Shown in pieces: positions 1 to 64,000 of a stretch of DNA of 64,000 nucleotides. Location of the stretch: the sequence record EF437941; one strand, 5' to 3'. Within the stretch, counting starts at the first letter, position 1. Every line of letters starts with the position of its first letter. This stretch comes from Escherichia phage Phi1. Made by a program: the position numbers and the translations under genes. The notes under the pieces are model-generated. The model had not been told where the DNA came from. It ran no database searches and was given only the letters and a program-made list of their open reading frames with translations.

Positions 1-227
1 ACGCCGGAACAACCAATAGGGGATTCTTTTAACGTCATAGAGTCGTAACCACTGCCGATAATAGTAATTTCTCTAACATCACCATCATCGTCAATGTCTT
101 CTACCCTAAACGGGCGACCAGCCAACAAGTCAACAATACATCTGTTAATAGACGACGAAAATTTAGTCAGTTCGGCTTTCGACGCTTCGCATTCAATCTT
201 GTAAGTTTTACCAACTTCCCATTCCAT
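1..227 (-). CDS. hypothetical protein, partial (start near 227, continues past window start)
   Basis: Open frame without stops from an ATG just downstream of the nrdG stop, preceded by GGTGA; runs off the window; coordinates approximate. Confidence 0.35.
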   Translation of the reverse strand, partial: MEWEVGKTYKIECEASKAELTKFSSSINRCIVDLLAGRPFRVEDIDDDGDVREITIIGSGYDSMTLKESPIGCSG

Positions 228-237
228 AATAATCACC

Positions 238-741
238 TCAAATAATTTTCACTGGAATACTATTAACAATCTTGTATTGTACTTGATTGTCAGACCCCCG
301 CCACGGCTTCTTCGTTGGCATATCTTTAATATAACGACCATCGATGAACATGTCAACTGATTCTACAATTTTTCTTTGCTCATCATTCAATTGGTCAAGG
401 GTATAACCGGACCATAGCCAAATATCTTTATTTGGCATCCATGATTTTACTTCATCGATGATCCGCTGTACACCCTTTAAATTGCGTTTATACAGTGGAT
501 CTCCACCTAAGAATGTTAGCCCCTGAATAAAATCAGGTCTAAGCAGATCCAGAATCAATCCCATTGTATCATCGGTGAATGGTTCCCCGTTCTTAGGATT
601 GAGTATACTGGAATTAAAGCAACCATCACATGCGTGTGAACATCCGGTAACGTAAAGGGAGACTCTCACTCCCTCACCGTTAACCATATCACAATCTTTA
701 ATATCGGCATAGCGTAGTTTGCCGTATGTATCAGAACTCAT
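238..741 (-). CDS. nrdG: anaerobic ribonucleotide reductase activating protein (radical SAM)
   Basis: CxxxCxxC-type Cys cluster (GCSHACDGCFN) near N-terminus; size and position downstream of nrdD as in T4; ATG at 741 (track start 747 is TTG). Confidence 0.85.
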   Translation of the reverse strand: MSSDTYGKLRYADIKDCDMVNGEGVRVSLYVTGCSHACDGCFNSSILNPKNGEPFTDDTMGLILDLLRPDFIQGLTFLGGDPLYKRNLKGVQRIIDEVKSWMPNKDIWLWSGYTLDQLNDEQRKIVESVDMFIDGRYIKDMPTKKPWRGSDNQVQYKIVNSIPVKII

Positions 742-887
742 ATTCAATTACCCCGAACTCGTTTACAATCTGCGCTTTATAGTAACCGCCGCGAGATGCC
801 AATAGATAAGCTGGGCTTAGGTATTCGTATTCACGGATTTCTACTTGTGCGTTTTCAGTTTCCCAAATCAGTAAAGTCCACATATTT
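738..887 (-). CDS. small hypothetical protein (~49 aa, below ORF-track cutoff)
   Basis: ATG preceded by GGAGAATCAAAT and a stem-loop promoter at ~926-954; overlaps the nrdG start; coordinates approximate. Confidence 0.35.
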
Positions 888-925
888 GATTCTCCTGTAA
901 AGTTGTATCTCGTCTTGATGAATAT

Positions 926-954
926 AGTATAGGGGATCTCGCGATCCCAGTCAA
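926..954 (-). promoter_or_regulatory. early sigma70-type promoter with stem-loop in spacer (PeSL-like)
   Basis: Minus strand TTGACT-GGGATCGCGAGATCCCC-TATACT; inverted repeat fills the 17-bp spacer. Confidence 0.6.
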
Positions 955-958
955 GCGT

Positions 959-1486
959 TTATTTTAAATTTTTTCGAATGTATTCAGACCATTCCTTCCC
1001 TGTCATTTCGGACCCGTTCTGGAAACTGAAATATTCATACGGCATCGAGTCAAGATAAAACAGGATCATACATCGCGCCATATAATACCAATCACGATTA
1101 AAGTAAACTACGTTATCACCAGTACCATCAACCCCTTTATCATAACCATCGCGGGTACGGGAGACCCATTGAATAGTATCAGTTTTCTCACGGATAGTAA
1201 CAGGTTCCCAATATCCAGCACATCCAGCATGACCACACGAACAAGTAAGGAAATATTGTCCTTTTGCTTTGTTGTCATCCCATTCACGATGGATTGGTTC
1301 GATCTCGTGAAACAGTGCCAAACAATCATGATTATGCAACACTGGCTTACCATCAATCAATGCATGGAATGTATGCAAACGACCAGTAGACAAATAGCTA
1401 TCCTCACGCTCAACCAGTTCAATAGCAATCCTTTTAGCTCGTTCTTTGTGTCGTTGTGCTTTACGCTTACGGTTTAATGATTTCAT
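959..1486 (-). CDS. hypothetical protein
   Basis: Minus-strand ORF tiled between neighbours; GAGGTGA before the internal ATG chosen as start; start uncertain (959..1507 in track). Confidence 0.5.
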   Translation of the reverse strand: MKSLNRKRKAQRHKERAKRIAIELVEREDSYLSTGRLHTFHALIDGKPVLHNHDCLALFHEIEPIHREWDDNKAKGQYFLTCSCGHAGCAGYWEPVTIREKTDTIQWVSRTRDGYDKGVDGTGDNVVYFNRDWYYMARCMILFYLDSMPYEYFSFQNGSEMTGKEWSEYIRKNLK

Positions 1487-1503
1487 ATTCACCTCACACA
1501 TTA

Positions 1504-2046
1504 TCAAAGGTCGCGATATAGTACATTATGAAAATGAGAACTTGCATTACCAATATTGTAGATAATAAATTCTTCATCCGGCGCTTGCGCTACAAATTGA
1601 GTATGAGCAACCGCCACAACCTTAAAAATACGATCCGTTATCTTGTGTTTAATTTCTGCTCCTACTTCCATAGGAACATATTCCTGTGTTTCTGTTTCAG
1701 TCGCAAAACAGCCATCTTCTTCATAAGCACGAACAAATCGATCGCAATCAGTACGCTTAACAAATTCAAGAGTATACAATTCTCGTGAATTGTCGGTATA
1801 GACCAATACAGAATTATTATGATAGCGAATCACATACAGGTTATTATCATCGTCAATTACGCAAAAGCTACGGATTCCTTCGCCTTTACTCCAGCAGATA
1901 TTAACCACCGTTCCTCTAATAAAAAAACTTTCCTTTAAATTAAAACTAGTCAATGTGCTAGCGTGCATTTTAACAACAACACCATCGCCAATTTCCAGTT
2001 TACGAAGTTTAACTTCTTTGCTCAGTACACAAAACATCATCATCAT
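1504..2046 (-). CDS. hypothetical protein
   Basis: ORF with GAGAGGA RBS, directly downstream of an early promoter at ~2076-2103. Confidence 0.55.
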   Translation of the reverse strand: MMMMFCVLSKEVKLRKLEIGDGVVVKMHASTLTSFNLKESFFIRGTVVNICWSKGEGIRSFCVIDDDNNLYVIRYHNNSVLVYTDNSRELYTLEFVKRTDCDRFVRAYEEDGCFATETETQEYVPMEVGAEIKHKITDRIFKVVAVAHTQFVAQAPDEEFIIYNIGNASSHFHNVLYRDL

Positions 2047-2075
2047 GTTGTCCTCTCGTTGTTTTCGATGTGAGC

Positions 2076-2103
2076 ATTATACATTAGCTAATCACGTTGT
2101 CAA
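2076..2103 (-). promoter_or_regulatory. early sigma70-type promoter
   Basis: Minus strand TTGACA-N16/17-TATAAT, directly downstream of the nrdD terminator. Confidence 0.6.
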
Positions 2104-2107
2104 CACC

Positions 2108-2141
2108 CCAAAACGAAAAAGCCGACCCTTTCGGATCGGCT
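2108..2141 (-). terminator. intrinsic terminator after nrdD
   Basis: GC hairpin AGCCGATCCGAAAGGGTCGGCT followed by TTTTTCGTTTT on the minus strand. Confidence 0.7.
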
Positions 2142-2146
2142 AAAAA

Positions 2147-4009
2147 TTACATGTGCTTAACGCGGTTTACCATCTCGGAGTGTTTCCCGTGGTTAAATGG
2201 ACGCAGATCAACAGATCCAAGATATCCACTAACGCGACGGATAACATTCATTTTTTCCAGATTATCATTGCCGCAATCAGGACAAACAAAACCAGTCTCG
2301 GTCGCTCTCATTTCCTTAGTAGATCCGCATACATGACACACATCAGAAGGAGTATTAACACCGAAGTAGTGCAATTTATCCATTGCATAGTCTACTACAG
2401 TTTCAAGACCTTTCAGGTTGTTTTTCATGTCTGGGAACTCAACATAAGAGATCATGCCACCGGACGCCAGCCAGTGATAATCTTTCTCAAAGTCGATTTT
2501 CTCAAATGGAGTGACTTTCCGGTCTACGTCGAGGTGGAATGAGTTGGTGTACCAGTCTTTATCGGTAGCGCCCTTAACAATACCAAATTGCTCTCGGTCC
2601 AGTCGATTAAATCGATAGCAAAGGCTCTCGGCTGGCGTACCGTAAAGACTAAACCCAAGTCCGGTTTCGTCCTTCCATTTTTCAGTATAATGACGCAAGA
2701 TCTTAAGAATATGTTTACCGTATCGCTGCACATCTTCCGAATCAAACGGATGAACACCAAACAGGACGCTCAATACCTCATGTAAACCAATATATCCAAG
2801 AGAGATACTAGCGCGACCATCTTTCAGCACTTCAAAAATTTCATCGTTTTGATGAATACGGAAAAATGCACCTTCGGTATACAGTACAGGAGCAACATTG
2901 GCTTTAGCCCCTTTTAAAGCGTCTACGCGACTCATGAGCGCATCAAAGCAAATAGGCATACGATTAGCTAGCTCTTGTTCGAATAGCTCAATTCTGCGCA
3001 TTACAGACGCTTTACCAGCACGACGCGCGGCAATAAGGGCAATACGCGGAAGATTCAGAGTCACAACACCTAAGTTATTACGTCCGTCTAATACTTCTTC
3101 GCCTTTCTCATTATGCCACACACCCAGGAAGCTACGACAACCCATCGGGCTAACCGGAACACTAGATCCAGTGATACTACGGTTATTCTTCGCAGAGATA
3201 TAATCAGGGGTAAGACGCTTACTAGAACATTCCAATGCAAGTTGCTTAATGTCGTAGTTCGGATCTTCCGGGTTAAGGTTTAATCCTTCTTCTAAGAACA
3301 TCACCAGCTTAGGAAACACCGGAGTTATACCATCTTTACCTAAACCTTTAGTTCGAACTTTCAGGATCGCTTTCTGAATCAGTTTTTCTTCCCAGCTAGT
3401 ACCCATACCAAATGTTAAAGTCACAAAAGGCGTTTGACCGTTGGTGGAGAACAAAGTGTTGATTTCATATTCCAACGCTTGATACCCGTCTAGCGTTTCT
3501 TTTTCTGTCTTCTCTTGTGCATAGAGAGTATCAGCTTTGATTCCGTAGGTTTCGGCATCAGCAAGGTGTTTATGATATGTTTTCTCAACATACGGTGCTA
3601 ACACCTGATCGATGTTTGCAATTGTGGTCCCGCCATATTGATGACTTGCCACCTGTGCGATAATTTGAGCGGTTACAGCACAAGCAACACCGATCGATTT
3701 AGGACTTTCGATTTGTGCGCTACCCAATTTAAAACCATTCTCTAACATGTCTTTGAGATTAACAAGACAGCAGTTAGTAAACGGCATAGCGGGTGCATAA
3801 TCCATATCATGATAATGAATATCACCGTCTACATGCGCTTTATAGATGTGCTCAGGTAACACGGTTTTAGCAATCTGTTTAGACACAGCGCCAGCAATCA
3901 GATCTCGACGTGTCGGGAATGTTCGCGCGTCTTTGTTCGCGTTCTCTTTGCTTACTTCGTTTTCTTTACCCGTTGCGATCTCTGTAATGTCTTTGATTAG
4001 TTTTTCCAT
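2147..4009 (-). CDS. nrdD: anaerobic ribonucleoside-triphosphate reductase (class III, glycyl radical enzyme), uninterrupted
   Basis: 620 aa; C-terminal glycyl radical motif RVSGYLG and Cys-x2-Cys zinc ribbon (CHVCGS, CPDCG); single continuous ORF, no intron. Confidence 0.95.
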   Translation of the reverse strand: MEKLIKDITEIATGKENEVSKENANKDARTFPTRRDLIAGAVSKQIAKTVLPEHIYKAHVDGDIHYHDMDYAPAMPFTNCCLVNLKDMLENGFKLGSAQIESPKSIGVACAVTAQIIAQVASHQYGGTTIANIDQVLAPYVEKTYHKHLADAETYGIKADTLYAQEKTEKETLDGYQALEYEINTLFSTNGQTPFVTLTFGMGTSWEEKLIQKAILKVRTKGLGKDGITPVFPKLVMFLEEGLNLNPEDPNYDIKQLALECSSKRLTPDYISAKNNRSITGSSVPVSPMGCRSFLGVWHNEKGEEVLDGRNNLGVVTLNLPRIALIAARRAGKASVMRRIELFEQELANRMPICFDALMSRVDALKGAKANVAPVLYTEGAFFRIHQNDEIFEVLKDGRASISLGYIGLHEVLSVLFGVHPFDSEDVQRYGKHILKILRHYTEKWKDETGLGFSLYGTPAESLCYRFNRLDREQFGIVKGATDKDWYTNSFHLDVDRKVTPFEKIDFEKDYHWLASGGMISYVEFPDMKNNLKGLETVVDYAMDKLHYFGVNTPSDVCHVCGSTKEMRATETGFVCPDCGNDNLEKMNVIRRVSGYLGSVDLRPFNHGKHSEMVNRVKHM

Positions 4010-4021
4010 TGTATCACCTAT

Positions 4022-4044
4022 GAAAAAGCGGGATTTTCTCCCGC
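4022..4044 (-). terminator. intrinsic terminator-like hairpin immediately upstream of the nrdD RBS
   Basis: GCGGGAGAAAATCCCGC plus TTTTT on the minus strand. Confidence 0.55.
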
Positions 4045-4054
4045 TCGTTGATAG

Positions 4055-4549
4055 TTATTTTACCAGTTCTGCTAATTCTTTTTCTTTAGCTTCCAGTTCA
4101 GCCTTAAGCTGTTTAATCTCTTGTCGCTTCTTATTAGCGGCTTCCTGCTTACTATTTCGGATAATCTGATCTAGATACAACTCCCAATCCTGAATATTTT
4201 TGATAATATAACCGTCAACATTAATTGGTCGGATATTTAGTACAGCTTCCAGTTTAGTCGCAAAAACTTTAATTGCTGGTGTGAAGTATTCATATTCGTT
4301 ATCTTCAAACCAATAACCTAGACTTGCATTCTCAATGCGAAGACGAAGTTCAAGATCAAGGTCTTTATCTTCGGTGTAAAGATCTTGCACATGTCCCATC
4401 GAGCTAACAACAACTTTAAAACGAATTTTATCAACACCACCAAACACATCAGTAAGGATACCAGCAATTGAGCTATTAGCGCAAGATTGGTCGCTGAATG
4501 CGTCAAGGTTTTCTTTAGTTACAGTATACCAAACATCTTGTACCCACAT
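4055..4549 (-). CDS. hypothetical protein
   Basis: ORF behind stem-loop promoter ~4580-4607 with GAGAGGA RBS; C-terminal coiled-coil-like K/E-rich tail. Confidence 0.55.
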   Translation of the reverse strand: MWVQDVWYTVTKENLDAFSDQSCANSSIAGILTDVFGGVDKIRFKVVVSSMGHVQDLYTEDKDLDLELRLRIENASLGYWFEDNEYEYFTPAIKVFATKLEAVLNIRPINVDGYIIKNIQDWELYLDQIIRNSKQEAANKKRQEIKQLKAELEAKEKELAELVK

Positions 4550-4579
4550 AATATAATCCTCTCGTTGTTAAGTGGGAGT

Positions 4580-4607
4580 ATTATAGCATACTCCCTTTGC
4601 ATGTCAA
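4580..4607 (-). promoter_or_regulatory. early promoter with stem-loop overlapping the -10 (PeSL-like)
   Basis: TTGACA-N16-TATAAT; inverted repeat GGGAGTAT/ATACTCCC spans the -10. Confidence 0.6.
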
Positions 4608-5782
4608 GCACGAACTTTTTTCTTTACTGCTTTCACCTTCTGGCGAATTGCTCGAATCTCTTCGATCTCTTTTTCAGTCTCTTTAACAATTTCTTTGCGA
4701 TTCTGAATATCTGTATCGAGATTATCATCAAGTTTAGGCAGCATGTCAATCAAGAACTTTTTAAAGTCTTTCAGGTTTCGGATAACAGCACCTTCACCCA
4801 TTACCGCCACCCCTACACCATCCGGCAGATCACCAAACAGCTTAACCAGTTCAGATAGATGACCATGATCTTCTAGTGCTTCTTCCGGTTCAGATGGCAG
4901 TTCAACAAAGTAATAACGTTCATCATTGCTGATCAGGTGATACCAGCAAAGCCCAAAAGATTTAGGAGTATATTCTACACCACCAACTTCAACCGCGTCA
5001 ACACTTCCGAAAGAATCTACTTTAGTTACCTTAAATCCATGTTCCAGCGTTTTAATAATTTCAATAACATGACTGGATACGGTTTCAGTATTAAACCAAT
5101 GAGGCAAATTATGTGGATTTGGTTTGTATCGTTCGCCTACTTTAAATCTCTGACCACGCTCTTGCATACGGACATATTCAACTCGCGTGATTTCCGCGAA
5201 GTATTCAAATTCGCTACCGTCAAACAAGCAATTCCATTGATCACAAAAACGATCCGCCTTAACGGTTTCACCTTTCGCGGTGATCATGGTAGCCGACCCG
5301 TGCAATTCTTCTTCAACTAAAAAGCCATATTCGACAAAATCAACAAGTTTCATGGCTTCTTTGTGCTCTGGATCATGCTCTCCCCAGAATCGCTTAAATT
5401 CTTGCAAACCTTCCGGGGTAAACGAATAACATTTACCTTTTTCAAAGTAAGTCGGCATTGCATCCTCTTTCTTGTTCATCGCTTCGTATGCCTCTTTTGA
5501 GATACGTTTAAAGAATTTACGCTCATCGTGCATAAGCATAACAGCCCAATAATAAACGATATCCTCAGCGGAATAAACTACATCTCCAGCTTCAATAGTA
5601 ATAACATGACCGTGGTCATCTTTTTCTAATACTTTAAAGCCCTTTTCTACGATTCCAGCAACCCGAATATGACCACGGCGCGAAGCATCGGTCGGAATAG
5701 TTGAATAGCGAGAAAAGTCTAGAAACTCATCTTTACCACCTTCACGGAATGCATAGTAATGCCCTTCAAAGAATTTAGCCAT
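4604..5782 (-). CDS. hypothetical protein (paralog family A, two repeated domains)
   Basis: 392 aa; shares a GFKVL...ERKFFKRI(S/T)K domain with the two downstream-adjacent genes; stem-loop promoter at ~5814-5842. Confidence 0.6.
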   Translation of the reverse strand: MAKFFEGHYYAFREGGKDEFLDFSRYSTIPTDASRRGHIRVAGIVEKGFKVLEKDDHGHVITIEAGDVVYSAEDIVYYWAVMLMHDERKFFKRISKEAYEAMNKKEDAMPTYFEKGKCYSFTPEGLQEFKRFWGEHDPEHKEAMKLVDFVEYGFLVEEELHGSATMITAKGETVKADRFCDQWNCLFDGSEFEYFAEITRVEYVRMQERGQRFKVGERYKPNPHNLPHWFNTETVSSHVIEIIKTLEHGFKVTKVDSFGSVDAVEVGGVEYTPKSFGLCWYHLISNDERYYFVELPSEPEEALEDHGHLSELVKLFGDLPDGVGVAVMGEGAVIRNLKDFKKFLIDMLPKLDDNLDTDIQNRKEIVKETEKEIEEIRAIRQKVKAVKKKVRA

Positions 5783-5813
5783 AATATAATCCTCTCGTTG
5801 TTTAAATGGGAGT

Positions 5814-5842
5814 ATCTTACTACTCCCGTTTCATCATGTCAA
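5814..5842 (-). promoter_or_regulatory. early promoter with stem-loop (PeSL-like)
   Basis: TTGACA-N17-TAAGAT; inverted repeat GGGAGTA/TACTCCC. Confidence 0.55.
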
Positions 5843-6405
5843 GCGTTAAATGACTTTTGGATCTCTTTCAGTTCAGCTACTTTATCGGCGCTATACTTTG
5901 CTTGATGTTCCATGCGCTTAAGCTCACCTTTGATATAGGTTTCTAGCTTAGGTTTATTCTCAATCAGAAAATCTTTCAAGTCATCGGCATTTTTAAAGTA
6001 TAGCTGATTATCAAAGCTAAAATCTTCCAGCGTCAATGATACCAAAGAAGACTTCGCAAACAAGTTAATCAGATCTTCCAGAGATTCTTCTTTCTTAACT
6101 GGTTTCATTTCTTCAAACTGCTTTTTAGTGATGCGTTTAAAGTATTTGCGCTCGCTTGCATCAATCATTATTGACGCGCCCTCATAATCATGAGTTTCTA
6201 CCAAATACACTTTACCCATAACATTAACCGTAAGAACTTTAAAGCCCCGGTGAAGCACACCATACAGGAACTTGTTATGTTGTGGATAGCGTTTAACAAA
6301 TTCCTCTGCGGACTCAGAATTACGGAAAGTGTAATAACGACCTCGTTCAAAAACAGCATCATTTGAAGACTTAGACGGATACAATTTATACGTTTTCTGT
6401 ACCAT
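5839..6405 (-). CDS. hypothetical protein (paralog family A)
   Basis: Shares the N-terminal domain with 4604..5782; second ATG with AGAGGAT RBS chosen as start (track start 6423). Confidence 0.55.
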   Translation of the reverse strand: MVQKTYKLYPSKSSNDAVFERGRYYTFRNSESAEEFVKRYPQHNKFLYGVLHRGFKVLTVNVMGKVYLVETHDYEGASIMIDASERKYFKRITKKQFEEMKPVKKEESLEDLINLFAKSSLVSLTLEDFSFDNQLYFKNADDLKDFLIENKPKLETYIKGELKRMEHQAKYSADKVAELKEIQKSFNA

Positions 6406-6419
6406 AATATAATCCTCTA

Positions 6420-6692
6420 TCATTTCACTAATTGAACAGCACGAAACAGAATGCGGTCACACGGAAGCAGCATAAATTCCCAACGCGGATCAAAGTCTTT
6501 AGCGGTGTATGTTTTCCCATCAACAGAGATTTCACTTACATAACCAATAGGTGACACTTTAAGAACAGTAAATCCATTCTTGATTGCTTCGTAGGTATCT
6601 TTCAGACCTTCGTAGTCGTCCTCTAAGAAGTCTTTACGTGCTTGCTCAGATTTAAAAACATAGGCCACGCCAGCTTTAAACATCTTACGCAT
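6420..6692 (-). CDS. hypothetical protein (paralog family A, short)
   Basis: Track ORF N-terminus overlaps the promoter at ~6724-6752; internal ATG after AAGGAGAATCAACA taken as start. Confidence 0.5.
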   Translation of the reverse strand: MRKMFKAGVAYVFKSEQARKDFLEDDYEGLKDTYEAIKNGFTVLKVSPIGYVSEISVDGKTYTAKDFDPRWEFMLLPCDRILFRAVQLVK

Positions 6693-6723
6693 TGTTGATT
6701 CTCCTTCTTGATTAGATGGGAGC

Positions 6724-6752
6724 ATTTTACTACTCCCATTTCTTATTGTCAA
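6724..6752 (-). promoter_or_regulatory. early promoter with stem-loop (PeSL-like)
   Basis: TTGACA-N17-TAAAAT; inverted repeat GGGAGTAG/GCTCCC. Confidence 0.5.
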
Positions 6753-6755
6753 CTA

Positions 6756-7229
6756 CTATCTTAATCTTTGTATGAATTGTTTCTTATACTTCTTCGTGAT
6801 TTCTTCTCGTGTATCAGCGTCGCAGTAATCGAAACCTTCTGCGTCCATAATAGCAACCATCTCCGCTCGTGTCAAGCGTGAAAATCGTTTTACTTTATCA
6901 ACGGCATATTGAGGATGTAAATGATTGTTGGTGTAGTCTCCTTTGATGTAATTAACATAGTTTGTAGCCCAAACAACGAAATCAGCACCTAAAGCACCAA
7001 CACCAAACCGTTTAAAGTCTCCGGTCAACGATCCTTCTAGGCGGTTGCAACACGAATGAAGCAATCCCCTTACGCGGCCTTGCCCTTTCCCTTCTAGATC
7101 GTGGTCGTGGTCAAGATGGTTTTTGCTCATATCCTCAAAAAGTGGCAATTGACAAAGGGGGCAAATGCCCCCCTGTTTTTCGAATAGTTCTTGTTTGTAC
7201 TCTTTAGCACTCTTAGCAGTCAGTAACAT
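6756..7229 (-). CDS. 49: recombination endonuclease VII (Holliday junction resolvase)
   Basis: Strong similarity to T4 gp49 as recalled: N-terminal Cys pair CPLC, HLDHDHDL, RGLLHSCCN; start at ATG after GGAGGGTGA. Confidence 0.9.
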   Translation of the reverse strand: MLLTAKSAKEYKQELFEKQGGICPLCQLPLFEDMSKNHLDHDHDLEGKGQGRVRGLLHSCCNRLEGSLTGDFKRFGVGALGADFVVWATNYVNYIKGDYTNNHLHPQYAVDKVKRFSRLTRAEMVAIMDAEGFDYCDADTREEITKKYKKQFIQRLR

Positions 7230-7253
7230 AAATTCACCCTCCAAAGAAGGTAT

Positions 7254-7535
7254 TTAACCATTAATCTTGTTTTTGACTACAAAGGATCGGAACTCATCAA
7301 AGCCACCGATATAATCACCATCATAGAAAATCTGCGGCATGGTGGCAATAACTTCTACCCCTGCGCGATCCTGAATATCGGCAATGATAGAATCAATCTT
7401 TACCGGGCGACCGTTTTCGTCCACACCATCATTAACCGGAATGTAGATGTAAGGGATCTTACGCGCTTCACAAAGGCGCTTTGCATTCTGGCAATACTTA
7501 CAGTTGTAACCTTCAAAACCAAAAATTTCTACCAT
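7254..7535 (-). CDS. nrdC: glutaredoxin / phage thioredoxin
   Basis: CKYC active-site motif and overall similarity to T4 NrdC; GAGG RBS before ATG at 7535. Confidence 0.8.
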   Translation of the reverse strand: MVEIFGFEGYNCKYCQNAKRLCEARKIPYIYIPVNDGVDENGRPVKIDSIIADIQDRAGVEVIATMPQIFYDGDYIGGFDEFRSFVVKNKING

Positions 7536-7543
7536 GTTATACC

Positions 7544-8356
7544 TCAATCTACGTTAGTTACATAAACTTCTTGCGTATCAGAAGACTTGCCACCTGAACG
7601 ATCTAGGCAATAGGTCTTATTCAACAAGACGCAGTTTAAATCATTCCGCTTGATAAAGTCAAGAAGATGATCATTTGCCTTTCCCTTATGATGCGTGACA
7701 TTACTTATACCAAACTGAAAACCACGCGCCATAATAGATTCTACCCACTGATAGAATTTAATCTCTTCCTCGTCACTCCAGAACTTATTATATTCCGCAG
7801 AAGTGATAAGGTACGGCGGGTCCAAATAAACGAAATCACCTGGCAAGATCTCGATCTCGTCATAACGACCGGACGTAAAACTGATTCGACCGTCTTTGTT
7901 TTCTTCCTTAAAATTCAGGACACGCTCTACCGCGTTTTCGTTAAAAGTCCGGCGACCAAAATTAGCATTAAATTCGCCCTTCCTGTTATGGCGGTTAATG
8001 TTGCTAAAACTGTGCTGAATCAGAACAAACAGAGATAGCGGATCTGGATTCTCATTATACTTCTTACGGAATGCCATGTAAGCATCTTTATCATCACGAG
8101 ACAAATCATTCTCGGCAATAATCCGCTTGATCGTAGAAACCGGATCAGGACACTCGTCAATCGCTTTGTACGCTTCAATTAAGCGGTGATCATAGTCATT
8201 AGCCAGCACATCCCCTTCGACGTACAGAGACACGCTCAAGCCGCCACAAAAGGCATCAACAAAGCGGTTATAGTGCTTAGGGAAATACTTACTAACACCT
8301 GGCAATAGCTTTTCCTTATTGCCAGTATAGGGAATTAAACCTAATGCTTTCTTCAT
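7544..8356 (-). CDS. dam: DNA adenine methyltransferase (alpha-class, DPPY)
   Basis: Motif I FVDAFCGGLSV and motif IV DPPY; overall similarity to T4 Dam as recalled. Confidence 0.9.
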   Translation of the reverse strand: MKKALGLIPYTGNKEKLLPGVSKYFPKHYNRFVDAFCGGLSVSLYVEGDVLANDYDHRLIEAYKAIDECPDPVSTIKRIIAENDLSRDDKDAYMAFRKKYNENPDPLSLFVLIQHSFSNINRHNRKGEFNANFGRRTFNENAVERVLNFKEENKDGRISFTSGRYDEIEILPGDFVYLDPPYLITSAEYNKFWSDEEEIKFYQWVESIMARGFQFGISNVTHHKGKANDHLLDFIKRNDLNCVLLNKTYCLDRSGGKSSDTQEVYVTNVD

Positions 8357-8787
8357 TATCCCTTCCTCAAATAAGTTCTCTCAATCTCTACCAGTTCGAA
8401 AAATTCTTGCCAATCACACGGAAAATTGCAGTTTCCGAAATGATCCTCTTTGTAAAGTTCTTTACCGGATGGCAGCTTAATATCTGTTACGCTGTAGTAT
8501 CCGCAACAATCGCAATCACCCTCTGTATATTTTGTTTTAGTCGGAATATCCATCATTGCCAGATACAAAGGTACATCGTCTTGCTCAAAGTTCATGTAAC
8601 CTTCATGGTCGAATGAAACAAAGTTATCATCGCCACCGAAAGGGATATAATGGTCATAATCGGTTACAGGTTGACCGTGTAATTCCCATTCTACAATTTT
8701 AACATTACCACTAAACTTTATACCCATAATTTCAACAAGAAAATGAGTATCGTCAATGTAAATCTTACTAGGGGTTGGATAAACCAT
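8356..8787 (-). CDS. hypothetical protein (Cys-rich C-terminal half)
   Basis: ORF tiled on minus strand, start overlaps the upstream stop. Confidence 0.5.
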   Translation of the reverse strand: MVYPTPSKIYIDDTHFLVEIMGIKFSGNVKIVEWELHGQPVTDYDHYIPFGGDDNFVSFDHEGYMNFEQDDVPLYLAMMDIPTKTKYTEGDCDCCGYYSVTDIKLPSGKELYKEDHFGNCNFPCDWQEFFELVEIERTYLRKG

Positions 8788-8797
8788 TATATAATCC

Positions 8798-9094
8798 TCA
8801 TATCTCAGAGAATAGAATCTCTGTTAGCTTCACTGACTGCTCTCTGAATGTTAGCGTATACTCGAAAGGAAAGTCAACACCTAATTTCAGAAGAGAATAG
8901 CCTACCGCCTCTTTATGTTTATCGGTTAGGGCGATCCTAACCAATTCCCGTTGAATCTCTTTAGGCGGTGAATGGATAGTAACACGGGTATCATGTAATG
9001 TCCAGTCACCATTTCGAATTAAGATTAACGGTTTATCATCATTGAAGATCACCGACCCCTTTCCGGTCGGTGAGTGTTTTATATTAATCATCAA
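8798..9094 (-). CDS. hypothetical protein
   Basis: Tiled minus-strand ORF. Confidence 0.45.
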   Translation of the reverse strand: MMINIKHSPTGKGSVIFNDDKPLILIRNGDWTLHDTRVTIHSPPKEIQRELVRIALTDKHKEAVGYSLLKLGVDFPFEYTLTFREQSVKLTEILFSEI

Positions 9095-9305
9095 ATTCTA
9101 AGAAATATTCTGGAACGATATAACCGTTAAAGTCATTACACTTATAAAAATGTGGTGCATTTAATGCTGGATGAGCATTAGTAAAGAGTTTACCCTCTAG
9201 AAACAGAATGTAATTAATAGGTCTAATACCGACAGAATCAGGGTCTAAACCTTTTTCTTTCAGTTCAGCCAGCGTTAAAACTCGTCCAGATCGTAACTTA
9301 GCCAT
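9084..9305 (-). CDS. hypothetical protein
   Basis: Tiled minus-strand ORF overlapping neighbours by a few bp. Confidence 0.45.
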   Translation of the reverse strand: MAKLRSGRVLTLAELKEKGLDPDSVGIRPINYILFLEGKLFTNAHPALNAPHFYKCNDFNGYIVPEYFLEFDD

Positions 9306-9591
9306 GATTTACCCCCAATTCATCAAGATTATGTCGCAGCATTTCAGAGTATTTTTCTACTTCCTTAATCTTAGTGTGGATCTCCACGATCTCATCTTCA
9401 CTATCAGAAAGTTTAATGGCAATAGGGGTGCTGCTTTTACCCACCTTGATCGCTTCTTTCAGTTCAACCAACATGTCCGCGTGTTTCAATAGTAATTCTT
9501 CACGTTGAACATAAGCTACGGTCAAAGCCTCATCAGCGATTTCTAAAGCATTTTCAGCGACACCAACAACCATTTTACGAGTAGACAGCAT
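9298..9591 (-). CDS. hypothetical protein
   Basis: Tiled minus-strand ORF. Confidence 0.45.
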   Translation of the reverse strand: MLSTRKMVVGVAENALEIADEALTVAYVQREELLLKHADMLVELKEAIKVGKSSTPIAIKLSDSEDEIVEIHTKIKEVEKYSEMLRHNLDELGVNHG

Positions 9592-9605
9592 AAATTCACC
9601 TCACA

Positions 9606-9914
9606 TTATTTCACATTAACGCCGTCATCAATCCAGCCGACGCTATTTGGTTTAACAGTTTTACCATAGGATGCATACTTAATCAAGCATGGTTTAACAT
9701 CATTATCAAATCTTCCTAAACGTACCCCAAGATCAGGAATATCCATGTATGCGGCTTTATATCCCCATGTGCCATATTCAGAATCAATCTCAACCGGACG
9801 GCCTTTAAAAGCATACACTACACCGTGACGGTCAACGATAACATAGCAATAACCAGCCGGAAGATACACAGTTTCGCCGTAAACTTTAACTGGAGTAGCA
9901 GAAGAGATAAACAT
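9606..9914 (-). CDS. hypothetical protein
   Basis: ORF behind stem-loop promoter ~9949-9977 and GAGGATTATATT-ATG initiation region. Confidence 0.55.
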   Translation of the reverse strand: MFISSATPVKVYGETVYLPAGYCYVIVDRHGVVYAFKGRPVEIDSEYGTWGYKAAYMDIPDLGVRLGRFDNDVKPCLIKYASYGKTVKPNSVGWIDDGVNVK

Positions 9915-9948
9915 AATATAATCCTCACATCGTTCATTTGATGCGGTT

Positions 9949-9977
9949 ATTATAGATTAACCGCATTTTCATGTCAA
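9949..9977 (-). promoter_or_regulatory. early promoter with stem-loop (PeSL-like)
   Basis: TTGACA-N17-TATAAT; inverted repeat GCGGTTA/TAACCGC around the -10. Confidence 0.6.
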
Positions 9978-9984
9978 ACAGTTT

Positions 9985-10293
9985 TTAAAAATCTTCTTCC
10001 GGTTTATATCGACCGTCATCGACTGGTTTTGGACTGAATCCGGTATGTGTGCGCGGCTTCGCTTCCGGTTTACCGGCAATCATCAAACCAAAACATTTCA
10101 GCCCTTTATAACACATAACAATATTAACCACGCTCCAAGTTATAGGCCATATAATAGAACAAATGGCATATGCTCCAATATCGACCTCTTTGGTGTCCTT
10201 GTCGAATCTGGCATACAAGCAAATTATAAGATAGGTGATCATTGCACCAGTAGGCCAAATATAAAGCACATTAACAATATCTTGTGTTGTCAC
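9985..10293 (-). CDS. hypothetical membrane protein
   Basis: Two to three hydrophobic segments; tiled minus-strand ORF. Confidence 0.45.
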   Translation of the reverse strand: MTTQDIVNVLYIWPTGAMITYLIICLYARFDKDTKEVDIGAYAICSIIWPITWSVVNIVMCYKGLKCFGLMIAGKPEAKPRTHTGFSPKPVDDGRYKPEEDF

Positions 10294-10302
10294 GTTATCC
10301 TC

Positions 10303-10581
10303 CTACATGTCTTGCAGAGCATAAAAGCATTTTTCTTCGTAGTCATAGAAAATGTCAAAGTATGCTTTTTCTACATACTCACCATTGATCCAAGCGGCAG
10401 TAACAATCAGAGTGGTCCAGTTAGATCCGCTCTCAACGGTAAAGGTTTTAATACCCAGCTTAACAGCCAAGTCACGAGCAAACTGGTCGCAACCACGACA
10501 GGATGTGATATTGGAAGTTTTGATTTTAAAGCCACCGCGAGTTTTAGAAATTTCTACTTTAGCGAAAGACAGGTTGCTCAT
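10303..10581 (-). CDS. hypothetical protein
   Basis: ORF behind stem-loop promoter ~10624-10652 and conserved AAGGAGAATCAAA-ATG region. Confidence 0.55.
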   Translation of the reverse strand: MSNLSFAKVEISKTRGGFKIKTSNITSCRGCDQFARDLAVKLGIKTFTVESGSNWTTLIVTAAWINGEYVEKAYFDIFYDYEEKCFYALQDM

Positions 10582-10623
10582 TTTGATTCTCCTTAAGAAA
10601 GTATGTTTCGTTTTGATGTGTGT

Positions 10624-10652
10624 AGTATAGGGGATACGTGATCCCCTGTCAA
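10624..10652 (-). promoter_or_regulatory. early promoter with stem-loop in spacer (PeSL-like)
   Basis: TTGACA-GGGGATCACGTATCCCC-TATACT. Confidence 0.6.
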
Positions 10653-10659
10653 CAACTTT

Positions 10660-10965
10660 TTATGATTTTAGTGAATTAACTACTACATCAAAATGATGTA
10701 CAGAGTACACCTTACGAAACACGTATTCATCATGTTTAGGAATCGCCCCTAACCGCTCTATTTCGCTCGCTGACACGATAAACCGCTTATCTGGTGCATT
10801 TACCTTATATGCTTCAACAACGCACGGAAAACGCGTTTTAGCGAGTTCTGGATAGTTTTCCGAATCCATCAGGACAATGAATACCCTATTACATTGATTG
10901 TAGAATCCTGTTTTTGATTTCATCAAGTTTTCTTCTCTGTGAAATTCGTGCAATCTTCCTTTCAT
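10660..10965 (-). CDS. hypothetical protein
   Basis: Tiled ORF; start ambiguous (track 10989), overlaps the upstream gene. Confidence 0.4.
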   Translation of the reverse strand: MKGRLHEFHREENLMKSKTGFYNQCNRVFIVLMDSENYPELAKTRFPCVVEAYKVNAPDKRFIVSASEIERLGAIPKHDEYVFRKVYSVHHFDVVVNSLKS

Positions 10966-11230
10966 GATTTCGTTGGTTCCTGTCTTCATAGTCTACCCAC
11001 TCAACAAGGTCTTTACCTAACTCGAAAGCCCATTCTCGGTCCTGCTTTACGTTTTGTAGGTATGGGCTTTCCGACACTCGACGAAGTGATGTTGTCGTAA
11101 CAAGAATGATCCCAGGAATGGTCGGATGTTCCTTGCCATATACAATAGGACGCGAGTTACTATCAATACCTTGTAAGAAGGTGTATCCTGAATCACTTAG
11201 AATCATATACTTTTTCATTTCACACATCAC
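10889..11230 (-). CDS. hypothetical protein
   Basis: Tiled ORF, ATGA overlap with the upstream gene. Confidence 0.45.
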   Translation of the reverse strand: MMCEMKKYMILSDSGYTFLQGIDSNSRPIVYGKEHPTIPGIILVTTTSLRRVSESPYLQNVKQDREWAFELGKDLVEWVDYEDRNQRNHERKIARISQRRKLDEIKNRILQSM

Positions 11231-11487
11231 AGTTTCCTCAACCAGTTATTAAAGCGAGTAAACCATGATGCTTTTCGTGCTTCTTCTTCGGCTTTGCACG
11301 CACGCAAACCACTGAAACACCATTCATAATCATCACTGAAACATGATTCAACAGGAACACCCGCATTTCGTAGTTCTCTGGTCGTTATCATGAATCCTTG
11401 ACATAATGGGCGACCTTCAACAATGATAGGAAGTTTAACTTTTTCCATGAAAGTATACCCAGCACGGTCAATAATTTCAATCTTCAT
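11227..11487 (-). CDS. hypothetical protein (paralog family B)
   Basis: MKIEIID..G..FM..VKLPIIVEGR...YEWCF pattern shared with 11505..11702. Confidence 0.55.
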   Translation of the reverse strand: MKIEIIDRAGYTFMEKVKLPIIVEGRPLCQGFMITTRELRNAGVPVESCFSDDYEWCFSGLRACKAEEEARKASWFTRFNNWLRKL

Positions 11488-11504
11488 AATATAATCTCAA
11501 TTAG

Positions 11505-11702
11505 TTATACCGCCCAGGCTTCATTTGCACGAAAACACCATTCATACTCAGGAAAATAACCTTTAATTGGTACGCCAGCTTTTTGTAGTTCCTGCGTTTC
11601 TACAAGATAATCAAGCCCATAACGACGACCTTCCACGATGATAGGAAGTTTAACGCCATTCATGAAAGAAAATCCACCGTCATCAATAATTTCAATTTTC
11701 AT
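11505..11702 (-). CDS. hypothetical protein (paralog family B)
   Basis: Tandem paralog of 11227..11487. Confidence 0.55.
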   Translation of the reverse strand: MKIEIIDDGGFSFMNGVKLPIIVEGRRYGLDYLVETQELQKAGVPIKGYFPEYEWCFRANEAWAV

Positions 11703-11946
11703 TTACATTATCTCCATAGATCTTTCCAGCAATATCAATTTCACCAGCGCGAACATCTAGGATAAGATGCGGTAGGTGTATGCAGTTTTCCCACCCTACG
11801 CGCTTCATTTCTTCTACGGTAACGTAAGCCCACCCGTTCGCTGTAATAAAGTCTACTTCAACCTTGATAGGAAAGCAAGACTTTTCTATGTCTTCGAATC
11901 CGACAATATGTTTTGTTGTTGAATATGGAATATATCCGGTGATCAT
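11692..11946 (-). CDS. hypothetical protein
   Basis: Tiled minus-strand ORF. Confidence 0.45.
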   Translation of the reverse strand: MITGYIPYSTTKHIVGFEDIEKSCFPIKVEVDFITANGWAYVTVEEMKRVGWENCIHLPHLILDVRAGEIDIAGKIYGDNVNEN

Positions 11947-12404
11947 TTTGTGATCTCCTTATACTCAACACACCATAAGCGGGTAGCCCATGATAAACGC
12001 TCATAACGCTGGCAGAAATCGGACCATAGATATTGTGCACCGTTCGGCATAGTTGAAATATGCGTTTTCTCTCCAACTTTCACGAAAGAAGTATTCGATT
12101 TTGTGATCTCGACCGGAGTATATCCGAAAGCGGGTTCCAATCCAACATCTGAACTAAATTCCAATTTAACAGAATTTGTTTTTCTGACCGCTGTACGGTT
12201 TCCTTCTGGGTATAGCACAGCAGGTTTAGCGCCTAAGCGGATAAACTCAGTGTTTTTAATAAACAGAATATCATGATAACCGTCATATTCCGACACTTCC
12301 ATAGTAACAGGAAAATCGATATGTGCTAAACCTGGTAGATCTCGCATATCATGAAATGTAGCCATCAACTTTTTCATCTTGTATGCCTCACTCTTCTGTT
12401 TCAT
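11943..12404 (-). CDS. hypothetical protein
   Basis: Tiled minus-strand ORF. Confidence 0.5.
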   Translation of the reverse strand: MKQKSEAYKMKKLMATFHDMRDLPGLAHIDFPVTMEVSEYDGYHDILFIKNTEFIRLGAKPAVLYPEGNRTAVRKTNSVKLEFSSDVGLEPAFGYTPVEITKSNTSFVKVGEKTHISTMPNGAQYLWSDFCQRYERLSWATRLWCVEYKEITK

Positions 12405-12624
12405 TTCTTTTATATGGTACTATAACAGGATTAATACAGCAAGCACCAATTACGTTATGAGCACCACAATTTAAACATTTATAGTCATGGAACTTATTAA
12501 GAAATCGACCAAACTCATAACCGACTAGCGCCGCATGTACTTGAGTCTCGATCTCATCCATATCAGCCAATGTTTTAACCTTCATAGTATAATCCTCAAA
12601 TGGTAGTTTTGCGAAGATGGTCAT
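12388..12624 (-). CDS. hypothetical Cys-containing small protein
   Basis: CLNCGAHNVIGACC motif; tiled ORF. Confidence 0.45.
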   Translation of the reverse strand: MTIFAKLPFEDYTMKVKTLADMDEIETQVHAALVGYEFGRFLNKFHDYKCLNCGAHNVIGACCINPVIVPYKRNETEE

Positions 12625-12886
12625 TACATGCTTTTAATGCATCGGTCGCGGTGTCATAGCGAGTATTATCATAGCACCAATAACCATCTGTCAACTGATA
12701 AATTAATCCATCCTTTTTAGCTTCGATGAAAGACAACTCTTTGAAAGTTTCTACTTTCTTTGCTGATACTCCACGGTCACGGCGTTTATAGAGTTTAGCT
12801 AAAATGCGTTCAGCTTGTTCCTCTTTATCGCCAGACAGATCCCAGATGATGCTTCGGATATGCTTGATTAATTGTTCAGTGGTCAT
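12596..12886 (-). CDS. hypothetical protein
   Basis: ORF behind TTGACA-N16-TATAAT promoter at ~12916-12943 and AAGGAGAATCAAAG-ATG. Confidence 0.55.
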   Translation of the reverse strand: MTTEQLIKHIRSIIWDLSGDKEEQAERILAKLYKRRDRGVSAKKVETFKELSFIEAKKDGLIYQLTDGYWCYDNTRYDTATDALKACNDHLRKTTI

Positions 12887-12915
12887 CTTTGATTCTCCTT
12901 AGTTGGTATGCGTGC

Positions 12916-12943
12916 ATTATAGCATTGTGATTATCTTTGTCAA
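12916..12943 (-). promoter_or_regulatory. early sigma70-type promoter
   Basis: TTGACA-N16-TATAAT directly downstream of the terminator. Confidence 0.6.
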
Positions 12944-12946
12944 CAC

Positions 12947-12982
12947 CCAAAAAACAAAAAAGGCTATCCCGAAGGATAGCCC
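12947..12982 (-). terminator. intrinsic terminator after the gp38-like gene
   Basis: Hairpin GGCTATCCTTCGGGATAGCC followed by TTTTTTGTTTTTT on the minus strand. Confidence 0.7.
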
Positions 12983-12988
12983 ATAAAA

Positions 12989-13765
12989 TTACACGCGAGC
13001 ACCGTAGATCGTGCCTACTTTATCCCAACGAGGGGCATTACCAGTAACGGCTTTACCAGCAGCACCACCGTTATATTCTGTACCGTTACCCTGAGTATTA
13101 CATCTTCCTCCAGCAGCACCAACGTTACCTCCAGCACCGCCTGTATATGCACTAAGAGACCCCGAACCAACAGATCCTTTACCTGGAGCGGAAATGGAGC
13201 CAGCGGTTGCACCAGAACCCATATTAGAGGAAGACCCACCAGCACCGAATGGGCGACCACCGCCACCACCAAATACTAGTATACCCCTGTTACCGCCACC
13301 ACCACCGCCACCGCCGCCAACGATAGCACCGTTATTTGTAATTCGTAGACGTGTACCGATAGCGTTATTGATTGCGTTTCCACCAGCAGCGCCAGCAGCG
13401 TTACTACCACCATTACCCCCACGTCCGTAGACAGTCACACCGGAGTTAATGATCAATGTTACATATTCGTTTGTTAACGAGCTAGGGAAGTCAAGACAAG
13501 GAACGCCAGTAGAATGAGAAACAATATTACCAGTGATAGTAATTACTACCGGAGTAGATCCTTGTGCTTTCATCCAGTTAATAAGAGTGTCTTTATTGTA
13601 AGAGTTACTAGCACCAATGCTATAATGAATCTCTTTAGAGCGTCCGACCATTGCCGACATATACGCCGGACGACCTAAGCGTACAGCTTGCATTGCGGCG
13701 CTCATCCACCGTTGACCAGTCTCGGACACCGCAGATGATCCTACCCATCCAGAAGATATTGCCAT
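12989..13765 (-). CDS. 38: glycine-rich protein, gp38-like receptor-recognising adhesin (T2-type architecture)
   Basis: N-terminus GWVGSSAVSETGQRWMS followed by several poly-Gly motifs separating short variable segments; about 258 aa; flanked by hairpins. Confidence 0.55.
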   Translation of the reverse strand: MAISSGWVGSSAVSETGQRWMSAAMQAVRLGRPAYMSAMVGRSKEIHYSIGASNSYNKDTLINWMKAQGSTPVVITITGNIVSHSTGVPCLDFPSSLTNEYVTLIINSGVTVYGRGGNGGSNAAGAAGGNAINNAIGTRLRITNNGAIVGGGGGGGGGNRGILVFGGGGGRPFGAGGSSSNMGSGATAGSISAPGKGSVGSGSLSAYTGGAGGNVGAAGGRCNTQGNGTEYNGGAAGKAVTGNAPRWDKVGTIYGARV

Positions 13766-13819
13766 AAAATTTCCTCACAAGAAAAGCCCCAATTAAGGGG
13801 CATTGATTGATAATATTAC

Positions 13820-14041
13820 TTAGATGACCTCTGCTTCACCATCCAGGAAGAAAGACCATGTTTTGTTAGGATAGCGAAGCGCCCATGATTCAGCAGTTTT
13901 AACACCAGCTTCGAACAATTGACGGCTGGTTACTTTAGCCATACCATCTTCGATGGCAACGTTTTCAATAATCATCGGGTACTTAGCGCCACGCATGAAA
14001 CCGAAACCAGCGGAAGATTTGATAATTTTAACAGTTGCCAT
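13820..14041 (-). CDS. hypothetical protein (paralog family B-like)
   Basis: Start at ATG after AAGGAGAATCAAAA; KII...GFGFM...YPMIIEN pattern resembles 11227..11487. Confidence 0.55.
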   Translation of the reverse strand: MATVKIIKSSAGFGFMRGAKYPMIIENVAIEDGMAKVTSRQLFEAGVKTAESWALRYPNKTWSFFLDGEAEVI

Positions 14042-14080
14042 TTTTGATTCTCCTAGAAAGTGTCGTGTTTCGATGGGTGT

Positions 14081-14109
14081 ATTATGCAATAACACCGGAA
14101 CGATGTCAA
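14081..14109 (-). promoter_or_regulatory. early promoter (PeSL-like)
   Basis: TTGACA ... CATAAT with a GT-rich inverted repeat; conserved leader follows. Confidence 0.5.
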
Positions 14110-14127
14110 CACTTTCTAAGAAAAATT

Positions 14128-14412
14128 TTAAATTAATCGAATATAGCCCAGAATTTCAGCACCTTTAGCTAGTCCTAAAACCTCCCATTCAAGGTCGCCG
14201 TAGTCATAATTTGCAACCATCAGTTCACCGTTTTTCATGCAGCAATCATGAGAGAAAATTTGCCCCGCATAAACTACGATAGTAATAAACTTTCCTGATT
14301 CTGGCGGTATGGAAGACAAAGCGACCATATGACCATTCAGCTTAGTCACCAGTGATGGAACAATAAAATTCGGGCTTACCTGAATACCGTTAAATTCGTT
14401 TGTGTCTTTCAT
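14128..14412 (-). CDS. hypothetical protein
   Basis: Tiled minus-strand ORF. Confidence 0.45.
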   Translation of the reverse strand: MKDTNEFNGIQVSPNFIVPSLVTKLNGHMVALSSIPPESGKFITIVVYAGQIFSHDCCMKNGELMVANYDYGDLEWEVLGLAKGAEILGYIRLI

Positions 14413-14759
14413 GCCAGACCTCGCAAAACACTAATAGCATAATCATGCTGGTTATTCATAATATCAATTGCATTGTGATAACGAGCTAAACCATCAAGGA
14501 TAAATTCTTGTTTATCCTGTTTCAGTTTGGTATCACGCGCAGCCATAAGAGCATCGAGAACAGGTCCAAAGTGATTATCTAATTCATCTTCGGTTGCAAT
14601 GTTTCCTATTGCATCGTCGATCCGTGATTCTAATGCTTGCTTTTCGTTGATCACTTGCTGGGTATATTCCAACACATCAAGAATATCGCGGGTAACGTCG
14701 CCATGATAAGGTATCCCCGCATGAAGATGATCAATTAATCGCTGAATATCAATGTTCAT
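14409..14759 (-). CDS. hypothetical protein
   Basis: Tiled ORF with ATGA overlap. Confidence 0.45.
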   Translation of the reverse strand: MNIDIQRLIDHLHAGIPYHGDVTRDILDVLEYTQQVINEKQALESRIDDAIGNIATEDELDNHFGPVLDALMAARDTKLKQDKQEFILDGLARYHNAIDIMNNQHDYAISVLRGLA

Positions 14760-15094
14760 TTGTAACCCTCCTCTGAAAGCACATCCCAGATCGTTGCGTC
14801 AAGATGCATTAAATTCCACATAATAGAGTCATAACTACCGAAGCCAGAAGTAAAAATTACATCACACTGGCGATAAGTCTTATGAAAATCGGTAGCGGTC
14901 TTTGCGTCAATAGGCATATCGTCACCGGAAAGCACCAGACATTTAAGAATCATAACTCTGTTAGCCGTTGGCGCTTGCTTAGTCTTTTCAGCATATTTTT
15001 CGATGATCCGTTTTGCCTTTTCTTCTTTGATACGTCCAGACCAAATCCGGTTTCGGTATTGATTCATAATAATTTCAATCACATCATTTTGCAT
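14756..15094 (-). CDS. hypothetical protein
   Basis: Tiled ORF. Confidence 0.45.
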   Translation of the reverse strand: MQNDVIEIIMNQYRNRIWSGRIKEEKAKRIIEKYAEKTKQAPTANRVMILKCLVLSGDDMPIDAKTATDFHKTYRQCDVIFTSGFGSYDSIMWNLMHLDATIWDVLSEEGYK

Positions 15095-15293
15095 TCTTCA
15101 CGGTCTCCATAATTGTTTTGTAAGCCAGTTTAAGATGATCACCGAAAAACTTTGCAGTGTTACCCTTCGGATCGCGGAGCATGGTTTCTACGATCTCATC
15201 GGCAGTAACAATTTCTCCTTTCTTTGCTGCATGTTCTACCATATACTTCAAAGTTTCTTCGGAAGCAAGTGCTGCGGCTACTGGATTAATCAT
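15084..15293 (-). CDS. hypothetical protein
   Basis: ORF behind promoter ~15320-15350 and conserved AAGGAGAATCAAA-ATG. Confidence 0.5.
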   Translation of the reverse strand: MINPVAAALASEETLKYMVEHAAKKGEIVTADEIVETMLRDPKGNTAKFFGDHLKLAYKTIMETVKNAK

Positions 15294-15319
15294 TTTGATT
15301 CTCCTTTGTTGTCGATGTG

Positions 15320-15350
15320 TGCATTATGCTATACCATGATCCGGTTGTCA
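15320..15350 (-). promoter_or_regulatory. early promoter
   Basis: TTGACA then -10-like TATAGCATAAT; conserved AAGGAGAATCAAA-ATG leader follows. Confidence 0.5.
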
Positions 15351-15354
15351 ACAC

Positions 15355-15388
15355 CTAAAAACGAAAAAGCCACCCTTTCGGATGGCTT
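15355..15388 (-). terminator. intrinsic terminator
   Basis: Hairpin AAGCCATCCGAAAGGGTGGCTT plus TTTTTCGTTTTT on the minus strand. Confidence 0.7.
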
Positions 15389-15702
15389 TTGATTATATTT
15401 TATTCACGTCCATTTGTATAGTAGTGTTTGAATCGACCGTAACCAGTTTCAATGGTCATTGTTCTTTGGTGAACAATAGCCCAATAACCGTTACAGGAAT
15501 ATTGCAGATACAAATCTTTACCTTTCATAAACTCATTAAAGATTGTTTCTGCCAGTCATAATAGACAACATCTTCAAGTTACCCATCCATGCGGGTCTTC
15601 CGATTCGGCAGTAATTGAACACGCGAAAGTATGAGGAAGCCAAATGGTTGTGTTAATGCTAGTTTTCTTTTACTTCTGGTATGTATCCCACTGTGACTAA
15701 CA

Positions 15703-16101
15703 TTAAGCCAGTCGAGTGAGTTTATAAATTGTTTTAAAGCATAGAGCTTTGATATCGTCTAAAACACTCTGTAACGAGCTATCAACATCATTATAAATCT
15801 CACTAGCCATTTGCGTTAACTCTTGCAAATAGGCAATTTCGCTAATCTCCTTGCGGACGACCAACGTTGGCTGATAACGACCAGTGATCCCAATATTGGT
15901 TTCAGTGAAATTATCAACCAATTCTTGCATTTCAAGATAGAACTCTTCTAGAGCCTTATGTTTTGCATAAGACCCCGGACCAGTTACCCCAAAATGCGCA
16001 GAATGCATATAAGTAACACTCATCAGACATTCACCGATAAAGCGGTCAACTTTATTAGCTTTCCCATCTTCGGACGTCTTTCGAAAATCACTGAATTTCA
16101 T
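15703..16101 (-). CDS. ferritin-like / Dps-like protein (tentative)
   Basis: HFGVTGPGSYAKHKALEEFY resembles the Dps signature (HWNVKGPNF..H..FEE.Y) recalled from memory; start at the internal ATG (MKFSDF). Confidence 0.45.
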   Translation of the reverse strand: MKFSDFRKTSEDGKANKVDRFIGECLMSVTYMHSAHFGVTGPGSYAKHKALEEFYLEMQELVDNFTETNIGITGRYQPTLVVRKEISEIAYLQELTQMASEIYNDVDSSLQSVLDDIKALCFKTIYKLTRLA

Positions 16102-16390
16102 GTTCTCGATTCTCCATATTATGCAACATAACAAATTGTTGTGCGGCATATTCCCCCATAATAAAACACTGCTTAGAATCCATACATTTACTACGAGCAT
16201 ACATCTTCATAATATGGGCATGAAATTTCTGGCTGGTTTCAATGGAAGGAGATATTTTGTTTACATATACTATCATTGCACCGTCGAAATAATCAGTAAA
16301 GTCACCAGTTGGATCATATTGATCAGCACTAACGCTTCCGACCGCAGTAAAGCATATTGCCGCTGTTAGAGTTTTACGAATAAATGACAT
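16088..16390 (-). CDS. rI: RI-like lysis-inhibition antiholin (signal-anchor periplasmic protein)
   Basis: N-terminal hydrophobic signal; Cys-x6-Cys ... GEYAAQQ segment resembles T4 RI as recalled; adjacent to tk as in T4. Confidence 0.5.
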   Translation of the reverse strand: MSFIRKTLTAAICFTAVGSVSADQYDPTGDFTDYFDGAMIVYVNKISPSIETSQKFHAHIMKMYARSKCMDSKQCFIMGEYAAQQFVMLHNMENREHEIQ

Positions 16391-16458
16391 AAGTCATTCC
16401 CCCAGATTTAAAATATTCAGTTATATTTATAATCTGGGGCTTTATTTATGATTAACTC

Positions 16459-17055
16459 TTATTTGGTAGTACCGTCAATAAAATGTTTACGGCACACAGA
16501 AACATATTTATCCTCTGCACCAACTTCTATTTGAGCACCATCGCGAATAACATTACCATCTTTATCTACTCGAAGGACCATTGTTGCTTTCTTGCCACAA
16601 TGACAAATACCCTTCATTTCGACCAGCTTATCGGCAAATGCCATTAATGCCGCAGATCCTTCAAATAGATTGCCCTGAAAGTCAGTGCGAAGGCCATAGC
16701 ACAGTACAGGGATATTTGCATCATCAACAAGCGCACACAAGCCTAAAACATGCTCTTTAGTCATAAATTGGGCTTCGTCTACAAAAACTGCATCTGGACG
16801 CCATCGATCCGGTCTACGCTTACCTAACGATTCACGATAAACCAAGTCGAAAAGATCATCAGATTTAGTGAAGGTGATCGCTGGAGCACTTAGGCCAATT
16901 CGGGAAACGACTTCACTTTCTGAATCTCGATTATCAATCGCTGGCTTAAGAATTAATACTCGCATATCACGTTCGGTATAGTTATAAGCACTTTGTAATA
17001 GGGAAGTTGATTTGCCAGCGTTCATAGATGCATAGTAGAAATATAATTGCGCCAT
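16459..17055 (-). CDS. tk: thymidine kinase
   Basis: P-loop MNAGKST, FVDEAQF and a C-terminal Cys cluster typical of thymidine kinases. Confidence 0.95.
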   Translation of the reverse strand: MAQLYFYYASMNAGKSTSLLQSAYNYTERDMRVLILKPAIDNRDSESEVVSRIGLSAPAITFTKSDDLFDLVYRESLGKRRPDRWRPDAVFVDEAQFMTKEHVLGLCALVDDANIPVLCYGLRTDFQGNLFEGSAALMAFADKLVEMKGICHCGKKATMVLRVDKDGNVIRDGAQIEVGAEDKYVSVCRKHFIDGTTK

Positions 17056-17348
17056 TAATTAATCTCCAAAAATCCAGCAAGACCTAAACCGATATAAGTC
17101 CATATACCAATAAAAAAGATGTTAATGCTCATGGCAAGGATAAACCCTTTCAGCGTTTTGGGATACCCAACCCAATATTCCCGACCATCTTCTAACCGGA
17201 TCAACTTATTGCCTTGCGAGTCCATATCAACTACAACATGTTTATTTCGAGATTGCACTAGATATTGTTTTACAATCTCTACACCCGCCATAATAACAAT
17301 AACGAAAATAAAAGTCCACACAACAAGATTAATGATAGTCTCAAGCAT
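17055..17348 (-). CDS. hypothetical membrane protein
   Basis: Two hydrophobic helices; tiled ORF. Confidence 0.5.
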   Translation of the reverse strand: MLETIINLVVWTFIFVIVIMAGVEIVKQYLVQSRNKHVVVDMDSQGNKLIRLEDGREYWVGYPKTLKGFILAMSINIFFIGIWTYIGLGLAGFLEIN

Positions 17349-17391
17349 TTTCTATCACCTCCACCCAATCAGGTGTTTCCTGAAAGACTCC

Positions 17392-17583
17392 TTAGCCTTC
17401 ATGATGGTCGCAACCTTTATTGCTACAGTACATCCACCAATCCCACATTCCCCACGGTAAACGCTGCATATCGTCGTTACAACAAGTGAAGATGATAGGC
17501 CAACCACATCTAACACATCGGCAGTTTTCTTTCATGTGAGCGGTATTAGGCTTCTTCATAGATGACTCCAATATAATCGACAT
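17392..17583 (-). CDS. small Cys/Trp-rich protein (putative zinc-binding)
   Basis: Multiple CxxC-like pairs in 63 aa. Confidence 0.4.
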   Translation of the reverse strand: MSIILESSMKKPNTAHMKENCRCVRCGWPIIFTCCNDDMQRLPWGMWDWWMYCSNKGCDHHEG

Positions 17584-17786
17584 TTACATTTAGGGCAATG
17601 CGGTTCTTTAATATAATACCCGTCTGTCTTTGGAACACTAACAGGAGCGGTTTTTATATTATATTCAGTGAAACAACGAAAACAAGTTACGTTTTCTACA
17701 GACTGACGTTTCACCCAATCACCGGAATATAGATCATTTTTATTTGTCATATTCAACCACCACAATGTTAATGTCTGGAGTAGCAA
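17556..17786 (-). CDS. small Cys-rich protein (putative zinc ribbon)
   Basis: CFRCF ... CPKCKC pairs. Confidence 0.4.
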   Translation of the reverse strand: MLLQTLTLWWLNMTNKNDLYSGDWVKRQSVENVTCFRCFTEYNIKTAPVSVPKTDGYYIKEPHCPKCKCRLYWSHL

Positions 17787-18195
17787 TATTAATAATCTCT
17801 TCTACACATTCCCACTCAAGGCCACCGATACCGCAACCGATTTTAGGAATATAGAAAGGCTGTATAGCACCTTCAAAAACATCATTGAGAGACTCAAATC
17901 CTTTCAGGATAGCACCATATTCAGCATTTGGACCCGGTCGGAATTGGGTATAGAGATTCACCCCGCACCAGTTATAACCATTAACTTGATGCGTCCAGAT
18001 ACTAAACCCACCCAACTTTTCTACCTTACCGCGAGAAGTTTGCTTGTCAATCTCTAACGCTTGCGGGAACTCTTTCGCGATCTTTGCAGCAATACCAGCG
18101 CCCATAGTATGAAAACAATTACAACCATGAATTAAATGACCGTTTCCTTGTTTAAACAGGGCGATGAGATCGCCCTTTACAGTATCAATAATCAT
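17740..18195 (-). CDS. macro domain protein (ADP-ribose binding / hydrolase fold)
   Basis: GDLIALFKQG...HGCNC....GAGIA signature typical of macro domains. Confidence 0.75.
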   Translation of the reverse strand: MIIDTVKGDLIALFKQGNGHLIHGCNCFHTMGAGIAAKIAKEFPQALEIDKQTSRGKVEKLGGFSIWTHQVNGYNWCGVNLYTQFRPGPNAEYGAILKGFESLNDVFEGAIQPFYIPKIGCGIGGLEWECVEEIINIATPDINIVVVEYDK

Positions 18196-18210
18196 AATAT
18201 AAACCTCTCA

Positions 18211-18570
18211 TTAGTCACGGGAAGACAACCCAGCCATAAAACGGCTTAACAGTGTGTCGCGATAAGCAAAGCATAATTGCTTATCAGGGGCAGTATCACA
18301 CAGGTTGCGTTTTGTTTTAGCAAAGCTGGCAATACTCAGATCCCATGCTCGATTTTTTCGTTTTTCGTCTCGACCTTGTTTGTATGCTTCATCAAGTTCG
18401 AGCGCGATAAAATCACTACACATGTTATCATCATCACAGAAAGTTTTAATTATCTTTTTGTTGATCTCAAATCCTTTGTATTCGAACTTTGGATAAGGGC
18501 GCTCATTACTAGCAAGCGCACCAGCCGAGAACATCATAGCAATCATAGCAATTATTGTCAACTTTTTCAT
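18211..18570 (-). CDS. secreted/periplasmic hypothetical protein
   Basis: N-terminal signal peptide (MKKLTIIAMIAMMFSAGALA); 4 Cys. Confidence 0.5.
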   Translation of the reverse strand: MKKLTIIAMIAMMFSAGALASNERPYPKFEYKGFEINKKIIKTFCDDDNMCSDFIALELDEAYKQGRDEKRKNRAWDLSIASFAKTKRNLCDTAPDKQLCFAYRDTLLSRFMAGLSSRD

Positions 18571-18577
18571 ATATTCC

Positions 18578-19168
18578 TCAATAGCGTTTAGTCTTAAGAA
18601 TGCCTTTACTCTTTAGATGGTTAGCCTTTTTTAGTACGTCATCAGCATAACCTAATCCGGCTTTATAGTTCCATCCAGCATTGTAAGAAGCTAGCGCGAG
18701 TCGGATATTACCGTTTCGAATATCCAGCCAGTATGCTAACTCATCCATCGCGTAGAATGCAGAAACCTCGCGATTCATGATAAAGTTGATAGTCTGGCGA
18801 TCACTCATTTTAACACCACGCTTTGCATTTTTCGCTTTCACCGTTTTAAGGTAATTTTGAAATAATCCATAAGCATGATGATTTTTCTTTGGTGCTAAGT
18901 TTGCACCCGCGCTTGATTCTTGCCATGCGATACCCGCTAGGATGTGGCCTAAACCCTTTCCGTTATAGCGAATATTCGGATGGTACTTTTTCAACTTACC
19001 GCTTTTCTCGAATTGCTCGCCGTATTGATAGGCGAAATGTAAATTATCTAGTTGGTGTGCTGTAAAGTTGTCTATCGGCGCTTTTTTGATCGGTGCGCTA
19101 GTCGATGCGTGTGTAGCACCAACGGCTAGTGACAGACTCAATACTATCGCTTTTAGAACTTTTAACAT
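18578..19168 (-). CDS. lytic transglycosylase-like (SLT domain) protein with signal peptide
   Basis: Signal peptide then AGIAWQESS...YGLFQ, resembling the SLT catalytic Glu-Ser and GLMQ motifs. Confidence 0.6.
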   Translation of the reverse strand: MLKVLKAIVLSLSLAVGATHASTSAPIKKAPIDNFTAHQLDNLHFAYQYGEQFEKSGKLKKYHPNIRYNGKGLGHILAGIAWQESSAGANLAPKKNHHAYGLFQNYLKTVKAKNAKRGVKMSDRQTINFIMNREVSAFYAMDELAYWLDIRNGNIRLALASYNAGWNYKAGLGYADDVLKKANHLKSKGILKTKRY

Positions 19169-19254
19169 TAATTTCTCCTGTTTGGCTTAACTTTCTGATT
19201 CCATAATATAGCCCTATCACCAGAAAGTCAAGCATTATTTTTAACCAATTTCCA

Positions 19255-19719
19255 TTATTGGTCTACCTTCAAAACAACCGCCGACATTTTACCCGCCAGT
19301 CGTTTTGGATTCTCTATAATCATTCGGCAGCATAGACCGTGATATGGCTTACCCTCTTCGATTAGATCTACTGTCATCCCGATCCACATGTTACCGTCAG
19401 TAATTTCTAATCGATTAGGTCGGTCTTCCATTTTCAGGAAGTCGAAGATCTCCGGCAAACGAGTTTCTATCTTATTGAATAGTTCCATTGTCTTATGTTC
19501 ATCAATATGACGATCGGTTAGACGGTCGATCATATGCGGACTAAAGCGAATGAAAATATACTCACCATAACCATCATTCAAGCACTTTTCTTTGATCTTC
19601 GCATTGGTTTTGCGCATTTCGGTTTCGAAGAATCTACGCAGCTTACTACGGCGAACATGTACGTTAATTGTTTCCATTTTATTATCCTTTCTTAAACAAA
19701 TTGCGAATCCAGTATACAA
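19255..19719 (-). CDS. hypothetical protein
   Basis: Tiled ORF; true start may be the internal ATG (METINVH). Confidence 0.45.
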   Translation of the reverse strand: MYTGFAICLRKDNKMETINVHVRRSKLRRFFETEMRKTNAKIKEKCLNDGYGEYIFIRFSPHMIDRLTDRHIDEHKTMELFNKIETRLPEIFDFLKMEDRPNRLEITDGNMWIGMTVDLIEEGKPYHGLCCRMIIENPKRLAGKMSAVVLKVDQ

Positions 19720-20017
19720 ACGGGATTTCTTTAAACTTGAATTTCTCTATAGTTAATTCTTTAGTAGCAAGATGAATACCATAAGCATCATGTGTCACGA
19801 TATGCCATTTTCTATAGTCCAAATGTGAACAACCGTCTGGATCTAGGTTAATAAGAGTTTCTCGCTCACTAGGATTATTTTTCCACAATTTTGTAATAGG
19901 ATCGCACATAATTCGACCTAGCGTACCATGAATAATCTCACAACGGTAAAGTTTTCCAGCAGTGAGATAGGCGCACCCGTCATAGTCGGTATAAACAAAC
20001 ACTTCTTTAACACTCAT
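19682..20017 (-). CDS. hypothetical protein (paralog family C)
   Basis: GCSHL...W motif shared with 20075..20335 and 20317..20511; start after AAGGAGTATTAAA behind promoter ~20046-20074. Confidence 0.5.
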   Translation of the reverse strand: MSVKEVFVYTDYDGCAYLTAGKLYRCEIIHGTLGRIMCDPITKLWKNNPSERETLINLDPDGCSHLDYRKWHIVTHDAYGIHLATKELTIEKFKFKEIPFVYWIRNLFKKG

Positions 20018-20045
20018 TTTAATACTCCTTTGTTTCGATGGGGGT

Positions 20046-20074
20046 ATATTACTACCCCCGTTTTGTTGTGTCAA
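20046..20074 (-). promoter_or_regulatory. early promoter with stem-loop (PeSL-like)
   Basis: TTGACA-N17-TAATAT; inverted repeat GGGGGTAGTAAT/ATACCCCC. Confidence 0.55.
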
Positions 20075-20335
20075 CTACTTTTTCAAGATTTTTTTAATTG
20101 CGTTCCAAAGACCTTTATTCTCAGGTTGTTTTGGTTCTTCGATCAGTGTCCAGGTTCGACCGTCTAAGTGTGCACAATTTTTAAGACAAATAAAAATCTG
20201 GTGTCCCTTATCATCACGGATATAACCACTATTCGCAAATCTTTCATGTGGTGTATATTCATACAGTGTATTTGGTGTAATATACTTGCGGTTACTATAA
20301 GGTGTCATCACATACATCATGGTACTAACTCCCAT
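20075..20335 (-). CDS. hypothetical protein (paralog family C)
   Basis: Shares the C(A/S)HL-D-x-(R/K)-x-W motif. Confidence 0.5.
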   Translation of the reverse strand: MGVSTMMYVMTPYSNRKYITPNTLYEYTPHERFANSGYIRDDKGHQIFICLKNCAHLDGRTWTLIEEPKQPENKGLWNAIKKILKK

Positions 20336-20511
20336 TTATCACCGCGAAGATGAGAACATCCACCATCAAGAAGGATCGTAATACGAAACCCCGCATCATC
20401 TTCAATATACCCGATAGTCGGTGGATATTCGTCGTCTCGTGCCGGGGTAAAATCATACATCTTTCCCGGTGTGATATCAGTGCCTTTATTGCTATTGGTA
20501 TAAACTTGCAT
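20317..20511 (-). CDS. hypothetical protein (paralog family C)
   Basis: Shares the GCSHL motif. Confidence 0.5.
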   Translation of the reverse strand: MQVYTNSNKGTDITPGKMYDFTPARDDEYPPTIGYIEDDAGFRITILLDGGCSHLRGDKWELVP

Positions 20512-20532
20512 TTTCTTAATCTCCTATATTAA

Positions 20533-21231
20533 CTAACCACGGGTATAGTGTTCCAGAACAACTGTCAGATGAATATATTCTAATAGATCTTTCCAAAAGT
20601 CAACATCTGGTTCTTCCGGCATACCGTTTTTCTTTGCCTCTTCACGAGCGAGTTTAACACGCTCGTAGAGATCTTTCAATTCTTCCCGCACATTATCAAA
20701 GGTTCTTTCTCCTAACTTACACGCTAAAATAGAAGAACGTCGCGCGAGCGGGAATTGTAGATCACCTGTCTGATAGATTTCAAGTAGCTGATAACCAACA
20801 CGCAGAGCATGAGAAAGATCTTTCCAGTTACTGAAATACTTTTCAGATTTGGCTACCTGTTTCTTGAGATAACCAGACAAACCCCACATCCCAACATGAT
20901 AGAATTTATCGCGATGTGTTCGGATGTATTCCCATTCTCTGGAGGATTCGATCAACATGTTACTAGGAGCGTGCACCATGTCAATAGCGCCGATATCACC
21001 TTTACATGCCAGATTGATAAACCGTTTTAGACTGAACATATTAACGTCAATATCGTCTTTGGTGTTCTTGATACCTTGACCGCTAGTGCTTTGGTCATAG
21101 TGTTCTTTCATCGATCCTAAGATAATTTCTTTCGCAGTCGGAACAAAGATACCACGATAATCTTTATCGGAATTTTCAGTATCAAGGCCGTATAAGTGAG
21201 ATCCGAAGACCATTTTAACCATTGTATGCAT
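20533..21231 (-). CDS. Pol-beta superfamily nucleotidyltransferase-like protein
   Basis: N-terminal GSHLYGLDTENSDKDYRGIF matches the hG[GS]x(9-13)[DE]h[DE]h nucleotidyltransferase signature. Confidence 0.6.
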   Translation of the reverse strand: MHTMVKMVFGSHLYGLDTENSDKDYRGIFVPTAKEIILGSMKEHYDQSTSGQGIKNTKDDIDVNMFSLKRFINLACKGDIGAIDMVHAPSNMLIESSREWEYIRTHRDKFYHVGMWGLSGYLKKQVAKSEKYFSNWKDLSHALRVGYQLLEIYQTGDLQFPLARRSSILACKLGERTFDNVREELKDLYERVKLAREEAKKNGMPEEPDVDFWKDLLEYIHLTVVLEHYTRG

Positions 21232-21273
21232 AATTAAACCCTCAGTTGATTAAGAGATTGCATCATATCATCA

Positions 21274-21308
21274 TAAAACGAAAAAGCCAACCCTTTTCGG
21301 ATTGGCTT
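21274..21308 (-). terminator. intrinsic terminator after the GrcA-like gene
   Basis: Hairpin AAGCCAATCCGAAAAGGGTTGGCTT plus TTTTTCGTTTT on the minus strand. Confidence 0.7.
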
Positions 21309-21317
21309 GATGAAAAA

Positions 21318-21734
21318 TTAGAGAGATTCGGTAAAGGTACGCGCGATAACGTCACGCTGCTGGTCTGGAGTCAGACTATTGAAGCGCACCGCGTAACCAG
21401 AAACGCGAATTGTAAGCTGCGGGTACTTCTCAGGATGTTCAACAGCGTCCAGCAACATTTCTCGTAACAATACGTTAACATTCAAATGCTGACCACCTTC
21501 GACAACCGGAGCACCATTATCTACAATGACAGGGCGGAAGCTAGTTGTGTGCAGTGCCAGCGAATCGACGTCTTCTGCGGTGATCACATGATCTTCTGCG
21601 AAAGTTTTACTAACAATTACTTTAGCGCCGATCAGTGCTTTCGGTTCGGATACCAGAATCATAGGCGCGAAGTGTCCACCAATAATAGTACCTTTATGCT
21701 CACCTTTCATGATTTGAATTGCTTTAAATTCCAT
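21318..21734 (-). CDS. autonomous glycyl radical cofactor (GrcA/YfiD-like)
   Basis: C-terminal [13 protein letters not shown] glycyl-radical motif; C-terminal ~60 aa closely resemble E. coli GrcA as recalled. Confidence 0.85.
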
Positions 21735-21744
21735 AATTCACCTC

Positions 21745-21870
21745 TTATAGATCAGGACGTTCGTCATTAACTTTTCCAACCAAAACACCATAGAGTTTAT
21801 CAGGTTGGACTTTACGATTCTTTTTAATTGTAGCACGAAATCGACGAGCTACGCTATCTTTATTTTTCAT
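21745..21870 (-). CDS. small basic hypothetical protein (~41 aa, below ORF-track cutoff)
   Basis: ATG overlaps the upstream stop (TAATG); ends just before the GrcA RBS. Confidence 0.35.
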   Translation of the reverse strand: MKNKDSVARRFRATIKKNRKVQPDKLYGVLVGKVNDERPDL

Positions 21871-22355
21871 TAGTTGATACCTAAGCCAATGAAAATAGGT
21901 TGGTCTTCTACATTACCCATCCCAACACTAAGTCGATTTACTTCTAAAAACTGCAATACGCTGTCAGTAAATCCGCGCATGGTAGTATCTAGGATAAAAA
22001 TTGTTTTGTCAAGACTACGACCTCGCCATGTGATCGGATTCAGGAAAGTTCGGATCGACGTACAATCTACATTTGAAATATTTACATTTTCACCGCGACC
22101 GCGATCTCGGATCGTTTTGACATGTTCCCGCGTTGTTGAAACGATAAAGACACTATAGCCTTTTCGCGTATAATGATCATATAACTTGATTGTAGCGTCT
22201 GTATGCCCTGTTTGACGGCCTAAATTGATTGAGACGATGGAATCTAGGTCATCAGCAAAATTGCGTCGCTTACGGCGTTCTATGATGCCATTTACGGCAG
22301 ATACACACGCAGCATAAATCAAATCTTTACTTTCTAATTTTACATCAATATTCAT
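21870..22355 (-). CDS. hypothetical protein
   Basis: Tiled ORF; GGAG RBS just downstream of a GC hairpin. Confidence 0.5.
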   Translation of the reverse strand: MNIDVKLESKDLIYAACVSAVNGIIERRKRRNFADDLDSIVSINLGRQTGHTDATIKLYDHYTRKGYSVFIVSTTREHVKTIRDRGRGENVNISNVDCTSIRTFLNPITWRGRSLDKTIFILDTTMRGFTDSVLQFLEVNRLSVGMGNVEDQPIFIGLGIN

Positions 22356-22417
22356 GGTAAAGTCTCCAGTGAACGGGGAGAGATCCTTAGATGGTCTCCC
22401 CGTTGATGGTTAATATT

Positions 22418-22807
22418 TTATTTTTGGTCTGGGTATTTGCTGTGTGGTAATTGTAGATGAGGACCATCTTTAAACGATACCCAATCCCCACCCCATTCAA
22501 CAGGAACACCCAATTCTCGACCAGCTTGTTTAAATGCATCAGCGATCATGCGGTAATATTTCATATTCCATGTATCTTTATCTTTCGGATACGCTACAAC
22601 GTCAACCGCGAAACCGTGAAGATGACGAGATTTCATAGTCTTAGATTTACCTTCCGCAACATATTTCTTTTGCGTTGCGAGACTACGCACACCTTCCGTA
22701 ATACCAAAATCGACCGGAGTCAGTTCTAACGCACGATGAACGACTTTTACCAGGTCTGGATGTACACCAACAAGCCGATCTTTGCTTCTTTGAGATAATT
22801 TAAACAT
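22418..22807 (-). CDS. endolysin, L-alanyl-D-glutamate peptidase (peptidase M15 family)
   Basis: SRHLHGFAVDV and WGGDWVSFKDGPHLQL motifs typical of Zn-dependent M15 phage endolysins. Confidence 0.8.
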   Translation of the reverse strand: MFKLSQRSKDRLVGVHPDLVKVVHRALELTPVDFGITEGVRSLATQKKYVAEGKSKTMKSRHLHGFAVDVVAYPKDKDTWNMKYYRMIADAFKQAGRELGVPVEWGGDWVSFKDGPHLQLPHSKYPDQK

Positions 22808-22835
22808 TATTCACCCCCTTTGTGAGTGATAATAT

Positions 22836-23027
22836 TTAGATTCCGGCGATCCTGCATAGAGTTCTTGTATTAGCACCAATAAGGATAGCATTAACGACAA
22901 CCATTCCCCAATCAACCCACGGATTATTATAAATGTTAAATCCGTTTGTTAGGCCAAATACAAGCATTCCAGTACACATACTCAGAGCAACAATCAACAT
23001 CACGGTAAAACCAAATGCAAATCTCAT
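22836..23027 (-). CDS. small membrane protein
   Basis: 63 aa, two hydrophobic helices; member of a tandem array. Confidence 0.45.
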   Translation of the reverse strand: MRFAFGFTVMLIVALSMCTGMLVFGLTNGFNIYNNPWVDWGMVVVNAILIGANTRTLCRIAGI

Positions 23028-23028
23028 A

Positions 23029-23295
23029 TCATTTTCCTTTTCTCTGTTTACGTTTATAAAAGTAATACATTACATCATCACGTCCGGTGATCCAACATGC
23101 TAGGGCAGTAAACAGGTTTACAATTCCCAACACACCTACTGACGCGGCGCTGTCAACAGACATAGGAACAGTAAAGGCCATAGCTAACATAGCAACGCCA
23201 CAAATGACATTAAGCACCATTATAATAAGACCGAAGAAAACCATTGTCAATCCTCCCAAATAAGAAAACCAACAATCACGCCAGTGATAAGACAT
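23029..23295 (-). CDS. small membrane protein
   Basis: 88 aa, hydrophobic helices, basic C-terminus. Confidence 0.45.
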   Translation of the reverse strand: MSYHWRDCWFSYLGGLTMVFFGLIIMVLNVICGVAMLAMAFTVPMSVDSAASVGVLGIVNLFTALACWITGRDDVMYYFYKRKQRKGK

Positions 23296-23438
23296 GATGC
23301 GCCGCTAATAAGACAACCCGCGCCAAGTGATTCCCACCAGATCAGAGAAGCGACAATAACGCAAAATCCCCAGACTACCGCAATCACAACATAGGCAATG
23401 GTCGCCCAAAACATATATTTGTTCATAATAAACCCCAT
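23247..23438 (-). CDS. small membrane protein
   Basis: 63 aa, hydrophobic. Confidence 0.4.
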   Translation of the reverse strand: MGFIMNKYMFWATIAYVVIAVVWGFCVIVASLIWWESLGAGCLISGASCLITGVIVGFLIWED

Positions 23439-23611
23439 TCACCAAACAAATAAGAAAAAAGCCATATCAACAGAAACGAGGCAATTGATCCGGCAAGCAA
23501 AATGATATTAGAGAATCCGCCGTCTATCCAGGCGACAAAACAGAATACGCCAGTATAGAAGCATAAACCCATTACAAAGCATACTATAAGCAACCATAGA
23601 CAAAACGCCAT
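23423..23611 (-). CDS. small membrane protein
   Basis: 62 aa, hydrophobic. Confidence 0.4.
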   Translation of the reverse strand: MAFCLWLLIVCFVMGLCFYTGVFCFVAWIDGGFSNIILLAGSIASFLLIWLFSYLFGEWGLL

Positions 23612-23669
23612 AGAAAGCCCTCCATCGAGATAAATTAGTGCGGGTAGGGGACTGCACTACCCGCTTTGT

Positions 23670-23830
23670 TAATCAACGCAGAGCTTGTTCTAGCGCGATC
23701 CCAAACCATCCACAAACAACGCCCATACAGACAGCTACAAGAAGATTCATTCTCTCTTTAGGGATCATTGCAATCATAACAACAACCATACAGAAAGCCA
23801 TTACCATTGAAGTTAACATTTGTTCAACCA
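23670..23830 (-). CDS. small membrane protein (~52 aa, below ORF-track cutoff)
   Basis: Met-rich hydrophobic minus-strand ORF filling the gap; coordinates approximate. Confidence 0.3.
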
Positions 23831-23833
23831 TTA

Positions 23834-24166
23834 TCACACCTTTAAAGTCATAGACGCATAAACATTAATGCCAGGCCAGTTAGGATCGCAATTATACTCA
23901 ACATCCCACAAATAAAGCGGTTTAGATGTATCAGCCAAGTTTTTAAAATCTTCTACCCACATTTCAATGCTATATGATGGATAAACTAGGCTGTCATATC
24001 CTCCGTAACGTTGGCCTACTGGTCGGTCAGTAAAAACTACCTCAAGATCCGGTAATTCTTTTTCAAGGATAACCGCCAGCGCATAAATCAGACGGTCTTC
24101 CTTGTTACGCTGCCGAAGGACCGTTGTCAGTTGGTTTTTCTGGTTCACTAGCAAGCACCTCCACAT
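23834..24166 (-). CDS. hypothetical protein
   Basis: Tiled ORF; start uncertain. Confidence 0.4.
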   Translation of the reverse strand: MWRCLLVNQKNQLTTVLRQRNKEDRLIYALAVILEKELPDLEVVFTDRPVGQRYGGYDSLVYPSYSIEMWVEDFKNLADTSKPLYLWDVEYNCDPNWPGINVYASMTLKV

Positions 24167-24425
24167 TTTCACAGAATGAAATTTTCACAGACACAATTTT
24201 ACCATAAGTGAAGAATGAATATACATTATCGATATATTCAACGTCACCTACAATCACATCAAACTGCGGATCAGCAACCGCCGCAACATATTCTACCAGT
24301 TCATCAAGAGAATGCAACTTAATTTCATCAATTCGGCTGTATTTGGTTGCATCTTTGATTTTAAAACCACGTTCTTTCAGCTTATCAATTAGAATTTCAC
24401 GCGGAGTTTCAAACAGTTTGCTCAT
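24105..24425 (-). CDS. hypothetical protein
   Basis: Tiled ORF with RBS. Confidence 0.45.
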   Translation of the reverse strand: MSKLFETPREILIDKLKERGFKIKDATKYSRIDEIKLHSLDELVEYVAAVADPQFDVIVGDVEYIDNVYSFFTYGKIVSVKISFCENVEVLASEPEKPTDNGPSAA

Positions 24426-24446
24426 AATATAATCCTCACATTAAAT

Positions 24447-24647
24447 CTAAAATTTGTTAACGACGAATTGCATAATTAGACTAATCACAAACATTGCAAA
24501 CCAAGTATAAATGCAACAGATAAAAGCTACATACAATTCAATCTGGTCAGAGAATACACCGGGTAAAAGCATTAGCAAAATAACAACAGTAAAGACGCTA
24601 GCGATACCCGCAACAAAACCAATATCATTTTTACTAATCGTCATCAA
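24447..24647 (-). CDS. small membrane protein
   Basis: 66 aa, two TM helices. Confidence 0.45.
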   Translation of the reverse strand: MMTISKNDIGFVAGIASVFTVVILLMLLPGVFSDQIELYVAFICCIYTWFAMFVISLIMQFVVNKF

Positions 24648-24853
24648 GTCACCGTTTTGTAAAGAAACACAATAAAATCCAAGACAAGAAAGACAGTGTA
24701 AATGATCATCGTCAAGACAGTAAACACTGTCAAATTTTCATCGTTAGTTAATTCATAGTCGCCCATCCATACAATCACAAGATATAGCATTGAAAGAATG
24801 GAAGCACCTACGAAGTTAAAAAACATATTCTTGAGCGTCATATTAACAACCAT
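24644..24853 (-). CDS. small membrane protein
   Basis: 69 aa, two TM helices; ATGA overlap. Confidence 0.45.
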   Translation of the reverse strand: MVVNMTLKNMFFNFVGASILSMLYLVIVWMGDYELTNDENLTVFTVLTMIIYTVFLVLDFIVFLYKTVT

Positions 24854-25025
24854 CGCGGCTTAAGTCAACAGCAATTGCATACAGCATAATGAATATGCTA
24901 GCAGATCCAAGAATCAATACACCCTCACATTTTGAAACTCGCTCATCAAAATGTAACATTATCCATCCGAGGATGTTAAAGGCGCAGACCGCGCCTATGT
25001 TCGCTAACCAATTAATCTTTTTCAT
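24843..25025 (-). CDS. small membrane protein
   Basis: 60 aa, two TM helices. Confidence 0.4.
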   Translation of the reverse strand: MKKINWLANIGAVCAFNILGWIMLHFDERVSKCEGVLILGSASIFIMLYAIAVDLSRDGC

Positions 25026-25033
25026 AATATACC

Positions 25034-25360
25034 TTAGAAAGAAACAGTTTTCAAGAAATCCAGATTTTCAGTACCGAAAACAGAAAAGTAGTGTTTTCCT
25101 TTTTCGGTTTTAGAGAAAGCGATTGTCTTCTCTACATGGTGACGGAAGCCAGACAGACGATCACCCAGGTCAAGGCGGCAAGCGTAAGTAGTGCCGTTTT
25201 CGAAAGTAACCTCGATTTGAGTTTTGTCATATTCGCTTTCATAGGCTTTTGCTGCCGCGTCCTGTGCTTTACGCTCGAAGTCTTCGAAGTGGAATACTTC
25301 GTTTGCGTTAGCGAATACAGAAGATTCAGAGAAGATAACTTTAACAGATACTGGTTTCAT
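25034..25360 (-). CDS. hypothetical protein
   Basis: ORF behind stem-loop promoter ~25403-25431 and AAGGAGTATCAAA-ATG. Confidence 0.55.
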   Translation of the reverse strand: MKPVSVKVIFSESSVFANANEVFHFEDFERKAQDAAAKAYESEYDKTQIEVTFENGTTYACRLDLGDRLSGFRHHVEKTIAFSKTEKGKHYFSVFGTENLDFLKTVSF

Positions 25361-25402
25361 TTTGATACTCCTTAGTAGTTCGTGTTTCGTTTCGATGGGT
25401 GT

Positions 25403-25431
25403 ATTATGCTATACACCCTCTTGTGTGTCAA
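25403..25431 (-). promoter_or_regulatory. early promoter with stem-loop (PeSL-like)
   Basis: TTGACA-N17-CATAAT; inverted repeat GGGTGTAT/ATACACCC around the -10. Confidence 0.55.
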
Positions 25432-25439
25432 CAACTTTT

Positions 25440-25628
25440 TTAGTCTTTTTTCATAATTTCTAGAGCAGTTTCTACAGCACCTTTCCAACCCTCCCACATA
25501 ATGGACATAGTAATGAAGTTAAAGCACCCGCAGGAATCAACCTTTTTAGAGATAAACCATTCAACAAATCCTTCGCTCATACCATGCTCTTTAGCGGATT
25601 CGCGTAATTGTTCAATTTGGTCTTCCAT
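25440..25628 (-). CDS. hypothetical protein
   Basis: Tiled ORF. Confidence 0.45.
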   Translation of the reverse strand: MEDQIEQLRESAKEHGMSEGFVEWFISKKVDSCGCFNFITMSIMWEGWKGAVETALEIMKKD

Positions 25629-25637
25629 AGTATCACC

Positions 25638-25826
25638 TCAACACTTAACGTTATTCAAACGATTTTGAAAGTACATATAGCAAGCATAATTTTGCTTTGG
25701 TTGTACCGTATCAGATAGACACGCTTTTACAGCCTCGCGGTCCGATGGATCTACACCCTCAGCTTTAAGTAATGCTAAAATCTGGTTATATCGTACTCTT
25801 AGTTGTACTAATGGTTTATCCCCCAT
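25638..25826 (-). CDS. hypothetical protein
   Basis: Internal ATG after GGGGGT RBS taken as start (track 25892). Confidence 0.4.
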   Translation of the reverse strand: MGDKPLVQLRVRYNQILALLKAEGVDPSDREAVKACLSDTVQPKQNYACYMYFQNRLNNVKC

Positions 25827-25836
25827 ATTACCCCCA

Positions 25837-26064
25837 TTATAGTTGATCAGCAATGTATGCGGTGCATTTGCGGAGTTTAGCCATAGCACCACCTTTCATG
25901 TCGCTTGCGCCTACAATGTTCATGATCTCTAAGCGATCAGCCGGATTCAGTCTAGTAGCCCAGATCTGGTTAGCCAGTTCCATTTTACCCATCTGCGGTT
26001 CCATCTCAAACAGTTCACGCTCAAAGTCGATAATTTCTTTTGCGGCGTCTTTAAAGTTAATCAT
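25837..26064 (-). CDS. hypothetical protein
   Basis: ORF behind stem-loop promoter ~26094-26122. Confidence 0.5.
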   Translation of the reverse strand: MINFKDAAKEIIDFERELFEMEPQMGKMELANQIWATRLNPADRLEIMNIVGASDMKGGAMAKLRKCTAYIADQL

Positions 26065-26093
26065 TTTGATTCTCCCGTTTCGTTGATGGTTGT

Positions 26094-26122
26094 ATTGTAG
26101 GGGAGTTATCCTCCCCTGTCAA
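26094..26122 (-). promoter_or_regulatory. early promoter with stem-loop in spacer (PeSL-like)
   Basis: TTGACA-GGGGAGGATAACTCCCC-TACAAT. Confidence 0.6.
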
Positions 26123-26130
26123 CACTTTTA

Positions 26131-26316
26131 TCAGAAATATGCAATATAGTTTGCCAGTCCTACAGAGTCATCATTCGGCATTGCTTTTACTGCCAGTTCA
26201 AACCCTGCTTCAACTTTCTGTTTAGCGGATTCTTCGTTATAACCCCAGATTACCAGAATAGCTACTACGTTTTCTTTGCTTACTGCTTTCAGTGCTTTAG
26301 TGATGCGACGTGCCAT
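26131..26316 (-). CDS. hypothetical protein
   Basis: ORF behind promoter ~26363-26391 and conserved leader. Confidence 0.5.
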   Translation of the reverse strand: MARRITKALKAVSKENVVAILVIWGYNEESAKQKVEAGFELAVKAMPNDDSVGLANYIAYF

Positions 26317-26362
26317 AATTTGATTCTCCGTTTAAGAAAGTGTGTTTCGTTTCGATGGGTGT

Positions 26363-26391
26363 ATTATGCTATAGGCCGGATCTGGTGTCAA
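26363..26391 (-). promoter_or_regulatory. early promoter
   Basis: TTGACA-N17-CATAAT followed by the conserved leader. Confidence 0.5.
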
Positions 26392-26417
26392 CAACTTTTT
26401 TAAAAAAATTTTAGGCA

Positions 26418-26447
26418 ATAAAAAAGCCACTCCGAAGAGTGGCTTAT
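26418..26447 (-). terminator. intrinsic terminator
   Basis: Hairpin AAGCCACTCTTCGGAGTGGCTT plus TTTTTTATTGCC on the minus strand. Confidence 0.7.
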
Positions 26448-26590
26448 AGGGAAGGTAGCGAATCTTCCTTGTCTCCAACCTGCTAGCGGCCTAGCAAGTG
26501 AATGCTTTAGCGTACCGGATCGCCCACATACGCTGTAATAAATGCGGCTAGGTGACGTCCAAATCATTCTAACCGCGCTGTCTTTAGTTC
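26448..26590 (-). ncRNA. candidate small non-coding RNA (late-promoter-like motif to terminator, no ORF)
   Basis: TATAAATA on the minus strand at ~26581-26588, ~130 nt with local hairpins (GGAAG...CTTCC, GCTAG..CTAGC), then a strong terminator. Confidence 0.3.
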
Positions 26591-26594
26591 ACTA

Positions 26595-26813
26595 TTATTT
26601 ATATCGCTTTCTCTCGCGACGTTTTTGATCTTCTTCCTTGATAGAGTTAAATGCATCAAAAAGACACATGACACTGATAATGAACATAACCGTATTTTCT
26701 ACGATATCCAACGGCTTCGCATCAGTACAGATCACCCAAACGGTAAGAAATGCAAATAAGGCAGAAGAGATCACAAGCATGATACTTGCTAAGATATAAA
26801 AAGTCATTTTCAT
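26595..26813 (-). CDS. small membrane protein
   Basis: 72 aa, hydrophobic N-terminus, basic tail. Confidence 0.45.
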   Translation of the reverse strand: MKMTFYILASIMLVISSALFAFLTVWVICTDAKPLDIVENTVMFIISVMCLFDAFNSIKEEDQKRRERKRYK

Positions 26814-27004
26814 GGTTTTACCTCAATTCTTCGATATTCATCACACATCCACGCAGTAAGCAAGAATCCCAACACATAAGCAACAAAATACGTTAATGCT
26901 TCTTCTGGTTCGGTGCTATGCGCCATCATCAGACCAGCGAGAAAGGTCTTAACAATTACATTTAAAATAATTAGCCACGCAAATAATTTCATCGTTTGCC
27001 CCAT
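26810..27004 (-). CDS. small membrane protein
   Basis: 64 aa, two TM helices. Confidence 0.45.
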   Translation of the reverse strand: MGQTMKLFAWLIILNVIVKTFLAGLMMAHSTEPEEALTYFVAYVLGFLLTAWMCDEYRRIEVKP

Positions 27005-27228
27005 TTCGGACGAGTCTTTTCAAACTTATACATTACGCAACAATCTCGAATCATCCACGTAACAAGAGCACCAGTCAACACAGACAACACACAGAAGAAG
27101 TAAAACGGTCCGGTTGCATTATCAACATGAGCAAGCCATGTAAAGAAAACACATGCAAGGAATGTAAAGAACATCATAAAACACAAGAAAGCAAAATATT
27201 TTATGCTACTCATAGCGCCACCATACAA
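26989..27228 (-). CDS. small membrane protein
   Basis: 79 aa, hydrophobic. Confidence 0.45.
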   Translation of the reverse strand: MYGGAMSSIKYFAFLCFMMFFTFLACVFFTWLAHVDNATGPFYFFCVLSVLTGALVTWMIRDCCVMYKFEKTRPKWGKR

Positions 27229-27316
27229 CAGATCATAAGAAAACCCAACGCAATAAGAATTGCATCAAATTTAGTGAACTCCGGTCCACCTATCAACATC
27301 ATTCGTTCCTGTTCAG

Positions 27317-27559
27317 TTATAGATCACAGAGCCATCTTAAAGCACCACATAAAGCGAGCAGAATACTAGGTATAAACGAGATCAAAACAAGTTTGCAAAA
27401 ATCATCTAAGGTAACACCGGAATAGCTACCAACTGTAACAACACCGATCATAAGACACAGAAAGAAAACAAATGCAATCAGAAACAAAGTATTGCTAAAC
27501 AGTTTAGTGATCATTAGACACCCCACGACGGTCAATTTCAAAAACTTTTTTATCATCAA
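27317..27559 (-). CDS. small membrane protein
   Basis: 80 aa, hydrophobic. Confidence 0.45.
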   Translation of the reverse strand: MMIKKFLKLTVVGCLMITKLFSNTLFLIAFVFFLCLMIGVVTVGSYSGVTLDDFCKLVLISFIPSILLALCGALRWLCDL

Positions 27560-27707
27560 CGAAGCATGTCACAACTGCCTCGTTGACTTCCGCAAATTGT
27601 TGTGTTACCCACTTAAGGTCAGATCGAAACAATGTTCTATTAATAACAAATGTTTTACCGCTCTTATCCTTACCCATAAATTTTGCTTTAACCATATCCA
27701 ATTCCAT
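27504..27707 (-). CDS. hypothetical protein
   Basis: Soluble 67-aa ORF, tiled. Confidence 0.4.
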   Translation of the reverse strand: MELDMVKAKFMGKDKSGKTFVINRTLFRSDLKWVTQQFAEVNEAVVTCFVDDKKVFEIDRRGVSNDH

Positions 27708-27719
27708 ATTATCACCTTA

Positions 27720-27878
27720 TTTGCTAATCGCTAAACCTAATCCGAAGAGAGCACCCGACGCTACAGTATACCCGAAAGTTTCAAAGGCAGTAAAGATATC
27801 TAAGCCACCAGCTAACAGAGTTGCAGTAAACAGAGTACCAGCTACGAACATAAAAGTTTTACCGATAAATTTCATTTT
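27720..27878 (-). CDS. small membrane protein (~52 aa, below ORF-track cutoff)
   Basis: ATG after AAGGAGAATCAAA directly behind stem-loop promoter ~27907-27935; coordinates approximate. Confidence 0.4.
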
Positions 27879-27906
27879 GATTCTCCTTTCGTTTGTTTGT
27901 GGGGGT

Positions 27907-27935
27907 ATCTTACTACCCCCGTTTCATGTTGTCAA
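27907..27935 (-). promoter_or_regulatory. early promoter with stem-loop (PeSL-like)
   Basis: TTGACA-N17-TAAGAT; inverted repeat GGGGGTAGTAAGATACCCCC. Confidence 0.55.
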
Positions 27936-27941
27936 CTATTT

Positions 27942-28316
27942 TTAAGAATATTTTACTTCGTCTACAATGTCTTTCATGACATTGATTTCCATTCCGGTCA
28001 GAACACGTTGGAACATGTGCTGAACATACGCTTTCAGGTATTCATTTGATGGCTTGCTATCGAAAGTCTTTTTAGTGTAGTAGTCATCACCGAAAGCTAC
28101 TGTAATTACATTTTCGTCGTCGTTCCAAGCGATATAAGCAAATTTGCCGTTATCCCAGAAGCGAGCACTAATTGCTACTTTTGTTGAATCGAATCCTACT
28201 TCGCTGTGAGATTCAAGAACTACTTGCGTGCCAGTTTCTTTATGAATGTAGTAGCGGGATACTAAGTCAAAGTTACGGGTGTAGTGACATTCGAACTTAT
28301 CTTTAAACATCATCAT
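27942..28316 (-). CDS. hypothetical protein
   Basis: ORF behind promoter ~28355-28383; start at ATG after GGGAGAATCAAAA. Confidence 0.5.
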   Translation of the reverse strand: MMMFKDKFECHYTRNFDLVSRYYIHKETGTQVVLESHSEVGFDSTKVAISARFWDNGKFAYIAWNDDENVITVAFGDDYYTKKTFDSKPSNEYLKAYVQHMFQRVLTGMEINVMKDIVDEVKYS

Positions 28317-28354
28317 TTTTGATTCTCCCAAGTGTTTTTCGTTTCTATGTGTGC

Positions 28355-28383
28355 ATTATGCTATAGTCGTTTATGGTTGTCAA
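28355..28383 (-). promoter_or_regulatory. early promoter
   Basis: TTGACA-N17-CATAAT directly downstream of the terminator. Confidence 0.5.
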
Positions 28384-28387
28384 CACA

Positions 28388-28420
28388 TAAAAACAAAAAA
28401 ACCCCGAAAAATTTTCGGGG
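28388..28420 (-). terminator. intrinsic terminator after the 1-57A-57B unit
   Basis: Hairpin CCCCGAAAATTTTTCGGGG followed by TTTTTTTGTTTTT on the minus strand. Confidence 0.75.
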
Positions 28421-28427
28421 TATAGAA

Positions 28428-28898
28428 TTACAGTTTGGTCGTCCACTCCAGGTCTAGATCTTCGACATATTCATGAGATCGGACAATCTCTAAATCGAAC
28501 TCTAGGTCAGTGCCAAATTTACGCGCACCAACATCATAAGAAAGCGTGATATGCGGTACATATTCAGGATAATCCCACGTCGCACCTAAAGCAGTTCCGA
28601 TATCGTGTCTGAATTGCATGTAGTCGCTTTCAAATGCCAACACAAGCGCATTAGTACCGGATTGAGTTTCAAACACTTTCAGATGGCATAGAGAGCCTAA
28701 AAACTTTTCACCCTCTTCTGGGATAAACGGAACATAGACACGAGAATATAAGATAGTGCTATGCAGTTTATCACGAGGAACGGCATTAGGCAGATCGTAG
28801 AACTCCTGCAATTTTTCAATGCGGTCTAGTGTATCCTCAGTGAATTTAACAGCCGCATATGTACCTTTAACGGATTCTCGAAACGGGGTCATAATCAA
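28428..28898 (-). CDS. 57B: gp57B-like protein
   Basis: Size (156 aa) and position immediately downstream of 57A in the 1-57A-57B order of T4; synteny only. Confidence 0.45.
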   Translation of the reverse strand: MIMTPFRESVKGTYAAVKFTEDTLDRIEKLQEFYDLPNAVPRDKLHSTILYSRVYVPFIPEEGEKFLGSLCHLKVFETQSGTNALVLAFESDYMQFRHDIGTALGATWDYPEYVPHITLSYDVGARKFGTDLEFDLEIVRSHEYVEDLDLEWTTKL

Positions 28899-29161
28899 GC
28901 CTCCGTGATCAGTTCTACTTCCTCTTTATCGTCTTCCGCTGCTTCGTCTTTAGGGAGAAGTGCTTTCACTTCTTCGACAATCGCATCAAGGGAAACAGTG
29001 CCGTTTTCGTCTGGCTGAATACCCAGAATGCGTACCAGTTCCATCAATACACGCTCACGATCTTTCAGTTGGCCTTCTAAGAATGCGGCCTTTTCTTGAG
29101 TGTCAAACAGACGTACTTTCAGGACATTAATCATTTGTTCATGCTGATTGGACATATTCAC
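28895..29161 (-). CDS. 57A: tail fibre assembly chaperone gp57A-like
   Basis: Small acidic coiled-coil protein (88 aa) immediately downstream of gene 1. Confidence 0.55.
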   Translation of the reverse strand: MNMSNQHEQMINVLKVRLFDTQEKAAFLEGQLKDRERVLMELVRILGIQPDENGTVSLDAIVEEVKALLPKDEAAEDDKEEVELITEA

Positions 29162-29187
29162 ATCTCCTACTTGTTGATAACTTTTTA

Positions 29188-29844
29188 TTAAATGTTCGCG
29201 AGAATCGCGCTTTCAAATTCTTCTAATGTGCCATTATTTATAATGATGGTTTCACCGTCAATAGGCAAAATTCCTTTTTCGGTGGAGTGAGTCGATACAA
29301 TACCAGTATCACGCTGAATATGCAACACCTTAGCACCCATAGAACGCATGAGAGCAATTTCAATAGGCTGACGCACATCAACCACTACAAAATACCCTTC
29401 TTCATTTTTGCGCTTCATAAACTCATCCACAAAGAGATTACACCAATAAAGCGGATTGATCAAGTTAACCATTATATCAGTACCGAGAGTGGTTAACATG
29501 AGACGAATAGACCAGACGTTATTATGTTTTTCGCCGATCTCATTAACGACCTTGTAAATCTCAGCCAGACGATCACAAGTAAAGGAGCTACCGCCATACT
29601 TCGAATCTAGCATAAGCAGACACTGAATAAACCACTTATGCGCGGTGTAGGTATCAATACCTAGATCGGCTTCTCTGTCACGCCCTAACCCGTCAAAGTC
29701 AAGATAAGTCAGACCTAAGTCTGGTTGACATTCGCATAAGATTTCTTTGATCGGTGCTGCCAGTTGATAACTGTGTCCATCAATGATTAACGCGGCAGTG
29801 TCTTTTCCTACTCGCTTTTTACCACAAAGTGCAATCAATTTCAT
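29188..29844 (-). CDS. 1: deoxynucleoside monophosphate kinase
   Basis: N-terminal P-loop GKKRVGKDT; LGTD and DVRQ motifs match T4 gp1 as recalled. Confidence 0.9.
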   Translation of the reverse strand: MKLIALCGKKRVGKDTAALIIDGHSYQLAAPIKEILCECQPDLGLTYLDFDGLGRDREADLGIDTYTAHKWFIQCLLMLDSKYGGSSFTCDRLAEIYKVVNEIGEKHNNVWSIRLMLTTLGTDIMVNLINPLYWCNLFVDEFMKRKNEEGYFVVVDVRQPIEIALMRSMGAKVLHIQRDTGIVSTHSTEKGILPIDGETIIINNGTLEEFESAILANI

Positions 29845-29859
29845 TATATAAGCCTCTTA

Positions 29860-30450
29860 TTACTTTCTAAAAGCAGGGTGCATAGCTTTAATACCTTCCA
29901 CCCGCTGACGATCCGCCGCCTGAATTGCTGGGCGAGGAACGATCAGTTGACCATCACGTTCAATGCTCATTGTTTTAAATGGAAGAATTGCAGTACACAC
30001 CAGAGATTCATGCATATCATCGGTGTATGTTAACTCAAGTTCCCCCAATTGTGAACACCAACAACCATAAAAGTTAAAGGTGCAAACAATGTTACGTCGT
30101 TCATTGTCCATCATGTGAACTTGAACGGCTTCCGGCATTGAATCCTTCCACGCTGTGGAATTACCGTTATTGTAGTCTACTATAGAAAGCATCCATGTGT
30201 AAAGGTTTAGATAGCTTTCTAGATGTTCATCGACAATAAACCGAACTACCAACGGGTCAAACTCCACATGACTAGACGGATAATCAGCAACCGCCAAACC
30301 ATATTGACCAGCAACTTGCTTAGTCGGTGGAATGGTTATAGCAGGAAGTGTAACACCTTGACAGTTTAAAGTAAAGCCTTTTGTTAGTTGTCCATCTGGA
30401 ATATTGATCTGCCAGTTACTAGGGTTAGCATAGTTAAAGAGATTAGACAT
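29860..30450 (-). CDS. 3: tail completion / sheath stabiliser protein gp3-like
   Basis: Size and position relative to genes 1 and 2; late-promoter-like AATAAATA upstream; synteny only. Confidence 0.55.
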   Translation of the reverse strand: MSNLFNYANPSNWQINIPDGQLTKGFTLNCQGVTLPAITIPPTKQVAGQYGLAVADYPSSHVEFDPLVVRFIVDEHLESYLNLYTWMLSIVDYNNGNSTAWKDSMPEAVQVHMMDNERRNIVCTFNFYGCWCSQLGELELTYTDDMHESLVCTAILPFKTMSIERDGQLIVPRPAIQAADRQRVEGIKAMHPAFRK

Positions 30451-30639
30451 TACTGATTCCTCAAATGAAAATATTTATTAACAATTGTCGCTTTGCGACG
30501 TGCCGTAGGCACTGACTACTTTTTAACCGAAACAAATTTTTATTATTCTAAAGATCTTTCTTCGTTTTGGTTATGTTTTAACCAATAACTATATTTTTAT
30601 ACAGTAATAAATAAAACGGGTACTATACGAGGACTTCTT

Positions 30640-30894
30640 ATGACAGAAGACATTTTGTTAAAACTCTATGATCGTTTGGATAACGAATTAGCAACATTGC
30701 GGGGTGAAGTTCTCTATTTGTCTAAATGCAATACAGATCTGCTTAAGCAGATTGCAGAAAGGGATGACCAAATAAAATCCCTTTCAGGTGCATTACGTGA
30801 TCGCGACAAGGCATTAGAGATTTTACAGCGTGTTACCAATAAGGAAGAATTAAAAGACTTCTTACATGGTTATGCTCATGCTATCGATCTATAA
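30640..30894 (+). CDS. hypothetical coiled-coil protein (divergent plus-strand ORF in a minus-strand region)
   Basis: 84-aa ORF with heptad-like Leu spacing, ending at a bidirectional terminator. Confidence 0.45.
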   Translation: MTEDILLKLYDRLDNELATLRGEVLYLSKCNTDLLKQIAERDDQIKSLSGALRDRDKALEILQRVTNKEELKDFLHGYAHAIDL

Positions 30895-30927
30895 TAAAAA
30901 AGCCCGTCAATGACGGGCTTAATTTTA
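30894..30927. terminator. bidirectional intrinsic terminator
   Basis: Hairpin AGCCCGTCAATGACGGGCT flanked by an A-run and a T-run; follows the stops of convergent ORFs 30640..30894 and 30925..31956. Confidence 0.65.
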
Positions 30928-31956
30928 ATATGTATCAGCTAATTTAATTATGTTATCAAGTTCCGTGATTGGTAAAGTTTCTGTGTATCCATCTTTCAAC
31001 ATGGATTTGTCAACAACGCCACAATGATAAGTTCTCTTTATTTCCTTTTCAAGTTCCCACGGAATCCAGCCATCAACACTTTGTTTGACGTAAACAAGTT
31101 TGTGAACAAACTTAGATTTCTGCATATGTTGTTTCATTCTGGTTTCTGGTAATTCATTGGTTACACCAAACTTTATAAATTTATCATCTAACGTCTGGAT
31201 ATAAAAATATCCCATCTCAGATGGACGATAGCCAGAAGAACTACATTTCGGACACCCTTTAGATCTATGACCATCAAAAGTACAAAATCTAACAGAAAAC
31301 TCCTGATTGTGTTTATTGCACTTCATTTTCAACCATGATTTATCAGATCCTATCCATCCACCATCAAATTCAATAAAACTATAATTTAATTGGTCGCATC
31401 TTTCAATTATTCGTTTAATAGCCACACTTTCTGGTAACAAGTGTGTTGTCTTTTTACTTTCGTTTACACATTTCTTACAACCACATGTCCCACACTTCGT
31501 GAAGTTAAAGAATTGTGTGTTCTTCCAAATATGGTTATGTTTCTTACATTTTAATATCATTTTAGTAGTGACGTGCTTCCACGCACCAACAAAACCTAAA
31601 AATTCATAGTTTAATTCCTCACATCTTTCTTTTGCTATTTTAATAGCGTCTTCTTCTAGTAAAGACCCGTTACACTGCGGACAGCCTACTATAACCTTTT
31701 TACCATAGAAACTATTGCTAGAAACATCATAGATAGACCCGTGCTTATTGCATTGGATAACAGATCTAGTCAATTTTCCTTTCCATTCTCCAGAAAATCC
31801 TAAGAATGTATGGTCGACAAGTTTACACCTTTCAATAACTTTATCCGCAAATTCTCTAGGAGATTTTGTTACCTTGTTTACTCTGTATTCTATTTCTTCC
31901 GGTTGACGAAGATCATAAACGTGGGGATTGCTCCCCACGGAATTAATATTACGCAT
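30925..31956 (-). CDS. T5orf172/GIY-YIG-like domain protein with three N-terminal Cys-rich repeats (putative freestanding nuclease)
   Basis: Three ~58-aa repeats (IERC..L.Y.F.GF.G.W...KC.KH...GCPxC); C-terminal GYFYIQT...KFGVT...R motif; ATG overlaps the gene 2 stop (ATGCGTAA). Confidence 0.6.
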   Translation of the reverse strand: MRNINSVGSNPHVYDLRQPEEIEYRVNKVTKSPREFADKVIERCKLVDHTFLGFSGEWKGKLTRSVIQCNKHGSIYDVSSNSFYGKKVIVGCPQCNGSLLEEDAIKIAKERCEELNYEFLGFVGAWKHVTTKMILKCKKHNHIWKNTQFFNFTKCGTCGCKKCVNESKKTTHLLPESVAIKRIIERCDQLNYSFIEFDGGWIGSDKSWLKMKCNKHNQEFSVRFCTFDGHRSKGCPKCSSSGYRPSEMGYFYIQTLDDKFIKFGVTNELPETRMKQHMQKSKFVHKLVYVKQSVDGWIPWELEKEIKRTYHCGVVDKSMLKDGYTETLPITELDNIIKLADTY

Positions 31957-32770
31957 CTTTCCACACCTTCCTTGCATCGTAATTTTTTCCCTTTGACAAG
32001 AAACGGAACGTTGGCATGAATATGACATTCCCCCAGTCTTTCGGGCTAATCTCAACAAGTTTTGTTTTAATGTGTCCCGGTAGATATGCTTTGATCATGT
32101 GATCACTTCCACGCATACCTTTTACATCGCTCCATTTGATTTTTAAGCGTGTTTTATTGCTCAAGGTAGGAGTAGATGCATATTGCTTTAAAAGTGCCTC
32201 TAAAAACTGCTGACGGGCTTTAGGCGTTACATAGTGCAAGTTAAGACCCAACATTACAGTATTACCCGCCTTTGTCTTAGAATCACCCAGACAAATGATC
32301 AGCGGGAAAACATCCCAATATGGCAAAGTGTCTTTATACTTCGCATCATACATAAAGGTATAGATTCGCCCTACTTGCGGTTTTACAATCTGGTGTCCCT
32401 TTATTCCCGCTTTTATTGTTTTAGTAAACCACTCCTGTGATTTTTCTTTAGGGCGACTCTTTGATACAGCACGCATAGACGCACGAAAATCATTAATCAT
32501 CATCATTGCGCGTTGCTGCTTATTGAGACCCTTTGCGCCTTTCCCTTTTAGTTTTTCAACTTCTATTGCTGTTTTAATTTCGCTGGGATAACGAGACATA
32601 CTTTTAGTGAAAGTCGCATAGGCTATTCCCTTAGAATCTGCAAATGCTTTAGCTGTCATTCCTTTGGCTTTTGCTTTCGCAAATTCTACACCCAATTCGA
32701 CCCACTGTTTAGACTTTCGTTTTTGGGGAGACGGCTTTTCGTCTTCGGTGATTATTTCAAATACGCTCAT
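31949..32770 (-). CDS. 2: DNA end protector protein gp2-like
   Basis: 273 aa, basic; adjacent to gene 4 as in T4; size and synteny. Confidence 0.65.
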   Translation of the reverse strand: MSVFEIITEDEKPSPQKRKSKQWVELGVEFAKAKAKGMTAKAFADSKGIAYATFTKSMSRYPSEIKTAIEVEKLKGKGAKGLNKQQRAMMMINDFRASMRAVSKSRPKEKSQEWFTKTIKAGIKGHQIVKPQVGRIYTFMYDAKYKDTLPYWDVFPLIICLGDSKTKAGNTVMLGLNLHYVTPKARQQFLEALLKQYASTPTLSNKTRLKIKWSDVKGMRGSDHMIKAYLPGHIKTKLVEISPKDWGNVIFMPTFRFLSKGKNYDARKVWKDA

Positions 32771-32781
32771 AATATTATCCT

Positions 32782-33255
32782 CTATTTGTTAAGCCCTTTA
32801 AAGCCAAACACTTTCTTTAATGCATGTTCGGTTATGATCTTAAACTCCATGTTATGCTTTTGACATAATTTCACGGCAGCTAACCATTTTTCAGTATTTT
32901 TTGTGTATGTCCATACTTCATGCATATATCGTTGCTTTGTCTTCGCGGTCATTCTTTTTGGCTTTTCCGGTGGCCTTGTCTCTTTAGCTGGTTTAACTTC
33001 CCATAAATGCTCCTTGCCATCATCAAACTTAACGTAAAAATCCATAAAGTATCTGTGTCTTTTTCCGTCTGTTGATGACTCATAAGGAATTACTACGGTC
33101 TCAGATCCCCATTTTGCAACTCTAGGATTGCGGTCTAGCCACTGCATGATCCATCTTTCCCAGCTTGAACGGTATGTGATCTTACGTATATCCCCTTTAT
33201 ACTTTTTCTTATTCTCAGGAACATACTTGCCCTTATAAGTGTTAGATCCTCCCAT
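32782..33255 (-). CDS. 4: head completion protein gp4-like
   Basis: 157 aa, divergent from gene 53 as in T4; size and synteny. Confidence 0.65.
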   Translation of the reverse strand: MGGSNTYKGKYVPENKKKYKGDIRKITYRSSWERWIMQWLDRNPRVAKWGSETVVIPYESSTDGKRHRYFMDFYVKFDDGKEHLWEVKPAKETRPPEKPKRMTAKTKQRYMHEVWTYTKNTEKWLAAVKLCQKHNMEFKIITEHALKKVFGFKGLNK

Positions 33256-33270
33256 TTTAGCACCCTTTAT

Positions 33271-33278
33271 TATAAATA
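33271..33278 (+). promoter_or_regulatory. T4-type late promoter (TATAAATA) for gene 53
   Basis: Exact TATAAATA ~33 nt upstream of the ATG. Confidence 0.65.
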
Positions 33279-33310
33279 CATAATACTATTTATCAATTGA
33301 GGGTGCTAAA

Positions 33311-33865
33311 ATGCTCTTTTCTTTCTTCCCTGCCATTGAATACAACGGCAAGATGATTACTGACATTGTGCGCAATTACCGCGCATATTTCAACGCAATA
33401 ATTTCTGATTATAACATACAAACATATTACATTCAAGGTAGTCCACGACCGGAACAAGTTGCATATGAAGTATACGGAAACCAACAACTTTACTGGATCT
33501 TGCTGATGCTTAATGACGTATACGATCCGTTTCATGACTGGATCACCGATCAAGAGACAGCATATGAATCAGCCGAACAGCGATATGCAAATGTAGGAGG
33601 AAATCAAGTATTATACCACGTTGATATTGACGGAAACAAGTATTGGAATCTTACCGAATATCCGAAAGGATCAAGCAATTGGTATGATAAAGGGGATATT
33701 CATCACCGTCATTTGCAGTTTCAGGGTGCATTATCGGCAGTAGACACACTGGAAGATGCGATCCTCCGTAATGAGGAACGACGCAAGATCAAGATCATAG
33801 ATCCTACACAAATTAAACAATTTATTAACGCATTCATTCGAGAAATGGAAAAGGCTGATGTGTAA
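33311..33865 (+). CDS. 53: baseplate wedge protein gp53
   Basis: First gene of the plus-strand late cluster, late promoter TATAAATA upstream; size and synteny. Confidence 0.75.
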   Translation: MLFSFFPAIEYNGKMITDIVRNYRAYFNAIISDYNIQTYYIQGSPRPEQVAYEVYGNQQLYWILLMLNDVYDPFHDWITDQETAYESAEQRYANVGGNQVLYHVDIDGNKYWNLTEYPKGSSNWYDKGDIHHRHLQFQGALSAVDTLEDAILRNEERRKIKIIDPTQIKQFINAFIREMEKADV

Positions 33866-33876
33866 GGTGATTAATT

Positions 33877-35676
33877 ATGCTAATGTTTAATAACTCCGTT
33901 AAATGGTTTACCGGAATTGTAGAAAACAGGGAAGACCCATTAATGCTGGGGCGTGTTCAGGTTAGGATTCATGGTATACATCCCTCGCTATCCGCACACG
34001 GTGACATTCAAGGTCTTCCAACCGAAGATCTATTATGGATTACGCCAGTACAAGATATTACAAGCGCGGCGATCTCCGGTATAGGTCAAAGCCCTACTGG
34101 TATTGTTGAAGGTTCAATGGTATTTGGTTTGGCTTTAGATGAACGTTATTTAAACTGCGTTATTCTGGGTACTATTGCCGGACAATATACAGAGAAACCA
34201 CTCACTACAGAGGGTTTTTGCGACCCTTCTGGTGCATATCCTCGTTATATTGGTAATGATGTTAATATTCTTGCTCGTGGCGGTATTAACCCAGAAACCG
34301 GACAAACAACAAAACCTGATAGTGTCTATATTCGAGATGAAAACACTGGAGTTGCAGTAAATCCAGACGACGAGCCATTAGACCAAATTCCGGTTGATGA
34401 TAATCCTGATTTTACAATCGAAAAAATGCTGCGGGGCGATGAGGGATATCGCGAGAAATGGTATCTTGATTCAGAAGGATATCCGACAATAGGCATCGGG
34501 CATTTGATCATTTATAAGAAAACCAGTGATCTGGGTATTATCAATAATGAACTTTCTAAGCTGGTAGGGCGTGAAGTTACAAACGGAAGACTTACCGCCG
34601 AAGAAGTTAGTAAAGTATTTGCCGACGATATAGAAAAGACTCGTCGTGATATGCGCAAACATCCACGAATTGCACCTGTCTATAATAAATGTAATGCCTC
34701 ACGTCGTATGGCATTAGAAAATATGGCGTTTCAAATGGGTGTTGGTGGATTGGGTAAATTTAAGAATAGTCTTGCTGCGATGTTAGCGGAAGAATGGAAA
34801 CAAGCCTATGATGGATTACGTCAATCGGTATGGGCTAACCAAACTCCAGGACGCTCCAGCCGTGTTTCTAAAATTATTTTAACTGGTAACTTAGAATCAT
34901 ATGGCGTAATTGCTCCAAAGAAAGAGGAATCAATTTCTGATGATCCGCGAGCACGTTTGAGAAATGCCCGTATTGCTGCCTATAAGACGCAGAGAGCAGA
35001 AGAAGACCCAGAAGCACCGTTTACCCCACAAGACACACGAATCATGTTTAAAGAGCCTAAGAGTTCGTATTCCGCAAGGTATCCATATAACCATGTGTAC
35101 GAGTCAGAGAGCGGTCATATTATCGAGATTGATGATACTCCTTCTCATGAGCGATATCATCGTAAACATCCTTCGGGTACATTTGAAGAAACCAGACCGG
35201 ACGGAACGAGGGTAGAAAAGATTGAAGGTGATGATTATCTAATCGTTAAACAAGGCAGGAAAGTAAACGTTAAGGGTAATTTGCAAGTTGTTGTTGAAGG
35301 TGACGCGCAAGTTTATTATATGGGTAATGTGATGCAAACCGTTGATGGTAACGTCACTGAATTTATTCGTGGTAATGTTAATCAGACCGTTGAGGGTACA
35401 GCTAATATGCATGTTGTAGGTGATGTTACCGCTCAGCTTGACGCTAATTTAACGGCTAATGTCAAGGGTAATGCTGAATTAATGATCGAGGGTAACACTA
35501 CAGAGACAATTAAAGGTAACTATGATTTAACCGTTGAGGGTAATTTTAATATGACCGTCAATGGCACTAAATCAGATCAGGTTAATGGTGACTGGTCCCG
35601 TAATTGTGGTGCAAGCGTTAAAGATATTGCATCTGGTACAGTTAAAATTGATGGTAGCCGTATTGATCTTGGGTGA
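33877..35676 (+). CDS. 5: baseplate hub and tail lysozyme gp5
   Basis: OB-fold N-terminus, lysozyme motif (EGYPTIGIGHLI) and C-terminal VxGxxxxx beta-helix repeats. Confidence 0.9.
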   Translation: MLMFNNSVKWFTGIVENREDPLMLGRVQVRIHGIHPSLSAHGDIQGLPTEDLLWITPVQDITSAAISGIGQSPTGIVEGSMVFGLALDERYLNCVILGTIAGQYTEKPLTTEGFCDPSGAYPRYIGNDVNILARGGINPETGQTTKPDSVYIRDENTGVAVNPDDEPLDQIPVDDNPDFTIEKMLRGDEGYREKWYLDSEGYPTIGIGHLIIYKKTSDLGIINNELSKLVGREVTNGRLTAEEVSKVFADDIEKTRRDMRKHPRIAPVYNKCNASRRMALENMAFQMGVGGLGKFKNSLAAMLAEEWKQAYDGLRQSVWANQTPGRSSRVSKIILTGNLESYGVIAPKKEESISDDPRARLRNARIAAYKTQRAEEDPEAPFTPQDTRIMFKEPKSSYSARYPYNHVYESESGHIIEIDDTPSHERYHRKHPSGTFEETRPDGTRVEKIEGDDYLIVKQGRKVNVKGNLQVVVEGDAQVYYMGNVMQTVDGNVTEFIRGNVNQTVEGTANMHVVGDVTAQLDANLTANVKGNAELMIEGNTTETIKGNYDLTVEGNFNMTVNGTKSDQVNGDWSRNCGASVKDIASGTVKIDGSRIDLG

Positions 35677-35684
35677 GGTAACTA

Positions 35685-36251
35685 ATGGTTGAAATTCTTC
35701 CGATGAGTTCAAAATTGGAGGATATCAGCGAGCGAGAAATCTTTGAGGTGGTGTTCTCTTATAAAGCAACTCCACCAGATGCAAATACCACATACACGAT
35801 TAAAGAGTTTAAGATCAGCGAGTATCGCCCTAATAAGGGCGTTACCGTTGAAGAAACTAAAATATCTGGTGAGTATAGGGATAGTTTTTCGCTTGGCGCG
35901 GATTCTCTTAAATATATAACGAAAGATAGAATTAAAAAATCTGCCGGAAGTTTTGATGATTTACCAGATCCAACTACCGCAGATCTATATTATTTTAACG
36001 CTCCTACACGTCTACAGGAGGTTTATACTTATAAAGTAACCCTAACCTATATCCAATCTGTTTCAGAGTCTTCTGGTGGTTCTGGTGAAGGAAATAGTGG
36101 TGGTTCCAATAGCCGAGAGGGTGCTGGTGAAACTAATCCTCCTCCGGTAGTAACCGAACACACAATAGAGAAAGTTTATACTCAAACCGTTTTTGGAAAT
36201 TGGGATGTGTGGGCGCAGCAACTAAGAGATTATGTACATAGGGGTGTTTAA
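35685..36251 (+). CDS. hypothetical protein (position of T4 5.1)
   Basis: ORF between gene 5 and the PAAR-like 5.4. Confidence 0.5.
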
Positions 36252-36544
36252 TGGCTGGATTATCCTACGATAAAGCTAAAACTACAGGGCACGGAAACTA
36301 CCCACCTACTGTAATTAATGCAACTCAATCTAAGGTATTTGTTGAGGGTATCCCTGTATTAGTCGAAGGAGACCCAATTACACCACATACAAAAACAACA
36401 AAGCCTTATGATACACACGGGGGAACTACGGTCGCCAGTACCCCGAAAGTATTTGTTACCGGAAAGAAAGCAATTCAAATGGCAGATCGTATTAGCTGTG
36501 GCGATACCGTCGCTATGGCATCACCGAAGGTATTCATAAAATGA
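36251..36544 (+). CDS. 5.4: PAAR-like tail spike tip protein gp5.4
   Basis: 97 aa, immediately downstream of gene 5; size and synteny. Confidence 0.7.
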
Positions 36545-38445
36545 CAAAGCAAAAGATTACACAAATTCCTGATATTTTTAATGCTGCTACGTTTGATGAA
36601 ATTAAAAGCGCATTAACAGACTGGATGAGAAACCAGGAAGAATTTAAAGATTTTGATTTTAATGGTGCTGGTATTAACGTATTGATGGACTTGCTCGCAT
36701 ATAACACTCTGTATATTCAGCAATTCGCTAACGCCGCGCTATATGAATCTTTTATCAGAACGGCAATTAAGCGTAGTTCAGTTGTTCAAGCCGCGCAAGA
36801 TTTAGGATATTTGCCAGCAAGTAAAACTAGTGCATCGACTACAATTATGTTGCACGTAACACATCCGCGAAATCCGGCAAGTATTCGAATCCCACGAGGA
36901 ACTAAATTTATTGCAAGTGTGGATCGCCAGACGTCTTATCCGTTTGTGACTACCGAAGACGTTGTGAGCGTTTTAGGTTCAAATGGTTTATATACGCCTA
37001 TGCTTAAAGTCGCACAAGGTCGTATTGTTCGTACAGAAATGTTATTTGATCCGAAGAAACAAATTCTGATCCGCGATCCTGATATTGACCGCGCTCAGGT
37101 TAAATTGTGGGTAGACGGTGCTGAATGGAAAGACTGGACGCGAGAAAGCATTGTTAATGCAACTGGCGCTAGTAATATTTTCTATATGCGTGAAACCGTA
37201 GACGGTCATACAGAAATCTTCTTTGGTGAAGGTGAATCAACTTTATCTGCTGCTGGCGGGGCGCTGGAAGCAAATTATATTGGTGGACTTAAGCCGTCAA
37301 CTGGTGCTAATATTGTTATCGAATATATTAGCACTAAAGGCGCGGAAGCAAACGGTTCAGTTAATTTTACATATGCGGATACCCTTGCATCTATCTCTAT
37401 TGTTAAAATTATTGAGAATCCGACAAATGATCGTGATTATGTCGGTGCAGATGGTGGTGGTGACCCTGAATCAATCGAACGTATCCGTGAACTTGCTCCG
37501 GTAATGCGTGAATCTCAGCGTCGTTGTGTTACTGCTTCTGACTATGAGGCTTTTGTATCTAGCCGTTTTGGTAGTATTGTTCAGGCGGTACAATGTTTCA
37601 CCGACCGAGAAAAACCGGGTTATGCTTTTGTTGCTGTTAAGCCTAAATCTGGCTTGCGTTTGACAACTGTTCAAAAAGAAGATATGCGGGATTATCTGGC
37701 AAAATATAATCTTGCCCCTATCACGCCGAGCATCATTGACCCTAACTATCTGTATATTAAACAGAATATTAAAGTTTCCTATTCAATCAATGACTTGTCA
37801 GAATCAGAGCAGTGGTTGCGCGGTGCGGTTATTGATCAGATTGATGCATATTATACCGACGAAGTGGAAATTTTTAACCAGACCTTTAGTAAGTCTAAAA
37901 TGCTTGCTCGTATTGACAAAGCTGATGTATCTGTGATAGGTTCTAGTGCAGAAATAGAGATGGTGCGAGAGATCGACAACTTCTATAAAGCGCCTATGGC
38001 TGGAATCAAGTTTTTAAACCAGTATAAGAGCGGAATCAAGTCTAGTTCATTCAACTTCGAAAAGGACGACAAGCAATATCCGATCCATTATGTAAGTACA
38101 GAAATGAACAAAGAATCCGGTTTAGCTAAATTGCTGGTTGGACCTTTCCCTGTTGATTCTACAATCGCTTTACCGCACTATTCCGGCACTGATTTTGATA
38201 AAGAGGTTATCGACGGTGCGGACCTATACTTTGAGGTTGGAGAGGTTCAGCATTATGACGACCTTATTTCATGGGATCTGGGTAAACTGAATATCAATAG
38301 CGATCGCTTTACTGGTTCATATATTGAGTTGACAGCTAAACCGATTGCTGATAACATCTTTACTAAAGACGGTTCTTTGATCGTGTTTGAAAACGATCTC
38401 CGTCCTCAGTACACAACTATTAGTCTGGAGGCAATTGCTCAATGA
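36541..38445 (+). CDS. 6: baseplate wedge protein gp6
   Basis: 634 aa; synteny 5-6-7-8. Confidence 0.8.
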
Positions 38446-41400
38446 TTAAAGCGCCTAGTGTAACTAGCTTGACAATAGAAAAATTGTCTGCTAATCAGGC
38501 GTATATCACATGGGATGACGTAGGCGAAAACTTCTTTTATTTTGTGGAGTTAGCCGAAACCAGAACACGAGACGGGGAGGTCATCCCCGTCGATGAGTTA
38601 AGCTGGGTAAACCTGGGATATACTGCCGAACAAAACTGGTTTGAGGATAAAAACCTTTTTCCAGAATATTATTACAAGTTTCGTGTAGCAGTAGCCGCAG
38701 AAGGATTTGAACAAAGTAAATGGGTTGAGACAGAAGAGTTTCAGACATTTAAAACAAACGCATATAATTTTTCTATGATGCGAGAGTTCAACCTTGCAAA
38801 CGAGTTTGTTAAGCAAAAGTTTACATATGATAATCGTGATTATATTAAATTCAATACTGATTTAATTCAAGCATCATTGATGAAGGAAGATTTTGTCTTT
38901 AGTCCTGAATATGCAAACATGACAAATATCTCAAACTACATTGTAGTTGATGAGAACTTTCATGAAATACAGGATCACATAGAAAAAGTTTGTACTGATA
39001 TAAACCGCACAATGTTAGCGGAAATGAACGGTGTTTTGTACCTTTTCGAACGGTTCCAGCCGATCGTGAAAGTGTCAAATGATAAAGGCCAATCATGGAA
39101 AGCATACAAGGCTTTTAATGATCGTGTAGGCAATCCGGTTTCCCGCACATGCGTTTATCAGTCTAAAACCACTACTTACGTTTTAGGATATGACCGAATC
39201 TTTTACGGACGACAAGCTAGCGATACTCGATGGATCGCGGACGATGTTCGATTTAGTGATGATACGATCACTTTTGCAAAGGTCGGTGACGAGAACGATT
39301 TAGGCTTTGACGTTGAGGTCTTTGGTGTATTTTCCAGATTAACAGGGGACACCACAAAATACGCCGAAGCTATGGCGTGCAGTGACGATTATTTGTGGGT
39401 TGGTGCTAAAGATGTTATTCGCCGGATTCGTCTTAAGAATACTCCAGTTGATACCGTACAGGGTTCTCCTACGTTTGGCGAAAAAATATTCGACCCTGAT
39501 GTTATCCGAGTAACAGGAAATGATAAAGCTGTCATTCAGAAAATGGATGTGATCGACGGTAAATTGCTTGTATTTGTTACGGGTGAAGTTAAACAGCGTT
39601 ATCAAGATCCAACTAAACCAGAAAACGTTGTTCCGTCAGATGATGCGGGTGTATACTTAATAGGGAGTGATGGTCTGTCTTTTCAGAGAGTATTTGGCAA
39701 CACTCCGCAGGAAAGGGAATATATTCAGCACGGGTTCAGTAATATGTCAACCAATGGTGATGAGGTGTTCATAAGCCATTATAATCATCACTTCGAAAGC
39801 ATTTTACCTGATCCAGAAACTGCCGCGAAATATGAATTAGGCGAAGCTGTGAAATATTCTCAGGAGCCAACTTATCTAACTGATAAGAAAATACATCAAA
39901 CTACTTTCAGAGCAAGTTATGATGATTTGCGTATTTGGGAGCTAGGACCGCAAGCGTATTATAATGAGGCTGATTATACATGGATGCGTCGAAACGGTGT
40001 CCGTGTGTGGATCACAAATGATAATCGCCCGTTGGTTGTTTATCCAGAGGTTATCTATACTCAAGAAGTTGATACATCTGGCATTCTTGACCAAAATAGG
40101 GTTAACCGAGAAGTTTATGATAAAGGGACCGTGACCTGTTATCTTAACAATGTTAAATTTGAAGGATTCAAACAATATGCATCCGGTGTAATGTTCCATA
40201 AAAACACAGGAGAGATCATTGGATTCTATCAATTTAATTATCGTGTTCGTGATCAGGTTGGTGTATATTGGAAACCTACAAATGTAGCATTTGTTGCTGA
40301 ATTGCAAAATCAGGTTCGAGAGGTTCCCTGGGTTCCGGTTCACTACGATCGAGAGCAAGACCCAGATTTGCGACCTTTACTGAATAAGATGACACCGGAT
40401 AGCTTTTTACTTGAGAACGAAAATTTCAGAAAATTCTCTGAATATTATCTGCAATTCTTAAGTGATGGTTCAGGAACATATTATAATAAACTAAAAAATC
40501 TGATTAAAAACAAATATCCACGCGAGCAAGATGCATATGAGTATCTTTGGTCAGAGATGAACAAACGAAACATATATGCAGATAAAAACAAGCGAGATGC
40601 GGTAGTAAGATTCTTTGAATCCCGCAAATCAGATTTTTATTCCACTAAGGGCGTGGAGGCTTCTTATAAGTTCTTGTTTAAGTTACTTTATAATGAAGAT
40701 GTGGAAATTGAGGTTGAATCACAAGCCGGACTAGAGTATGATATTGTTGTTAGTTCAACGAACATTGACGAGGATATCGTAGGTCGCACGATTTATACTC
40801 CAACCGGACGGGCTAACGTGACGTATCTTGAAAGGGAATATGAAGGTGGTCGCCTACGCTGGCGAGTAACCATTCATAACCTGATCGGGCGGTTCGAAGA
40901 AGGTCAAGTGATCAAATCAGAGAAAACAGCGTTTGAAGGGATGATCCTTGTTGGTGTACGTGGTAAAGAGTTGTTGAGTAGTTCAATCGACTATATCAAC
41001 CGCTCACGAAGCCAATACACCATGAAGATTAAAAGTGCATTGCCAGTTTCGCGCTATGCAAATGATGTAATGCGATTCGTTCATCCTGTCGGCTTTGGTT
41101 TTATCGGTGTTACCCTGCTTACGATGTTCATTAACAGCGGGTTGAGCATGAAGCACACCGAGACTATAATTCAATCTCTGAAAAATTATAAGTTTGACAG
41201 CGGATTGCCTAGCGTGTATCCTGATCGGGTGGCAGACCTTGACGTTGACGGAAACATTAAGAAAGACCCGCTTACCGGAAAAGCATTATATTTGACTTCA
41301 CCTTTAATTGGTGATGAATTTCCGGTTCCTCCTGAATATGATCAGGAGAACAGCGAATTGTTCCACGGACTTAAAGCAAGCGAACGAAGATTTGCAATGA

Positions 41401-41528
41401 GTCCACTGTTTGACCAGTCGGCGGTAACATTCTCTATGTTCCGTGAACTTGTAGATAAACGGTTGAAGGATAATATAGGGAATCCACGCGATCCGAAGAA
41501 TCCGACACAGAGGAAAATTAATGGCTAA
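38442..41528 (+). CDS. 7: baseplate wedge protein gp7
   Basis: 1028 aa; synteny. Confidence 0.8.
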   Translation: MIKAPSVTSLTIEKLSANQAYITWDDVGENFFYFVELAETRTRDGEVIPVDELSWVNLGYTAEQNWFEDKNLFPEYYYKFRVAVAAEGFEQSKWVETEEFQTFKTNAYNFSMMREFNLANEFVKQKFTYDNRDYIKFNTDLIQASLMKEDFVFSPEYANMTNISNYIVVDENFHEIQDHIEKVCTDINRTMLAEMNGVLYLFERFQPIVKVSNDKGQSWKAYKAFNDRVGNPVSRTCVYQSKTTTYVLGYDRIFYGRQASDTRWIADDVRFSDDTITFAKVGDENDLGFDVEVFGVFSRLTGDTTKYAEAMACSDDYLWVGAKDVIRRIRLKNTPVDTVQGSPTFGEKIFDPDVIRVTGNDKAVIQKMDVIDGKLLVFVTGEVKQRYQDPTKPENVVPSDDAGVYLIGSDGLSFQRVFGNTPQEREYIQHGFSNMSTNGDEVFISHYNHHFESILPDPETAAKYELGEAVKYSQEPTYLTDKKIHQTTFRASYDDLRIWELGPQAYYNEADYTWMRRNGVRVWITNDNRPLVVYPEVIYTQEVDTSGILDQNRVNREVYDKGTVTCYLNNVKFEGFKQYASGVMFHKNTGEIIGFYQFNYRVRDQVGVYWKPTNVAFVAELQNQVREVPWVPVHYDREQDPDLRPLLNKMTPDSFLLENENFRKFSEYYLQFLSDGSGTYYNKLKNLIKNKYPREQDAYEYLWSEMNKRNIYADKNKRDAVVRFFESRKSDFYSTKGVEASYKFLFKLLYNEDVEIEVESQAGLEYDIVVSSTNIDEDIVGRTIYTPTGRANVTYLEREYEGGRLRWRVTIHNLIGRFEEGQVIKSEKTAFEGMILVGVRGKELLSSSIDYINRSRSQYTMKIKSALPVSRYANDVMRFVHPVGFGFIGVTLLTMFINSGLSMKHTETIIQSLKNYKFDSGLPSVYPDRVADLDVDGNIKKDPLTGKALYLTSPLIGDEFPVPPEYDQENSELFHGLKASERRFAMSPLFDQSAVTFSMFRELVDKRLKDNIGNPRDPKNPTQRKING

Positions 41529-42516
41529 TGAAAATAGTGTGATCTATCGCTCAATCATTACTAGTAAATTCAGAACGGAAAAACTTCTGAATTTCTATAA
41601 TTCTGTAGGCGATGGGGCAAATCAAATTACAATTTATGGAACGTTTGGACGTTCGGAGCCGTGGTCAGAAAACGAAAAAGAGGTGGGCTTTGCCCCACCT
41701 TATCCGACCGATTCAACGGCTGGTGTTGTTGACATGTGGACCCATATGATGGGGGCGGTTAAGATTAACAAATCACTTCTTGATGCGGTTATCCCTCGTA
41801 AAGATTGGGGTGATACCGGACAGGATAACCCGCGCACATTCTTTATCAATGACATTGTTGTTGTCAACTCAGCACCATATAACCGAACTGATGTTGGTAG
41901 CGGCTGGATGGTGTATCGCGTAACCGATGTTCCTGATCGCGGTTACTGCTCGATTTCAAGCATTGACGCTAAAGTAGAGTGTTTGAAGTTGGGCGGAAAG
42001 TGGACACCCACTCATGAATCAATTGCGCCACCTGTAGGAAAGGGCGATTCTATTGATATGGGTGATGGGTATCGTTGGGAATATCTGTACACAATTCCAC
42101 CTGATGCGGCGATCAACCGTTGCACCAATGAACATATTGTTGTTCCATTCCCGGATGAATTGAGACAAGATCCGGCGCGTTGGGGCTATGACAATGTGAT
42201 CACCTGGTATAATGACTATAATCTGCTTTATCGGCTGAAAGTAGTAACTTTGCGTTTTCAGGCTTATATGGACTCTGCGCAATTCCCAACTACCGCGTTA
42301 GTGGGTAATACTGGTTTCCGTCAGTTAAGCATTATCCTTAACCCATTGGAAAAGAAAGCACGCCCTAGCGATCCAGACGTTAAAGCGGTTCAAGATAAGT
42401 ACCGTCCGCAAGACTTAGAGCCACACTCAGGAGAAATGATCTACATGGAAAACCGACAACCTATCGTTCGGTCATTAGATCAAACAGAACTTGTTTCTGT
42501 ATTGTTTGAGTTCTAA
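41521..42516 (+). CDS. 8: baseplate wedge protein gp8
   Basis: 331 aa; synteny. Confidence 0.8.
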   Translation: MANENSVIYRSIITSKFRTEKLLNFYNSVGDGANQITIYGTFGRSEPWSENEKEVGFAPPYPTDSTAGVVDMWTHMMGAVKINKSLLDAVIPRKDWGDTGQDNPRTFFINDIVVVNSAPYNRTDVGSGWMVYRVTDVPDRGYCSISSIDAKVECLKLGGKWTPTHESIAPPVGKGDSIDMGDGYRWEYLYTIPPDAAINRCTNEHIVVPFPDELRQDPARWGYDNVITWYNDYNLLYRLKVVTLRFQAYMDSAQFPTTALVGNTGFRQLSIILNPLEKKARPSDPDVKAVQDKYRPQDLEPHSGEMIYMENRQPIVRSLDQTELVSVLFEF

Positions 42517-42528
42517 GTGTATGATTTA

Positions 42529-42557
42529 AAAGCCAATTCGAGAGAGTTGGCTTTTTC
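42529..42557 (+). terminator. intrinsic terminator after gene 8
   Basis: Hairpin AGCCAATTCGAGAGAGTTGGCT followed by TTTTT. Confidence 0.65.
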
Positions 42558-42568
42558 TATTTTGGGTG

Positions 42569-42597
42569 TTTACAATCTTGTCTGGTAAAGGTATAAT
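42569..42597 (+). promoter_or_regulatory. sigma70-type promoter driving the inserted methyltransferase cassette
   Basis: TTTACA-N17-TATAAT, then RBS GGAGGAGG and ATG at 42630. Confidence 0.6.
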
Positions 42598-42629
42598 GCT
42601 CACATCTAAACAACGGAGGAGGATAAATT

Positions 42630-42887
42630 ATGGCACGTCGTAAATTTACAGATAATTGTGAAGCAATTCAGGTATCCCCTTGCGGTTGGGATGTGATCGC
42701 GAACGGTGAAAAGATTGGAGAGATCATCGATCATACTCATTCATCACTAGCCGATTACACCGATGAACTATGGGAGGGTATCAACTTCATGAATGACACT
42801 AAACGATTCAAGACTATCGACGAAGCTATCTATTTTGTGTATAATCCAACTTTCGGTATGTGGGGAACTAGAAAATGGCACGCGTAA
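42630..42887 (+). CDS. hypothetical protein (first gene of inserted cassette)
   Basis: 85-aa ORF with strong RBS GGAGGAGG behind a sigma70-like promoter. Confidence 0.55.
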   Translation: MARRKFTDNCEAIQVSPCGWDVIANGEKIGEIIDHTHSSLADYTDELWEGINFMNDTKRFKTIDEAIYFVYNPTFGMWGTRKWHA

Positions 42888-43207
42888 ATATTAAATTGCA
42901 TTACACAATGAATAAAGCTAAGTTCCCAATGCAAAAGCATTACTATGGTCTACGTGCACAAGATCCCAAACTCTATGGTACTCATTGGTTTTGTAAACAT
43001 GATAACCAATGGCACACATACGAAGAAATGAACGAGATGATGAAACAGGGTATTGAATTTAGTTATTCTAACTATGACCATCGTATAACTTGCATTCGAA
43101 AATTGAAACGATGGATTCGTAAGAATCCGCAATTTAAAAACTTTGTGTTCTTTATGTCTCATGTTTATTTGGGACATAGCGTTACCGTCACAGCAAAGGT
43201 TAAATAA
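42875..43207 (+). CDS. hypothetical protein (second gene of inserted cassette)
   Basis: 110-aa ORF overlapping both neighbours (translational coupling). Confidence 0.55.
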   Translation: MARVNIKLHYTMNKAKFPMQKHYYGLRAQDPKLYGTHWFCKHDNQWHTYEEMNEMMKQGIEFSYSNYDHRITCIRKLKRWIRKNPQFKNFVFFMSHVYLGHSVTVTAKVK

Positions 43208-44046
43208 TGGCACGACTTTCTAAACAAGAACAAAAATTACATAACCGAGCAATGGAGTTGATTAATTCAGATCGTCCATTGACATATGAAGAAAAAGAAT
43301 TTTGCTATAATAACTATCATGGCGATGGGCTAGGTGGTTCCGGTGCATTCTTTACCCCAGAAGGGCTTGCATGGGATTTTACCATCGATGCACATTGCAC
43401 AGGAAAAGTATTAGATCTTTGTGCTGGGATCGGTCGCTTATCTTTTTGTATGTTACATCGTTGTAAGCCAGAAAAGATCGTATGCGTCGAACTCAATCCA
43501 GAATTTGCGCGGATTGGCAAGCGACTATTACCGGAGGCAGAATGGATCACCAGCGATGTATTCGAATTTGAGTCAAACGAAAAATTCGATGTGGTGATCA
43601 GCAATCCACCCTTCGGGAAAATCAATACAACCGACACAAAGGATGTATTTGAGTACACTGGCGGCGAATTTGAATTTAAGGTTATGACATTAGGCCAGAA
43701 GTTTGCCGATGTAGGTTATTTTATTGTTCCTTCTGGTTCCGCTGGTTTTGCCTATTCCGGCAGACCTTATTATGACGGGACCATGAAGTCTAATAAATAT
43801 CTAAAATGGAGCAAACAAACTGGTTTGGTGACTTATGCCGGATGTGGGATCGATACATCAATCTATCGCGATGAATGGCATAGTACCAACGTTTTAACAG
43901 AAGTGGTTGAGGTTCGGTATTACGAAAAAGAAGCCGTAGAAGCTCCTAAATCACGTCCTAACGAACAAATAGAAGAAAGTAAGGAGATTACCTTACCGAA
44001 ACAGGAAAGCGAGTCTGGGACGCTCTCAGATTTGTTTGACATTTAA
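43207..44046 (+). CDS. SAM-dependent amino-methyltransferase (N6-adenine-type, gamma-class motif order)
   Basis: FFTP motif, motif I VLDLCAGIG, motif IV NPPF in that order; 279 aa; start overlaps the upstream stop. Confidence 0.75.
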   Translation: MARLSKQEQKLHNRAMELINSDRPLTYEEKEFCYNNYHGDGLGGSGAFFTPEGLAWDFTIDAHCTGKVLDLCAGIGRLSFCMLHRCKPEKIVCVELNPEFARIGKRLLPEAEWITSDVFEFESNEKFDVVISNPPFGKINTTDTKDVFEYTGGEFEFKVMTLGQKFADVGYFIVPSGSAGFAYSGRPYYDGTMKSNKYLKWSKQTGLVTYAGCGIDTSIYRDEWHSTNVLTEVVEVRYYEKEAVEAPKSRPNEQIEESKEITLPKQESESGTLSDLFDI

Positions 44047-44050
44047 TTAT

Positions 44051-44077
44051 AAGCCGTCCTTGTGGGCGGCTTTTTTG
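44051..44077 (+). terminator. intrinsic terminator after the methyltransferase
   Basis: Hairpin GCCGTCCTTGTGGGCGGC followed by TTTTTTG. Confidence 0.65.
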
Positions 44078-44086
44078 TATGTATTT

Positions 44087-44094
44087 TATAAATA
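44087..44094 (+). promoter_or_regulatory. T4-type late promoter (TATAAATA) for gene 9
   Basis: Exact TATAAATA ~28 nt upstream of the ATG. Confidence 0.65.
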
Positions 44095-44121
44095 ATACAT
44101 CATAACATGAGGAATTAAACA

Positions 44122-44976
44122 ATGGCACAAGTTCCAAAGAAAAGAATAGACACAGGTACTGTCGGCAATCCATCGACTGGCGATATCTTATATGATGGCG
44201 GTAATAAAATTAACGATAACTTTGATTCAATATATGACGCATTTGCTGATCAGCGGTTTAAAGACGTAGACCACGGCGTGGGAAGAATGGTTATTCATGC
44301 AACCGGATACTATCAGAAGCATCCACGTCAAAGCTACGCTGGTTCCGCTGTTGAGATTGGGAGTCTACACGATATCGATACAACTCAAGGCGCACTTATT
44401 GCTATTCTACCTAAAGCAAAGGTTGGCGAGGGTGTTGTATTCATAAATAGTAACGGTAGCCTTTCAACGACTACACCGCTCAATATTCGAACTCAAGCAG
44501 GTGATTCTATTAGCGGGTATTCCGGTGATGCTACAATAACACAACCATTTTCAAAAGTCACTGTTTGGTGTACTGCCGTTGAAGGTAGTCGCGTAACATG
44601 GCGATTGGGTATCGAAAGTATGTTTACCGATACAACAACGCCATTAGATAAAACAGTTAACGTAACTGGAGTAGCAACAAACGTTGCTATTGCCGCAAAA
44701 ACAGAATATGTTTCCATCAAATTATTAACTACCGCTAGCAATACATCCGGTTCAAAAATGCGTTCAAGTGAAACGCTACTGATGATTGATTCTAAAGCCG
44801 GAAAAGTTTATGCGACGGAATATGCAGTTTTGCAGAAGACAGAAGATGAACTATACACGGTTCGTTATTTCATCGGTTCCGGCGATAAAGTATATGCAGA
44901 GTATAAGGCTACTGGCGAAAATATTCGTTTAGCAGTTAAAGCCGTAGACACTATTAAAATCGGGGTTGCTACATGA
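44122..44976 (+). CDS. 9: baseplate wedge / tail fibre socket protein gp9
   Basis: 284 aa; late promoter TATAAATA upstream; synteny. Confidence 0.8.
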   Translation: MAQVPKKRIDTGTVGNPSTGDILYDGGNKINDNFDSIYDAFADQRFKDVDHGVGRMVIHATGYYQKHPRQSYAGSAVEIGSLHDIDTTQGALIAILPKAKVGEGVVFINSNGSLSTTTPLNIRTQAGDSISGYSGDATITQPFSKVTVWCTAVEGSRVTWRLGIESMFTDTTTPLDKTVNVTGVATNVAIAAKTEYVSIKLLTTASNTSGSKMRSSETLLMIDSKAGKVYATEYAVLQKTEDELYTVRYFIGSGDKVYAEYKATGENIRLAVKAVDTIKIGVAT

Positions 44977-46775
44977 AACAATTAATTAATATCGGTAACG
45001 TTGTTGATGACGGTACAGGTGATTATCTAAGAAAAGGCGGTCAAAAGATTAATGACAACTTTTCTGAACTTTATACTAAGCTGGGGGATGGTGATATCCC
45101 TCATGCATCCGGCGCGTGGAAAACTCACACACAACCAGTATTAAAACCAAATTTTGGTGATGCATGGGCGATTAATACAACGAACAACGCTGTTTCTGTT
45201 GAATTACCTAAAGGAAGCGCGAGTGATTACAATAAAACAATTAAACTTCGTGATGTTTGGCGCTCATGGGCTGCACATAACGTAACATTGAAGCCAGCAC
45301 AAGGTGATACCATTAAGGGATCTCCAATCGACCGTGAGTTGTATAAAGATTTCATGGATGTTGAATTGGTTTATTGTGCGCCCGGACGTTGGGAATATGT
45401 CGAAAATAAACGAGTAGATACTATCACCACTTCCGATTTAAGCACAGTCGCTAAGGAAGTTTATATTGCAACCGAAGGACAAACAGACTTCCCTAATGTG
45501 TTTGGTTCCAATACTTACAATATTCGAAATGTTGAAGTGTATTATCGCGGTAACTTGCTTTATTATGGCAAGGATTTAACCGATGATTCTAACTATGGTT
45601 CAATCGGTGAAAACGGTGATATTGTTCCGCTGGACGGTAAAAGCATTAAATTACGCTTCCCTTGTTCGGCGGGTGATACCATTCAAATCATCACTTATAT
45701 GGACGGTATCGCATCCTTCCGGTCAAGCTATATTACTCATACAATCCGCGTTTATGAAACAGGAATGACCACTTTGGAATCCATCCCAGGTGAAGTTTGG
45801 GTTGGTGAACTAGCTAATAAGAAAGAATTTACTAATGCGGAATTAGGCGTAAGTAAGAGAGATCTTATTAATCCAAATTCATTTGAATTGCTGATCAACG
45901 GCACACAAATGATTAAAGCGGGTGATGCGGATTTACCTTCCTTTATTTGTGAAGGCGCTGACGGTGAAACAGAAGAAACTTGTGCACTTGCTGGCGGTCA
46001 ATGGGTGGAATCTGGGGAAGATTATTCATTGATGTTCGACGAAAACAGCGTGGTGACCGGTATTAAATTATCTAAAGCACTAGATAACCGAGACACTATC
46101 ACTATTCGCTGGTTTAATAATGATATCGGAACATTAATGGAATGGGACGGTGTAGGCGGTATTAAAGAAAAAGCAGATAAAATCTATCTTAATAACGAAG
46201 ATGAAGTTACGCTGACAAATCGAATTGAATATACCGATTTCCAGAATCCAAGCCAAGCAACTAAACGCCCAATGGAAGATTATACAGGTCGTGTGATGGA
46301 TATCTATTCCATATTCGATATTTTCTATCCTATAGGCACAATTTATGAAAATGCGCATAACCCAGCTAACCCAGCGACATATATGGGATTTGGTACATGG
46401 GTACGTTATGCAGAAAAAGAATTTTTAGTTGGTTGGTCTTCTGACGCAAGCGATCAAAACTTCGCACTAAACAACAACGATCTTGATACACATGGTCAAC
46501 CTACACACACCGCAGGGGGTAACGGTGGTGATGTTGCATACCAGATCAAGAAAAATATGATTCCTGAATTACAGAGCGACGATCGAGTTCTTGTAAAAGA
46601 TGATAACGGAAATATTATTATCGGTGGTTGTCAGGTAGACCCTGATGCAGTAGGTCCAGCGTTTACCAAATATCGCGAAGATAATATTAAAGTTAATCAG
46701 GGAAATACCGACCCGTCAATGATTGGTATTCTTCCCCCATACAGAACTGTCTATCGTTGGTTAAGGGTAGGTTAA
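44973..46775 (+). CDS. 10: baseplate wedge protein gp10
   Basis: 600 aa; synteny. Confidence 0.8.
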   Translation: MKQLINIGNVVDDGTGDYLRKGGQKINDNFSELYTKLGDGDIPHASGAWKTHTQPVLKPNFGDAWAINTTNNAVSVELPKGSASDYNKTIKLRDVWRSWAAHNVTLKPAQGDTIKGSPIDRELYKDFMDVELVYCAPGRWEYVENKRVDTITTSDLSTVAKEVYIATEGQTDFPNVFGSNTYNIRNVEVYYRGNLLYYGKDLTDDSNYGSIGENGDIVPLDGKSIKLRFPCSAGDTIQIITYMDGIASFRSSYITHTIRVYETGMTTLESIPGEVWVGELANKKEFTNAELGVSKRDLINPNSFELLINGTQMIKAGDADLPSFICEGADGETEETCALAGGQWVESGEDYSLMFDENSVVTGIKLSKALDNRDTITIRWFNNDIGTLMEWDGVGGIKEKADKIYLNNEDEVTLTNRIEYTDFQNPSQATKRPMEDYTGRVMDIYSIFDIFYPIGTIYENAHNPANPATYMGFGTWVRYAEKEFLVGWSSDASDQNFALNNNDLDTHGQPTHTAGGNGGDVAYQIKKNMIPELQSDDRVLVKDDNGNIIIGGCQVDPDAVGPAFTKYREDNIKVNQGNTDPSMIGILPPYRTVYRWLRVG

Positions 46776-46776
46776 T

Positions 46777-47421
46777 ATGATTTCGAAAACACGTTCAAAA
46801 GCTAGTGTATTTTCCAGCGATGCGGCGTTTATTTCATACGATCCAGGATCGAAAGATCCTGTTATCGGTGGTTCTCGTCCTATTGGTGGTGTTAATGTCG
46901 ATCAATCAAGAAAAGGTTCCTATGTAAGCAACGTTCAATCTGCAATTGATGACCTTTATTCATTGTCAATGATCCGAATTGGTGATGTGTTGGTTACAAC
47001 CAACTCAACTCCACCACAAGCCGCAGGACAGATTGAAACTCTGTCATTTTCTGGTTCTGTTAATAATCAGCATAATCCAGACGCAAACAAAGTATTAATT
47101 GATGTTTTGGGTTATCCATTTATTGTTGATGTTGGGTCTTCCGGCGTTTCTCTATGTGAGAAAGTAACGGAAAAATTTACCGAACTAATGAATAAAAACA
47201 TTATGTTCAAAGAAGTAAAAAGAAAAGGAAGTAGCAACGACCAATTAGAAATTCATTATATCGATTCTCTTGAACATCCACCAACCGATATTAGCAAGTA
47301 CGGAATTACAATCACAGGAAATGTTGATTCTCCTGCTCGTGTTGGTTATGGTTCATGGTCTCGAATGGGTACAGAAGAGAAATTTGGAACTACCCTATAT
47401 TATTTCAAACGTATTGCATAA
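46777..47421 (+). CDS. 11: baseplate wedge protein gp11
   Basis: 214 aa; synteny. Confidence 0.8.
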   Translation: MISKTRSKASVFSSDAAFISYDPGSKDPVIGGSRPIGGVNVDQSRKGSYVSNVQSAIDDLYSLSMIRIGDVLVTTNSTPPQAAGQIETLSFSGSVNNQHNPDANKVLIDVLGYPFIVDVGSSGVSLCEKVTEKFTELMNKNIMFKEVKRKGSSNDQLEIHYIDSLEHPPTDISKYGITITGNVDSPARVGYGSWSRMGTEEKFGTTLYYFKRIA

Positions 47422-47432
47422 GGTGATGTATA

Positions 47433-48833
47433 ATGGCAAACAATACTATTAACCATGTAAAAGACGATGCTCAATACGTCAAGTTTAACCCTGTAAATGA
47501 TTGGCCTCAAAGCATTACCAACGTACAAGCGGCTTTAGCCGCTATTAATGGCTTTGCCGTAAATGGATTACCGGACGCTACGGAAGATACAGCCGGGATC
47601 GCTGCAATCGCAACTCAGGAAGAAGTAAACGACGGGACAGTAGACAATAAGATCGTGACTCCAAAAACACTGGCTGTTAAAATGTCACGTCCAGATGCTA
47701 CAAAAGAAGTAAAAGGCATTACCCGATTTGCCACGATGGAAGAATCGCTGCAAGAGAGCAACGAGAACATGGCAATCGGTCCAGACACACTAAACCATTA
47801 CTTCACCACTAAAAAGGCGTCAGAGAGCGTTCAGGGGACTATTAAGATATGTTCTCTTGAGGCGGCAAAGATTGGCAGTGATGACACAATGGCAGTAACA
47901 CCGAAAAAGATGCACACTGCCATTGCACAGATTGTACCGGGATTAATTCCAGATCAAAACACAGCAACCGAAAGCACACAGGGTTTAGTTCAGTTAGCAA
48001 CCAGTGCGCAAGTTTTACAAGGCCAGATTCGAGAAGGTTTTGCAATTAGTCCTTATGCATTTGCAAATGCTCGCGCCAATGAGAATCAGGCGGGTACTGT
48101 TAAGATCGCCAACCAGTCACAGATGAATGCTGGTTCAGATGATACTGTAGTTGTTTCTGCCAAGAAGTTTGCAAGCACTAAGGCAACAACGTCTCAATAC
48201 GGTATTGTTAAACTACGAGACACCGTAGGAAGTGAGGCTAACGCTGCACTATCAGCAAATGCTAAGGTTCTTCCTAGCACTGGCGGTACGGTAAGCGGAA
48301 ACGTCTATAAAGGTTCAAACTCAGACGGCAACCAGTTTGTTACTAAAAATGAATTAGCGAATCATGCAATGCCAATTGGTGGTATTATCCTTTCTGGATT
48401 CAATGCCGATCGAGGTGACTTTCTGATCTGTAATGGTCGTTCACTGAATAAAAATCAATATCCGCAATTATTTTCTGCGATTGGTTATACCTTTGGTGGT
48501 TCAGGTGACAATTTTAACATTCCTGATATGCGCGGTTTAGTTGCTCGTGGTTGCGATCATGGAAGAAACCTTGATCCAGGTCGTCGATTTGGTTCTTATC
48601 AAGAAGACGCAATGCAGAGAATCACTGGTAAATTCCCTGTAGCTGACCGCTGGCGCGGTTGGTATGGTGGCGCATTTACTGCACAGCGCGGTCAATGGAG
48701 CACGAACTATAAAAACGGTGGTGGTGATGATTGGGGTACTACTGTTAACTTTGACTCAGGAAGATCCGTAAGAACGGCTAACGAGACTCGCGTCAAGAGT
48801 CTGGCATTAAACTATATCATAAGGGTGCGCTAA
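47433..48833 (+). CDS. 12: short tail fibre protein gp12
   Basis: N-terminus and central repeats resemble T4 gp12 as recalled (YVKF...QAA.AAI...GV.G.PDA). Confidence 0.85.
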   Translation: MANNTINHVKDDAQYVKFNPVNDWPQSITNVQAALAAINGFAVNGLPDATEDTAGIAAIATQEEVNDGTVDNKIVTPKTLAVKMSRPDATKEVKGITRFATMEESLQESNENMAIGPDTLNHYFTTKKASESVQGTIKICSLEAAKIGSDDTMAVTPKKMHTAIAQIVPGLIPDQNTATESTQGLVQLATSAQVLQGQIREGFAISPYAFANARANENQAGTVKIANQSQMNAGSDDTVVVSAKKFASTKATTSQYGIVKLRDTVGSEANAALSANAKVLPSTGGTVSGNVYKGSNSDGNQFVTKNELANHAMPIGGIILSGFNADRGDFLICNGRSLNKNQYPQLFSAIGYTFGGSGDNFNIPDMRGLVARGCDHGRNLDPGRRFGSYQEDAMQRITGKFPVADRWRGWYGGAFTAQRGQWSTNYKNGGGDDWGTTVNFDSGRSVRTANETRVKSLALNYIIRVR

Positions 48834-50602
48834 TGATTGAACAATTAAACATCCACGAGATCCCACATGTTGACGGTGTACCAAGCGAAGGACAGCACCG
48901 TATTATTTGGATCAAGAATGGCGAATGTTTAAGCGCAGCAACGACACAGACTGGCAATGACGGGACGCTTAACCGCGCCCCGGTTGCAATTCAAGAAAAC
49001 GTTGCACGCGTAAACGAAAACGCAAAATCAACCGTCGCTAAAGTTAACGAGGTTGTAACGGCGGTTAACGATATTAAAACAACTTTAGGGGTAATTTCTG
49101 ACGGAAGTATCATTGATGTGGTTAACCAGACTGTCGCAAAAGTTGAATCCGTCGAAGAGAACTTAGGAGAAACAGCAAGAACTCTGCAAACAACGGTAGA
49201 CGCTGTATCAGAACTTAACATCAAGATTGGTGATCGCCCCGCTGCCGATCCGAGCACAAGAACAATCTATGATGACATTTCTTTCATCAAACAAGAAATG
49301 GGTTCTTATCCTAACTTTAATATCAATGGTTCCCCTGATGCTGGCAGTTCCGGTTCTGGCATCAAATACCGAGTTATTCAGAATACCGCAGCATTAAATG
49401 ACCACGGTCGCCGAATCGTTCAGCTTGAAAACGACTGGCAAGATTCTGACGTAGGCGAGTTAACAAGACAAGTTAACAAAATGCGCAGTGAGATCGGCGA
49501 CACGTCTCTTGCAACACAAGAAAATGTGTATGTTCGTCTCCGCACCAACGCAAGAAACATTGCTAACATATCAAACGAAGTTCTAGAAGTCAAGAAAGCA
49601 ATTTTGTTTGATTCAATCCCTGATATCGGGACTAAAGTCACTACTCTGGGAACTAATTATGAACTTCTAAACAATGATGTTAATGGTGTAGATTCTGGTA
49701 TTCGTCCTCGTCTTCTGGCTGTCGAGAATAAGATCGGAACGCCTCAATCGGCTGGAAGCATTGATTATCGATTAACCAACACAGAGCGAGAATTTTTAGA
49801 TCTTAAACAGGTTGTTGGTGTAAGCGGTGCTGACGGTTTGCGCGGTGAAGTTGTTCGACTTTCCAATGAGATTGGCACTGACAGCGATCGACATACTCTA
49901 GCCGGACGTCTTAAAGTTGTAGAAAACACTCAGGGTCGGTTAGAAGCAAGCGTACAGGACATGGAACAGATTGTAGGTGATCGCGAATCAGGTTTGACCG
50001 CTGGCGTTATTAAACTATCAAGTGATATCTATGGCGATGATGGTTCAGAAGATCCATTTACTCAGAAAGGCGTGATTAAAATCGTCAAAGAGCTACAAAC
50101 ATCTAACGGAAACAAAGTAGATGATGTACCTGATGACGGTTTCCATTATCTGCGTAAGCGCGGAGAATGGGTGCAAGTTGCATATGCTGCTGGAGCATTT
50201 AAAAATACCGCAGATATTACGGTTGAACTCGACGAACAGGATGTTTATAAACCGATTCCGCTTAACGACATGGCGGCAGAAGTTAATGCTCGTCAAATGG
50301 TGAAAAGTGAATCTGTTGTTACCGTTCAGGACAAAGGTTTATTCCGTTGTGTATTCCGTTGTGCTGTACAAGCTCAACATAATGCAACATTCATTGTTGC
50401 GATTTTCAAAAATGGACAGATGGTATATGAAGCGAAAAATGGTCATTACGGCACAGACGAATTGATCAGCTATTCTACCAGTGCTTTCCTAAATATTGAA
50501 AAGGGCGATCAAATTAACATCCGTATTAAGGGTGTATCTGTCGAAGCAGTAGCACAACCAGTACAAATTAAAGAGTTCCTCTTTGGGATTTCTCCGGTAT
50601 AA
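48833..50602 (+). CDS. wac: fibritin (whisker) with extended C-terminal domain
   Basis: N-terminus (VDGVPSEGQHRIIWIKNGE) matches T4 fibritin; foldon-like GFHYLRKRGEWVQV followed by ~135 extra residues. Confidence 0.85.
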   Translation: MIEQLNIHEIPHVDGVPSEGQHRIIWIKNGECLSAATTQTGNDGTLNRAPVAIQENVARVNENAKSTVAKVNEVVTAVNDIKTTLGVISDGSIIDVVNQTVAKVESVEENLGETARTLQTTVDAVSELNIKIGDRPAADPSTRTIYDDISFIKQEMGSYPNFNINGSPDAGSSGSGIKYRVIQNTAALNDHGRRIVQLENDWQDSDVGELTRQVNKMRSEIGDTSLATQENVYVRLRTNARNIANISNEVLEVKKAILFDSIPDIGTKVTTLGTNYELLNNDVNGVDSGIRPRLLAVENKIGTPQSAGSIDYRLTNTEREFLDLKQVVGVSGADGLRGEVVRLSNEIGTDSDRHTLAGRLKVVENTQGRLEASVQDMEQIVGDRESGLTAGVIKLSSDIYGDDGSEDPFTQKGVIKIVKELQTSNGNKVDDVPDDGFHYLRKRGEWVQVAYAAGAFKNTADITVELDEQDVYKPIPLNDMAAEVNARQMVKSESVVTVQDKGLFRCVFRCAVQAQHNATFIVAIFKNGQMVYEAKNGHYGTDELISYSTSAFLNIEKGDQINIRIKGVSVEAVAQPVQIKEFLFGISPV

Positions 50603-50608
50603 GAAATT

Positions 50609-50633
50609 AAAGGGGCGTTAAGCCCCTTTTTCG
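50609..50633 (+). terminator. intrinsic terminator after wac
   Basis: Hairpin AGGGGCGTTAAGCCCCT followed by TTTTTCG. Confidence 0.65.
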
Positions 50634-50647
50634 TTATAGGTGATATT

Positions 50648-51580
50648 ATGTCAGGATATGTAACCAACAACCCAAGAGAATTAAAAGACGCTATTCTGCG
50701 TCGTTTAGGCGCACCAGTAATTAACGTAGAAGTAACAGAAGACCAGATTTACGATTGTATTCAGAGAGCATTAGAACTCTATGGGGAATATCATTTCGAT
50801 GGTGTGAATAAAGGATATAAAGTATTTCGTGTTAGTGCAGAGCAAGCGCAACATGGGGTATTTGATTTGAGCGATTCTGGAGTATTCGCAGTAACTAAAA
50901 TAATTCGAACAAACGTAGGTAGCGCGGCTACGATGGATGGCACTGCCGTTTATCCGTGGTTTACTGACTTTCTGTTGGGTTTAGCGGGTGTAAATGGAGG
51001 TTTAGGATCTGGCTGTAGTAAATTTTATGGTCCAAATGCAATGGGCGGTGATCTAGGATATTTCGAACAGCTTATGAGCTATCGAGCCACTATGCAAAAT
51101 ATGCTTAATCCTCTTCCCGATTACTGGTATAACAGCGCAAACGGACAACTTAAGATTACAGGAAACTTCCGAGAAGGTGATCTCATTGTTGTTGAATTAT
51201 ATGTTAAAAGCTATGTAGACGTTCCTGATATGATCGGCGCGGTTGCTGGTTATGCTCATGCTGGAGGATGTTCTACCGCTGGCGGGATTAGCGCCGTTTA
51301 TGATAATCCAACTGCTGGTTTAAGCGGGATTGTTGCTGGCATGGGACCAATCAGTGAGAACAAACAGGGCGCATATAATAACCGTTGGGTGAAAGATATG
51401 GCTACCGCCTTCACTAAGGAGGTTTGGGGGTCCATCATGGCTAAACATCAAGGTCTGCAATTACCCGGTGGTGTCACTGTTGATGGTATCCGAATCATTG
51501 AAGAAGCACGCGCCGACATTGAGAAATTGCGACAAGAACTAGAATTATTAGATCCTCCGTTCGGCATCCTCATGATTTGA
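50648..51580 (+). CDS. 13: neck protein gp13
   Basis: 310 aa; synteny. Confidence 0.8.
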
Positions 51581-51589
51581 TTAAATGTG

Positions 51590-51631
51590 TTGACTAATAT
51601 GTTCTCGTTAGTGTATGATCTGACGAGAACA
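51590..51631 (+). promoter_or_regulatory. sigma70-like promoter plus inverted repeat upstream of the homing endonuclease gene
   Basis: TTGACT-N18-TATGAT; 9-bp inverted repeat TGTTCTCGT/ACGAGAACA spans the -10; RBS AAAGGAG follows. Confidence 0.45.
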
Positions 51632-51646
51632 TAAAAGGAGAATCAT

Positions 51647-52231
51647 ATGGCATATTATTATCTATATCAAATAACAAATAATTTAAATGGGATGGTCTAT
51701 GTTGGTATGAGAACGTCCAAAAAACCAATAGAAAAGGATTCTTATTGGGGGAGCGGAAAACGAATTAAAAGAGCAATAAAAAAGTATGGAATAGAGAACT
51801 TCACAAAAACTATTCTTTCCACACACAACACGTTAGAAGAACTAGCTTTAGCAGAAAAAAAGATAGTGACTAAGGAATTTGTAGAAAGAGAAGATACATA
51901 TAATATTGCTCTGGGTGGAGTGAATAGAGGTTCTTTGTGGGATGACATGGACGAAGAAACCAAAAATGAAGCAAGAAGAAAAATATCTGAAAAAGCATCC
52001 AGTCGAAAAAGAGAATCTCACTCAGAAGAGACTAAAAATAAAATGAGTCAATCGGCAAAAAATAGAAATAGAGATTGGGAAAATTTTAAAGGCGCAAGAA
52101 AAATTATGGCAGAAGGTGTTCTATACTTAACCACTCAAGAATGTTGTAGAAAGTATGGGATATCAGCCGCTTCTATGAGGAAACGAGTAAAGTCAACCGC
52201 AGAAAAATGGAAGGAGTTTTATTATGTTTGA
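51647..52231 (+). CDS. GIY-YIG homing endonuclease-like protein (freestanding, seg-like)
   Basis: N-terminal YYLYQITN...GMVYVGM (GIY-YIG), NUMOD3-like [13 protein letters not shown]-terminal HTH-like segment. Confidence 0.8.
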
Positions 52232-52964
52232 CTCTACATTATTTGCCAGATTGGAGTCACAGAAGGATTATGAGAACACTAGACAAACAGAAATTCTCAA
52301 TCCTTATGTGAATTTCAATTCACATACAAATACACAAACTCTAGCCGATATTATGGTTGCCGAGTCTATACAAATGCGCGGCGTCGAGATGTACTACATA
52401 CCGAGAGAATTTGTTAAACCTGATATGATATTTGGGGAGGATGTACAAAGCAAATTCACTAAGGCGTGGAAGTTTGCAGCGTACATAAATTCTTTCGATG
52501 GGTATGAGGGCGCTGGCAATTTCTTTCAATCTTTCGGTTATACCGCTAATGATGAATTAACCATAACCATAAATCCAAATTTATTCAAACATCAAGTAGA
52601 CAACAAAGAGCCTAAATCCGGCGATTTGTTTTACATTCCTATGAGCAACGATTTATTCGAAATCTCATACGTCGAGCCATATCAGCCGTTTTTTCAGGCT
52701 GGCAAAAATGCCATGCGTAAAATTATTGCAGAGAAATTCGTGTATAGCGGTGAGGAATTGCGACCAGAATTACAACGCAATGAGGGAATTAATGTTGATG
52801 AGTTTGCGGATCTGGACCTTGCACCAATCACTAATCTGGACGGGTTAACAGATATCAACTTAGATCAGTACAAAGAAGATAAGCAATTCAGAAGCGAAGG
52901 ACAAGATTTTATTGATCCGTTTGATCCTATTAATGGCAAGGGTTCACCTTTCGCCGATTTTTGA
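52224..52964 (+). CDS. 14: neck protein gp14
   Basis: 246 aa; synteny. Confidence 0.8.
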
Positions 52965-53824
52965 TAAATACTCATAAACAAGGGGGTCAAATGTTCGGTT
53001 GGCACTATAATTCGTCAATTAGACGGTATATTGTATTGCTGGGTAATTTATTCTCCGGCGTACAAATTAAAAGGGTGCGTAGCGACGGTGAGCGTTTTAT
53101 TAAAGTTCCTATCACCTACGCAAAGAAAGAAAAATTCATGATGAGTCTGGACAAATATAACAATATCTCAAGTGAGGAAGATGTAGCAAAGGTAGAAACT
53201 ATTTTACCGCGTATGTGTCTTTCTTTGATTGATATGACATACGCCCAGAACTTTAAAACAAATATTGCAAATAAGACAGTACCAAAATATACGGCTGATG
53301 GAATCAGGAGTGTGACACAATATAATCCTGTACCATATAAGTTTACCTTCGAGTTAGGGATTTATACGCGTAACGAAGATGATATGTTTCAGATAATTGA
53401 ACAGATTCTTCCTTACTTCCAGCCTCATTTTAACTGTAAGATTAAAGAACTACACGGTAATGATGTATGGATTGATCGAGATATTCAGGTCACAATTAGT
53501 TCTATTACTCCAGATGAACAGGTAGGCGAAGATAAGTTTTCTCGTCGTCGTCTTGAGTGGACCATTATGTTCGAATTTATCGGCTTTATATATCCTCCAG
53601 CTACCGACGTTAAGGGGGAAATTAGAACGATTTATCTTGATTTTCATGCCAATTCTCGTGAATTGAATCCTAGCGGTAATTTTGAATCAGTGGATCACGA
53701 GGTCGTTAAACGTGACGTCGAGCAAGAAGATTGGGACGGAACTATCAAAGAATCATATTCTAGTGATATTCCAATACCAGTTGCACCGACTCCACCGGGT
53801 CCACGTATTGTAAGAGAATTTTAA
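52961..53824 (+). CDS. 15: tail sheath stabiliser / terminator gp15
   Basis: 287 aa; synteny. Confidence 0.8.
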
Positions 53825-53837
53825 GAGGTAATTTATT

Positions 53838-56158
<2,321 letters not shown>

Positions 56159-56189
56159 CGATAATGCATAAAAAGATGAGGAAATTCTA

Positions 56190-58190
56190 ATGACTCTATT
56201 ATCACCGGGTTTCGAAACGAAAGAAACTACTCTCTCCACTACCATTGTGCAATCTGCGACTGGTCGCGCGGCACTGGTAGGTAAATTCCAATGGGGTCCA
56301 GCTTTCCAGATTATTCAAGTAACTAATGAAGTTGAATTAGTTAATAAATTTGGTCAGCCGGATAATAACACCGCAGACTATTTCATGAGCGGGGCTAACT
56401 TCCTCCAGTACGGTAATGATCTGCGTGTTGTTCGTGTATTGAATAAAGAAAAAGCGAAAAACGCAACCGCACTGGCTGGTAACATCGAGTTTGAAATCAC
56501 AAACGAAGGTTCAAACTATGAAGTAGGCGATACCATCAAGATTAAACATAACCGTCAAGATATTGAAACGGCGGGTAAAGTAACTAAAGTTGATGGTGAT
56601 GGTAAAGTTAAGGGCGTATTTATCCCAACTGGTAAAATTATCGCTCACGCTAAAGCAATCGGTGTATATCCAGAACTTGATGGCGATTGGACGGCAGAGT
56701 TCACTTCTTCGTCGGGTAACGGTAGTGCGGCGCTGTCAGTAACGAAAATTGTTACTGATTCCGGTCTTCTGTTAACGGATCTGGAAACTTCCCGCGCCAA
56801 TATCACAAATCAAACTTTCTTGACTAAACTCCAGAAGTATGATATGCCAGCGGTAAGCGCGATCTATGCTGGTGAGATTGGCAACTCGCTGGAAGTTGAA
56901 ATTCTGGCACGTAGTGCGTTTAAGAACACTGCACCAGATCTGACCATGTATCCTTATGGTGGCGAGCGCACCGCAGCACGCAACCTGATTCCATATGCAC
57001 CGCAGAATGATAATCAATATGCATTTATTGTTCGTCGCGATGGTGTTGTGGTAGAATCCTATGTACTGTCTACTCTGAAAGGGGATAAAGACGTATATGG
57101 CAATTCTATCTACATGGACGACTTCTTTGGTCGTGGTTCTAGCCAGTACATCTATGCAACCGCTCAAGGGTGGGTAGATGGTTTCAGTGGTATTATCTCT
57201 CTTGCCGGTGGTGTTTCTGCTAACGAAGCAACGACTGGTGGAGTTGGTGCTGATCCGTTCATCGGTGCGATGATGCAAGGTTGGGGTCTGTTTGCTGAAC
57301 GAGAATCTATTCACGTAAACCTGTTGATCGCTGGTGCATGTGCTGGCGAAGGCGATGCGTTCTCTACCGTACAGAAACATGCTGTTTCCATCGGTGATGA
57401 GCGTCAGGATTGCTTAGTAATGGTTTCTCCGCCACGTAGCACTGTTGTTAATATTCCGGTGACTACTGCAATTGATAACCTGATTGCATGGCGCGAAGGT
57501 TCAGGAAACTATAATGAAAACAACATGAACATTAATACCACTTACGCGGTTATTGATGGTAACTACAAATATCAGTATGACAAATACAACGACGTAAACC
57601 GTTGGGTTCCGTTGGCTGCTGATATTGCTGGTTTGTGCGCTCGTACTGATGCTGTATCCCAGCCGTGGATGAGTCCGGCAGGTTATAACCGTGGTCAGAT
57701 CATGAACGTGGTTAAACTGGCAATTGAGCCTCGCAAGGCGCACCGCGATCGTCTGTATCAGGCTGCAATTAACCCGGTGATCGGTGCTGGTGGTGAAGGG
57801 TTTATCCTGATGGGTGATAAAACCGCTACGACTGTTCCTAGCCCGTTTGACCGCATTAACGTCCGTCGTCTGTTTAACATGCTGAAAAAGAATATCGGTG
57901 ATTCAAGCAAATACAAACTGTTTGAAAACAACGATAACTTTACTCGCGCTTCCTTCCGTATGGAGGTTTCGCAATATCTCAGCACGATTCGCTCTCTGGG
58001 TGGCATTTATGACTTCCGAGTACAATGCGACACCACGAATAACACGCCGGATGTAATTGATCGTAACGAATTTGTTGCTAGTATGTTCATCAAACCAGCA
58101 AAATCGATCAACTATATCATGCTCAATTTCACTGCTGTTGCAACTGGTTCTGATTTTGACGAAATTATCGGTCCAGTTAACCAGGCATAA
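56190..58190 (+). CDS. 18: tail sheath protein gp18
   Basis: 666 aa; late promoter TATAAATA upstream; synteny. Confidence 0.9.
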   Translation: MTLLSPGFETKETTLSTTIVQSATGRAALVGKFQWGPAFQIIQVTNEVELVNKFGQPDNNTADYFMSGANFLQYGNDLRVVRVLNKEKAKNATALAGNIEFEITNEGSNYEVGDTIKIKHNRQDIETAGKVTKVDGDGKVKGVFIPTGKIIAHAKAIGVYPELDGDWTAEFTSSSGNGSAALSVTKIVTDSGLLLTDLETSRANITNQTFLTKLQKYDMPAVSAIYAGEIGNSLEVEILARSAFKNTAPDLTMYPYGGERTAARNLIPYAPQNDNQYAFIVRRDGVVVESYVLSTLKGDKDVYGNSIYMDDFFGRGSSQYIYATAQGWVDGFSGIISLAGGVSANEATTGGVGADPFIGAMMQGWGLFAERESIHVNLLIAGACAGEGDAFSTVQKHAVSIGDERQDCLVMVSPPRSTVVNIPVTTAIDNLIAWREGSGNYNENNMNINTTYAVIDGNYKYQYDKYNDVNRWVPLAADIAGLCARTDAVSQPWMSPAGYNRGQIMNVVKLAIEPRKAHRDRLYQAAINPVIGAGGEGFILMGDKTATTVPSPFDRINVRRLFNMLKKNIGDSSKYKLFENNDNFTRASFRMEVSQYLSTIRSLGGIYDFRVQCDTTNNTPDVIDRNEFVASMFIKPAKSINYIMLNFTAVATGSDFDEIIGPVNQA

Positions 58191-58223
58191 TCAGTAAATT
58201 AGCATAGATTAAAAGTTAAATCA

Positions 58224-58244
58224 AGCGGGGAGAAAATCCCCGCT
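58224..58244 (+). promoter_or_regulatory. conserved GC hairpin between genes 18 and 19
   Basis: AGCGGGGAGAAAATCCCCGCT, no U-tract; near-identical copy at 58771-58789. Confidence 0.5.
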
Positions 58245-58263
58245 CTATTAAGGAATATCAATT

Positions 58264-58758
58264 ATGGCACTCGATTTGAATGATATTACACGCGGTTTCG
58301 AGTCTGGCGATTTTGCTCGTCCTAACCTGTTTGAAGTTGAGATCCCGTATCTGGGGCAAAACTTTAAGCTGATGTGTAAGGCTGCGACTGTCCCGGCTGC
58401 TACCGTAGAAAAAATTGCTATAGGCTATCAAAACCGTAAAATTAACATCGCTGGCGACCGTGTATACGACGACTGGACCATCACTGTATTCAACGATGAC
58501 GCACACAAGATCCGTGATGCTATCGTTGCATGGAGCGATCAGACACACGGCACTGGTTCGGCGATCACTGGTGCAACTCCTGCACAATATAAGAAACAAG
58601 CTATTGTTCGTCAACTTAACCGTAACACCGAATCAACTAGCGAAAAAACATTGTACGGTATTTTCCCTACCAACGTTGGTGAAGTAACCCTCGATTGGGA
58701 ACAAAACAACGAAGTTGAAACGTTTGAAGTTACTTTTGCTATCGATTGGGTAGAATAA
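58264..58758 (+). CDS. 19: tail tube protein gp19
   Basis: 164 aa; synteny. Confidence 0.9.
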   Translation: MALDLNDITRGFESGDFARPNLFEVEIPYLGQNFKLMCKAATVPAATVEKIAIGYQNRKINIAGDRVYDDWTITVFNDDAHKIRDAIVAWSDQTHGTGSAITGATPAQYKKQAIVRQLNRNTESTSEKTLYGIFPTNVGEVTLDWEQNNEVETFEVTFAIDWVE

Positions 58759-58770
58759 ATATATTATCAT

Positions 58771-58789
58771 GCGGGGAGAAGTTCCCCGC
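58771..58789 (+). promoter_or_regulatory. conserved GC hairpin between genes 19 and 20
   Basis: GCGGGGAGAAGTTCCCCGC, no U-tract. Confidence 0.5.
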
Positions 58790-58816
58790 CTAATTTCTCC
58801 CAATTCGAGGTGAATA

Positions 58817-60382
58817 ATGTTTAGTAGATTAAAAATGCTTGCGCGTTGGGCTGATTTTGACAACGACAAATACGAAGAACAAATTAAAGATAAAGCAGAG
58901 TCTATCGCCGCACCTAAAAACAATGATGGTGCTACGGAAGTAGAAATTAATGATAATTTACCTGCTAGCGCGTGGAACTCTCTTACCCAGCAATTTTACA
59001 GCACCGACCAGAAAATCAGCACAACTAAGCAATTAGTTAACACATATCGCGGTTTGATGAATAACCATGAAGTCGAAAACGCTGTACAAAATATCGTTAA
59101 CGATGCGATTGTATTTGAAGAAGGTCATGAAGTTGTTTCATTAAATCTTGAGGCGACTGGCTTTAGTGAATCTGTAAAAGAGCGCATTCATGAAGAATTT
59201 AAAGATCTTTTAAACACTATCCAGTTTGATAGGCGCGGTCAGGATATGTTCCGTCGCTGGTATGTAGATTCGCGTATTTTCTTCCATAAGATCATCGGTA
59301 AAAATCCAAAAGATGGTATCGTAGAATTACGCCAGCTTGACCCACGTAATCTTGAATATGTTCGCGAGATCATTACAGAAGACACACCGGAAGGTAAAAT
59401 TTATAAAGCAACGAAAGAATATTTCATTTACACTGTAGGCAATAGCTCTTATTGCGCAGGTGGTCAAGTATTCTCTCCTAATAGTCGCGTTAAAATCCCG
59501 CGTAGTGCTATTACATACGCTCACAGCGGCTTGATGGATTGTGATGATAAATATATCATTGGTTATTTGCATCGGGCTGTTAAGCCAGCAAACCAGCTTA
59601 AATTGTTGGAAGACGCAATGGTCGTTTATCGTATCACGCGTGCACCGGAACGCCGAGTGTTCTTTATTGATACCGGAAACATGAACAACCGCAAGGCTGC
59701 ACAGCACATGAACTCAGTGGCACAGTCTTTTAAAAACCGCGTTGTTTATGATGCATCGACTGGTAAACTTAAAAACCAGCAAGCAAATCTATCAATGACA
59801 GAGGACTACTGGTTACAGCGTCGAGATGGTAAAGCAATCACCGACGTTACTACTTTACCCGGTGCATCCGGTATGAGTGATATCGATGATATTCGCTACT
59901 TTAACCGTAAATTGTATGAAGCGTTGCGTGTACCATTGTCACGCAGTAATCTCTCCGATGCTAATATGGTGATCGGTGGTGACGGTTCAGAAATTACTCG
60001 CGATGAGTTGGAATTTTCGAAATTCATTAGAACTCGGCAATCACAGTTTTCGGAAGTATTGCGCGATCCTCTGAAATATAATCTGATTCTCAAAAATGTA
60101 ATTACGGAAGATGATTGGGATCGTGAAATAAATAATATCAAGGTGGTTTTCCATCGGGACTCTTACTATACAGAAGTTAAAGACGCGGAAATTTTAGAAC
60201 GTCGAATCGGTCTAATCGAACGTATTACACCTTACATTGGTAAATATTTCTCTAACCAGACAGTGATGCGTGACATTCTGAAATATACCGATGACCAGAT
60301 GGACACCGAGAAGAAACAGATCGAAGAAGAAGCGAACGATCCGCGCTTTAAACAAACTCCCGATGAAATAGAGGATTTTTAA
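58817..60382 (+). CDS. 20: portal vertex protein gp20
   Basis: 521 aa; synteny. Confidence 0.9.
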   Translation: MFSRLKMLARWADFDNDKYEEQIKDKAESIAAPKNNDGATEVEINDNLPASAWNSLTQQFYSTDQKISTTKQLVNTYRGLMNNHEVENAVQNIVNDAIVFEEGHEVVSLNLEATGFSESVKERIHEEFKDLLNTIQFDRRGQDMFRRWYVDSRIFFHKIIGKNPKDGIVELRQLDPRNLEYVREIITEDTPEGKIYKATKEYFIYTVGNSSYCAGGQVFSPNSRVKIPRSAITYAHSGLMDCDDKYIIGYLHRAVKPANQLKLLEDAMVVYRITRAPERRVFFIDTGNMNNRKAAQHMNSVAQSFKNRVVYDASTGKLKNQQANLSMTEDYWLQRRDGKAITDVTTLPGASGMSDIDDIRYFNRKLYEALRVPLSRSNLSDANMVIGGDGSEITRDELEFSKFIRTRQSQFSEVLRDPLKYNLILKNVITEDDWDREINNIKVVFHRDSYYTEVKDAEILERRIGLIERITPYIGKYFSNQTVMRDILKYTDDQMDTEKKQIEEEANDPRFKQTPDEIEDF

Positions 60383-60622
60383 ATGAAACAATTTATCGAA
60401 GCAATTAAAACTCGCGATCTAACGCTGATCGAAAAAGAATTTGATAAGATCATGGAGGCTAAAAAAGCCCAGATCATCGAATCTCAGCGTGTCGAAATCG
60501 CATCCAGTATCATGATCGAAGGTGAAGAAGAAAAAGACCGCGATGATGAAGATATGGAAGATGAGGACGACGAAGACGAAGATCGCAAAGACGATAAAAA
60601 AGACAAAGAAGACGACGAATAA
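60383..60622 (+). CDS. 67: prohead core protein gp67
   Basis: 79 aa, highly acidic C-terminus; synteny. Confidence 0.75.
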   Translation: MKQFIEAIKTRDLTLIEKEFDKIMEAKKAQIIESQRVEIASSIMIEGEEEKDRDDEDMEDEDDEDEDRKDDKKDKEDDE

Positions 60623-60634
60623 TAGGAAGCCAAC

Positions 60635-61042
60635 ATGATTAAAGATTTTACTCCTAAAGCTGACTTAGAAACTTTTCTGCCGGAAGCACAGGAAAAATTG
60701 GACATGTTGGCTATGTTTGAGTCAGAAGAACTATTGAAAATCGTTGAAGGTATCTCCGAGGATGAGCCGGAACTGGCGGTAGCAATGCTGTCTATCATCG
60801 ACGGAATTACTGTAAATGAAGCAATGGTTAAACATGTAAACGCACGCGGGGAAGTTGCACGTAAGAAAGATCGCAAAACCCGTGAGCGTAATGCTTACAT
60901 GACTACTGGCCTAAGCAAAGCTAAACGCCGTCAAATTGCCCGTCGTGCTGCAAAAACCAAACGTGCAAATCCATCTATCGAACGTCATGCGGAACGTAAG
61001 CGCAAAAAAGCAATGCGTAAACGTAAGGCGTTAGGATTATAA
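60635..61042 (+). CDS. 68: prohead core protein gp68
   Basis: 135 aa; synteny. Confidence 0.75.
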   Translation: MIKDFTPKADLETFLPEAQEKLDMLAMFESEELLKIVEGISEDEPELAVAMLSIIDGITVNEAMVKHVNARGEVARKKDRKTRERNAYMTTGLSKAKRRQIARRAAKTKRANPSIERHAERKRKKAMRKRKALGL

Positions 61043-61053
61043 CAGGAAACAAC

Positions 61054-61749
61054 ATGGAAAAGAACGAATTACTGATCGAACAATGGGGCGTTCCTTGTGC
61101 TCGCGGTAGTTCGTCATTGCTTGAATCATTTGATGATAAGGCTACAGGAAATCTCTATATTCAAGGGATTTTCCTGCAAGCCGAAACAGTAAACCGTAAT
61201 AAACGCTGGTATCCTCGCAGTGTTCTAGAAAATGCGGTTACTAAATACATACATGAACAAGTTGAGACACATCAAGCTCTAGGCGAACTTAATCACCCAG
61301 CAAGAGCAATGCCAGATCCATCTAATGCTTGCATCATAATTGAAAAATTATGGTGGGAAGGTAATAACGTGATGGGTAAAGCCCGTGTTATTGAAGGGGA
61401 TAAAGGCGCAGGTGATAAACTTGCTGCACTGATTCGCGCTGGCTGGATTCCTGGCGTTTCATCCCGTGGATTGGGTCGTTTGAAAGACTCAGGTCGCGGA
61501 TACAATATTGTACAGGAAGGTTTTGTGTTGACGGTTGGTGTTGATGTTGTATGGGGTCCGAGCGCACCAGATGCGTGGGTAACTCCGGTGGTTGAGTCAA
61601 CGGATAGCGATTCTAGCGCGTCAGACGCACCAGAAAGCGATAAAACCGAAAAAGTGACTAACCCTACAGCCTCACAACAAAACATCGTAGAATCGAATAA
61701 TAGCGCGTTTATGGCGCTCGCAGAAGCGTTATCTAAACGCTATAAATAA
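61054..61749 (+). CDS. 21: prohead core protease gp21
   Basis: 231 aa; position between 68 and 22. Confidence 0.85.
   Translation: MEKNELLIEQWGVPCARGSSSLLESFDDKATGNLYIQGIFLQAETVNRNKRWYPRSVLENAVTKYIHEQVETHQALGELNHPARAMPDPSNACIIIEKLWWEGNNVMGKARVIEGDKGAGDKLAALIRAGWIPGVSSRGLGRLKDSGRGYNIVQEGFVLTVGVDVVWGPSAPDAWVTPVVESTDSDSSASDAPESDKTEKVTNPTASQQNIVESNNSAFMALAEALSKRYK
61741..61748 (+). promoter_or_regulatory. T4-type late promoter (TATAAATA) for gene 22
   Basis: Exact TATAAATA overlapping the end of gene 21. Confidence 0.6.
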
Positions 61750-61780
61750 TAACGTCGTTATCAACAAGAAGGTTATAACC

Positions 61781-62575
61781 ATGCTTAAAGAAATGCTGCT
61801 CGAAGAAGCAAAACAGATCACCGTAGACGTTGCTCTCGATGACCTGTTTGAATCCGTCGAACTGTCGCCGGAAGTAAAAGAAAATTTTGGTACTATCTAC
61901 GCTCAGGCGGTAAAAGCTAATGCTGTTGCTCTGGCAGAAAGCCACATTGAAAAAATCGCCGCTAAAGCCGATGAACTGGTAGAATCAAAGGTCGAAGAAG
62001 CACGCACCGAGATTGAAACCAAACTGTACGAAGATGCAGATAAATTCCTGAATCACTTAGGCGCTAAATGGCTGGCAGAAAATAAAGAAGCCGTTACCCG
62101 TAATATTAAAGCGGATCTGTGCGAATCCCTGATTGGTTCTCTGAAAGATGTTTTCGTTACTCACAATGTTGTAGTACCGGAAGAATCTGTAGACGTTGTT
62201 GCTGAACTTGACGAAGCACTCAAAGAAGAAAAAGAAAAAACCTCTGAACTCTTTGATGCCAAACTGCAACTTGAAAGCGAAATTCGTGGCATGAAGCGCG
62301 AACAAGCGATCAATGAAAGCACTCGTGATCTTTCCGATACTCAGAAAGAAAAAGTAACCGCGCTGATTGAAGGTCTGGAATATAGCGAAACTTTCGATAA
62401 GAAATTAACTGCAATTGTCGAAATGGTTGCTAAGAAAGAAGACAAACAAGCGAAGATTGAAGAATCACTAAATACTGATGCCGACAAGCTGAATGTTATT
62501 GCAGAAAATGTCGAAAAATCAGATAAAAAGGCAACTGTAGATTCCGGCGTATCCCGCTACCTGAATTTCATCTAA
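61781..62575 (+). CDS. 22: prohead core scaffold protein gp22
   Basis: 264 aa, acidic coiled-coil; late promoter upstream. Confidence 0.85.
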   Translation: MLKEMLLEEAKQITVDVALDDLFESVELSPEVKENFGTIYAQAVKANAVALAESHIEKIAAKADELVESKVEEARTEIETKLYEDADKFLNHLGAKWLAENKEAVTRNIKADLCESLIGSLKDVFVTHNVVVPEESVDVVAELDEALKEEKEKTSELFDAKLQLESEIRGMKREQAINESTRDLSDTQKEKVTALIEGLEYSETFDKKLTAIVEMVAKKEDKQAKIEESLNTDADKLNVIAENVEKSDKKATVDSGVSRYLNFI

Positions 62576-62593
62576 TGTAATTCAAATCTACTT

Positions 62594-62601
62594 TATAAAT
62601 A
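62594..62601 (+). promoter_or_regulatory. T4-type late promoter (TATAAATA) for gene 23
   Basis: Exact TATAAATA ~33 nt upstream of the ATG. Confidence 0.7.
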
Positions 62602-62634
62602 CTTTAGGTTAACAACAAACAAGGTTTAAAGAAC

Positions 62635-64000
62635 ATGAAAACTACCAAAGAACTGATGGAAAAATGGTCCCCGCTGCTGGAGAACGAAAAACTGCCGGAA
62701 ATCGCAACTGCGTCTAAGCAGAAACTGGTTGCTAAAATTCTGGAATCTCAGGAAGCGGATTTTGCTGTAGACCCGATCTATAAGGATGAAAAAGTTGTTG
62801 AAGCATTCGGTGGCTTTATCGCAGAAGCCGAAGTTGCTGGCGACCACGGTTATGACGCATCTCAGATCGCGGCTGGTCAGACTACCGGTGCAATCACCAA
62901 CGTAGGTCCGGCTGTTATCGGTATGGTTCGCCGTGCTATCCCTAACCTGATCGCATTTGATATTTGTGGTGTTCAGCCGATGAGCACTCCGACTAGCCAG
63001 ATCTTTGCAATCCGTTCTGTATACGGTCCTAACCCGCTGGCGTCTCAGGCTAAAGAAGCATTCCATCCGATGTATGCACCTGATGCGTTCCATAGCTCTC
63101 TTGCTGCTAAAGGTGCAGCTGTAGGTTCTCCGACCGGGACTCCGTTTGCTAAACTGGCAATCGGTACTCAGATTGAAGCGGGTGATATTGTACATCACAC
63201 CTTCGCAGAAACTGGCATTGCGTATCTGCAAAACGTTACCGCAGAACAAGTAACCCCGACCAAAGCTGGCAGCGAGTCCGAAGATGAAGTTGTCATGAAG
63301 CTGATGGAAGAAGGTAAACTGGCTGAAATCGCTTTCGGTATGGCGACTTCCATTGCCGAAATTCAGGAAGGCTTTAACGGTTCCAGCAATAACCCGTGGG
63401 CTGAAATGTCAATGCGTATTGACAAACAGGTTGTTGAAGCGAAATCTCGCCAACTGAAAGCCCGTTACTCTATCGAAGTTGCGCAGGATCTGCGTGCTGT
63501 ACACGGTATGGATGCTGACGCTGAACTGAATGCTATCCTGGCTAACGAAGTTCTGCTTGAAATCAACCGTGAAATCGTTGACGTCATCAACTTTACCGCT
63601 CAGGTTGGTAAGACTGGTATGACTCAGACCGTTGGTTCTAAAGCTGGTGTATTTGACCTGCAAGACCCGATCGATACTCGCGGTGCTCGTTGGGCTGGTG
63701 AATCCTTCAAATCTCTGATCTACCAGATCGACAAAGAAGCTGCTGAAATCGCTCGTCAGACTGGTCGCGGTGCTGGTAACTTTGTTATCGCTTCCCGTAA
63801 CGTTGTAAACATTCTTGCTTCTGCTGATCAGGGTATCAGTCTTGCTATGCAGGGTGCTGCAAAAGGTCTGAATACCGACACCACTAAAGCTGTGTTCGCT
63901 GGTGTTCTGGCTGGTAAGTACAAAGTGTTCATCGACCAGTATGCTCGTCAAGACTACTTCACCGTAGGTTACAAAGGCGACAACGAAATGGATGCTGGTA
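62635..64000 (+). CDS. 23: major capsid protein gp23 (5' portion, continues past window end)
   Basis: Near-identity to T4 gp23 over long stretches as recalled (GVQPM, NPWAEM, DKQVVEAKSRQLKA); not in ORF track because there is no stop in the window. Confidence 0.95.
   Translation, partial: MKTTKELMEKWSPLLENEKLPEIATASKQKLVAKILESQEADFAVDPIYKDEKVVEAFGGFIAEAEVAGDHGYDASQIAAGQTTGAITNVGPAVIGMVRRAIPNLIAFDICGVQPMSTPTSQIFAIRSVYGPNPLASQAKEAFHPMYAPDAFHSSLAAKGAAVGSPTGTPFAKLAIGTQIEAGDIVHHTFAETGIAYLQNVTAEQVTPTKAGSESEDEVVMKLMEEGKLAEIAFGMATSIAEIQEGFNGSSNNPWAEMSMRIDKQVVEAKSRQLKARYSIEVAQDLRAVHGMDADAELNAILANEVLLEINREIVDVINFTAQVGKTGMTQTVGSKAGVFDLQDPIDTRGARWAGESFKSLIYQIDKEAAEIARQTGRGAGNFVIASRNVVNILASADQGISLAMQGAAKGLNTDTTKAVFAGVLAGKYKVFIDQYARQDYFTVGYKGDNEMDAG

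Follow-up and report, generated by a model that had tools for sequence, protein, structure and literature searches.

What function is served by the many tiny hydrophobic genes that lie between the endolysin gene and gene 57B of Escherichia phage Phi1? The window analysed here, a stretch of 64,000 nucleotides (EF437941), belongs to a Krischvirus (RB49/GEC-3S-like; T4-type E. coli phage), and it carries between these two genes 14 minus-strand genes of 30-74 aa (m1 to m14), grouped 5+3+6. A first-pass annotation had described three blocks of small membrane-protein ORFs on this strand. All of them are present with coordinates essentially as claimed, and the counts of five and three genes for the first two blocks were correct, whereas the third block contains six membrane ORFs instead of five. 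The lengths of 50-90 aa given there are not supported by the annotated starts.

Gene content and operon organization

All features described below are on the minus strand. The Peptidase_M15_4 endolysin (22418..22807), recognized from Pfam, existing annotations and T4 synteny, occupies the place of T4 gene e and is located directly downstream of m1 (22836..23027, 63 aa, PHROG 15016), which has one strong transmembrane (TM) segment and a short second hydrophobic segment. The first block continues with m2 (23029..23244, 71 aa, PHROG 15232), a two-TM hairpin with a basic C-terminal tail whose longest ORF reaches 23295, and with the two-TM hairpins m3 (23247..23426, 59 aa), m4 (23423..23611, 62 aa) and m5 (23673..23831, 52 aa). 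The second block consists of three further two-TM hairpins, m6 (24447..24644, 65 aa), m7 (24644..24841, 65 aa) and m8 (24843..25025, 60 aa), next to an LPD25-domain protein (25034..25360; PF18840, E=3e-14). In the third block, m9 (26595..26813, 72 aa) combines two hydrophobic segments with a highly charged C-terminal tail, m10 (26810..26992, 60 aa), m11 (26989..27213, 74 aa, basic C-terminal tail) and m13 (27317..27514, 65 aa) are two-TM hairpins, and m12 (27210..27302, 30 aa, or 36-41 aa in some annotations; PHROG 15282) has a single C-terminal TM segment. The start of m13 overlaps by 11 nt the end of dmd (27504..27707), which encodes a soluble antitoxin against RnlA/LsoA with 46% identity to T4 Dmd. 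Upstream of dmd lies the glycine-rich, hydrophobic m14 (27717..27875, 52 aa), which is preceded by a strong Shine-Dalgarno (SD) motif (AAAGGAG).

Two near-consensus sigma70-type promoters and two terminators bound the operons, in agreement with the earlier assignment of the blocks to an early region. The first promoter (27907..27935, TTGACA-17-TAAGAT, 10/12), also annotated as a promoter in GEC-3S, heads m14-dmd-m13-m12-m11-m10-m9, and this operon is closed behind its final gene m9 by an intrinsic terminator (26424..26445) that GEC-3S also has annotated and that is invariant in 15 genomes. The second (25403..25431, 11/12 match, annotated in GEC-3S) heads LPD25-m8-m7-m6-s2-s1-m5-m4-m3-m2-m1-endolysin-vs.8 and further genes up to a terminator at 21308-21284, a signal also annotated in GEC-3S. 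This promoter is located inside a PeSL-type cassette (25382-25442) of repeat family D1, which recurs at 26342-26402 and 28334-28394. PeSLs are strong early promoters in RB49/phi1 (PMC2839356).

The genes are tightly packed. Four junctions (m4/m3, m10/m9, m11/m10 and m12/m11) are ATGA overlaps, confirming those noted before, m7/m6 overlap as TGATG, and several further junctions are spaced by 1-2 nt. Each of the 14 starts is preceded, at a distance of 5-10 nt, by an SD-like motif. The array ORFs are intact in 13 genomes and two metagenomic relatives, most of them in 10/10 relatives compared, and one metagenomic relative retains the complete array, unbroken and in syntenic order, at about 11% DNA divergence. 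The SD motifs, coupled junctions, conservation and pooled dN/dS (see below) establish that the array ORFs are real genes. Of the other small hydrophobic ORFs in the window, most lie out of frame within long genes and are artefacts.

The clustering is far beyond chance. About 21 small TM genes are annotated in an RB49-type genome, and 14 of these fall within 22 consecutive genes of about 277, the remaining seven or so being scattered across the 164-kb genome (hypergeometric P = 2.4e-13; 6e-11 after correction for windows). The largest cluster in 200,000 permutations contained 10 genes, against the 14 observed.

Membrane architecture and divergence of the array

The 14 proteins have GRAVY values of 0.45-1.81. 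Two hydrophobic segments are found in 12 of them, ten by a 19-residue Kyte-Doolittle window and two (m1 and m14) as one such segment plus a second uncharged hydrophobic run; m12 has one. The charge pattern across the hairpins runs from an N-terminal K/R through an acidic loop to a basic tail. AlphaFold2 predicts helix-turn-helix hairpins for m6 (H5-30/H34-64, pLDDT 79) and m11 (H3-31/H35-67, pLDDT 71). Hydropathy profiles and predicted hairpins thus agree with the initial description of almost wholly hydrophobic proteins with one or two TM helices. Among 129 variable TM columns, 120 contain apolar or small residues exclusively, and the TM count is unchanged even in a 34%-identical m6 allele. 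We propose that the array genes are very probably translated as early inner-membrane proteins.

Despite this common architecture, the proteins fall in 14 separate PHROGs, and no paralogy among them was detectable, with a best hhalign probability of 4.5%. The term "tandem arrays" therefore holds for dense consecutive genes and not for repeats of one unit. Searches of Pfam, NCBIfam and PADLOC gave no match to the array proteins, and no array gene was matched outside Krischvirus among 50,697 phages or in collections of 5.8e9 and 1.84e9 proteins. Among the 5.8e9 proteins m1 has only Krischvirus-type relatives, at 84% identity or higher, and an exhaustive HMMER search of the 1.84e9 proteins with m11 returned its own family only. 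The array represents 14 independent accessory genes that have accumulated specifically in this lineage, an expansion of a kind already known, as small membrane ORFans occur in T4-type plastic regions.

The pooled dN/dS of the array is 0.27, 2.7 times the 0.10 of the soluble neighbours, and is clearly below 1 in every array gene with enough substitutions. Compared with L017, array proteins show 73-91% amino-acid identity and soluble proteins 84-97%. Adjacent array genes differ five-fold in rate: m2, m9 (both 0.16), m14 (0.13) and m11 (0.11, the lowest of the array) are constrained like ordinary soluble genes, m1 and m3 have values of 0.24, m4 (0.49) evolves fast and m13 (0.56) fastest of all. 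Substitutions are equally frequent at TM and non-TM positions and mostly preserve hydrophobicity. Selection on the array genes is therefore purifying but relaxed.

Nearly all 14 genes are retained in nearly all of 57 genomes, and discrete alleles of m4, m5, m6, m7 and m13 occur in independent combinations across genomes. A second m5 allele (81% amino-acid identity) occurs in JSE, JK32 and G2248, and a 75-77% allele of m13 in SSG23, Makalu1 and JEP8. In JSE and Whisky m6 is swapped for the 34%-identical allele, and SSG23 and Makalu carry related alleles. m7 is missing from JSE, SSG23, Makalu and Whisky and is N-terminally disrupted in W115, JK32 and PTE-Eco09, whereas FL04 and G2248 carry a 74% allele of it; m8 is N-terminally truncated in FL04. 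This allele diversity suggests an arms-race-like history.

Possible functions of the membrane hairpins

The first-pass annotation had offered exclusion or immunity factors, anti-defence proteins and holin/antiholin-like modulators as possible functions. Since T4 imm and sp have no match in RB49 or the window (tblastn, E<=10), the array may plausibly act in the way of Imm or against host defences, or more generally in superinfection exclusion. The array proteins have no homologue among characterised proteins, Imm and Sp included, and the functional reading therefore draws only on architecture and context. As to context, dmd is an anti-defence gene, LPD25 is among the polyvalent-protein domains, and both share operons with the array; this association is a weak clue, in a plastic region that gathers unrelated ORFans.

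Based on these features, we propose the following model. Upon infection, two strong early promoters would drive transcription of the plastic region between endolysin and 57B within minutes, with translation coupled within sub-blocks. Every array gene would yield a tiny helical hairpin with its K/R-bearing N-terminus and often basic C-terminal tail in the cytoplasm and its short acidic turn on the periplasmic side. We infer that the hairpins insert in the host inner membrane, where each may contact one membrane-embedded target through helix-helix packing. The most likely targets would be the DNA-translocation pore of competing phages, in the manner of T4 Imm and HK97 gp15, both binders of the tape measure protein, and/or effectors or sensors of host defences that act at the membrane; the lysis machinery would not be among them. 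An accessory conflict role of this type, exclusion and/or anti-defence, is tentatively assigned to at least several array genes, with a chance slightly short of even. Imm-like exclusion specifically is somewhat unlikely. No array allele is specific to the four genomes whose gp29 tape measure is very divergent, which argues against classical self-exclusion co-evolving with the phage's own tape measure. In addition, the near-universal retention is more 'genus core' than expected of freely exchangeable conflict genes.

That retention would also suit hairpins serving to optimise the infected cell instead of fighting defences or other phages, by binding a machine of the host inner membrane and inhibiting or re-tuning it, for example a transporter, FtsH or another protease, the divisome, a respiratory component or control of the proton-motive force. 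Models for such modulators of host takeover are SPO1 gp56 and the small membrane regulators of bacteria. The architecture and early promoters fit equally well, and the low dN/dS of m2, m9, m11 and m14 fits conserved host targets. However, because host targets in E. coli/Shigella are conserved, the deep alleles of m6, m13 and m5 and the raised dN/dS of the array are unexpected for most members, and no homologues occur in other coliphage genera on the same hosts. Host takeover is an unlikely explanation.

The array might instead consist of young, weakly functional ORFs, de novo or decayed, in which T-rich DNA readily yields hydrophobic helices that are tolerated once in the membrane, and the cluster would mark a site in a plastic region where such ORFs can accumulate rather than a common function. 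The strict orphan status without paralogy, the 47% T at codon position 2 of the array genes, the even spread of substitutions that mostly just keep hydrophobicity, and the location in a PeSL-bounded hyperplastic region known to gather ORFans (PMC2839356) point in this direction. However, dN/dS below 1, with four members as constrained as soluble genes, ORFs intact and in order in the relative about 11% diverged, and conserved SD motifs and coupling make it improbable. This explanation addresses origin and is compatible with a function.

A lysis function had some appeal for m1 to m5 in particular, which might be holins, pinholins, antiholins or modulators serving the horizontally acquired M15 endolysin. 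m1 ends 28 nt before the endolysin on the same transcript, an N-in/C-in two-TM topology matches class II holins, related endolysins elsewhere are usually preceded directly by 2-TM/3-TM ORFs, and m2, m5 and m11 give sub-threshold Pfam holin matches (E 0.05-0.9). All Pfam holin scores are far under the cutoff, however, and RB49, as well as its genus, already possesses a complete T4 lysis set of holin t, antiholin rI, spanins pseT.2/pseT.3 and rIIA/B. When 79 loci with related M15 endolysins, many of which carry typical 2-TM/3-TM holin-like ORFs upstream, were translated in six frames and searched with all 14 proteins (phmmer), no match was obtained at E<=10. The promoters found are of the early type only, with no exact late promoter (TATAAATA) upstream of the blocks, and a distance of 1.6-5 kb separates blocks 2 and 3 from the endolysin. 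The holin/antiholin suggestion is thus disfavoured, and its chance appears slim.

Similarly slim is the prospect that the hairpins assemble into a single hetero-oligomeric membrane complex or a small number of them, such as a channel or scaffold, in ratios fixed by translational coupling: m4-m3-m2-m1, m8-m7-m6 and m12-m11-m10-m9 are tightly coupled and nearly all members are co-retained in most genomes in conserved order, but neighbouring genes show independently assorting alleles and five-fold rate differences, and m7 loss, m6 swap and m8 truncation occur without visible compensation in partners. Independent membrane hairpins acting in phage-phage or phage-host conflict, rather than in lysis, are the best explanation overall, held at somewhat below even confidence.

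Comparison with known systems

The closest genomic setting is that of the PeSL-bounded ORFan cassettes in the same phage group, RB49/phi1/JSE (Arbiol et al. 2010, PMC2839356; Comeau et al. 2014, PMC4122927), which likewise lie between conserved core genes, are flanked by PeSL repeats and hold database-orphan genes. The cassettes reported there each pair one ORFan with a PeSL of its own, and membrane proteins are unmentioned, whereas up to 11 translationally coupled genes follow one promoter here; the common membrane-hairpin architecture and its clustering are not described in either paper. T4 e.2, e.3, e.4 and trna.4 occupy the syntenic position from the endolysin gene to 57B and have 1-2 predicted TM segments, trna.4 being a 61-aa two-TM hairpin. 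However, they are four genes against 14, mostly longer (102-130 aa), and share no sequence similarity with the array (best z=3.1). Class II holins and pinholins such as phage 21 S68 are similar in size (about 70 aa), in their two TM helices and in N-in/C-in topology, and m1 adjoins an endolysin; the array differs in having no family match and early instead of late promoters, in a phage equipped with T, RI and spanins.

Immunity-gene arrays of bacteriocin, colicin, CDI and T6SS systems comprise, side by side in one locus, many small, fast-evolving, often membrane-embedded protective proteins, each directed against one attacker. They are bacterial and usually belong to recognisable families, whereas the phage array has no cognate toxin or paralogy, and a protective role would be one by analogy. 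The authors of the Imm work reportedly liken Imm itself to colicin immunity proteins. T4 Imm, an early protein of 9.3 kDa located in the inner membrane, binds the tape measure protein and thereby blocks genome entry (10.64898/2026.03.06.709160). It is encoded by a single gene between 42 and 43, unlike the 14 unrelated genes at another locus here, and shows no sequence similarity to the array proteins (best z=1.6; no tblastn match). Nevertheless, Imm (83 aa) is likewise a small early inner-membrane phage protein with hydrophobic helices and a charged C-terminal tail, a layout shared by m2, m9 and m11.

Organization of the small membrane genes

Megablast of 22000-28500 matched 57 phage records, all of them Krischvirus (RB49, GEC-3S, JSE and others; Straboviridae), at 90-98% identity. 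Between the Peptidase_M15_4 endolysin gene (22418-22807) and genes 57B/57A/1/3, 14 minus-strand ORFs of 30-74 aa, termed m1 to m14, are arranged in three blocks. Block 1 comprises m1 (22836-23027), m2 (23029-23244), m3 (23247-23426), m4 (23423-23611) and m5 (23673-23831), and block 2 comprises m6 (24447-24644), m7 (24644-24841) and m8 (24843-25025). Block 3 comprises m9 (26595-26813), m10 (26810-26992), m11 (26989-27213), m12 (27210-27302), m13 (27317-27514) and m14 (27717-27875), with the soluble antitoxin gene dmd (27504-27707, minus strand) between the last two. The dense blocks of small hydrophobic ORFs reported in the first-pass annotation were confirmed, with slight corrections to their number and lengths. 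The 14 genes, from a total of about 21 small transmembrane (TM) genes, fall within 22 consecutive genes of about 277 (P≈6e-11, window-corrected), and 200,000 rounds of permutation gave no window with more than 10. About seven other small TM genes annotated in RB49 are scattered singly (p006.1, p018, p046, p088, p167, p211 and p270). The remaining hydrophobic small ORFs in a six-frame scan were mostly out-of-frame artefacts within long genes. Apart from m1 to m14, just one genuine small membrane gene was detected in the window, the RB49p088 homologue (17055-17348, minus strand), which adjoins tk and encodes 97 aa with a TM segment at each end. The window has no tRNA genes.

The genes are closely packed, with ATGA junctions at m4/m3, m10/m9, m11/m10 and m12/m11, TGATG at m7/m6, and junctions of 1-2 nt at m2/m1, m3/m2, m8/m7 and s1/m5. 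Blocks 1 and 2 are set apart by s1 (104 aa, 23834-24148) and s2 (106 aa, 24105-24425), which overlap by 44 nt and encode well conserved soluble orphans (dN/dS 0.08-0.11) with no Pfam match. The gene at 25034-25360 encodes an LPD25 ("large polyvalent protein associated domain 25") protein (Pfam E=3e-14) that is 97-100% conserved across the genus, and heads the operon of m8 to m1.

Near-consensus sigma70 promoters were found on the coding strand at 28383-28355, 27935-27907, 26391-26363, 26122-26094 and 25431-25403, and intrinsic terminators at 28421-28401, 26445-26424 and 21308-21284; the same signals are in the GEC-3S annotation. Two operons are predicted. The first runs from the promoter at 27935 through m14-dmd-m13-m12-m11-m10-m9 to a terminator, and the second from the promoter at 25431 through LPD25-m8-m7-m6-s2-s1-m5-m4-m3-m2-m1-endolysin-vs.8 and beyond to the terminator at 21308. 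Three of the early promoters are held by a family of 61-nt direct repeats with 67-87% identity (25382-25442, 26342-26402 and 28334-28394). These are the PeSL cassettes of RB49/phi1, early promoters joined to a stem-loop, which have been described as strong early promoters and recombination sites (Arbiol et al., PMC2839356). Of these, the copy at 25382-25442 is followed by the LPD25 gene and not by m8. Exact copies of the late promoter TATAAATA show no enrichment, and the blocks have none upstream. An 11/12 sigma70 match (TTGACA-17-TATTAT, 23222-23250, minus strand) at the m3/m2 junction may have arisen by chance or may serve m2-m1-endolysin as an internal promoter. No Krischvirus transcriptome or proteome came up in our literature search, and an accessory-gene screen and a T4 omics study gave no information on these genes.

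Between the m9 stop and the next promoter (26424-26594, minus strand), the non-coding sequence is conserved and structured. It contains four hairpins plus the terminator, and its fold has a z of -3.2, with 0/200 shuffles folding as well. Among 15 genomes 7% of its sites vary, compared with 16% in m9 and 18% in the adjacent PeSL, and the variation is confined to one hairpin apex. Rfam gave sub-threshold matches only. We regard it as a candidate 3'-end small RNA; the syntenic T4 locus has tRNAs together with the small stable RNAs rnaC/rnaD.

The GRAVY values of the 14 ORFs are 0.45-1.81. Two hydrophobic segments are present in 12 of them, 10 of these by a 19-residue hydrophobicity window (Kyte-Doolittle); m1 and m14 have one segment by this window plus a second uncharged hydrophobic run, and m12 has one segment. 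Lysine or arginine residues are found at the N-terminus and acidic residues in the turn between the helices, and the C-terminal tail is often basic. Therefore, by the positive-inside rule, N-in/C-in hairpins are predicted. AlphaFold2 models of m6 (helices 5-30 and 34-64, pLDDT 79) and m11 (helices 3-31 and 35-67, pLDDT 71) adopt a helix-turn-helix conformation. The two-helix topology noticed at first reading is thus borne out, as a prediction, by hydrophobic segments, charge distribution and models. Variable positions are equally frequent in TM cores and elsewhere (27% each); only apolar or small residues occupy 120 of the 129 variable TM columns, and almost all variants preserve the number of TM segments.

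Genus-restricted, mutually unrelated genes under relaxed purifying selection

All 14 ORFs have an SD-like motif 5-10 nt 5' of the start, and they are intact in essentially every case among ten complete relatives. The pooled dN/dS is 0.27 (175.5 synonymous versus 169.5 non-synonymous changes, site-normalised), with per-gene values of 0.11-0.56. In two metagenomic contigs with about 9-11% DNA divergence, the gene set and order are unchanged and all genes are intact. These four observations indicate that m1 to m14 are real protein-coding genes. The membrane genes evolve faster than their soluble neighbours, for which dN/dS is 0.10; amino acid identity to the metagenomic relative of about 11% divergence is 73-91% for membrane genes versus 84-97% for soluble genes.

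Discrete alleles of m5, m6, m7 and m13 assort independently among genomes. An 81% allele of m5 is found in JSE, JK32 and G2248, a 75-77% allele of m13 in SSG23, Makalu1 and JEP8, and a 74% allele of m7 in FL04 and G2248. The m7 gene is missing from JSE, SSG23, Makalu and Whisky and is disrupted at its N-terminus in W115, JK32 and PTE-Eco09, and m8 is truncated in FL04. In JSE and Whisky, m6 is replaced by a 34%-identical allele that is still a two-TM hairpin, and alleles related to it occur in SSG23 and Makalu. The selection on these genes is purifying but relaxed, with reassorting alleles. Two alleles, about 76% identical in amino acids and with indels, are also found for the soluble orphan s6 (25837-26064) among RB49, JSE, SSG23, Makalu1 and G2248; therefore, allele shuffling extends beyond the membrane genes. 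In AV108, m7 and m6 are annotated as a single 396-nt ORF (3337-3732 of locus L111), and in Whisky m4 and m3 as a single 306-nt ORF (4365-4670 of locus L113). These could be gene fusions or artefacts of annotation or sequencing.

The tandem arrangement might suggest a paralogous family, which was rejected by Smith-Waterman, hhalign and PHROGs. The best shuffle-calibrated Smith-Waterman score among 153 pairs was z=3.8, for m2 and m11, which have a common tail (W-x-x-RD-x-x-VMY-x-F-x-K...GK). The top hhalign probability between ortholog profiles was 4.5%, and the proteins belong to 14 distinct small PHROGs, one each, all of unknown function. No match above cutoff was found for the 14 proteins in Pfam, NCBIfam or PADLOC, and their tblastn matches among 50,697 phage genomes are confined to the 57 Krischvirus records. 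Among 5.8e9 proteins, m6 and m1 each have five 90%-clusters, all with at least 74% and at least 84% identity, respectively. An exhaustive HMMER search of m11 against 1.84e9 representatives returned its own family plus three spurious matches to long repetitive proteins, and with Foldseek the m6 model matched only generic hairpins among viral structures (E>0.8). Host or prophage origin was rejected, as blastn gave no match in 5,426 complete E. coli genomes. No homology to m1-m14 was found for T4 e.2, e.3, e.4, trna.4, vs.5, Imm, Sp, 61.1 or 61.4. The 14 genes are therefore genus-restricted and mutually unrelated.

Possible roles of the hairpins

T4 Imm, a 9.3-kDa early inner-membrane protein, stops genome entry by binding the gp29 tape measure, in a mode likened to that of HK97 gp15 and colicin immunity proteins (2026 preprint, 10.64898/2026.03.06.709160). 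Neither Imm nor Sp has a counterpart in RB49 or the window by tblastn at E<=10, and Smith-Waterman of Imm against m1-m14 gave z<=1.6. The 14 proteins were rejected as Spackle, the secreted periplasmic inhibitor of gp5 lysozyme: they lack significant tblastn similarity to Sp, and a cleavable signal peptide leading into a soluble domain is seen in none of them. A counterpart of T4 Dmd is present with 46% identity. In T4, dmd adjoins 61.4, sp and gene 41; here its place is in the interval from 57B to the endolysin, and neither RB49 nor the window yielded a match to sp or 61.4, two of those T4 neighbours.

JK32, AV108, PTE-Eco09 and Whisky carry a second and strongly divergent allele of the gp29 tape measure gene (RB49 gene 29, 46253-47986 of L014), in which alignment, at 80-84%, extends over the first 27% only. 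We used these four genomes as a natural experiment, a proxy for a tape measure link, by comparing array alleles with the gp29 allele. In none of the genes was a residue fixed in the four genomes and absent elsewhere, and the genes thus show no trace of evolving together with the phage's own tape measure, the only one that the test covers.

We tentatively favour, at somewhat less than an even chance, a role in conflict, in which the proteins would keep out competing phages and/or neutralise host defences that act at the membrane. We base this on how the alleles behave, on dmd and LPD25 as companions in the operons, on the lack of imm and sp, and on a lysis role that is already filled. Each hairpin would insert in the inner membrane soon after infection and might act on a membrane-embedded target by helix-helix binding. 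Modulation of host membrane machinery, by hairpins of the same predicted topology, is the next candidate and an unlikely one.

Lysis timing, the role implied by the holin/antiholin idea of the first-pass annotation, is improbable. Like class II holins and pinholins, the m-proteins are small, with two TM helices and predicted N-in/C-in topology, and the array adjoins the endolysin gene. However, they score only 10-14 bits (E 0.05-0.9) against Pfam holin families with cutoffs of 27-29, their promoters are of the early type only, and RB49 already has annotated holin t, antiholin rI, spanins pseT.2/pseT.3 and rIIA/rIIB. The endolysin, which replaces T4 lysozyme e, has relatives with 47-66% identity in about 80 unrelated viral contigs of 5-90 kb. 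Many of these have holin-like ORFs 5' of the gene: the nearest one is often a two-TM ORF of 90-135 aa, sometimes preceded by a three-TM ORF. Phmmer of m1-m14 against six-frame translations of 79 such loci gave no match even at E<=10. This suggests horizontal acquisition of the endolysin, evidently without the neighbouring holin, so that the small ORFs would not be holin relics. The neighbour search, the family scores and the existing lysis set speak against holin identity for m1-m14. The endolysin Shine-Dalgarno sequence lies within a 6-bp hairpin (TCACTC...GGGTGA) at 22811-22838 (minus strand), and ahead of the hairpin there is a near-late-promoter, TcTAAATA. This arrangement recalls the early/late control of translation in T4 gene e.

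A single multi-subunit complex, encoded by coupled genes whose alleles assort independently, is as doubtful as lysis timing, and the same low probability is given to young, weakly functional ORFs, for which the genus restriction and relaxed selection stand beside intact frames and dN/dS below one.

Significance and comparison with known systems

No part of phage "dark matter" is as poorly understood as small membrane proteins, and RB49-like phages are used in phage-therapy cocktails. The mechanism of T4 Imm, binding of the incoming tape measure, has only recently been given. Fourteen orphan hairpins, conserved in the genus and compact, in two early operons with a known anti-toxin, provide a convenient test bed for distinguishing exclusion of competitors, disarming of membrane-acting defences and re-tuning of host membrane machines. 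If they are exclusion or anti-defence factors, they would bear on cocktail design and host-range prediction. If their effects are only marginal, the locus would be a clean example of a plastic region gathering hydrophobic orphan ORFs.

The interval from e to 57B is a classic hyperplastic region, which in T4 contains nudE, e.2-e.8, eight tRNAs, rnaC/rnaD, segB, trna.2-4 and ipI. At this locus T4 has e.2 with one TM segment, e.3 and e.4 with two each, and trna.4 with 61 aa and two. The only two other T4-like genera located in IMG/VR with 57B as anchor have one two-TM ORF right after 57B and no dense small-membrane array. The few such ORFs in T4 and these genera indicate that the dense cluster is a Krischvirus-specific expansion of a miniature feature. 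The type of region is already known, and existing annotations label the ORFs "hypothetical protein" or, in phage W115, "putative membrane protein". Their clustering, common architecture and selection pattern are not described in the literature searched, and the ORFs themselves are not a topic of the PeSL papers or of Nolan et al. 2006. They have in common with the PeSL-ORFan cassettes (Arbiol 2010) that they are orphans and that an RB49-type genome carries them in a hyperplastic region. However, a PeSL is directly upstream of m14 only, and the other 13 genes are internal to polycistronic, coupled operons.

Like T4 Imm, the m-proteins are predicted to be small inner-membrane proteins under early promoters, and m2, m9 and m11 resemble it in architecture, without sequence homology in any of the 14. 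A bolder proposal, which we consider less probable than modulation of host machinery and slightly more so than a lysis role, is an "immunity battery": a dozen or more unrelated Imm-like hairpins would be made immediately after infection, each with a target of its own, which would be either the tape-measure pore with which one particular type of competing phage penetrates the inner membrane or one particular membrane-acting abortive-infection effector. Such a set would account for many unrelated, fast-evolving and independently reassorting hairpins, none of which tracks the phage's own tape measure. If true, it would be the viral counterpart of the orphan immunity-gene arrays in bacteriocin and CDI loci.

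Follow-up and report, generated by a model that had tools for sequence, protein, structure and literature searches.

The repeated leader and initiation region of Krischvirus early genes as the probable 3' module of promoter-early stem-loop cassettes

The DNA analysed here, referred to as the window, is a 64,000 nt stretch of Escherichia phage Phi1 (EF437941). Krischvirus genomes, among them those of GEC-3S, RB49, ECD7 and JSE, match it at 97-98% identity over tens of kilobases, and by its sequence the window belongs to a Krischvirus, a T4-type coliphage of the RB49/phi1/GEC-3S kind. Both GC skew and the open reading frames indicate minus-strand gene direction throughout positions 1-33,250; hence the feature at 25361-25402 has to be read as its reverse complement, which runs ACACCC followed by ATCGAAACGAAACACGAACTACTAAGGAGTATCAAA, then ATG at 25360-25358. 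The reverse complement of the larger interval 25361-25451 reads ctaaaaaagttg TTGACA cacaagagggtgtatag CATAAT acaccc ATCGAAACGAAACACGAACTACTAAGGAGTATCAAA ATG. The features of this locus are:

25432-25443, minus strand: A-rich, UP-like sequence CTAAAAAAGTTG ahead of the -35 hexamer
25426..25431, minus strand: -35 hexamer TTGACA (promoter scan)
25403..25408, minus strand: -10 hexamer CATAAT, with a 17-nt spacer (promoter scan)
25397..25418, minus strand: stem-loop GGGTGTAT-agcata-ATACACCC, over the -10 box and discriminator (RNAfold, dG -12.1 kcal/mol)
25361..25396, minus strand: predicted 36-nt 5' untranslated region (UTR) AUCGAAACGAAACACGAACUACUAAGGAGUAUCAAA, counted from the putative start site
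25361..25371, minus strand: 11-nt Shine-Dalgarno (SD) block GGAGTATCAAA, the family consensus being GGAGAATCAAA
25034..25360, minus strand: gene following the cassette, encoding 108 aa with an LPD25 domain

A promoter is annotated in the GEC-3S record at the homologous place, and likewise at other sites of the cassettes described below. The transcript probably starts at the A after CCC, since RB49 early promoters favour C at positions -3 to -1, their predicted consensus fitting mapped 5' ends (Nolan 2006). With such a start, the interval 25361-25402 would be composed of a 6-nt discriminator and the 36-nt 5' UTR, and the 5' arm of the stem-loop, being upstream of the start site, would be missing from the cassette's own mRNA. 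The SD block of this copy has a mismatch to that of the family.

Scanning the window for TTGACA-N16-18-TATAAT followed by an SD sequence and ATG, with up to two mismatches permitted over the 12 hexamer positions, detected 19 cassettes. Two of them are plus-strand; the remaining 17 are minus-strand and fall within 883-28,316. The 107 genes were called by strand block, with three corrected by hand, and promoter-like matches within coding sequences (CDSs), at the gene starts 11391 and 24644, were left out as false cassettes. In the 19 cassettes the ATG follows the -10 box at 27-46 nt, with GGAG or GAGG lying 5-9 nt before it, and an anchored alignment gives the AT-rich consensus aaaattTt..aaaaAg.tG upstream of TTGACA. 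A different translation initiation region (TIR), consisting of GAGGATTATATT or its relatives, is found in five of the 19, and the cassette at 19168 has the type-A block in degenerate form only (GGAGAAATTAA). GGAG is present in every type-A cassette; those other than the focal one, together with the neighbouring regB gene, are:

881..954, minus strand: type-A cassette (-35 to ATG), gene 731-883 (scan and alignment)
6690..6752, minus strand: type-A cassette, gene 6420-6692 (scan and alignment)
10579..10652, minus strand: type-A cassette with long leader, gene 10303-10581 (scan and alignment)
12884..12943, minus strand: type-A cassette, gene 12596-12886 (scan)
14039..14109, minus strand: type-A cassette with long leader, gene 13820-14041 (scan)
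15291..15351, minus strand: type-A cassette, gene 15084-15293 (scan and alignment)
19255..19689, minus strand: regB endoribonuclease gene 19255-19677 (PF10715, E=1e-48), with its own SD block GGATAATAAAA at 19677-19687
20015..20074, minus strand: type-A variant cassette (GGAGTATTAAA), gene 19682-20017, the next gene being regB (scan and alignment)
26062..26122, minus strand: type-A cassette, gene 25837-26064 (scan and alignment)
26314..26391, minus strand: type-A cassette with the longest leader, 40 nt, gene 26131-26316 (scan and alignment)
27873..27935, minus strand: type-A cassette, gene 27717-27875 (scan and alignment)
28314..28383, minus strand: type-A cassette, gene 27942-28316 (scan and alignment)
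51590..51649, plus strand: type-A-like cassette before a SegE-like GIY-YIG endonuclease gene

The last of these precedes a homing-endonuclease gene (PF19835; 51590-52231, plus strand) that lies among late genes with an early-type cassette of its own, containing GGAGAATCAT. When the same scan was applied to a complete genome of the RB49 species (OZ035808), 61 promoter-plus-TIR cassettes were found, 25 of which are of type A. Most of the proteins encoded after the cassettes have either no Pfam family or match only a DUF.

A stable stem-loop is present in 15 of the 19 cassettes, with dG values from -9.7 to -16.6 kcal/mol and three positional classes; it is weak in the cassette at 14041, and no clear stem-loop is present in those at 26316 and 19168. 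The stem-loops overlapping the -10 box, at 25397-25418, 20037-20062 and 27899-27922, are not followed by a U-tail on the sense strand; all three have a T-rich run on the plus strand, giving an intrinsic-terminator-like score. Hence these structures resemble terminators on the antisense (plus) strand, and might therefore stop antisense transcription.

A preliminary description of this DNA had proposed that the leader and start region recur in front of many unrelated early genes. The eight gene starts that it cited are real (10581, 14041, 15293, 12886, 25360, 26316, 28316 and 27875, the last given there as 27878), and all-versus-all blastp among the downstream proteins confirmed that the CDSs following the leader are unrelated. 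The sequence AAGGAGAATCAAA, with up to two mismatches, matches the window 16 times against an expectation of 2.89, a number reached in none of 100 shuffles. Twelve of these matches are at minus-strand gene starts behind a TTGACA-N16-17-TATAAT promoter, whilst others are a plus-strand cassette at 51635 and the SD sequence of regB. The repeat is exclusively tied to promoter-proximal genes: GGAGAATCAAA, with at most one mismatch, is found before 11 of the 22 genes led by a promoter but before none of the 85 others (Fisher p=2e-9, which overstates the significance because homologous cassettes are counted as independent).

The extent of the similarity had been overstated, in that '~35 nt almost identical' does not describe leaders of 21-40 nt with a mean pairwise identity of 67%; yet the repeat is real and goes beyond the SD core. 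Shuffled leaders have a mean identity of 0.54 and CDS segments of equal length one of 0.50. Identity is 70-85% within a long subclass (39-46 nt) and 66-86% within a short one (27-31 nt), and CATCGAAACGAAACAC was found only five times even when three mismatches were allowed. Since alignment of the leaders also reveals conservation of AATCAAA, the 7 nt after GGAG, and of a start-site block, CATCGAAAC, the similarity is not limited to the SD sequence. The leader is thus composed of two conserved islands, AUCGAAAC at +1 and the 11-nt GGAG block, with a fast-evolving linker between them. Across the whole cassette the anchored alignment has the appearance of a mosaic: the UP/-35 region, the -10 box, the aCaCCCATCgAAAC block and the SD block are conserved, whilst the promoter spacer, which holds the 5' arm of the hairpin, is unrelated between copies and the middle of the leader varies in length. 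Among 39 promoter-proximal GGAG sites genome-wide, the consensus of which is GGAGAAUCAAA, each of positions 5-11 carries 0.75-1.5 bits, as against 0.6 bits or fewer on either side. GGAG is a common SD sequence, but these counts and the information content of the seven positions after it make it virtually impossible that the likeness is due to chance or confined to the SD core.

A scan of IMG/VR with the exact pattern CATCGAAAC-N2-30-GGAGAATCAAA returned 19 loci, which have a promoter context only in Krischvirus-like contigs; the matches outside these are situated in unrelated sequence, as chance occurrences would be. A look-alike whose promoter resembles a Mot box was rejected as not coming from a T4-like phage. 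The long-leader cassettes (10595-10608, 26332-26347 and 14056-14065, minus strand) also contain ACUUUCUUAAGGAG, resembling the 'epsilon' enhancer context of T7 gene 10, UUAACUUUAAGAAGGAG.

Divergence within the leader was studied by comparing the cassettes of the window with their orthologues in five relatives. The divergences per site, derived from small counts in genomes that are phylogenetically non-independent, are:

GGAG core: 0.014
7-nt spacer after GGAG: 0.013
+1..+9: 0.025
leader middle (many indels): 0.078
codon position 3: 0.051
codon positions 1 and 2: about 0.010

The 7-nt spacer and the +1..+9 block both change more slowly than codon position 3 (p=0.0005 and 0.013, respectively), whereas the middle of the leader changes faster than synonymous sites. 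Hence purifying selection acts on two parts of the leader, its start-site block and its 11-nt GGAG block, but not on the remainder.

The leader is not structured. Folding of the RNA from the predicted start to +30 gave weak MFEs of -2 to -8 kcal/mol, for which most z-scores were positive; the common leader fold that structure prediction might have revealed did not emerge, as the MFEs are no lower than those of shuffles and the structures vary among copies. No Rfam family matched either strand of the 64 kb at gathering threshold. The only stable hairpin is the promoter/terminator part, mostly upstream of the start site, and the mean unpaired probability predicted over -15..+3 is 0.45-0.74. A structured cis-regulatory RNA, whether riboswitch, attenuator, thermosensor or sRNA target, has nothing in its favour beyond the repetition of the sequence itself; the weak folding, the variable length of the leader, its fast-diverging middle and the failure to match Rfam all tell against it, and this candidate was rejected as extremely improbable. 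The proposal that the leader as a whole is the shared target of a regulator or RNase likewise fails on the rapid change of the middle relative to synonymous sites, and on the lack of a common fold or Rfam family.

A further explanation would be that the leaders resemble one another purely through hitch-hiking, as recent copies or conversion products under no selection beyond the GGAG core and promoter. The divergence of the leader middle is as this would predict, and idiosyncratic strings such as ACACTTTCTTAA are common to sub-families of leaders, whilst the JK32 orthologue of the cassette at 26316 has a leader variant known in a paralogue. However, the 7-nt spacer and +1..+9 block fall below codon position 3 between orthologues, and paralogues are conserved only in patches, with promoter spacers that are unrelated and yet a nearly invariant 11-mer, hence simple recent duplication would not be expected to give the pattern. 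Such hitch-hiking is accordingly regarded as a quite unlikely cause of the likeness. In the JK32 case, which also concerns ECD7, the JK32 leader is CTAACTAGGAG, compared with CTTAAACGGAG in the window; the same variant heads a paralogous cassette at another place in Krischvirus genomes, a hint that paralogous leaders undergo conversion.

Taken as a whole, the leader and initiation region very probably constitute the 3' module of the promoter-early stem-loop (PeSL) cassette. The PeSLs of RB49 and phi1 have strong sigma70-like promoters preceded by AT-rich sequence, together with G/C stem-loops that fall into five classes by position, and by definition have the SD sequence and start codon as their 3' extremity; their promoter and terminator activity was demonstrated experimentally, as was the formation of mini-circles (Arbiol 2010, PMC2839356). 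The crossovers of these mini-circles fall between the -10 box and the ATG (Arbiol 2010, PMC2839356; Comeau 2014, PMC4122927), and cassettes composed of a PeSL and an ORFan were likened to integrons and Botstein-Campbell linkers (Arbiol 2010, PMC2839356). The cassettes described here come from the same phage group, and share with PeSLs the sigma70-consensus promoter, the AT-rich upstream sequence, the positional classes of the stem-loops and the SD sequence plus start codon at the 3' end. They are also found upstream of ORFans in hyperplastic regions, the region of the cassettes being rich in indels between relatives, and in individual relatives show crossovers between the -10 box and the ATG; nothing essential distinguishes the two. 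The focal stem-loop is the SL of a PeSL. Hence the repeated leader and ribosome binding site are real but already known, PeSLs having been described for RB49/phi1 in 2010, and the 'portable expression unit' of the preliminary description is the published PeSL concept (PMC2839356), in agreement with three recombination joints in relatives, each located in the leader, its SD block or the ATG itself. The published alignments (PMC2839356, PMC4122927) are of the promoter and SD sequence, and do not include the 7-nt spacer after GGAG, the +1 block, the two TIR families or a link to RegB, a name that does not occur in Arbiol 2010 (PMC2839356).

Such a cassette comprises four parts: an A-rich UP region with a near-consensus sigma70 promoter; a G/C stem-loop that precedes the promoter boxes, separates them or overlaps them; the conserved start-site block, CCC followed by AUCGAAAC; and a short, unstructured, A/C-rich 5' UTR ending in (A)AGGAG-AAUCAAA-(0-2 nt)-AUG. 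Any ORF behind it would be expected to undergo immediate-early transcription by the host RNA polymerase and efficient translation, the latter presumably through the 6-7-nt SD sequence, the 7-9-nt A-rich spacer and the lack of secondary structure. As the copies share 60-85% of their bases over stretches of tens of nucleotides, and short homology is enough for recombination of the T4 type, the leader and SD block probably also act as crossover points at which cassettes and ORFs are reshuffled.

Recombination joints of this type are found in the relatives. In LF73P4, the cassette at 10581 is retained, with a compensated change in the stem, and from the ATG onwards is followed by a different ORF. 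In both LF73P4 and G2248, the gene for a gp38-type adhesin, its terminator and the promoter half of the cassette at 12886 have been swapped for a compact 37-nt promoter, with homology returning from the start site, at CATACCAACTAAGGAG. In phiS, a deletion of ~1.15 kb has fused the promoter and leader of the cassette at 14041 to the CDS of gene 12886, with the crossover inside the shared GGAGAATCAA, the SD block of both cassettes. These three genomes thus provide clean natural swaps of promoter and leader via ~10-25 nt of homology.

Nevertheless, most indels between positions 9500 and 29000 are not cassette-mediated, several being insertions of homing endonucleases or deletions internal to genes. 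An automatically scored survey of this region in six genomes, comprising 15 unique indel events and 30 breakpoints, placed two breakpoints in cassettes where 1.7 were expected (p=0.5). Manual curation shifts one phiS breakpoint into a cassette, and a further cassette breakpoint, that of LF73P4 at the ATG of 10581, falls outside the tally of 30. As the enrichment is not significant, the case rests on the individual joints rather than on a statistic.

The gp38-type tail-fibre adhesin gene itself (12989-13765, minus strand) lies between two type-A cassettes, and is missing from this locus in LF73P4, G2248 and phiS through two different cassette-linked events; thus a host-range determinant is acting as a cassette-bounded module. 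Nearby, positions 15392-15700 contain an apparent remnant of a gene of ~715 aa that is intact in Brandy, JK32 and G2248; here ~1.85 kb is absent, with an 8-10 nt overlap at 15592-15601, and the event was not mediated by a cassette.

In having conserved regulatory flanks that allow unrelated ORFs to be swapped along with expression signals, PeSL cassettes are similar to integron cassettes, Botstein-Campbell linkers and the 'morons' of lambdoid phages. However, no dedicated integrase or attC-like site is known for PeSLs, unlike integrons, and exchange is apparently through general recombination over short repeats; in contrast to morons, the regulatory sequence of a PeSL is itself the vehicle of mobility. 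A parallel also exists in T4-type early promoters, which are conserved well past the two hexamers and followed by stereotyped ribosome binding sites; Liebig and Ruger are said to have defined, in 1989, an extended consensus for T4 early promoter regions that includes the ribosome binding site. The -35 boxes of T4 are of the GTTTAC type, whereas the Krischvirus promoter follows a pure sigma70 consensus; the natural RegB consensus of T4 is GGAGAAUAAAA, and the Krischvirus block is GGAGAAUCAAA.

Further analysis of gene starts in the window revealed a second stereotyped TIR, type B, with the form (stop codon)GAGGATTATATT-ATG, in which the upstream stop codon abuts GAGG; the RNA sequence is GAGGAUUAUAUU. 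It is found on the minus strand at the gene starts 4549, 5782, 6405, 8787, 9914, 12585, 18195, 24425, 29844 and 32770, is used mostly by internal genes without promoters, and does not resemble a RegB site. Its 8-nt spacer has a divergence of 0.011 between orthologues, compared with 0.069 at codon position 3, and so behaves like nonsynonymous sites. This TIR might represent an intercistronic linker or a RegA-type operator. Elsewhere, two divergent genes at 33253-33313 have identical initiation regions, AGGGTGCTAAAATG, on both strands, forming a 12-nt inverted repeat around an AT-rich centre with late-promoter motifs of the TATAAATA type.

Two phage-encoded regulators might read the type-A initiation region. 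RegA is a translational repressor of many early and middle mRNAs, on which it binds in competition with ribosomes at unstructured, A+U-rich sites that include the AUG and have a 5' poly(A) tract, as in T4 gene 44 (AAAUUAUGAUU). The A-rich stretch over the AUG of type-A genes (AAUCAAAAUGA, AAAUUAUG) could be such an operator: AAAUUAUG is present in the cassette at 26316, early genes whose AUG is covered or adjoined by A-rich, unstructured sequence are reminiscent of the T4 and RB69 operators, and a RegA homologue is encoded in a genome of the RB49 species (PF01818, E=1.6e-54), although the window contains no regA. However, RegA sites lack a sharp consensus, and their degeneracy deprives a sequence match of meaning. 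The Krischvirus block is anchored on GGAG and the following 7 nt rather than the AUG, before which the information falls, and the spacing between block and AUG varies by 0-2 nt. The U-rich type-B TIR also looks at least as RegA-like. A RegA operator over the AUG of these genes is consequently considered unlikely.

The other candidate is RegB, and as a target of an RNase or regulator the 11-nt GGAG block, unlike the complete leader, is plausible on the basis of its sequence. T4 RegB cuts GG^AG in the SD sequences of early mRNAs, as reviewed, and RegB with ribosomal protein S1 recognises GGAGRAYARAA, a single-stranded site of 11 nt located in early TIRs (Durand 2006, PMC1702504), the natural consensus being GGAGAAUAAAA (Durand 2006, PMC1702504, and review). 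By analogy, GGAGAAUCAAA would be the target of the phage's RegB and S1, and a cut within the SD sequence (GG^AG; GG^AGAAUCAAA) would silence type-A genes once the early period is over, as with T4 early mRNAs. This would add a layer to the PeSL explanation, rather than replace it, and we hold it tentatively, as a possibility to be taken seriously.

Several features of the block point in this direction. The family consensus fits 10 of the 11 positions of GGAGRAYARAA with the same length and register, starting from GGAG in the SD sequence of promoter-proximal early genes, and is similarly A-rich in its 3' half with a pyrimidine at position 7. The information in the 39 TIRs is high exactly at positions 5-11 and drops on both sides, and the 7-nt stretch behind GGAG shows the same degree of constraint as nonsynonymous sites. 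GGA[G/U] occurs in the SD sequence of 19 of 20 promoter-led genes, but only 26 of 87 others, and the 3' context of the promoter-led sites is nearer to RAYARAA (p=3e-5). The leaders are predicted to be unpaired, as a single-stranded site demands, and the window contains regB, with GGAUAAUAAAA as its own SD sequence, GGAU followed by a perfect A-rich tail. The regB SD sequence of RB49 is also GGAU, and those of T4-related phages, where tested, are cleaved in vivo (review).

Other features tell against RegB. No exact GGAGRAYARAA is found in the window. AAUCAAA fits six of the seven positions of RAYARAA, but ~72% of copies have C at position 8, for which a 'strong bias in favor of A' is known from T4 and SELEX sites; in T4 this preference for A extends over positions 6, 8, 10 and 11, and in the RegB-resistant RNA of gene 1 both position 8 and position 10 are C. 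The spacer of the type-B TIR, despite not being RegB-like, is equally constrained; therefore constraint is not specific to a type of cassette and is not by itself a pointer to RegB. Shared descent of the cassettes could also yield the logo without selection for cleavage. Finally, the enzyme is divergent: the homologue in the window retains the His equivalent to T4 His48, whereas the second catalytic residue, His68, is replaced by Asn, with other His residues nearby (RHIDEH). According to the literature, the RB49 RegB is active.

A more elaborate possibility, which we think doubtful, is that the mobile type-A cassette carries a full temporal programme, with the 11-mer having co-evolved with the divergent RegB (C at position 8 in the one, Asn at the His68 position in the other), and internal genes being placed on a RegB-resistant, possibly RegA-controlled linker, (stop)GAGGAUUAUAUUAUG. 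If this were true, an ORF captured behind a type-A cassette would automatically be expressed at once and subsequently shut off by RegB, and two stereotyped TIR modules would sort the genes of these phages between two post-transcriptional regulators.

As a discovery, the repeat carries little weight, since portable, recombinogenic PeSLs ending in an SD sequence and start codon were published in 2010. It does, however, sharpen the anatomy of their 5' UTR, in which a fast-evolving linker connects the +1 block to the 11-nt GGAG block, both of them constrained. It also leads to a concrete hypothesis that would be cheap to pursue, namely that type-A cassettes are RegB/S1 sites giving new genes both early-on and early-off control.

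Follow-up and report, generated by a model that had tools for sequence, protein, structure and literature searches.

The window (the whole stretch of 64,000 nucleotides, or 64 kb, analyzed here) is an RB49-type Krischvirus genome, RB49-like and T4-related. Over the 321 bases around the element described below, identity is 100% with phage ELT4 and 99.7% with RB49 (NC_005066, 58594-58914). Every gene in this part of the window is on the minus strand. In the 5' to 3' direction of that strand, the order is early genes including dmd, a 72-aa gene, 149 nt of intergenic sequence, a hairpin with a T6 run, an A/T-rich tract, a promoter, and a 61-aa gene (Table 1). The 72-aa gene, RB49p118, is the final gene of a co-directional run of small early genes that contains dmd, and its end reads TAT AAA TAA TAG TGA (Tyr-Lys-stop, followed by TAG and TGA in frame). 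One metagenomic relative (L036) has a 14-nt deletion at the end of this gene and uses the third stop codon instead. The element lies approximately 2 kb downstream of 57B (acb1). The region is rich in anti-defense genes, and acb1 (57B) and dmd are both nearby.

The intergenic body between the stop codon and the terminator measures 149 nt (26594-26446), which replaces the ORF-free segment of about 130 nt described in the original prediction. Other annotated genes in the region end about 8 nt before their terminators, so a gap of about 150 nt is locally unusual. Among the GenBank records examined, annotation of the interval is blank in some and consists of mutually inconsistent short CDSs in others.

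Table 1. Features of the locus, variability of its segments in 25 aligned sequences, and substitutions in predicted stems.
Feature	Position	Strand	Description	Basis
Upstream gene RB49p118 (ORF118)	26598..26813	-	72 aa; predicted membrane protein; phrog_15168	ORF list, PHROG match
Late-promoter-like motif TATAAATA	26596..26603	-	T4-type; overlaps TAT AAA TAA of upstream gene; predicted +1 = 26590	Motif search
Triple in-frame stop	26589..26597	-	TAA TAG TGA; terminates upstream gene	Direct sequence reading
5' leader	26577..26590	-	GAACUAAAGACAGC; predicted single-stranded; one variable site, 26582 (G to A, or deleted)	Folding
Hairpin 1	26544..26576	-	8-bp lower stem, 4-bp upper stem, loop UUGGAC	-13.5 kcal/mol, z = -3.25
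Hairpin 2	26509..26534	-	Conserved 7-bp lower stem; hypervariable tip 26527-26516 with 1-2 nt indels	Alignment, folding
Hairpin 3	26479..26498	-	8-bp stem, loop GCCG; includes GCTAGGCCGCTAGC	Folding
Hairpin 4	26450..26468	-	GGAAG/CUUCC 5-bp stem, 9-nt loop	Folding
Intrinsic terminator	26418..26447	-	Stem-loop part of PeSL cassette; 9-bp stem, UUCG loop, T6; 0/30 columns variable	Terminator prediction
PeSL early promoter	26363..26417	-	A/T-rich upstream element; -35 TTGACA (26391-26386); 17-nt spacer; -10 CATAAT (26368-26363); A/T-rich element through -10, 15/55 columns variable	11/12 matches
Downstream gene RB49p117	26134..26316	-	61 aa; DUF7421; under PeSL promoter; outside RNA candidate	ORF list, family match
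Body, 5' part	26594-26538		2/57 columns variable	
Hairpin 2 region	26537-26510		12/28 columns variable	
Body, 3' part	26509-26448		7/62 columns variable	
Stem change, A to G	26549		Hairpin 1; U-A to U-G	
Stem change, A to G	26534		Hairpin 2; A-U to G-U	
Stem change, C to T	26510		Hairpin 2; G-C to G-U	
Stem change, G to A	26533		Hairpin 2; in lineages already bearing the 26510 change; gives A-U	
Stem change, C to T	26512		Hairpin 2; G-C to G-U	
Stem change, A to G	26466		Hairpin 4; A-U to G-U	

PeSL is a composite terminator/early-promoter repeat of RB49 and phi1 (Arbiol et al., 2010, PMC2839356), and the cassettes of RB49/phi1-type phages are also treated by Comeau et al. (2014, PMC4122927). 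PeSL is proposed to mediate recombination, and PeSL-mediated shuffling is documented (PMC2839356). The present locus has the PeSL composition: a G+C-rich predicted terminator stem-loop in an intergenic position, with an A/T-rich tract and then a sigma-70-like early promoter directly behind it. The terminator-like hairpin spans 26445..26424 on the minus strand (9 bp with 5 G-C pairs, UUCG loop), and its T6 run extends to 26420. A strong terminator had been predicted at 26418-26447, and the hairpin and T-run are present as described, but the candidate RNA does not have this terminator to itself: as the PeSL stem-loop, it also ends the upstream early operon. In RB49, Nolan et al. (2006) predicted a terminator at 58720-58737 ("ORF117c<--ORF118c") and listed early promoter Pe:58699 with a score of 43.6 (PMC1524935 supplement). 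The same terminator is annotated in phage GEC-3S. Five further copies of the PeSL promoter half occur in the window (79-87% identity), and the cassette has about 10 matching places per Krischvirus genome. The 149-nt body lies outside this repeated cassette; it is single-copy in each genome, with no paralog in the window. The body is not described under the terms searched in PMC2839356 or in PMC4122927, and it is absent from the checked lists of Nolan et al. (PMC1524935) and from the GenBank records examined.

The interval was originally described as having no ORF between 26316 and 26595 on either strand. This is correct for ORFs of at least 60 aa, but mechanical ORFs of 20-55 aa cross the interval. 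The longest is 55 aa (26400..26567); in other strains its counterpart is 15, 19, 24 or 65 aa, with 15-24 aa in most. Indels and stops shorten most of these counterparts, and their C-termini diverge after frameshifts. A conserved reading frame is excluded because the 1-2 nt indels in hairpin 2 shift every frame. Both flanking genes have PHROG or Pfam matches, whereas the 55-aa ORF and a 48-aa ORF have none. Judged from these frames, a protein product from the interval is very unlikely.

Conservation was evaluated in an alignment of 25 Krischvirus-type sequences, comprising 16 GenBank/IMG/VR loci and metagenomic contigs reached through the upstream protein. When hairpin 2 is left out, the body plus terminator has 9 variable columns out of 149 (6%). 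By comparison, 111 of 276 third codon positions (40%) vary in the four flanking ORFs (Fisher p = 1e-15), as do 81 of 552 first and second codon positions (15%; p = 0.004). In ORF61, the downstream gene, which is highly conserved and belongs to the same block of low divergence, 15 of 61 third positions vary (p = 4e-4); in RB49p118, the count is 42 of 72. L003 and L054, the relatives that diverge most, show 40-47 differences over the 216 positions of the upstream ORF but only 1-3 over 119 positions of the body once hairpin 2 is set aside. The phage collection includes 57 Krischvirus records, and each contains a single copy of the body (96-100% identity). In L054 and L059, divergence is far lower from about 26625 through ORF61 than in the upstream ORFs, but recombination blocks or a recent sweep cannot explain the pattern because variable and conserved stretches alternate over tens of nucleotides. 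Comparison of the aligned sequences shows purifying selection on the sequence outside the hairpin 2 tip, stronger than that on the flanking proteins.

Folding of the minus-strand RNA gives four hairpins plus the terminator hairpin. The two hairpins named in the original prediction were both recovered: GGAAG/CTTCC at 26468-26464/26454-26450, and GCTAG-GCCG-CTAGC at 26495-26482. Folding had been proposed as a check on that prediction. The folding energy is only moderately more favorable than that of shuffled sequence (z = -2.8 when the terminator is included, -1.9 to -2.0 when it is not). The minus strand gives the more stable fold for hairpins 1-3 and for the body as a whole (hairpin 3 has -10.3 kcal/mol there vs. 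-6.6 on the plus strand), while hairpin 4 alone folds better on the plus strand. In 33 sequences, hairpin 1 varies only at loop site 26557 and at stem site 26549. Hairpin 2 has at least 12 sequence variants among the first 19 sequences, all of which fold as a hairpin with a variable tip. The stem of hairpin 3 is invariant, with a single loop change at 26490. The linker GUUGGAGACAA before hairpin 4 is predicted to be single-stranded and contains GGAG.

Substitutions in the predicted stems provide evidence on which strand and molecule are constrained. Six stem substitution events were found in the 33 sequences; all are transitions, and each keeps a Watson-Crick or G-U pair in minus-strand RNA (Table 1). 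Every one of them would give an A-C mismatch if read in plus-strand RNA or in a DNA hairpin. The changes at 26510 and 26533 form a stepwise series from G-C to G-U to A-U, which is the only fully compensated pair. Transversions make up 4 or 5 of approximately 11 changes at unpaired sites and none of the stem changes. By our estimate, the probability that all six changes keep pairing is about 0.016 if half of random transitions are pair-compatible, and it is lower if transversions are allowed. A covariation shuffle control on a 13-sequence alignment was not significant (39/500) because most stems never vary at this shallow divergence, where sequences are at least about 90% identical overall. The substitution pattern favors, though not yet strongly, RNA-level constraint on the gene-sense (minus) strand.

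T4-type late promoters carry their motif at -13 to -6 (PMC1524935). The original prediction placed such a motif at about 26581-26588 on the minus strand; the motif exists, but its true site is 15 nt upstream, at 26603-26596, where the match is exact and is the sole nearby copy. With the motif at -13 to -6 (PMC1524935), transcription would start at 26590 and produce an RNA of 171 nt. The window contains eight copies of TATAAATA vs. 5.8 expected from shuffles, which is no enrichment. Of the seven other copies, six precede a ribosome-binding site and ATG by 20-40 nt, as real late promoters do, and two likewise overlap a stop codon. Because other copies are well placed before genes, a working late promoter at 26596-26603 is plausible but unproven. 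The motif is retained in 24 of the 25 sequences and lost only in L036, and its conservation cannot be separated from coding constraint on Tyr-Lys-stop. Since the rest of the element is intact in L036, the motif is not essential to whatever is being selected. Nolan et al. (2006) predicted 17 late promoters in RB49, none of them at this site (PMC1524935 supplement).

Database searches place the element in a single genus. A blastn search with a 147-nt body against 50,697 phage records (E up to 10) returned 57 Krischvirus records only. In IMG/VR, 23-24-mers matched just two Krischvirus contigs, and 17-mers added only unrelated coding-sequence matches. A scan of JGI metagenomes with the upstream protein gave three loci, all close relatives, and a 20-mer scan of GTDB genomes gave one chance match. 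The upstream protein itself matched only six clusters, all at 81% identity or higher, with no mid-distance relatives. By Acb1 (57B), the next relatives have at most 51% identity, and no intermediates fall in the gap. Across the phage, IMG/VR, metagenome, and GTDB collections searched, the element thus appears restricted to Krischvirus. In 5,426 complete E. coli genomes, the terminator hairpin alone matched, with no other match of about 20 nt or more; in sequence, the element therefore neither copies nor mimics a host RNA. The literature searched contained no transcriptome or sRNA report for any Krischvirus.

A covariance-model search had been suggested with the original prediction, and Rfam 15 gave no family at gathering thresholds anywhere in the window. 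In a relaxed search of 26200-26800, the best sub-threshold matches were EF3314_EF3315 (RF02634) and RNAI (RF00106), with 23.9 and 22.8 bits vs. gathering thresholds of 100 and 47. The two are alike in that the match is driven by the hairpin run ending in the terminator, but with scores this far below threshold the element is a member of neither family. A covariance model of the element (R1) was run against the T4 tRNA/rnaC/rnaD region, T1-like loci, and the syntenic loci of Muldoonvirus, Hadassahvirus, and Pseudotevenvirus, and matched none of them. Within the window it gave two weak matches, 43965-44080(+) and 12953-13085(-), both of them terminator look-alikes. Complementarity of the element to the window's own transcripts (ungapped helices) was no better than that of shuffled sequence, and full-length RNAduplex target predictions gave unrealistic duplexes and were set aside. 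Other candidate features were also discarded: the three CsrA-type GGA motifs are about the chance number, and likeness to a type I-F CRISPR repeat is weak, with the hairpin absent.

On balance, we lean toward the interval 26590-26420(-) encoding a structured non-coding RNA of about 145-171 nt that is functional and has a role of its own. The element is most likely a functional structured RNA, one that would arise at the 3' terminus of the early operon and perhaps in addition as a late transcript of about 171 nt. In it, four hairpins would separate a short unpaired leader from the PeSL terminator hairpin. In the early phase, it would form the 3' end of a polycistronic transcript that begins at the early promoters farther upstream, runs through dmd and ORF118, and is halted at the PeSL terminator. 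Because the element is located before the terminator of the upstream early genes, it is surely transcribed if they are. In the late phase, a separate transcript of about 171 nt may start at 26590 through TATAAATA. The terminator hairpin and U-tail, together with the triple stop, would exclude ribosomes and protect the RNA 3' end, so a discrete stable RNA could accumulate. Such an RNA would most likely act as RNA, by base pairing or protein binding, as enterobacterial 3'-end sRNAs do. The small-RNA candidate of the original prediction thus holds up as a non-coding, structured, minus-strand element ending at a terminator, on the evidence of selection, the missing frame, and pair-keeping changes. 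Its possession of a promoter of its own is uncertain, and its terminator is shared.

Because the terminator is shared with the upstream early operon, the RNA could simply be the 3' UTR of that operon. The main alternative is therefore that the element acts purely in cis, as part of the 3' UTR of the early dmd-ORF118 operon, with no separate sRNA function, a reading to which we assign a real but clearly smaller probability. An element of this kind could protect against 3'-5' exonucleases, direct processing, or tune the efficiency of the PeSL terminator. Candidate processing enzymes are RNase E, RNase III, or the phage RegB nuclease at the GGAG of the hairpin 3-4 linker, and the predicted single-stranded state of that linker is consistent with this. 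The element also follows directly after the last stop codon of the co-directional early run and shares its terminator with the operon. In L036, which lacks TATAAATA, the intact element indicates that a promoter of its own is dispensable there, and no trans target was found among window transcripts or among E. coli matches of about 20 nt or more. However, other terminators in the region follow the stop codon by about 8 nt without any such element, and about 150 nt with conserved loops and linkers exceeds what a protective hairpin needs. Riboswitch-like anti-terminator pairing with the 5' arm of the terminator was not apparent by eye, which also argues against a purely cis role.

A bolder form of the preferred reading, in which the RNA has a role of its own, is that Krischvirus, which has no tRNA genes, fills the T4-like tRNA/stable-RNA slot with a dedicated late or both-phase RNA acting in trans on the host. 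We regard this as unlikely. Such an RNA could be, for instance, a decoy or sponge that binds a host defense nuclease, RNA-binding protein, or sRNA, and the hairpin 2 tip would be evolving in an arms race on a fixed scaffold.

Function at the DNA level is improbable. The element would in that case serve, for example, as an origin of replication, as a site bound by a protein, or as a site of recombination within the hyperplastic region, with hairpins that are incidental or form a cruciform. Sequence conservation alone cannot separate DNA from RNA function, the region has three CTAG sites and the near-palindrome GCTAGGCCGCTAGC, and PeSL, the recombination mediator proposed in PMC2839356, adjoins it. 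These points are opposed by the stem substitutions, since all six create or resolve G-U pairs that are valid only in minus-strand RNA. In addition, the clustering of CTAG is not significant for the window, and the body is single-copy and outside the repeated PeSL.

We give similarly little credence to the interval being a spacer without function, or what is left of a lost gene, that seems conserved only through recent recombinational spread among Krischvirus genomes. The lower divergence of the block from about 26625 through ORF61 relative to upstream ORFs (L054, L059) suggests a mosaic history that would fit such spread, as would the documented PeSL-mediated shuffling (PMC2839356). Within the same block, however, neutral-like sites vary more than the element (15/61 in ORF61 third positions, 15/55 in the promoter, and 12/28 in hairpin 2 vs. 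9/149), invariant and variable stretches alternate over tens of nucleotides, and the element is kept in 57 of 57 GenBank Krischvirus records. A micro-protein of 15-65 aa by strain (e.g., MIWTSPSRIY...) is very improbable even though the ATG at 26567 opens a frame with a nearly invariant first 10 residues and some annotators call short CDSs in the interval, given ORF lengths of 15, 19, 24, 55 or 65 aa with C-termini that differ after frameshifts, no upstream Shine-Dalgarno, an ATG within the hairpin 1 stem, no family match, and CDS calls that conflict in strand and position.

To our knowledge, few regulatory RNAs have been described in strictly lytic T4-like phages; T4 rnaC and rnaD are annotated merely as small stable RNAs. 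RB49-like phages are frequent in therapeutic phage collections. The element is a compact target for deletion, compensatory mutation, and RNA-seq because it combines genus-wide presence, strong selection, and RNA-specific substitutions in a region rich in anti-defense genes.

The element can be compared with known systems. With PeSL it shares the layout of the 3' hairpin (26445-26424), the A/T-rich tract, and the TTGACA-17-CATAAT promoter (26391-26363), but the repeated cassette does not extend to the 149-nt body that precedes the stem-loop. The new component is therefore the genus-restricted 149-nt candidate RNA; the terminator and neighboring promoter were already known as PeSL parts.

In T4, the gene order around the small stable RNAs is 1, 57A, 57B, ipI, trna.2-4, tRNAs, rnaD, rnaC, and in Muldoonvirus and Hadassahvirus tRNAs likewise follow 57B. 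The analogy with T4 stable RNAs made in the original prediction is sound as to position, downstream of genes 1, 57A, and 57B, but blastn and covariance models gave no link to rnaC or rnaD. The statement that no tRNA-like T-arm or D-arm is present agrees with our searches, as neither ARAGORN nor Rfam found a tRNA; by ARAGORN, the 64-kb window has no tRNA genes at all. Like T4 rnaC (species 1) and rnaD (species 2), the element is a small non-coding phage RNA candidate that occupies this neighborhood and has the orientation of the genes. Unlike it, the T4 RNAs belong to a tRNA cluster, and a tRNA-like T-arm and an acceptor-like stem are present in rnaC at least. The Krischvirus element has no tRNA-like arm (neither a GTTCGAATC-type T-arm nor a cloverleaf), ends at an intrinsic terminator, and has no detectable similarity to them. 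The likeness to rnaC and rnaD is one of position and kind, not of family.

In enterobacteria, some sRNAs derive from mRNA 3' ends, either by an internal promoter (DapZ, MicL) or by processing (CpxQ, SroC). Compared to most of these, the candidate is longer and more structured (about 170 nt, four hairpins). The resemblance lies in its location at an mRNA 3' end, its use of the terminator of that mRNA, a possible promoter inside the end of the upstream ORF, and a 3' end formed by a hairpin and U-tail, as in Hfq/ProQ-type sRNAs. The candidate thus belongs to a known kind, the small or 3'-UTR RNAs of phages.

The candidate small RNA, predicted from the minus strand, is placed within an anti-defence gene cluster, since gene 57B, which matches Acb1, and dmd, an antitoxin gene, lie near it. 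Within the candidate, CTAG(G)CCGC has two copies about 56 nt apart: one lies in hairpin 1, on its 3' arm, and the other spans the 5' arm and loop of hairpin 3. These copies might serve as a repeated recognition site, or they might permit alternative pairing. Other stretches of the window, 189 and 141 nt long, have no ORF of at least 40 aa on either strand.

Features around the RNA candidate and elsewhere in the window
Feature	Window position	Strand	Remarks
DUF7421 gene (61 aa) plus 5' UTR	26134-26369	-	3' of the PeSL terminator-promoter cassette; compared with loci L006-L021
CTAG(G)CCGC, hairpin 1	26544-26551	-	
CTAG(G)CCGC, hairpin 3	26486-26494	-	
Hairpin 2 tip	26516-26527	-	
FL15 terminator loop (L070)	26436-26433		homologous position
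L036 indel site (MAVA01000028.1)	26590-26627		homologous position; 2-nt insertion plus 14-nt deletion
dmd	about 27504-27707	-	antitoxin against RnlA/LsoA; closely downstream of 57B
Gene 57B	28428-28898	-	Pfam Acb1 match (anti-CBASS phosphodiesterase)
TATAAATA, second in early-strand region	29235-29242	-	near gene 1 3' end
Length-variable stretch	about 25440-26064		relative to GEC-3S, Cognac and other records
Look-alike terminator	43965-44080	+	
Look-alike terminator	12953-13085	-	
Stretch with no ORF of at least 40 aa	30451-30639		
Stretch with no ORF of at least 40 aa	15562-15702		

The tip of hairpin 2 takes many sequences across 33 phages that are near-identical elsewhere. Twelve variants are found in the first 19 sequences, and more in the rest. 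They differ in the length of a G-run, and the loops switch between GNRA-like (GCGA, GUGA) and UUAA; neutral slippage or diversifying selection may be at work.

In phage FL15, the terminator loop is CGAA, the reverse complement of TTCG, on an identical stem. The change is a hairpin-loop inversion, probably produced by template switching. Two look-alike terminators elsewhere in the window begin with UAUAAGCC or UUAUGGGC and end with GGCUUUUUU or GCCUUUUUU; one shares the UUCG loop, and both are weak matches to the covariance model built from the candidate. The plus-strand terminator immediately precedes a predicted TATAAATA late promoter at 44087. Separately, the minus-strand TATAAATA lies about 75 nt 5' of the 57A start and, like the motif beside the RNA candidate, is missing from the published RB49 late-promoter list (Nolan et al., 2006).

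At the end of the upstream gene for a predicted membrane protein, GATATAAATAATAG is gone from locus L036 through the combined insertion and deletion. The protein ends in KNVARES instead of KRRERKRYK, with the gene now ending at the third of three tandem stop codons, and the RNA candidate downstream is unaltered.

Across the homologs of 25800-27300, most Krischvirus records are longer than the window by about 420-440 nt; in these records two blast pieces span about 1920-1940 nt, compared to 1501 in the window. A few records (ELT3, FL37, FL04, and UPWr_E1) share the shorter form of the window. The difference has the appearance of an indel of a small gene within the hyperplastic region.

Many T1-like siphophages (about 50 kb) carry homologs of the DUF7421 gene that are 73-80% identical in DNA and protein. 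In at least one of them, PGN590, similarity covers the gene and its 5' UTR as far as the -10 region. Identity at this level in T1-like siphophages points to this small gene having been swapped between unrelated coliphage families.

Follow-up and report, generated by a model that had tools for sequence, protein, structure and literature searches.

A small adenine-type methyltransferase with a polymerase-like C-terminal tail, encoded between baseplate genes 8 and 9 of Escherichia phage Phi1

Three small genes lie between baseplate genes 8 and 9 of Escherichia phage Phi1, a Krischvirus (RB49-like), and the last of them encodes a methyltransferase. What is this enzyme likely to modify, and do its two small neighbours take part? 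We addressed these questions in a 64,000-nucleotide stretch of the genome (EF437941; hereafter the window), starting from an initial annotation that had read the locus as a self-contained, mobile three-gene module.

The gp8/gp9 junction and its small ORFs

The order at the locus is gp8, a terminator, TTTACA-N17-TATAAT, ORFs of 85, 110 and 279 aa, a second terminator, TATAAATA and gp9:

41521..42516, + strand: gene 8, baseplate wedge subunit, upstream flank (Pfam Phage-Gp8, 2.2e-143; phrog_977)
42528..42555, + strand: intrinsic terminator after gene 8 (hairpin with a 12-bp stem and a 4-nt loop, then a T-rich tail)
42569..42597, + strand: predicted sigma70-type (early) promoter TTTACA-N17-TATAAT (11/12 consensus matches; top site in the scan)
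42630..42887, + strand: ORF1, 85 aa, ORFan, phrog_16603
42875..43207, + strand: ORF2, 110 aa, ORFan, phrog_12630
43207..44046, + strand: ORF3, 279-aa methyltransferase
44051..44072, + strand: intrinsic terminator after the methyltransferase gene (9-bp stem with 6 GC pairs, then TTTTTTG)
44087..44094, + strand: T4-type late promoter TATAAATA of gene 9 (read straight from the sequence)
44122..44976, + strand: gene 9, baseplate wedge/tail-fibre connector, downstream flank (Pfam T4_gp9_10_N, 1.4e-40; phrog_967)

Every element of the layout described in the initial annotation was recovered in its place on the + strand. The start and stop codons of ORF1, ORF2 and ORF3 overlap, in keeping with the translational coupling proposed there. 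The consensus of T4 late promoters is well established. Scanning 4 kb for early promoters returned nine promoter-like sites, of which TTTACA-N17-TATAAT was the best; because shuffled sequences give 11.5, the match is not significant by itself. The predicted regulatory signals are supported independently by the curated annotation of phage GEC-3S, which has terminator, promoter, three coding sequences and terminator in the same layout and places, and by a divergent metagenomic relative of RB49 (L017), in which a terminator hairpin, a perfect TTGACA-N16-TATAAT, a terminator and the octamer TATAAATA, again upstream of gp9, surround the methyltransferase gene. The locus thus appears, as first suggested, to be a separately regulated early-type transcription unit within the late baseplate cluster. 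It has the traits of a moron: its own promoter, flanking terminators and a position that differs among related genomes. The methyltransferase is also indeed the second in the window besides dam, whose gene (7544-8356, - strand) is real and of the D12 class (8e-31).

The idea of a mobile insert holds only at deeper evolutionary levels. Within the genus, the same three genes occur between gp8 and gp9 in 56 Krischvirus phage records with 96-99% identity, and the arrangement is therefore not a recent insertion; this conservation at one site among RB49-like genomes counts against the module as originally conceived. Further afield, KP15 and RB43 have the methyltransferase gene between genes 41 and 61, not at gp8/gp9, and a metagenomic RB49 relative (L017/L018) carries it alone between gp8 and gp9. 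For the methyltransferase family as a whole, the link to mobile elements was borne out (see below).

The 85-aa and 110-aa proteins had been proposed as partners that give the methyltransferase its specificity or regulate it, a part comparable to that of TRMT112 for METTL5. Such a three-protein assembly would suit three ORFs with coupled translation and a single promoter that occur together throughout Krischvirus, an enzyme without a target-recognition domain, and a nearest structural neighbour, METTL5, that requires a small partner. The distribution of the genes argues otherwise. Among 5.8 billion proteins, ORF1 has one cluster of homologues and ORF2 five, compared with >1,700 homologues of the methyltransferase. 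ORF1 homologues are confined to Krischvirus and three Vequintavirus-type records. ORF2 is present in 87 phage records, and at least 26 of its matches, at <60% identity, are in coliphage records of ~135-140 kb; the single record inspected, FV3, belongs to a Vequintavirus. In FV3, ORF1 and ORF2 have their own promoter; this phage is absent among the methyltransferase matches listed, and the organism and host tallies of these matches give no sign of rV5-like coliphages. Two small ORFs do precede the methyltransferase gene of KP15, but they are unrelated to ORF1 and ORF2, and the solitary methyltransferase of L017/L018 is flanked by the same promoter and terminators at the same junction. Neither small protein matched Pfam, NCBIfam or PADLOC, and PHROGs returned only families without known function; the AF2 model of ORF2 (pLDDT 61.5) was too poor for a fold search. 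ORF2 exists as two alleles within the genus, and an island of divergence at ~42,880-43,120 has 60-80% nucleotide identity to GEC-3S amid 97-100%. The self-contained module is thus better described as a mosaic. A three-protein enzyme is largely refuted by these distributions and in our view very improbable; judged on the same grounds, ORF1 and ORF2 are two early ORFans of coliphages, unrelated to the methyltransferase and mobile as a separate pair, that use its promoter.

The catalytic core of ORF3

ORF3 can be divided into a catalytic core, a linker and a terminal peptide:

43207..43920, + strand: catalytic core, residues 1-238
43348-43359, + strand: FFTP
43414-43434, + strand: DLCAGIG
43603-43614, + strand: NPPF
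43921..44019, + strand: disordered acidic/polar linker, residues 239-271 (from pLDDT and the homologue alignment)
44020..44043, + strand: C-terminal TLSDLFDI, predicted gp45 sliding-clamp-binding peptide (from its likeness to the RB49 gp43 C-terminus)

The motif order FFTP, DLCAGIG, NPPF recognised in the initial annotation is confirmed (residues 48-51, 70-76 and 133-136) and corresponds to the gamma-class order X (FxTP), I (GxG), IV ((D/N)PP(Y/F)); all three motifs are invariant in an alignment of 32 homologues. The AF2 model consists of one Rossmann domain (residues 1-238) and a disordered tail, which agrees with the reported lack of a conventional target-recognition domain, and searches of homologues and gene neighbourhoods for a consistently distributed partner, either an S subunit or a TRMT112-like protein, found none. 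The protein matches phrog_3820, a phage 'DNA methyltransferase' family, over the full length of the profile (E = 9.9e-118; residues 1-250 aligned to 1-246 of 255 positions). In Pfam, MTS (PF05175; 38.6 bits, cut-off 23) and Eco57I (PF07669; 29.0 bits, cut-off 25.3) score above their gathering thresholds, and the HsdM-type N6_Mtase (PF02384) below its own (16.7 bits, cut-off 20.4). On the model, ORF3 has one domain, with the fold of an N6-adenine methyltransferase, and it comes from a large family carried by mobile elements.

Several GenBank records annotate the gene as prmC, or release factor glutamine methyltransferase. PrmC/HemK identity was rejected: TIGR03534 scores 37.6 bits against a cut-off of 199.1, and hemK_fam 16.4 against 115.5.

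The closest structural neighbour of the model is METTL5, and the catalytic domain is structurally similar to that of METTL5/PH1948. ORF3 could be an RNA methyltransferase, either METTL5/PH1948-like or RsmC-like, making m6A or m2G in rRNA or tRNA of host or phage, with a tail that is irrelevant to the substrate. The fold search does not single out RNA enzymes, however: M.TaqI, HsdM, CamA and M.BseCI score nearly as high and align more residues, including N-terminal helices. Profile searches, which had been recommended as a check, placed all NCBIfam RNA methyltransferase equivalogs far below cut-off, and the matches in the defence library are DNA methyltransferases. The location of the gene amid replication genes in KP15, RB43 and a lambdoid phage also favours DNA.

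C-terminal tails of ORF3 and its homologues

The feature most informative about the target, a clamp-binding-type tail, had been overlooked in the initial annotation. ORF3 ends in ...GTLSDLFDI and the DNA polymerase gp43 in ...ASLTDLFDI, so that TLSDLFDI and SLTDLFDI are identical at 6/8 positions (the window does not include gene 43, and the gp43 sequence is that of RB49, a 96% identical phage). A comparison of 479 ORF C-termini, taken from the window and from RB49, with the gp43 tail put the methyltransferase first with a BLOSUM score of 32, the next match scoring 19. The ending [LFMI]-D-[IV] is found in only four of these C-termini, those of gp43, gp33, the methyltransferase and the ligase gp30. 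We considered whether the tail arose by recent copying, as DNA, of the gene 43 3' end and ruled this out; the codons of the two tails differ synonymously and the flanking DNA is unrelated, indicating that the likeness has been kept at the protein level. We also noted ATLNDFFDD near the N-terminus of RB49 RNase H and an internal GLDDLFAV in RB49 ligase.

Residues 248-273, immediately before the terminal motif, have pLDDT <50. Linker length and sequence vary among homologues, and chromosomal copies lack the linker. The terminal peptide itself is conserved across Krischvirus, and a 68-70% identical homologue (P0002) retains TLTDLFDI although its linker has diverged. The gp45-binding epitopes of T4 gp43, gp33 and gp55 are their C-termini (PMC2988020, PMC6212786), and gp45 binding by T4 ligase was first spotted through likeness to the gp43 tail and later proven (PMC6212786). 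ORF3 has the same traits, a terminal hydrophobic/acidic peptide like that of the resident gp43 and an unstructured, variable linker before it. This suggests DNA at the replication fork as the target.

Other family members carry other tails. In KP15, gp43 ends in ASLNDLFGDW and the methyltransferase in KSDLFTFTIE; the corresponding ends in RB43 are ASLNTLFGDDW and AQNLFTFTIE. The likeness in these two phages is limited to a short [ST]-x-[DN]-LF core. Homologues from a Pseudomonas megaplasmid (...AQLSLFDAA), Agrobacterium pAt2 (...QQLALF) and a Labrenzia plasmid (...EQLALL), together with one (P0119, ...QQLDLFGEAA) from a lambdoid module of CI/Cro, Rep_O, lambda_P, methyltransferase and NinB, all four of them inspected individually, have a C-terminal pentapeptide of the host beta-clamp type (QLSLF, QLALF, QLALL and QLDLF). 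Clamp-binding motifs are in general short and degenerate. We assembled 147 full-core representatives (50% identity clusters) with core ends defined by HMM, 88 of which have a tail of at least 10 aa. The pattern Q-phi-x-phi-phi occurs within the last 12 residues in 26 of these 88 (mean 0.35 and maximum 4 in 1000 shuffles), an enrichment of ~75-fold, and either clamp-type motif in 53 of the 88 (shuffles: mean 4.1, maximum 11). Among the members inspected, tail type switches with replisome type, being gp45-like in T4-type phages and QLxLF in plasmids and the lambdoid phage.

An RNA enzyme would have no rationale for motifs that co-vary with the replisome in this way; taken with the profile and fold searches, this leads us to consider an RNA substrate unlikely.

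Could the likeness of the tail be due to chance, or be a dead remnant on an ordinary orphan DNA methyltransferase that, like Dam, works free in solution? Such motifs are short, those of KP15 and RB43 only loosely resemble the tails of their own gp43, and about 40% of the representatives have no tail, including enterobacterial chromosomal copies. The copy in the Aeromonas T4-type phage AS-zj is likewise tail-less, at 238 aa; gene 43 was not found within 20 kb of it. Since tail-less members exist, the tether is dispensable for some. Coincidence does not readily explain why the methyltransferase stands first among 479 C-termini, why the family far exceeds its shuffles, why the motif changes with the replisome, or why the peptide outlasts divergence of the linker in P0002. 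We consider a meaningless tail improbable.

It is a different matter whether a tail that binds the clamp serves to deliver the enzyme to DNA. Its role might instead be regulatory or competitive, by limiting clamp availability, by timing gp45-dependent late transcription or by methylating a clamp-associated protein. This reading draws on the activation of late transcription by gp45 through the interchangeable tails of gp33 and gp55 (PMC2988020), on toxins such as SocB that work by filling the clamp cleft (PMC9690074), and on the occurrence of protein glutamine methyltransferases among NPPY/F enzymes, as the prmC labels recall. The labels fail at the PrmC cut-off, and catalytic and SAM-binding residues are invariant in a huge family, which argues that catalysis matters. 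The tail-less members imply a core that functions in its own right, and the same design occurs on plasmids, where the beta-clamp plays no part in late transcription. A regulatory role strikes us as distinctly improbable.

A predicted clamp-tethered methyltransferase

Proceeding from what is established here on the layout of the genes and their conservation, the fold class and catalytic motifs of the enzyme, the likeness of its tail and the specificity of that likeness in the proteome, and the motif enrichment in the family, we think that ORF3 is probably an early-expressed adenine methyltransferase that is tethered to the replisome clamp and methylates newly made phage DNA; clamp binding, a DNA rather than an RNA or protein substrate, low specificity and an anti-restriction role are what we infer. 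The sigma70-type promoter between terminators is consistent with early expression, as replication begins. By mimicking the gp45-binding tail of the polymerase, TLSDLFDI on its flexible linker would bring ORF3 to the phage replisome, and an enzyme riding on clamps loaded on fresh DNA could methylate adenines in the nascent phage genome. Its sequence specificity is probably relaxed or short, because there is no separate target-recognition domain. RB49-type DNA is reported to contain ordinary, unmodified cytosine, which makes the shielding of progeny genomes from host restriction a likely gain. One catalytic core may have spread over mobile elements, the tether being exchanged to fit the resident clamp. 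Whether small adenine methyltransferases of phages, plasmids and islands that lack a target-recognition domain are generally recruited to the resident clamp through an exchangeable C-terminal peptide, so that replication-coupled and possibly sequence-relaxed methylation of nascent DNA would be a general strategy against restriction, is in our judgement evenly balanced.

Our literature search, in which subscription journals were thinly covered, found no clamp-bound bacterial or phage methyltransferase and no methylome of an RB49-like phage. The family data suggest that clamp-coupled DNA methylation on mobile elements, apparently undescribed so far, is widespread. If the tail binds the clamp, this would explain how a minimal enzyme efficiently modifies a fast-replicating 164-kb genome, and a methyltransferase would be added to the known clients of gp45 and the beta-clamp. 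The terminal peptide would be a portable 'clamp tag' exchanged in evolution between replisome types, and a signature by which orphan methyltransferases coupled to replication could be told from the rest. DNA-modifying enzymes tethered to a clamp are one conceivable engineering use, and the predicted restriction-evasion properties would be relevant when RB49-like phages are chosen for therapy. The analysis also corrects the misleading 'release factor glutamine methyltransferase' annotations and the notion of a three-gene module.

Among known systems, the small m6A rRNA methyltransferases METTL5 and PH1948 are only 16-25% identical to ORF3, which differs from them in its mobile-element setting, its clamp-binding-type tail and the absence of an evident TRMT112-like partner. 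The gamma-class enzymes M.TaqI, Type I HsdM, the Eco57I type, CamA and mad2 of MADS are at least twice its size and, unlike ORF3, have a target-recognition domain or specificity subunit; the sub-threshold N6_Mtase score also sets ORF3 apart.

M.EcoGIX and M.BceJIII are replication-associated ssDNA methyltransferases of the beta class with a DPPY motif (PMC7736820). Membership of their family was rejected for ORF3, with its gamma-order NPPF. If ORF3 acts as predicted, the systems are alike in being orphan m6A methyltransferases of mobile elements that act in the early or establishment phase, M.EcoGIX and M.BceJIII being promiscuous (SAY). The activity of M.EcoGIX and M.BceJIII is tied to the mode of replication and to a replisome protein, Pol I; there has been speculation that the sliding clamp is the intermediary, and an anti-restriction role is proposed. 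No clamp-binding motif has been reported for them, whereas ORF3 has a clamp-type tail; if that tail functions as predicted, it would offer a mechanistic parallel for their puzzling replication-dependent behaviour.

With the T4/RB69 gp45 clients (the tails of gp43, gp33 and gp55, and a loop of the ligase), ORF3 shares a short hydrophobic/acidic C-terminal peptide on a variable, unstructured linker. Its cargo sets it apart: the clamp ligands described in PMC2988020 and PMC6212786 include no methyltransferase, and binding by ORF3 is a prediction. The closest analogy in function may be that of DNMT1 and PCNA, described, in work cited in a passage of PMC9690074, as PIP-box-mediated, replication-coupled maintenance methylation. 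There, as predicted for ORF3, a short peptide brings a DNA methyltransferase to the sliding clamp and nascent DNA is methylated. As a C5-cytosine enzyme, large and multidomain, DNMT1 works on the hemimethylated CpG of chromatin and has no homology to the 279-aa adenine-type ORF3. If our reading is right, ORF3 would be a prokaryotic or viral counterpart of the DNMT1-PCNA system, borne by mobile elements and likely serving restriction evasion.

Layout and conservation of the cassette

The initial annotation described a three-gene cassette between the genes for gp8 and gp9, and all of its elements were found in the sequence at the coordinates listed here.

Features of the gp8–gp9 interval
41521-42516, plus strand: gp8 gene (Pfam Phage-Gp8, 2e-143)
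42528-42555, plus strand: terminator, strong hairpin (read from sequence)
42569-42597, plus strand: sigma70-type promoter, TTTACA-N17-TATAAT (read from sequence)
42630-42887, plus strand: ORF1, 85 aa, phrog_16603 (ORF reading)
42875-43207, plus strand: ORF2, 110 aa, phrog_12630 (ORF reading)
43207-44046, plus strand: methyltransferase ORF, 279 aa (ORF reading)
44051-44072, plus strand: GC-rich terminator (read from sequence)
44087-44094, plus strand: TATAAATA, late promoter of gp9 (read from sequence)
44122-44976, plus strand: gp9 gene

The cassette is an early-type transcription unit, in which start and stop codons overlap at the ORF1/ORF2 and ORF2/methyltransferase junctions. ORF1, ORF2, the methyltransferase (42630, 42875, 43207) and gp9 (44122) share the start ATGGCAC (MAR.../MAQ...). 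Sigma70-like hexamer pairs are no commoner than chance in this AT-rich DNA (9 sites, 11.5 expected). The predicted cassette signals are corroborated by the curators of GEC-3S, who annotated the same terminator/promoter/terminator layout, and by L017, a divergent metagenomic RB49-like relative that retains the whole skeleton of terminator, promoter (a perfect TTGACA-N16-TATAAT), terminator and late promoter. L017 also contains, at 228-710 between gp2 and gp53, a gene with a Tn7 TnsA-like N-terminal endonuclease domain, probably a homing-endonuclease-type insertion. The dam gene at 7544-8356 is likewise real (D12 class, 8e-31, minus strand).

The cassette region shows 98.7% identity to Escherichia phages kaaroe and Cognac and 96.4% to RB49, which identifies the window as Krischvirus DNA. 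Of the 64 phage records that matched, 56 contain the gp8-cassette-gp9 stretch in full, with the same three genes at the same position, an outcome that the initial annotation itself had named as contrary to its mobile module. Judged from these genomes, the cassette is a fixed genus-wide trait and no recent insertion. The methyltransferase gene itself is known and ordinary: Nolan et al. 2006 listed it as RB49ORF143w, a "novel ORF" with a weak methyltransferase-domain match (PMC1524935). GenBank names vary between "DNA methyltransferase", "release factor glutamine methyltransferase (prmC)", "putative methyltransferase" and "hypothetical". The PrmC name, used in several Krischvirus records, is unsupported, as the protein reaches 37.6 bits on the NCBIfam PrmC model, whose cut-off is 199.1.

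Distribution of ORF1, ORF2 and the methyltransferase

ORF1 and ORF2 had no match in Pfam, NCBIfam or PADLOC searches and are extremely narrow in distribution, forming 1 and 5 clusters, respectively, among 5.8 billion proteins. Their sole occurrences beyond the genus are in rV5-like coliphages, of which FV3, a Vequintavirus, was inspected. The ORF1-ORF2 pair (window 42630-43207) shares 60-70% amino acid identity with the rV5-like pair (FV3: L001 4001-4575), and the overlap junction AAAATGGCAC is identical in the window and FV3. In FV3 the pair lies among early genes behind its own sigma70-like promoter (TTGACA-N17-TATTCT), and the gene downstream encodes no methyltransferase; rV5-like records with ORF1/ORF2 are absent among the methyltransferase matches listed. 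ORF2 homologues (at least 26 records) are far commoner in rV5-like phages than ORF1 homologues (3 records).

The methyltransferase has >1,700 homologues. Its gene stands between replication genes 41 and 61 in KP15 and RB43, preceded by two small ORFs unrelated to ORF1/ORF2, and in L017 it is the sole gene between gp8 and gp9 (64% identical). At its smallest, the unit thus consists of promoter, methyltransferase and terminator. The initial annotation had suggested the small ORFs as possible partners in a three-subunit module, which is contradicted by 1 and 5 clusters against >1,700 homologues and by the lone methyltransferase of L017. From this gene distribution, the cassette is a mosaic in which ORF1 and ORF2 travel as a passenger pair independent of the methyltransferase.

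ORF2 contains a sharp island of divergence (~42,880-43,120), with 60-80% nucleotide identity to GEC-3S against 97-100% in the surroundings. It corresponds to two ORF2 alleles within the genus (99% versus ~73% amino acid identity, with ORF1 and the methyltransferase >90%). This pattern suggests allelic exchange or replacement, or diversifying selection, as may be expected of a host-interaction protein.

Catalytic core and C-terminal tail

The conserved part is residues 1-238, where 47 columns of the homologue alignment are invariant, among them GAFFTP (motif X), LCAGIG (motif I), E95 and NPxFG (motif IV). The protein matches the phrog_3820 profile at 1e-117 and exceeds the cut-offs of Pfam MTS and Eco57I; it scores below the cut-off of Pfam N6_Mtase, and far below those of the PrmC and rRNA methyltransferase equivalogs. 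Its best matches in a defence library are DNA methyltransferases (MADS mad2, 4.6e-17, as well as Type II and orphan models), in alignments spanning the FFTP motif to NPPF. AlphaFold predicts, with good confidence, one Rossmann-fold domain (mean pLDDT 85, >90 over most of the core) and no separate target-recognition domain. Motifs, profiles and fold therefore point to exocyclic amino-group chemistry, most likely at adenine N6, and the protein is very probably an adenine-type amino-methyltransferase whose catalytic apparatus looks intact. The predicted fold by itself leaves the substrate polymer unsettled.

Phage copies continue into an acidic low-complexity extension with a short hydrophobic end, which the ~238-aa enterobacterial chromosomal copies lack. 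Such copies without a tail (238 aa, 53-54% identity) are a fixed feature of many Citrobacter, Enterobacter and Salmonella chromosomes; those of Citrobacter freundii (L004-L007, 8001-8717) stand beside core genes (yliH, GSDH) at the edge of islands that also contain IS/transposase genes, a gene for an HNH protein and numerous small ORFs of unknown function.

In the model the phage extension is disordered (pLDDT <50, residues 248-273), a predicted flexible linker to a terminal peptide near-identical to the clamp-binding tail of the polymerase: RB49 gp43 ends in KVASLTDLFDI and the methyltransferase in ESGTLSDLFDI. When the C-termini of 479 ORFs (RB49 1-50 kb and 120-164 kb, plus the window) were compared with the gp43 tail, that of the methyltransferase scored far above all others (BLOSUM 32; next 19), with identity at 6 of 8 residues. 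An ending of the form [LFMI]-D-[IV] is shared by exactly four of the 479: gp43, the methyltransferase, DNA ligase gp30 and gp33. The DNA encoding the two tails has synonymous-site differences and unrelated flanks, which rejects a recent DNA copy and argues that the likeness is kept at the protein level. In T4, the C-terminal tails with which gp43, gp33 and gp55 bind the sliding clamp gp45 can stand in for one another and are borne on variable linkers that lack ordered structure (PMC2988020). T4 gp43 ends in EKASLDFLFG, and the gp45-binding loop of T4 ligase, EPEGLDFLFD, was likewise spotted through its similarity to that tail before ITC and crystallography confirmed it (PMC6212786). We consider it likely that the methyltransferase tail is a clamp tether.

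Candidate clamp-client motifs also occur in RB49 RNase H (ATLNDFFDD near the N-terminus, residues 13-21), gp30 (terminal EVFDV and internal GLDDLFAV), gp33 (terminal NTLDI) and gp55 (terminal SLDQFYEIEN), with a candidate consensus of about [ST]L-x-D-[LF]-F-[DA]. The RB49 Dam orthologue ends in EVYVTNVD, with no clamp-type tail, so that only one of the phage's two methyltransferases has a predicted tether.

Tails across the family and a possible role at the replisome

The corresponding ends in KP15 are ASLNDLFGDW (gp43) and KSDLFTFTIE (methyltransferase); those in RB43, ASLNTLFGDDW and AQNLFTFTIE, match more loosely, with a common [ST]-x-[DN]-LF core. The bacterial beta-clamp motif is QL[SD]LF (PMC9690074). 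Plasmid homologues have a motif of this kind at their ends: FAQLSLFDAA (Pseudomonas megaplasmid), QAQQLALF (Agrobacterium pAt2) and AEQLALL (Labrenzia). The gene of the representative P0119, whose product ends in QQLDLFGEAA, is part of a replication/nin module of lambdoid type (CI, Cro, Rep_O, lambda_P, methyltransferase, NinB). A lambdoid phage of this type relies on host Pol III and the beta-clamp for its replication. Tail type therefore tracks the clamp, not phage versus plasmid.

An exhaustive profile search returned 1,079 representatives at E <1e-3, and the full core is present in 147 of the best 150. Tails of at least 10 aa occur in 88 of these 147 (median 23 aa, rich in Ala, Glu, Pro and Ser). 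Q-phi-x-phi-phi is found within the last 12 residues of 26 of the 88, and either clamp-type motif in 53; 1,000 composition-preserving shuffles gave means of 0.35 (maximum 4) and 4.1 (maximum 11), respectively. Several of the 35 "other" tails have degenerate forms (QLALAI, QLAMAI) or QLDLFGG farther from the end. Tail-less members (~40%) include an Aeromonas T4-type phage copy. This census and its shuffle controls contradict a fortuitous tail, and point to replisome-matched clamp motifs across the family. Some members are extended by 110-280 aa at the C- or N-terminus, in regions that are no simple linkers and may be fused domains: P0132, P0133, P0145, P0152 and P0213 (about 366-400 aa), P0204 (556 aa, core at 277-520) and P0139 (476 aa, ending QEQLTLF).

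The top structural match, METTL5, would favour an RNA methyltransferase, but such an enzyme would have no reason to carry replisome-matched clamp motifs. A regulator that merely occupies the clamp is hard to reconcile with invariant catalytic residues, and a protein methyltransferase with the failed PrmC membership. As a clamp-tethered enzyme, the methyltransferase would dock its tail peptide in the gp45 hydrophobic pocket and ride clamps loaded on, or left on, nascent DNA. Its substrate would be DNA, and its sequence specificity presumably relaxed, because the catalytic domain alone is available to read sequence. The gain would be protection of progeny DNA from restriction, which matters since RB49-type DNA is generally reported with unmodified cytosine. 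One exception has been described: Krischvirus SAP is reported to carry glucosylated methyl-dC-type cytosine modifications by no known pathway, and the 99.96%-identical TB34 to have canonical cytosine (PMC13390438, 2026). Both SAP (OZ034687) and TB34 (OX001802) have the cassette, 98.3% identical to the window, so it does not explain the cytosine difference. We regard the whole chain, from early unit to restriction protection, as moderately likely.

We found no clamp-binding motif reported for a bacterial or phage methyltransferase in a literature search that left subscription journals largely uncovered, where an earlier description is possible. The clamp-tether architecture and its family-wide co-variation appear new, and are readily testable. 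The enzyme belongs to the same sequence class as the gamma-order N6-adenine methyltransferases, but lacks the target-recognition domain of conventional members. The closest analogue in mechanism is eukaryotic DNMT1-PCNA. Closest in concept among prokaryotic systems are the plasmid-borne beta-class enzymes M.EcoGIX and M.BceJIII, whose m6A methylation is promiscuous and depends on the replication mode, and which co-purify with Pol I, a role for the clamp being their authors' speculation only (PMC7736820).
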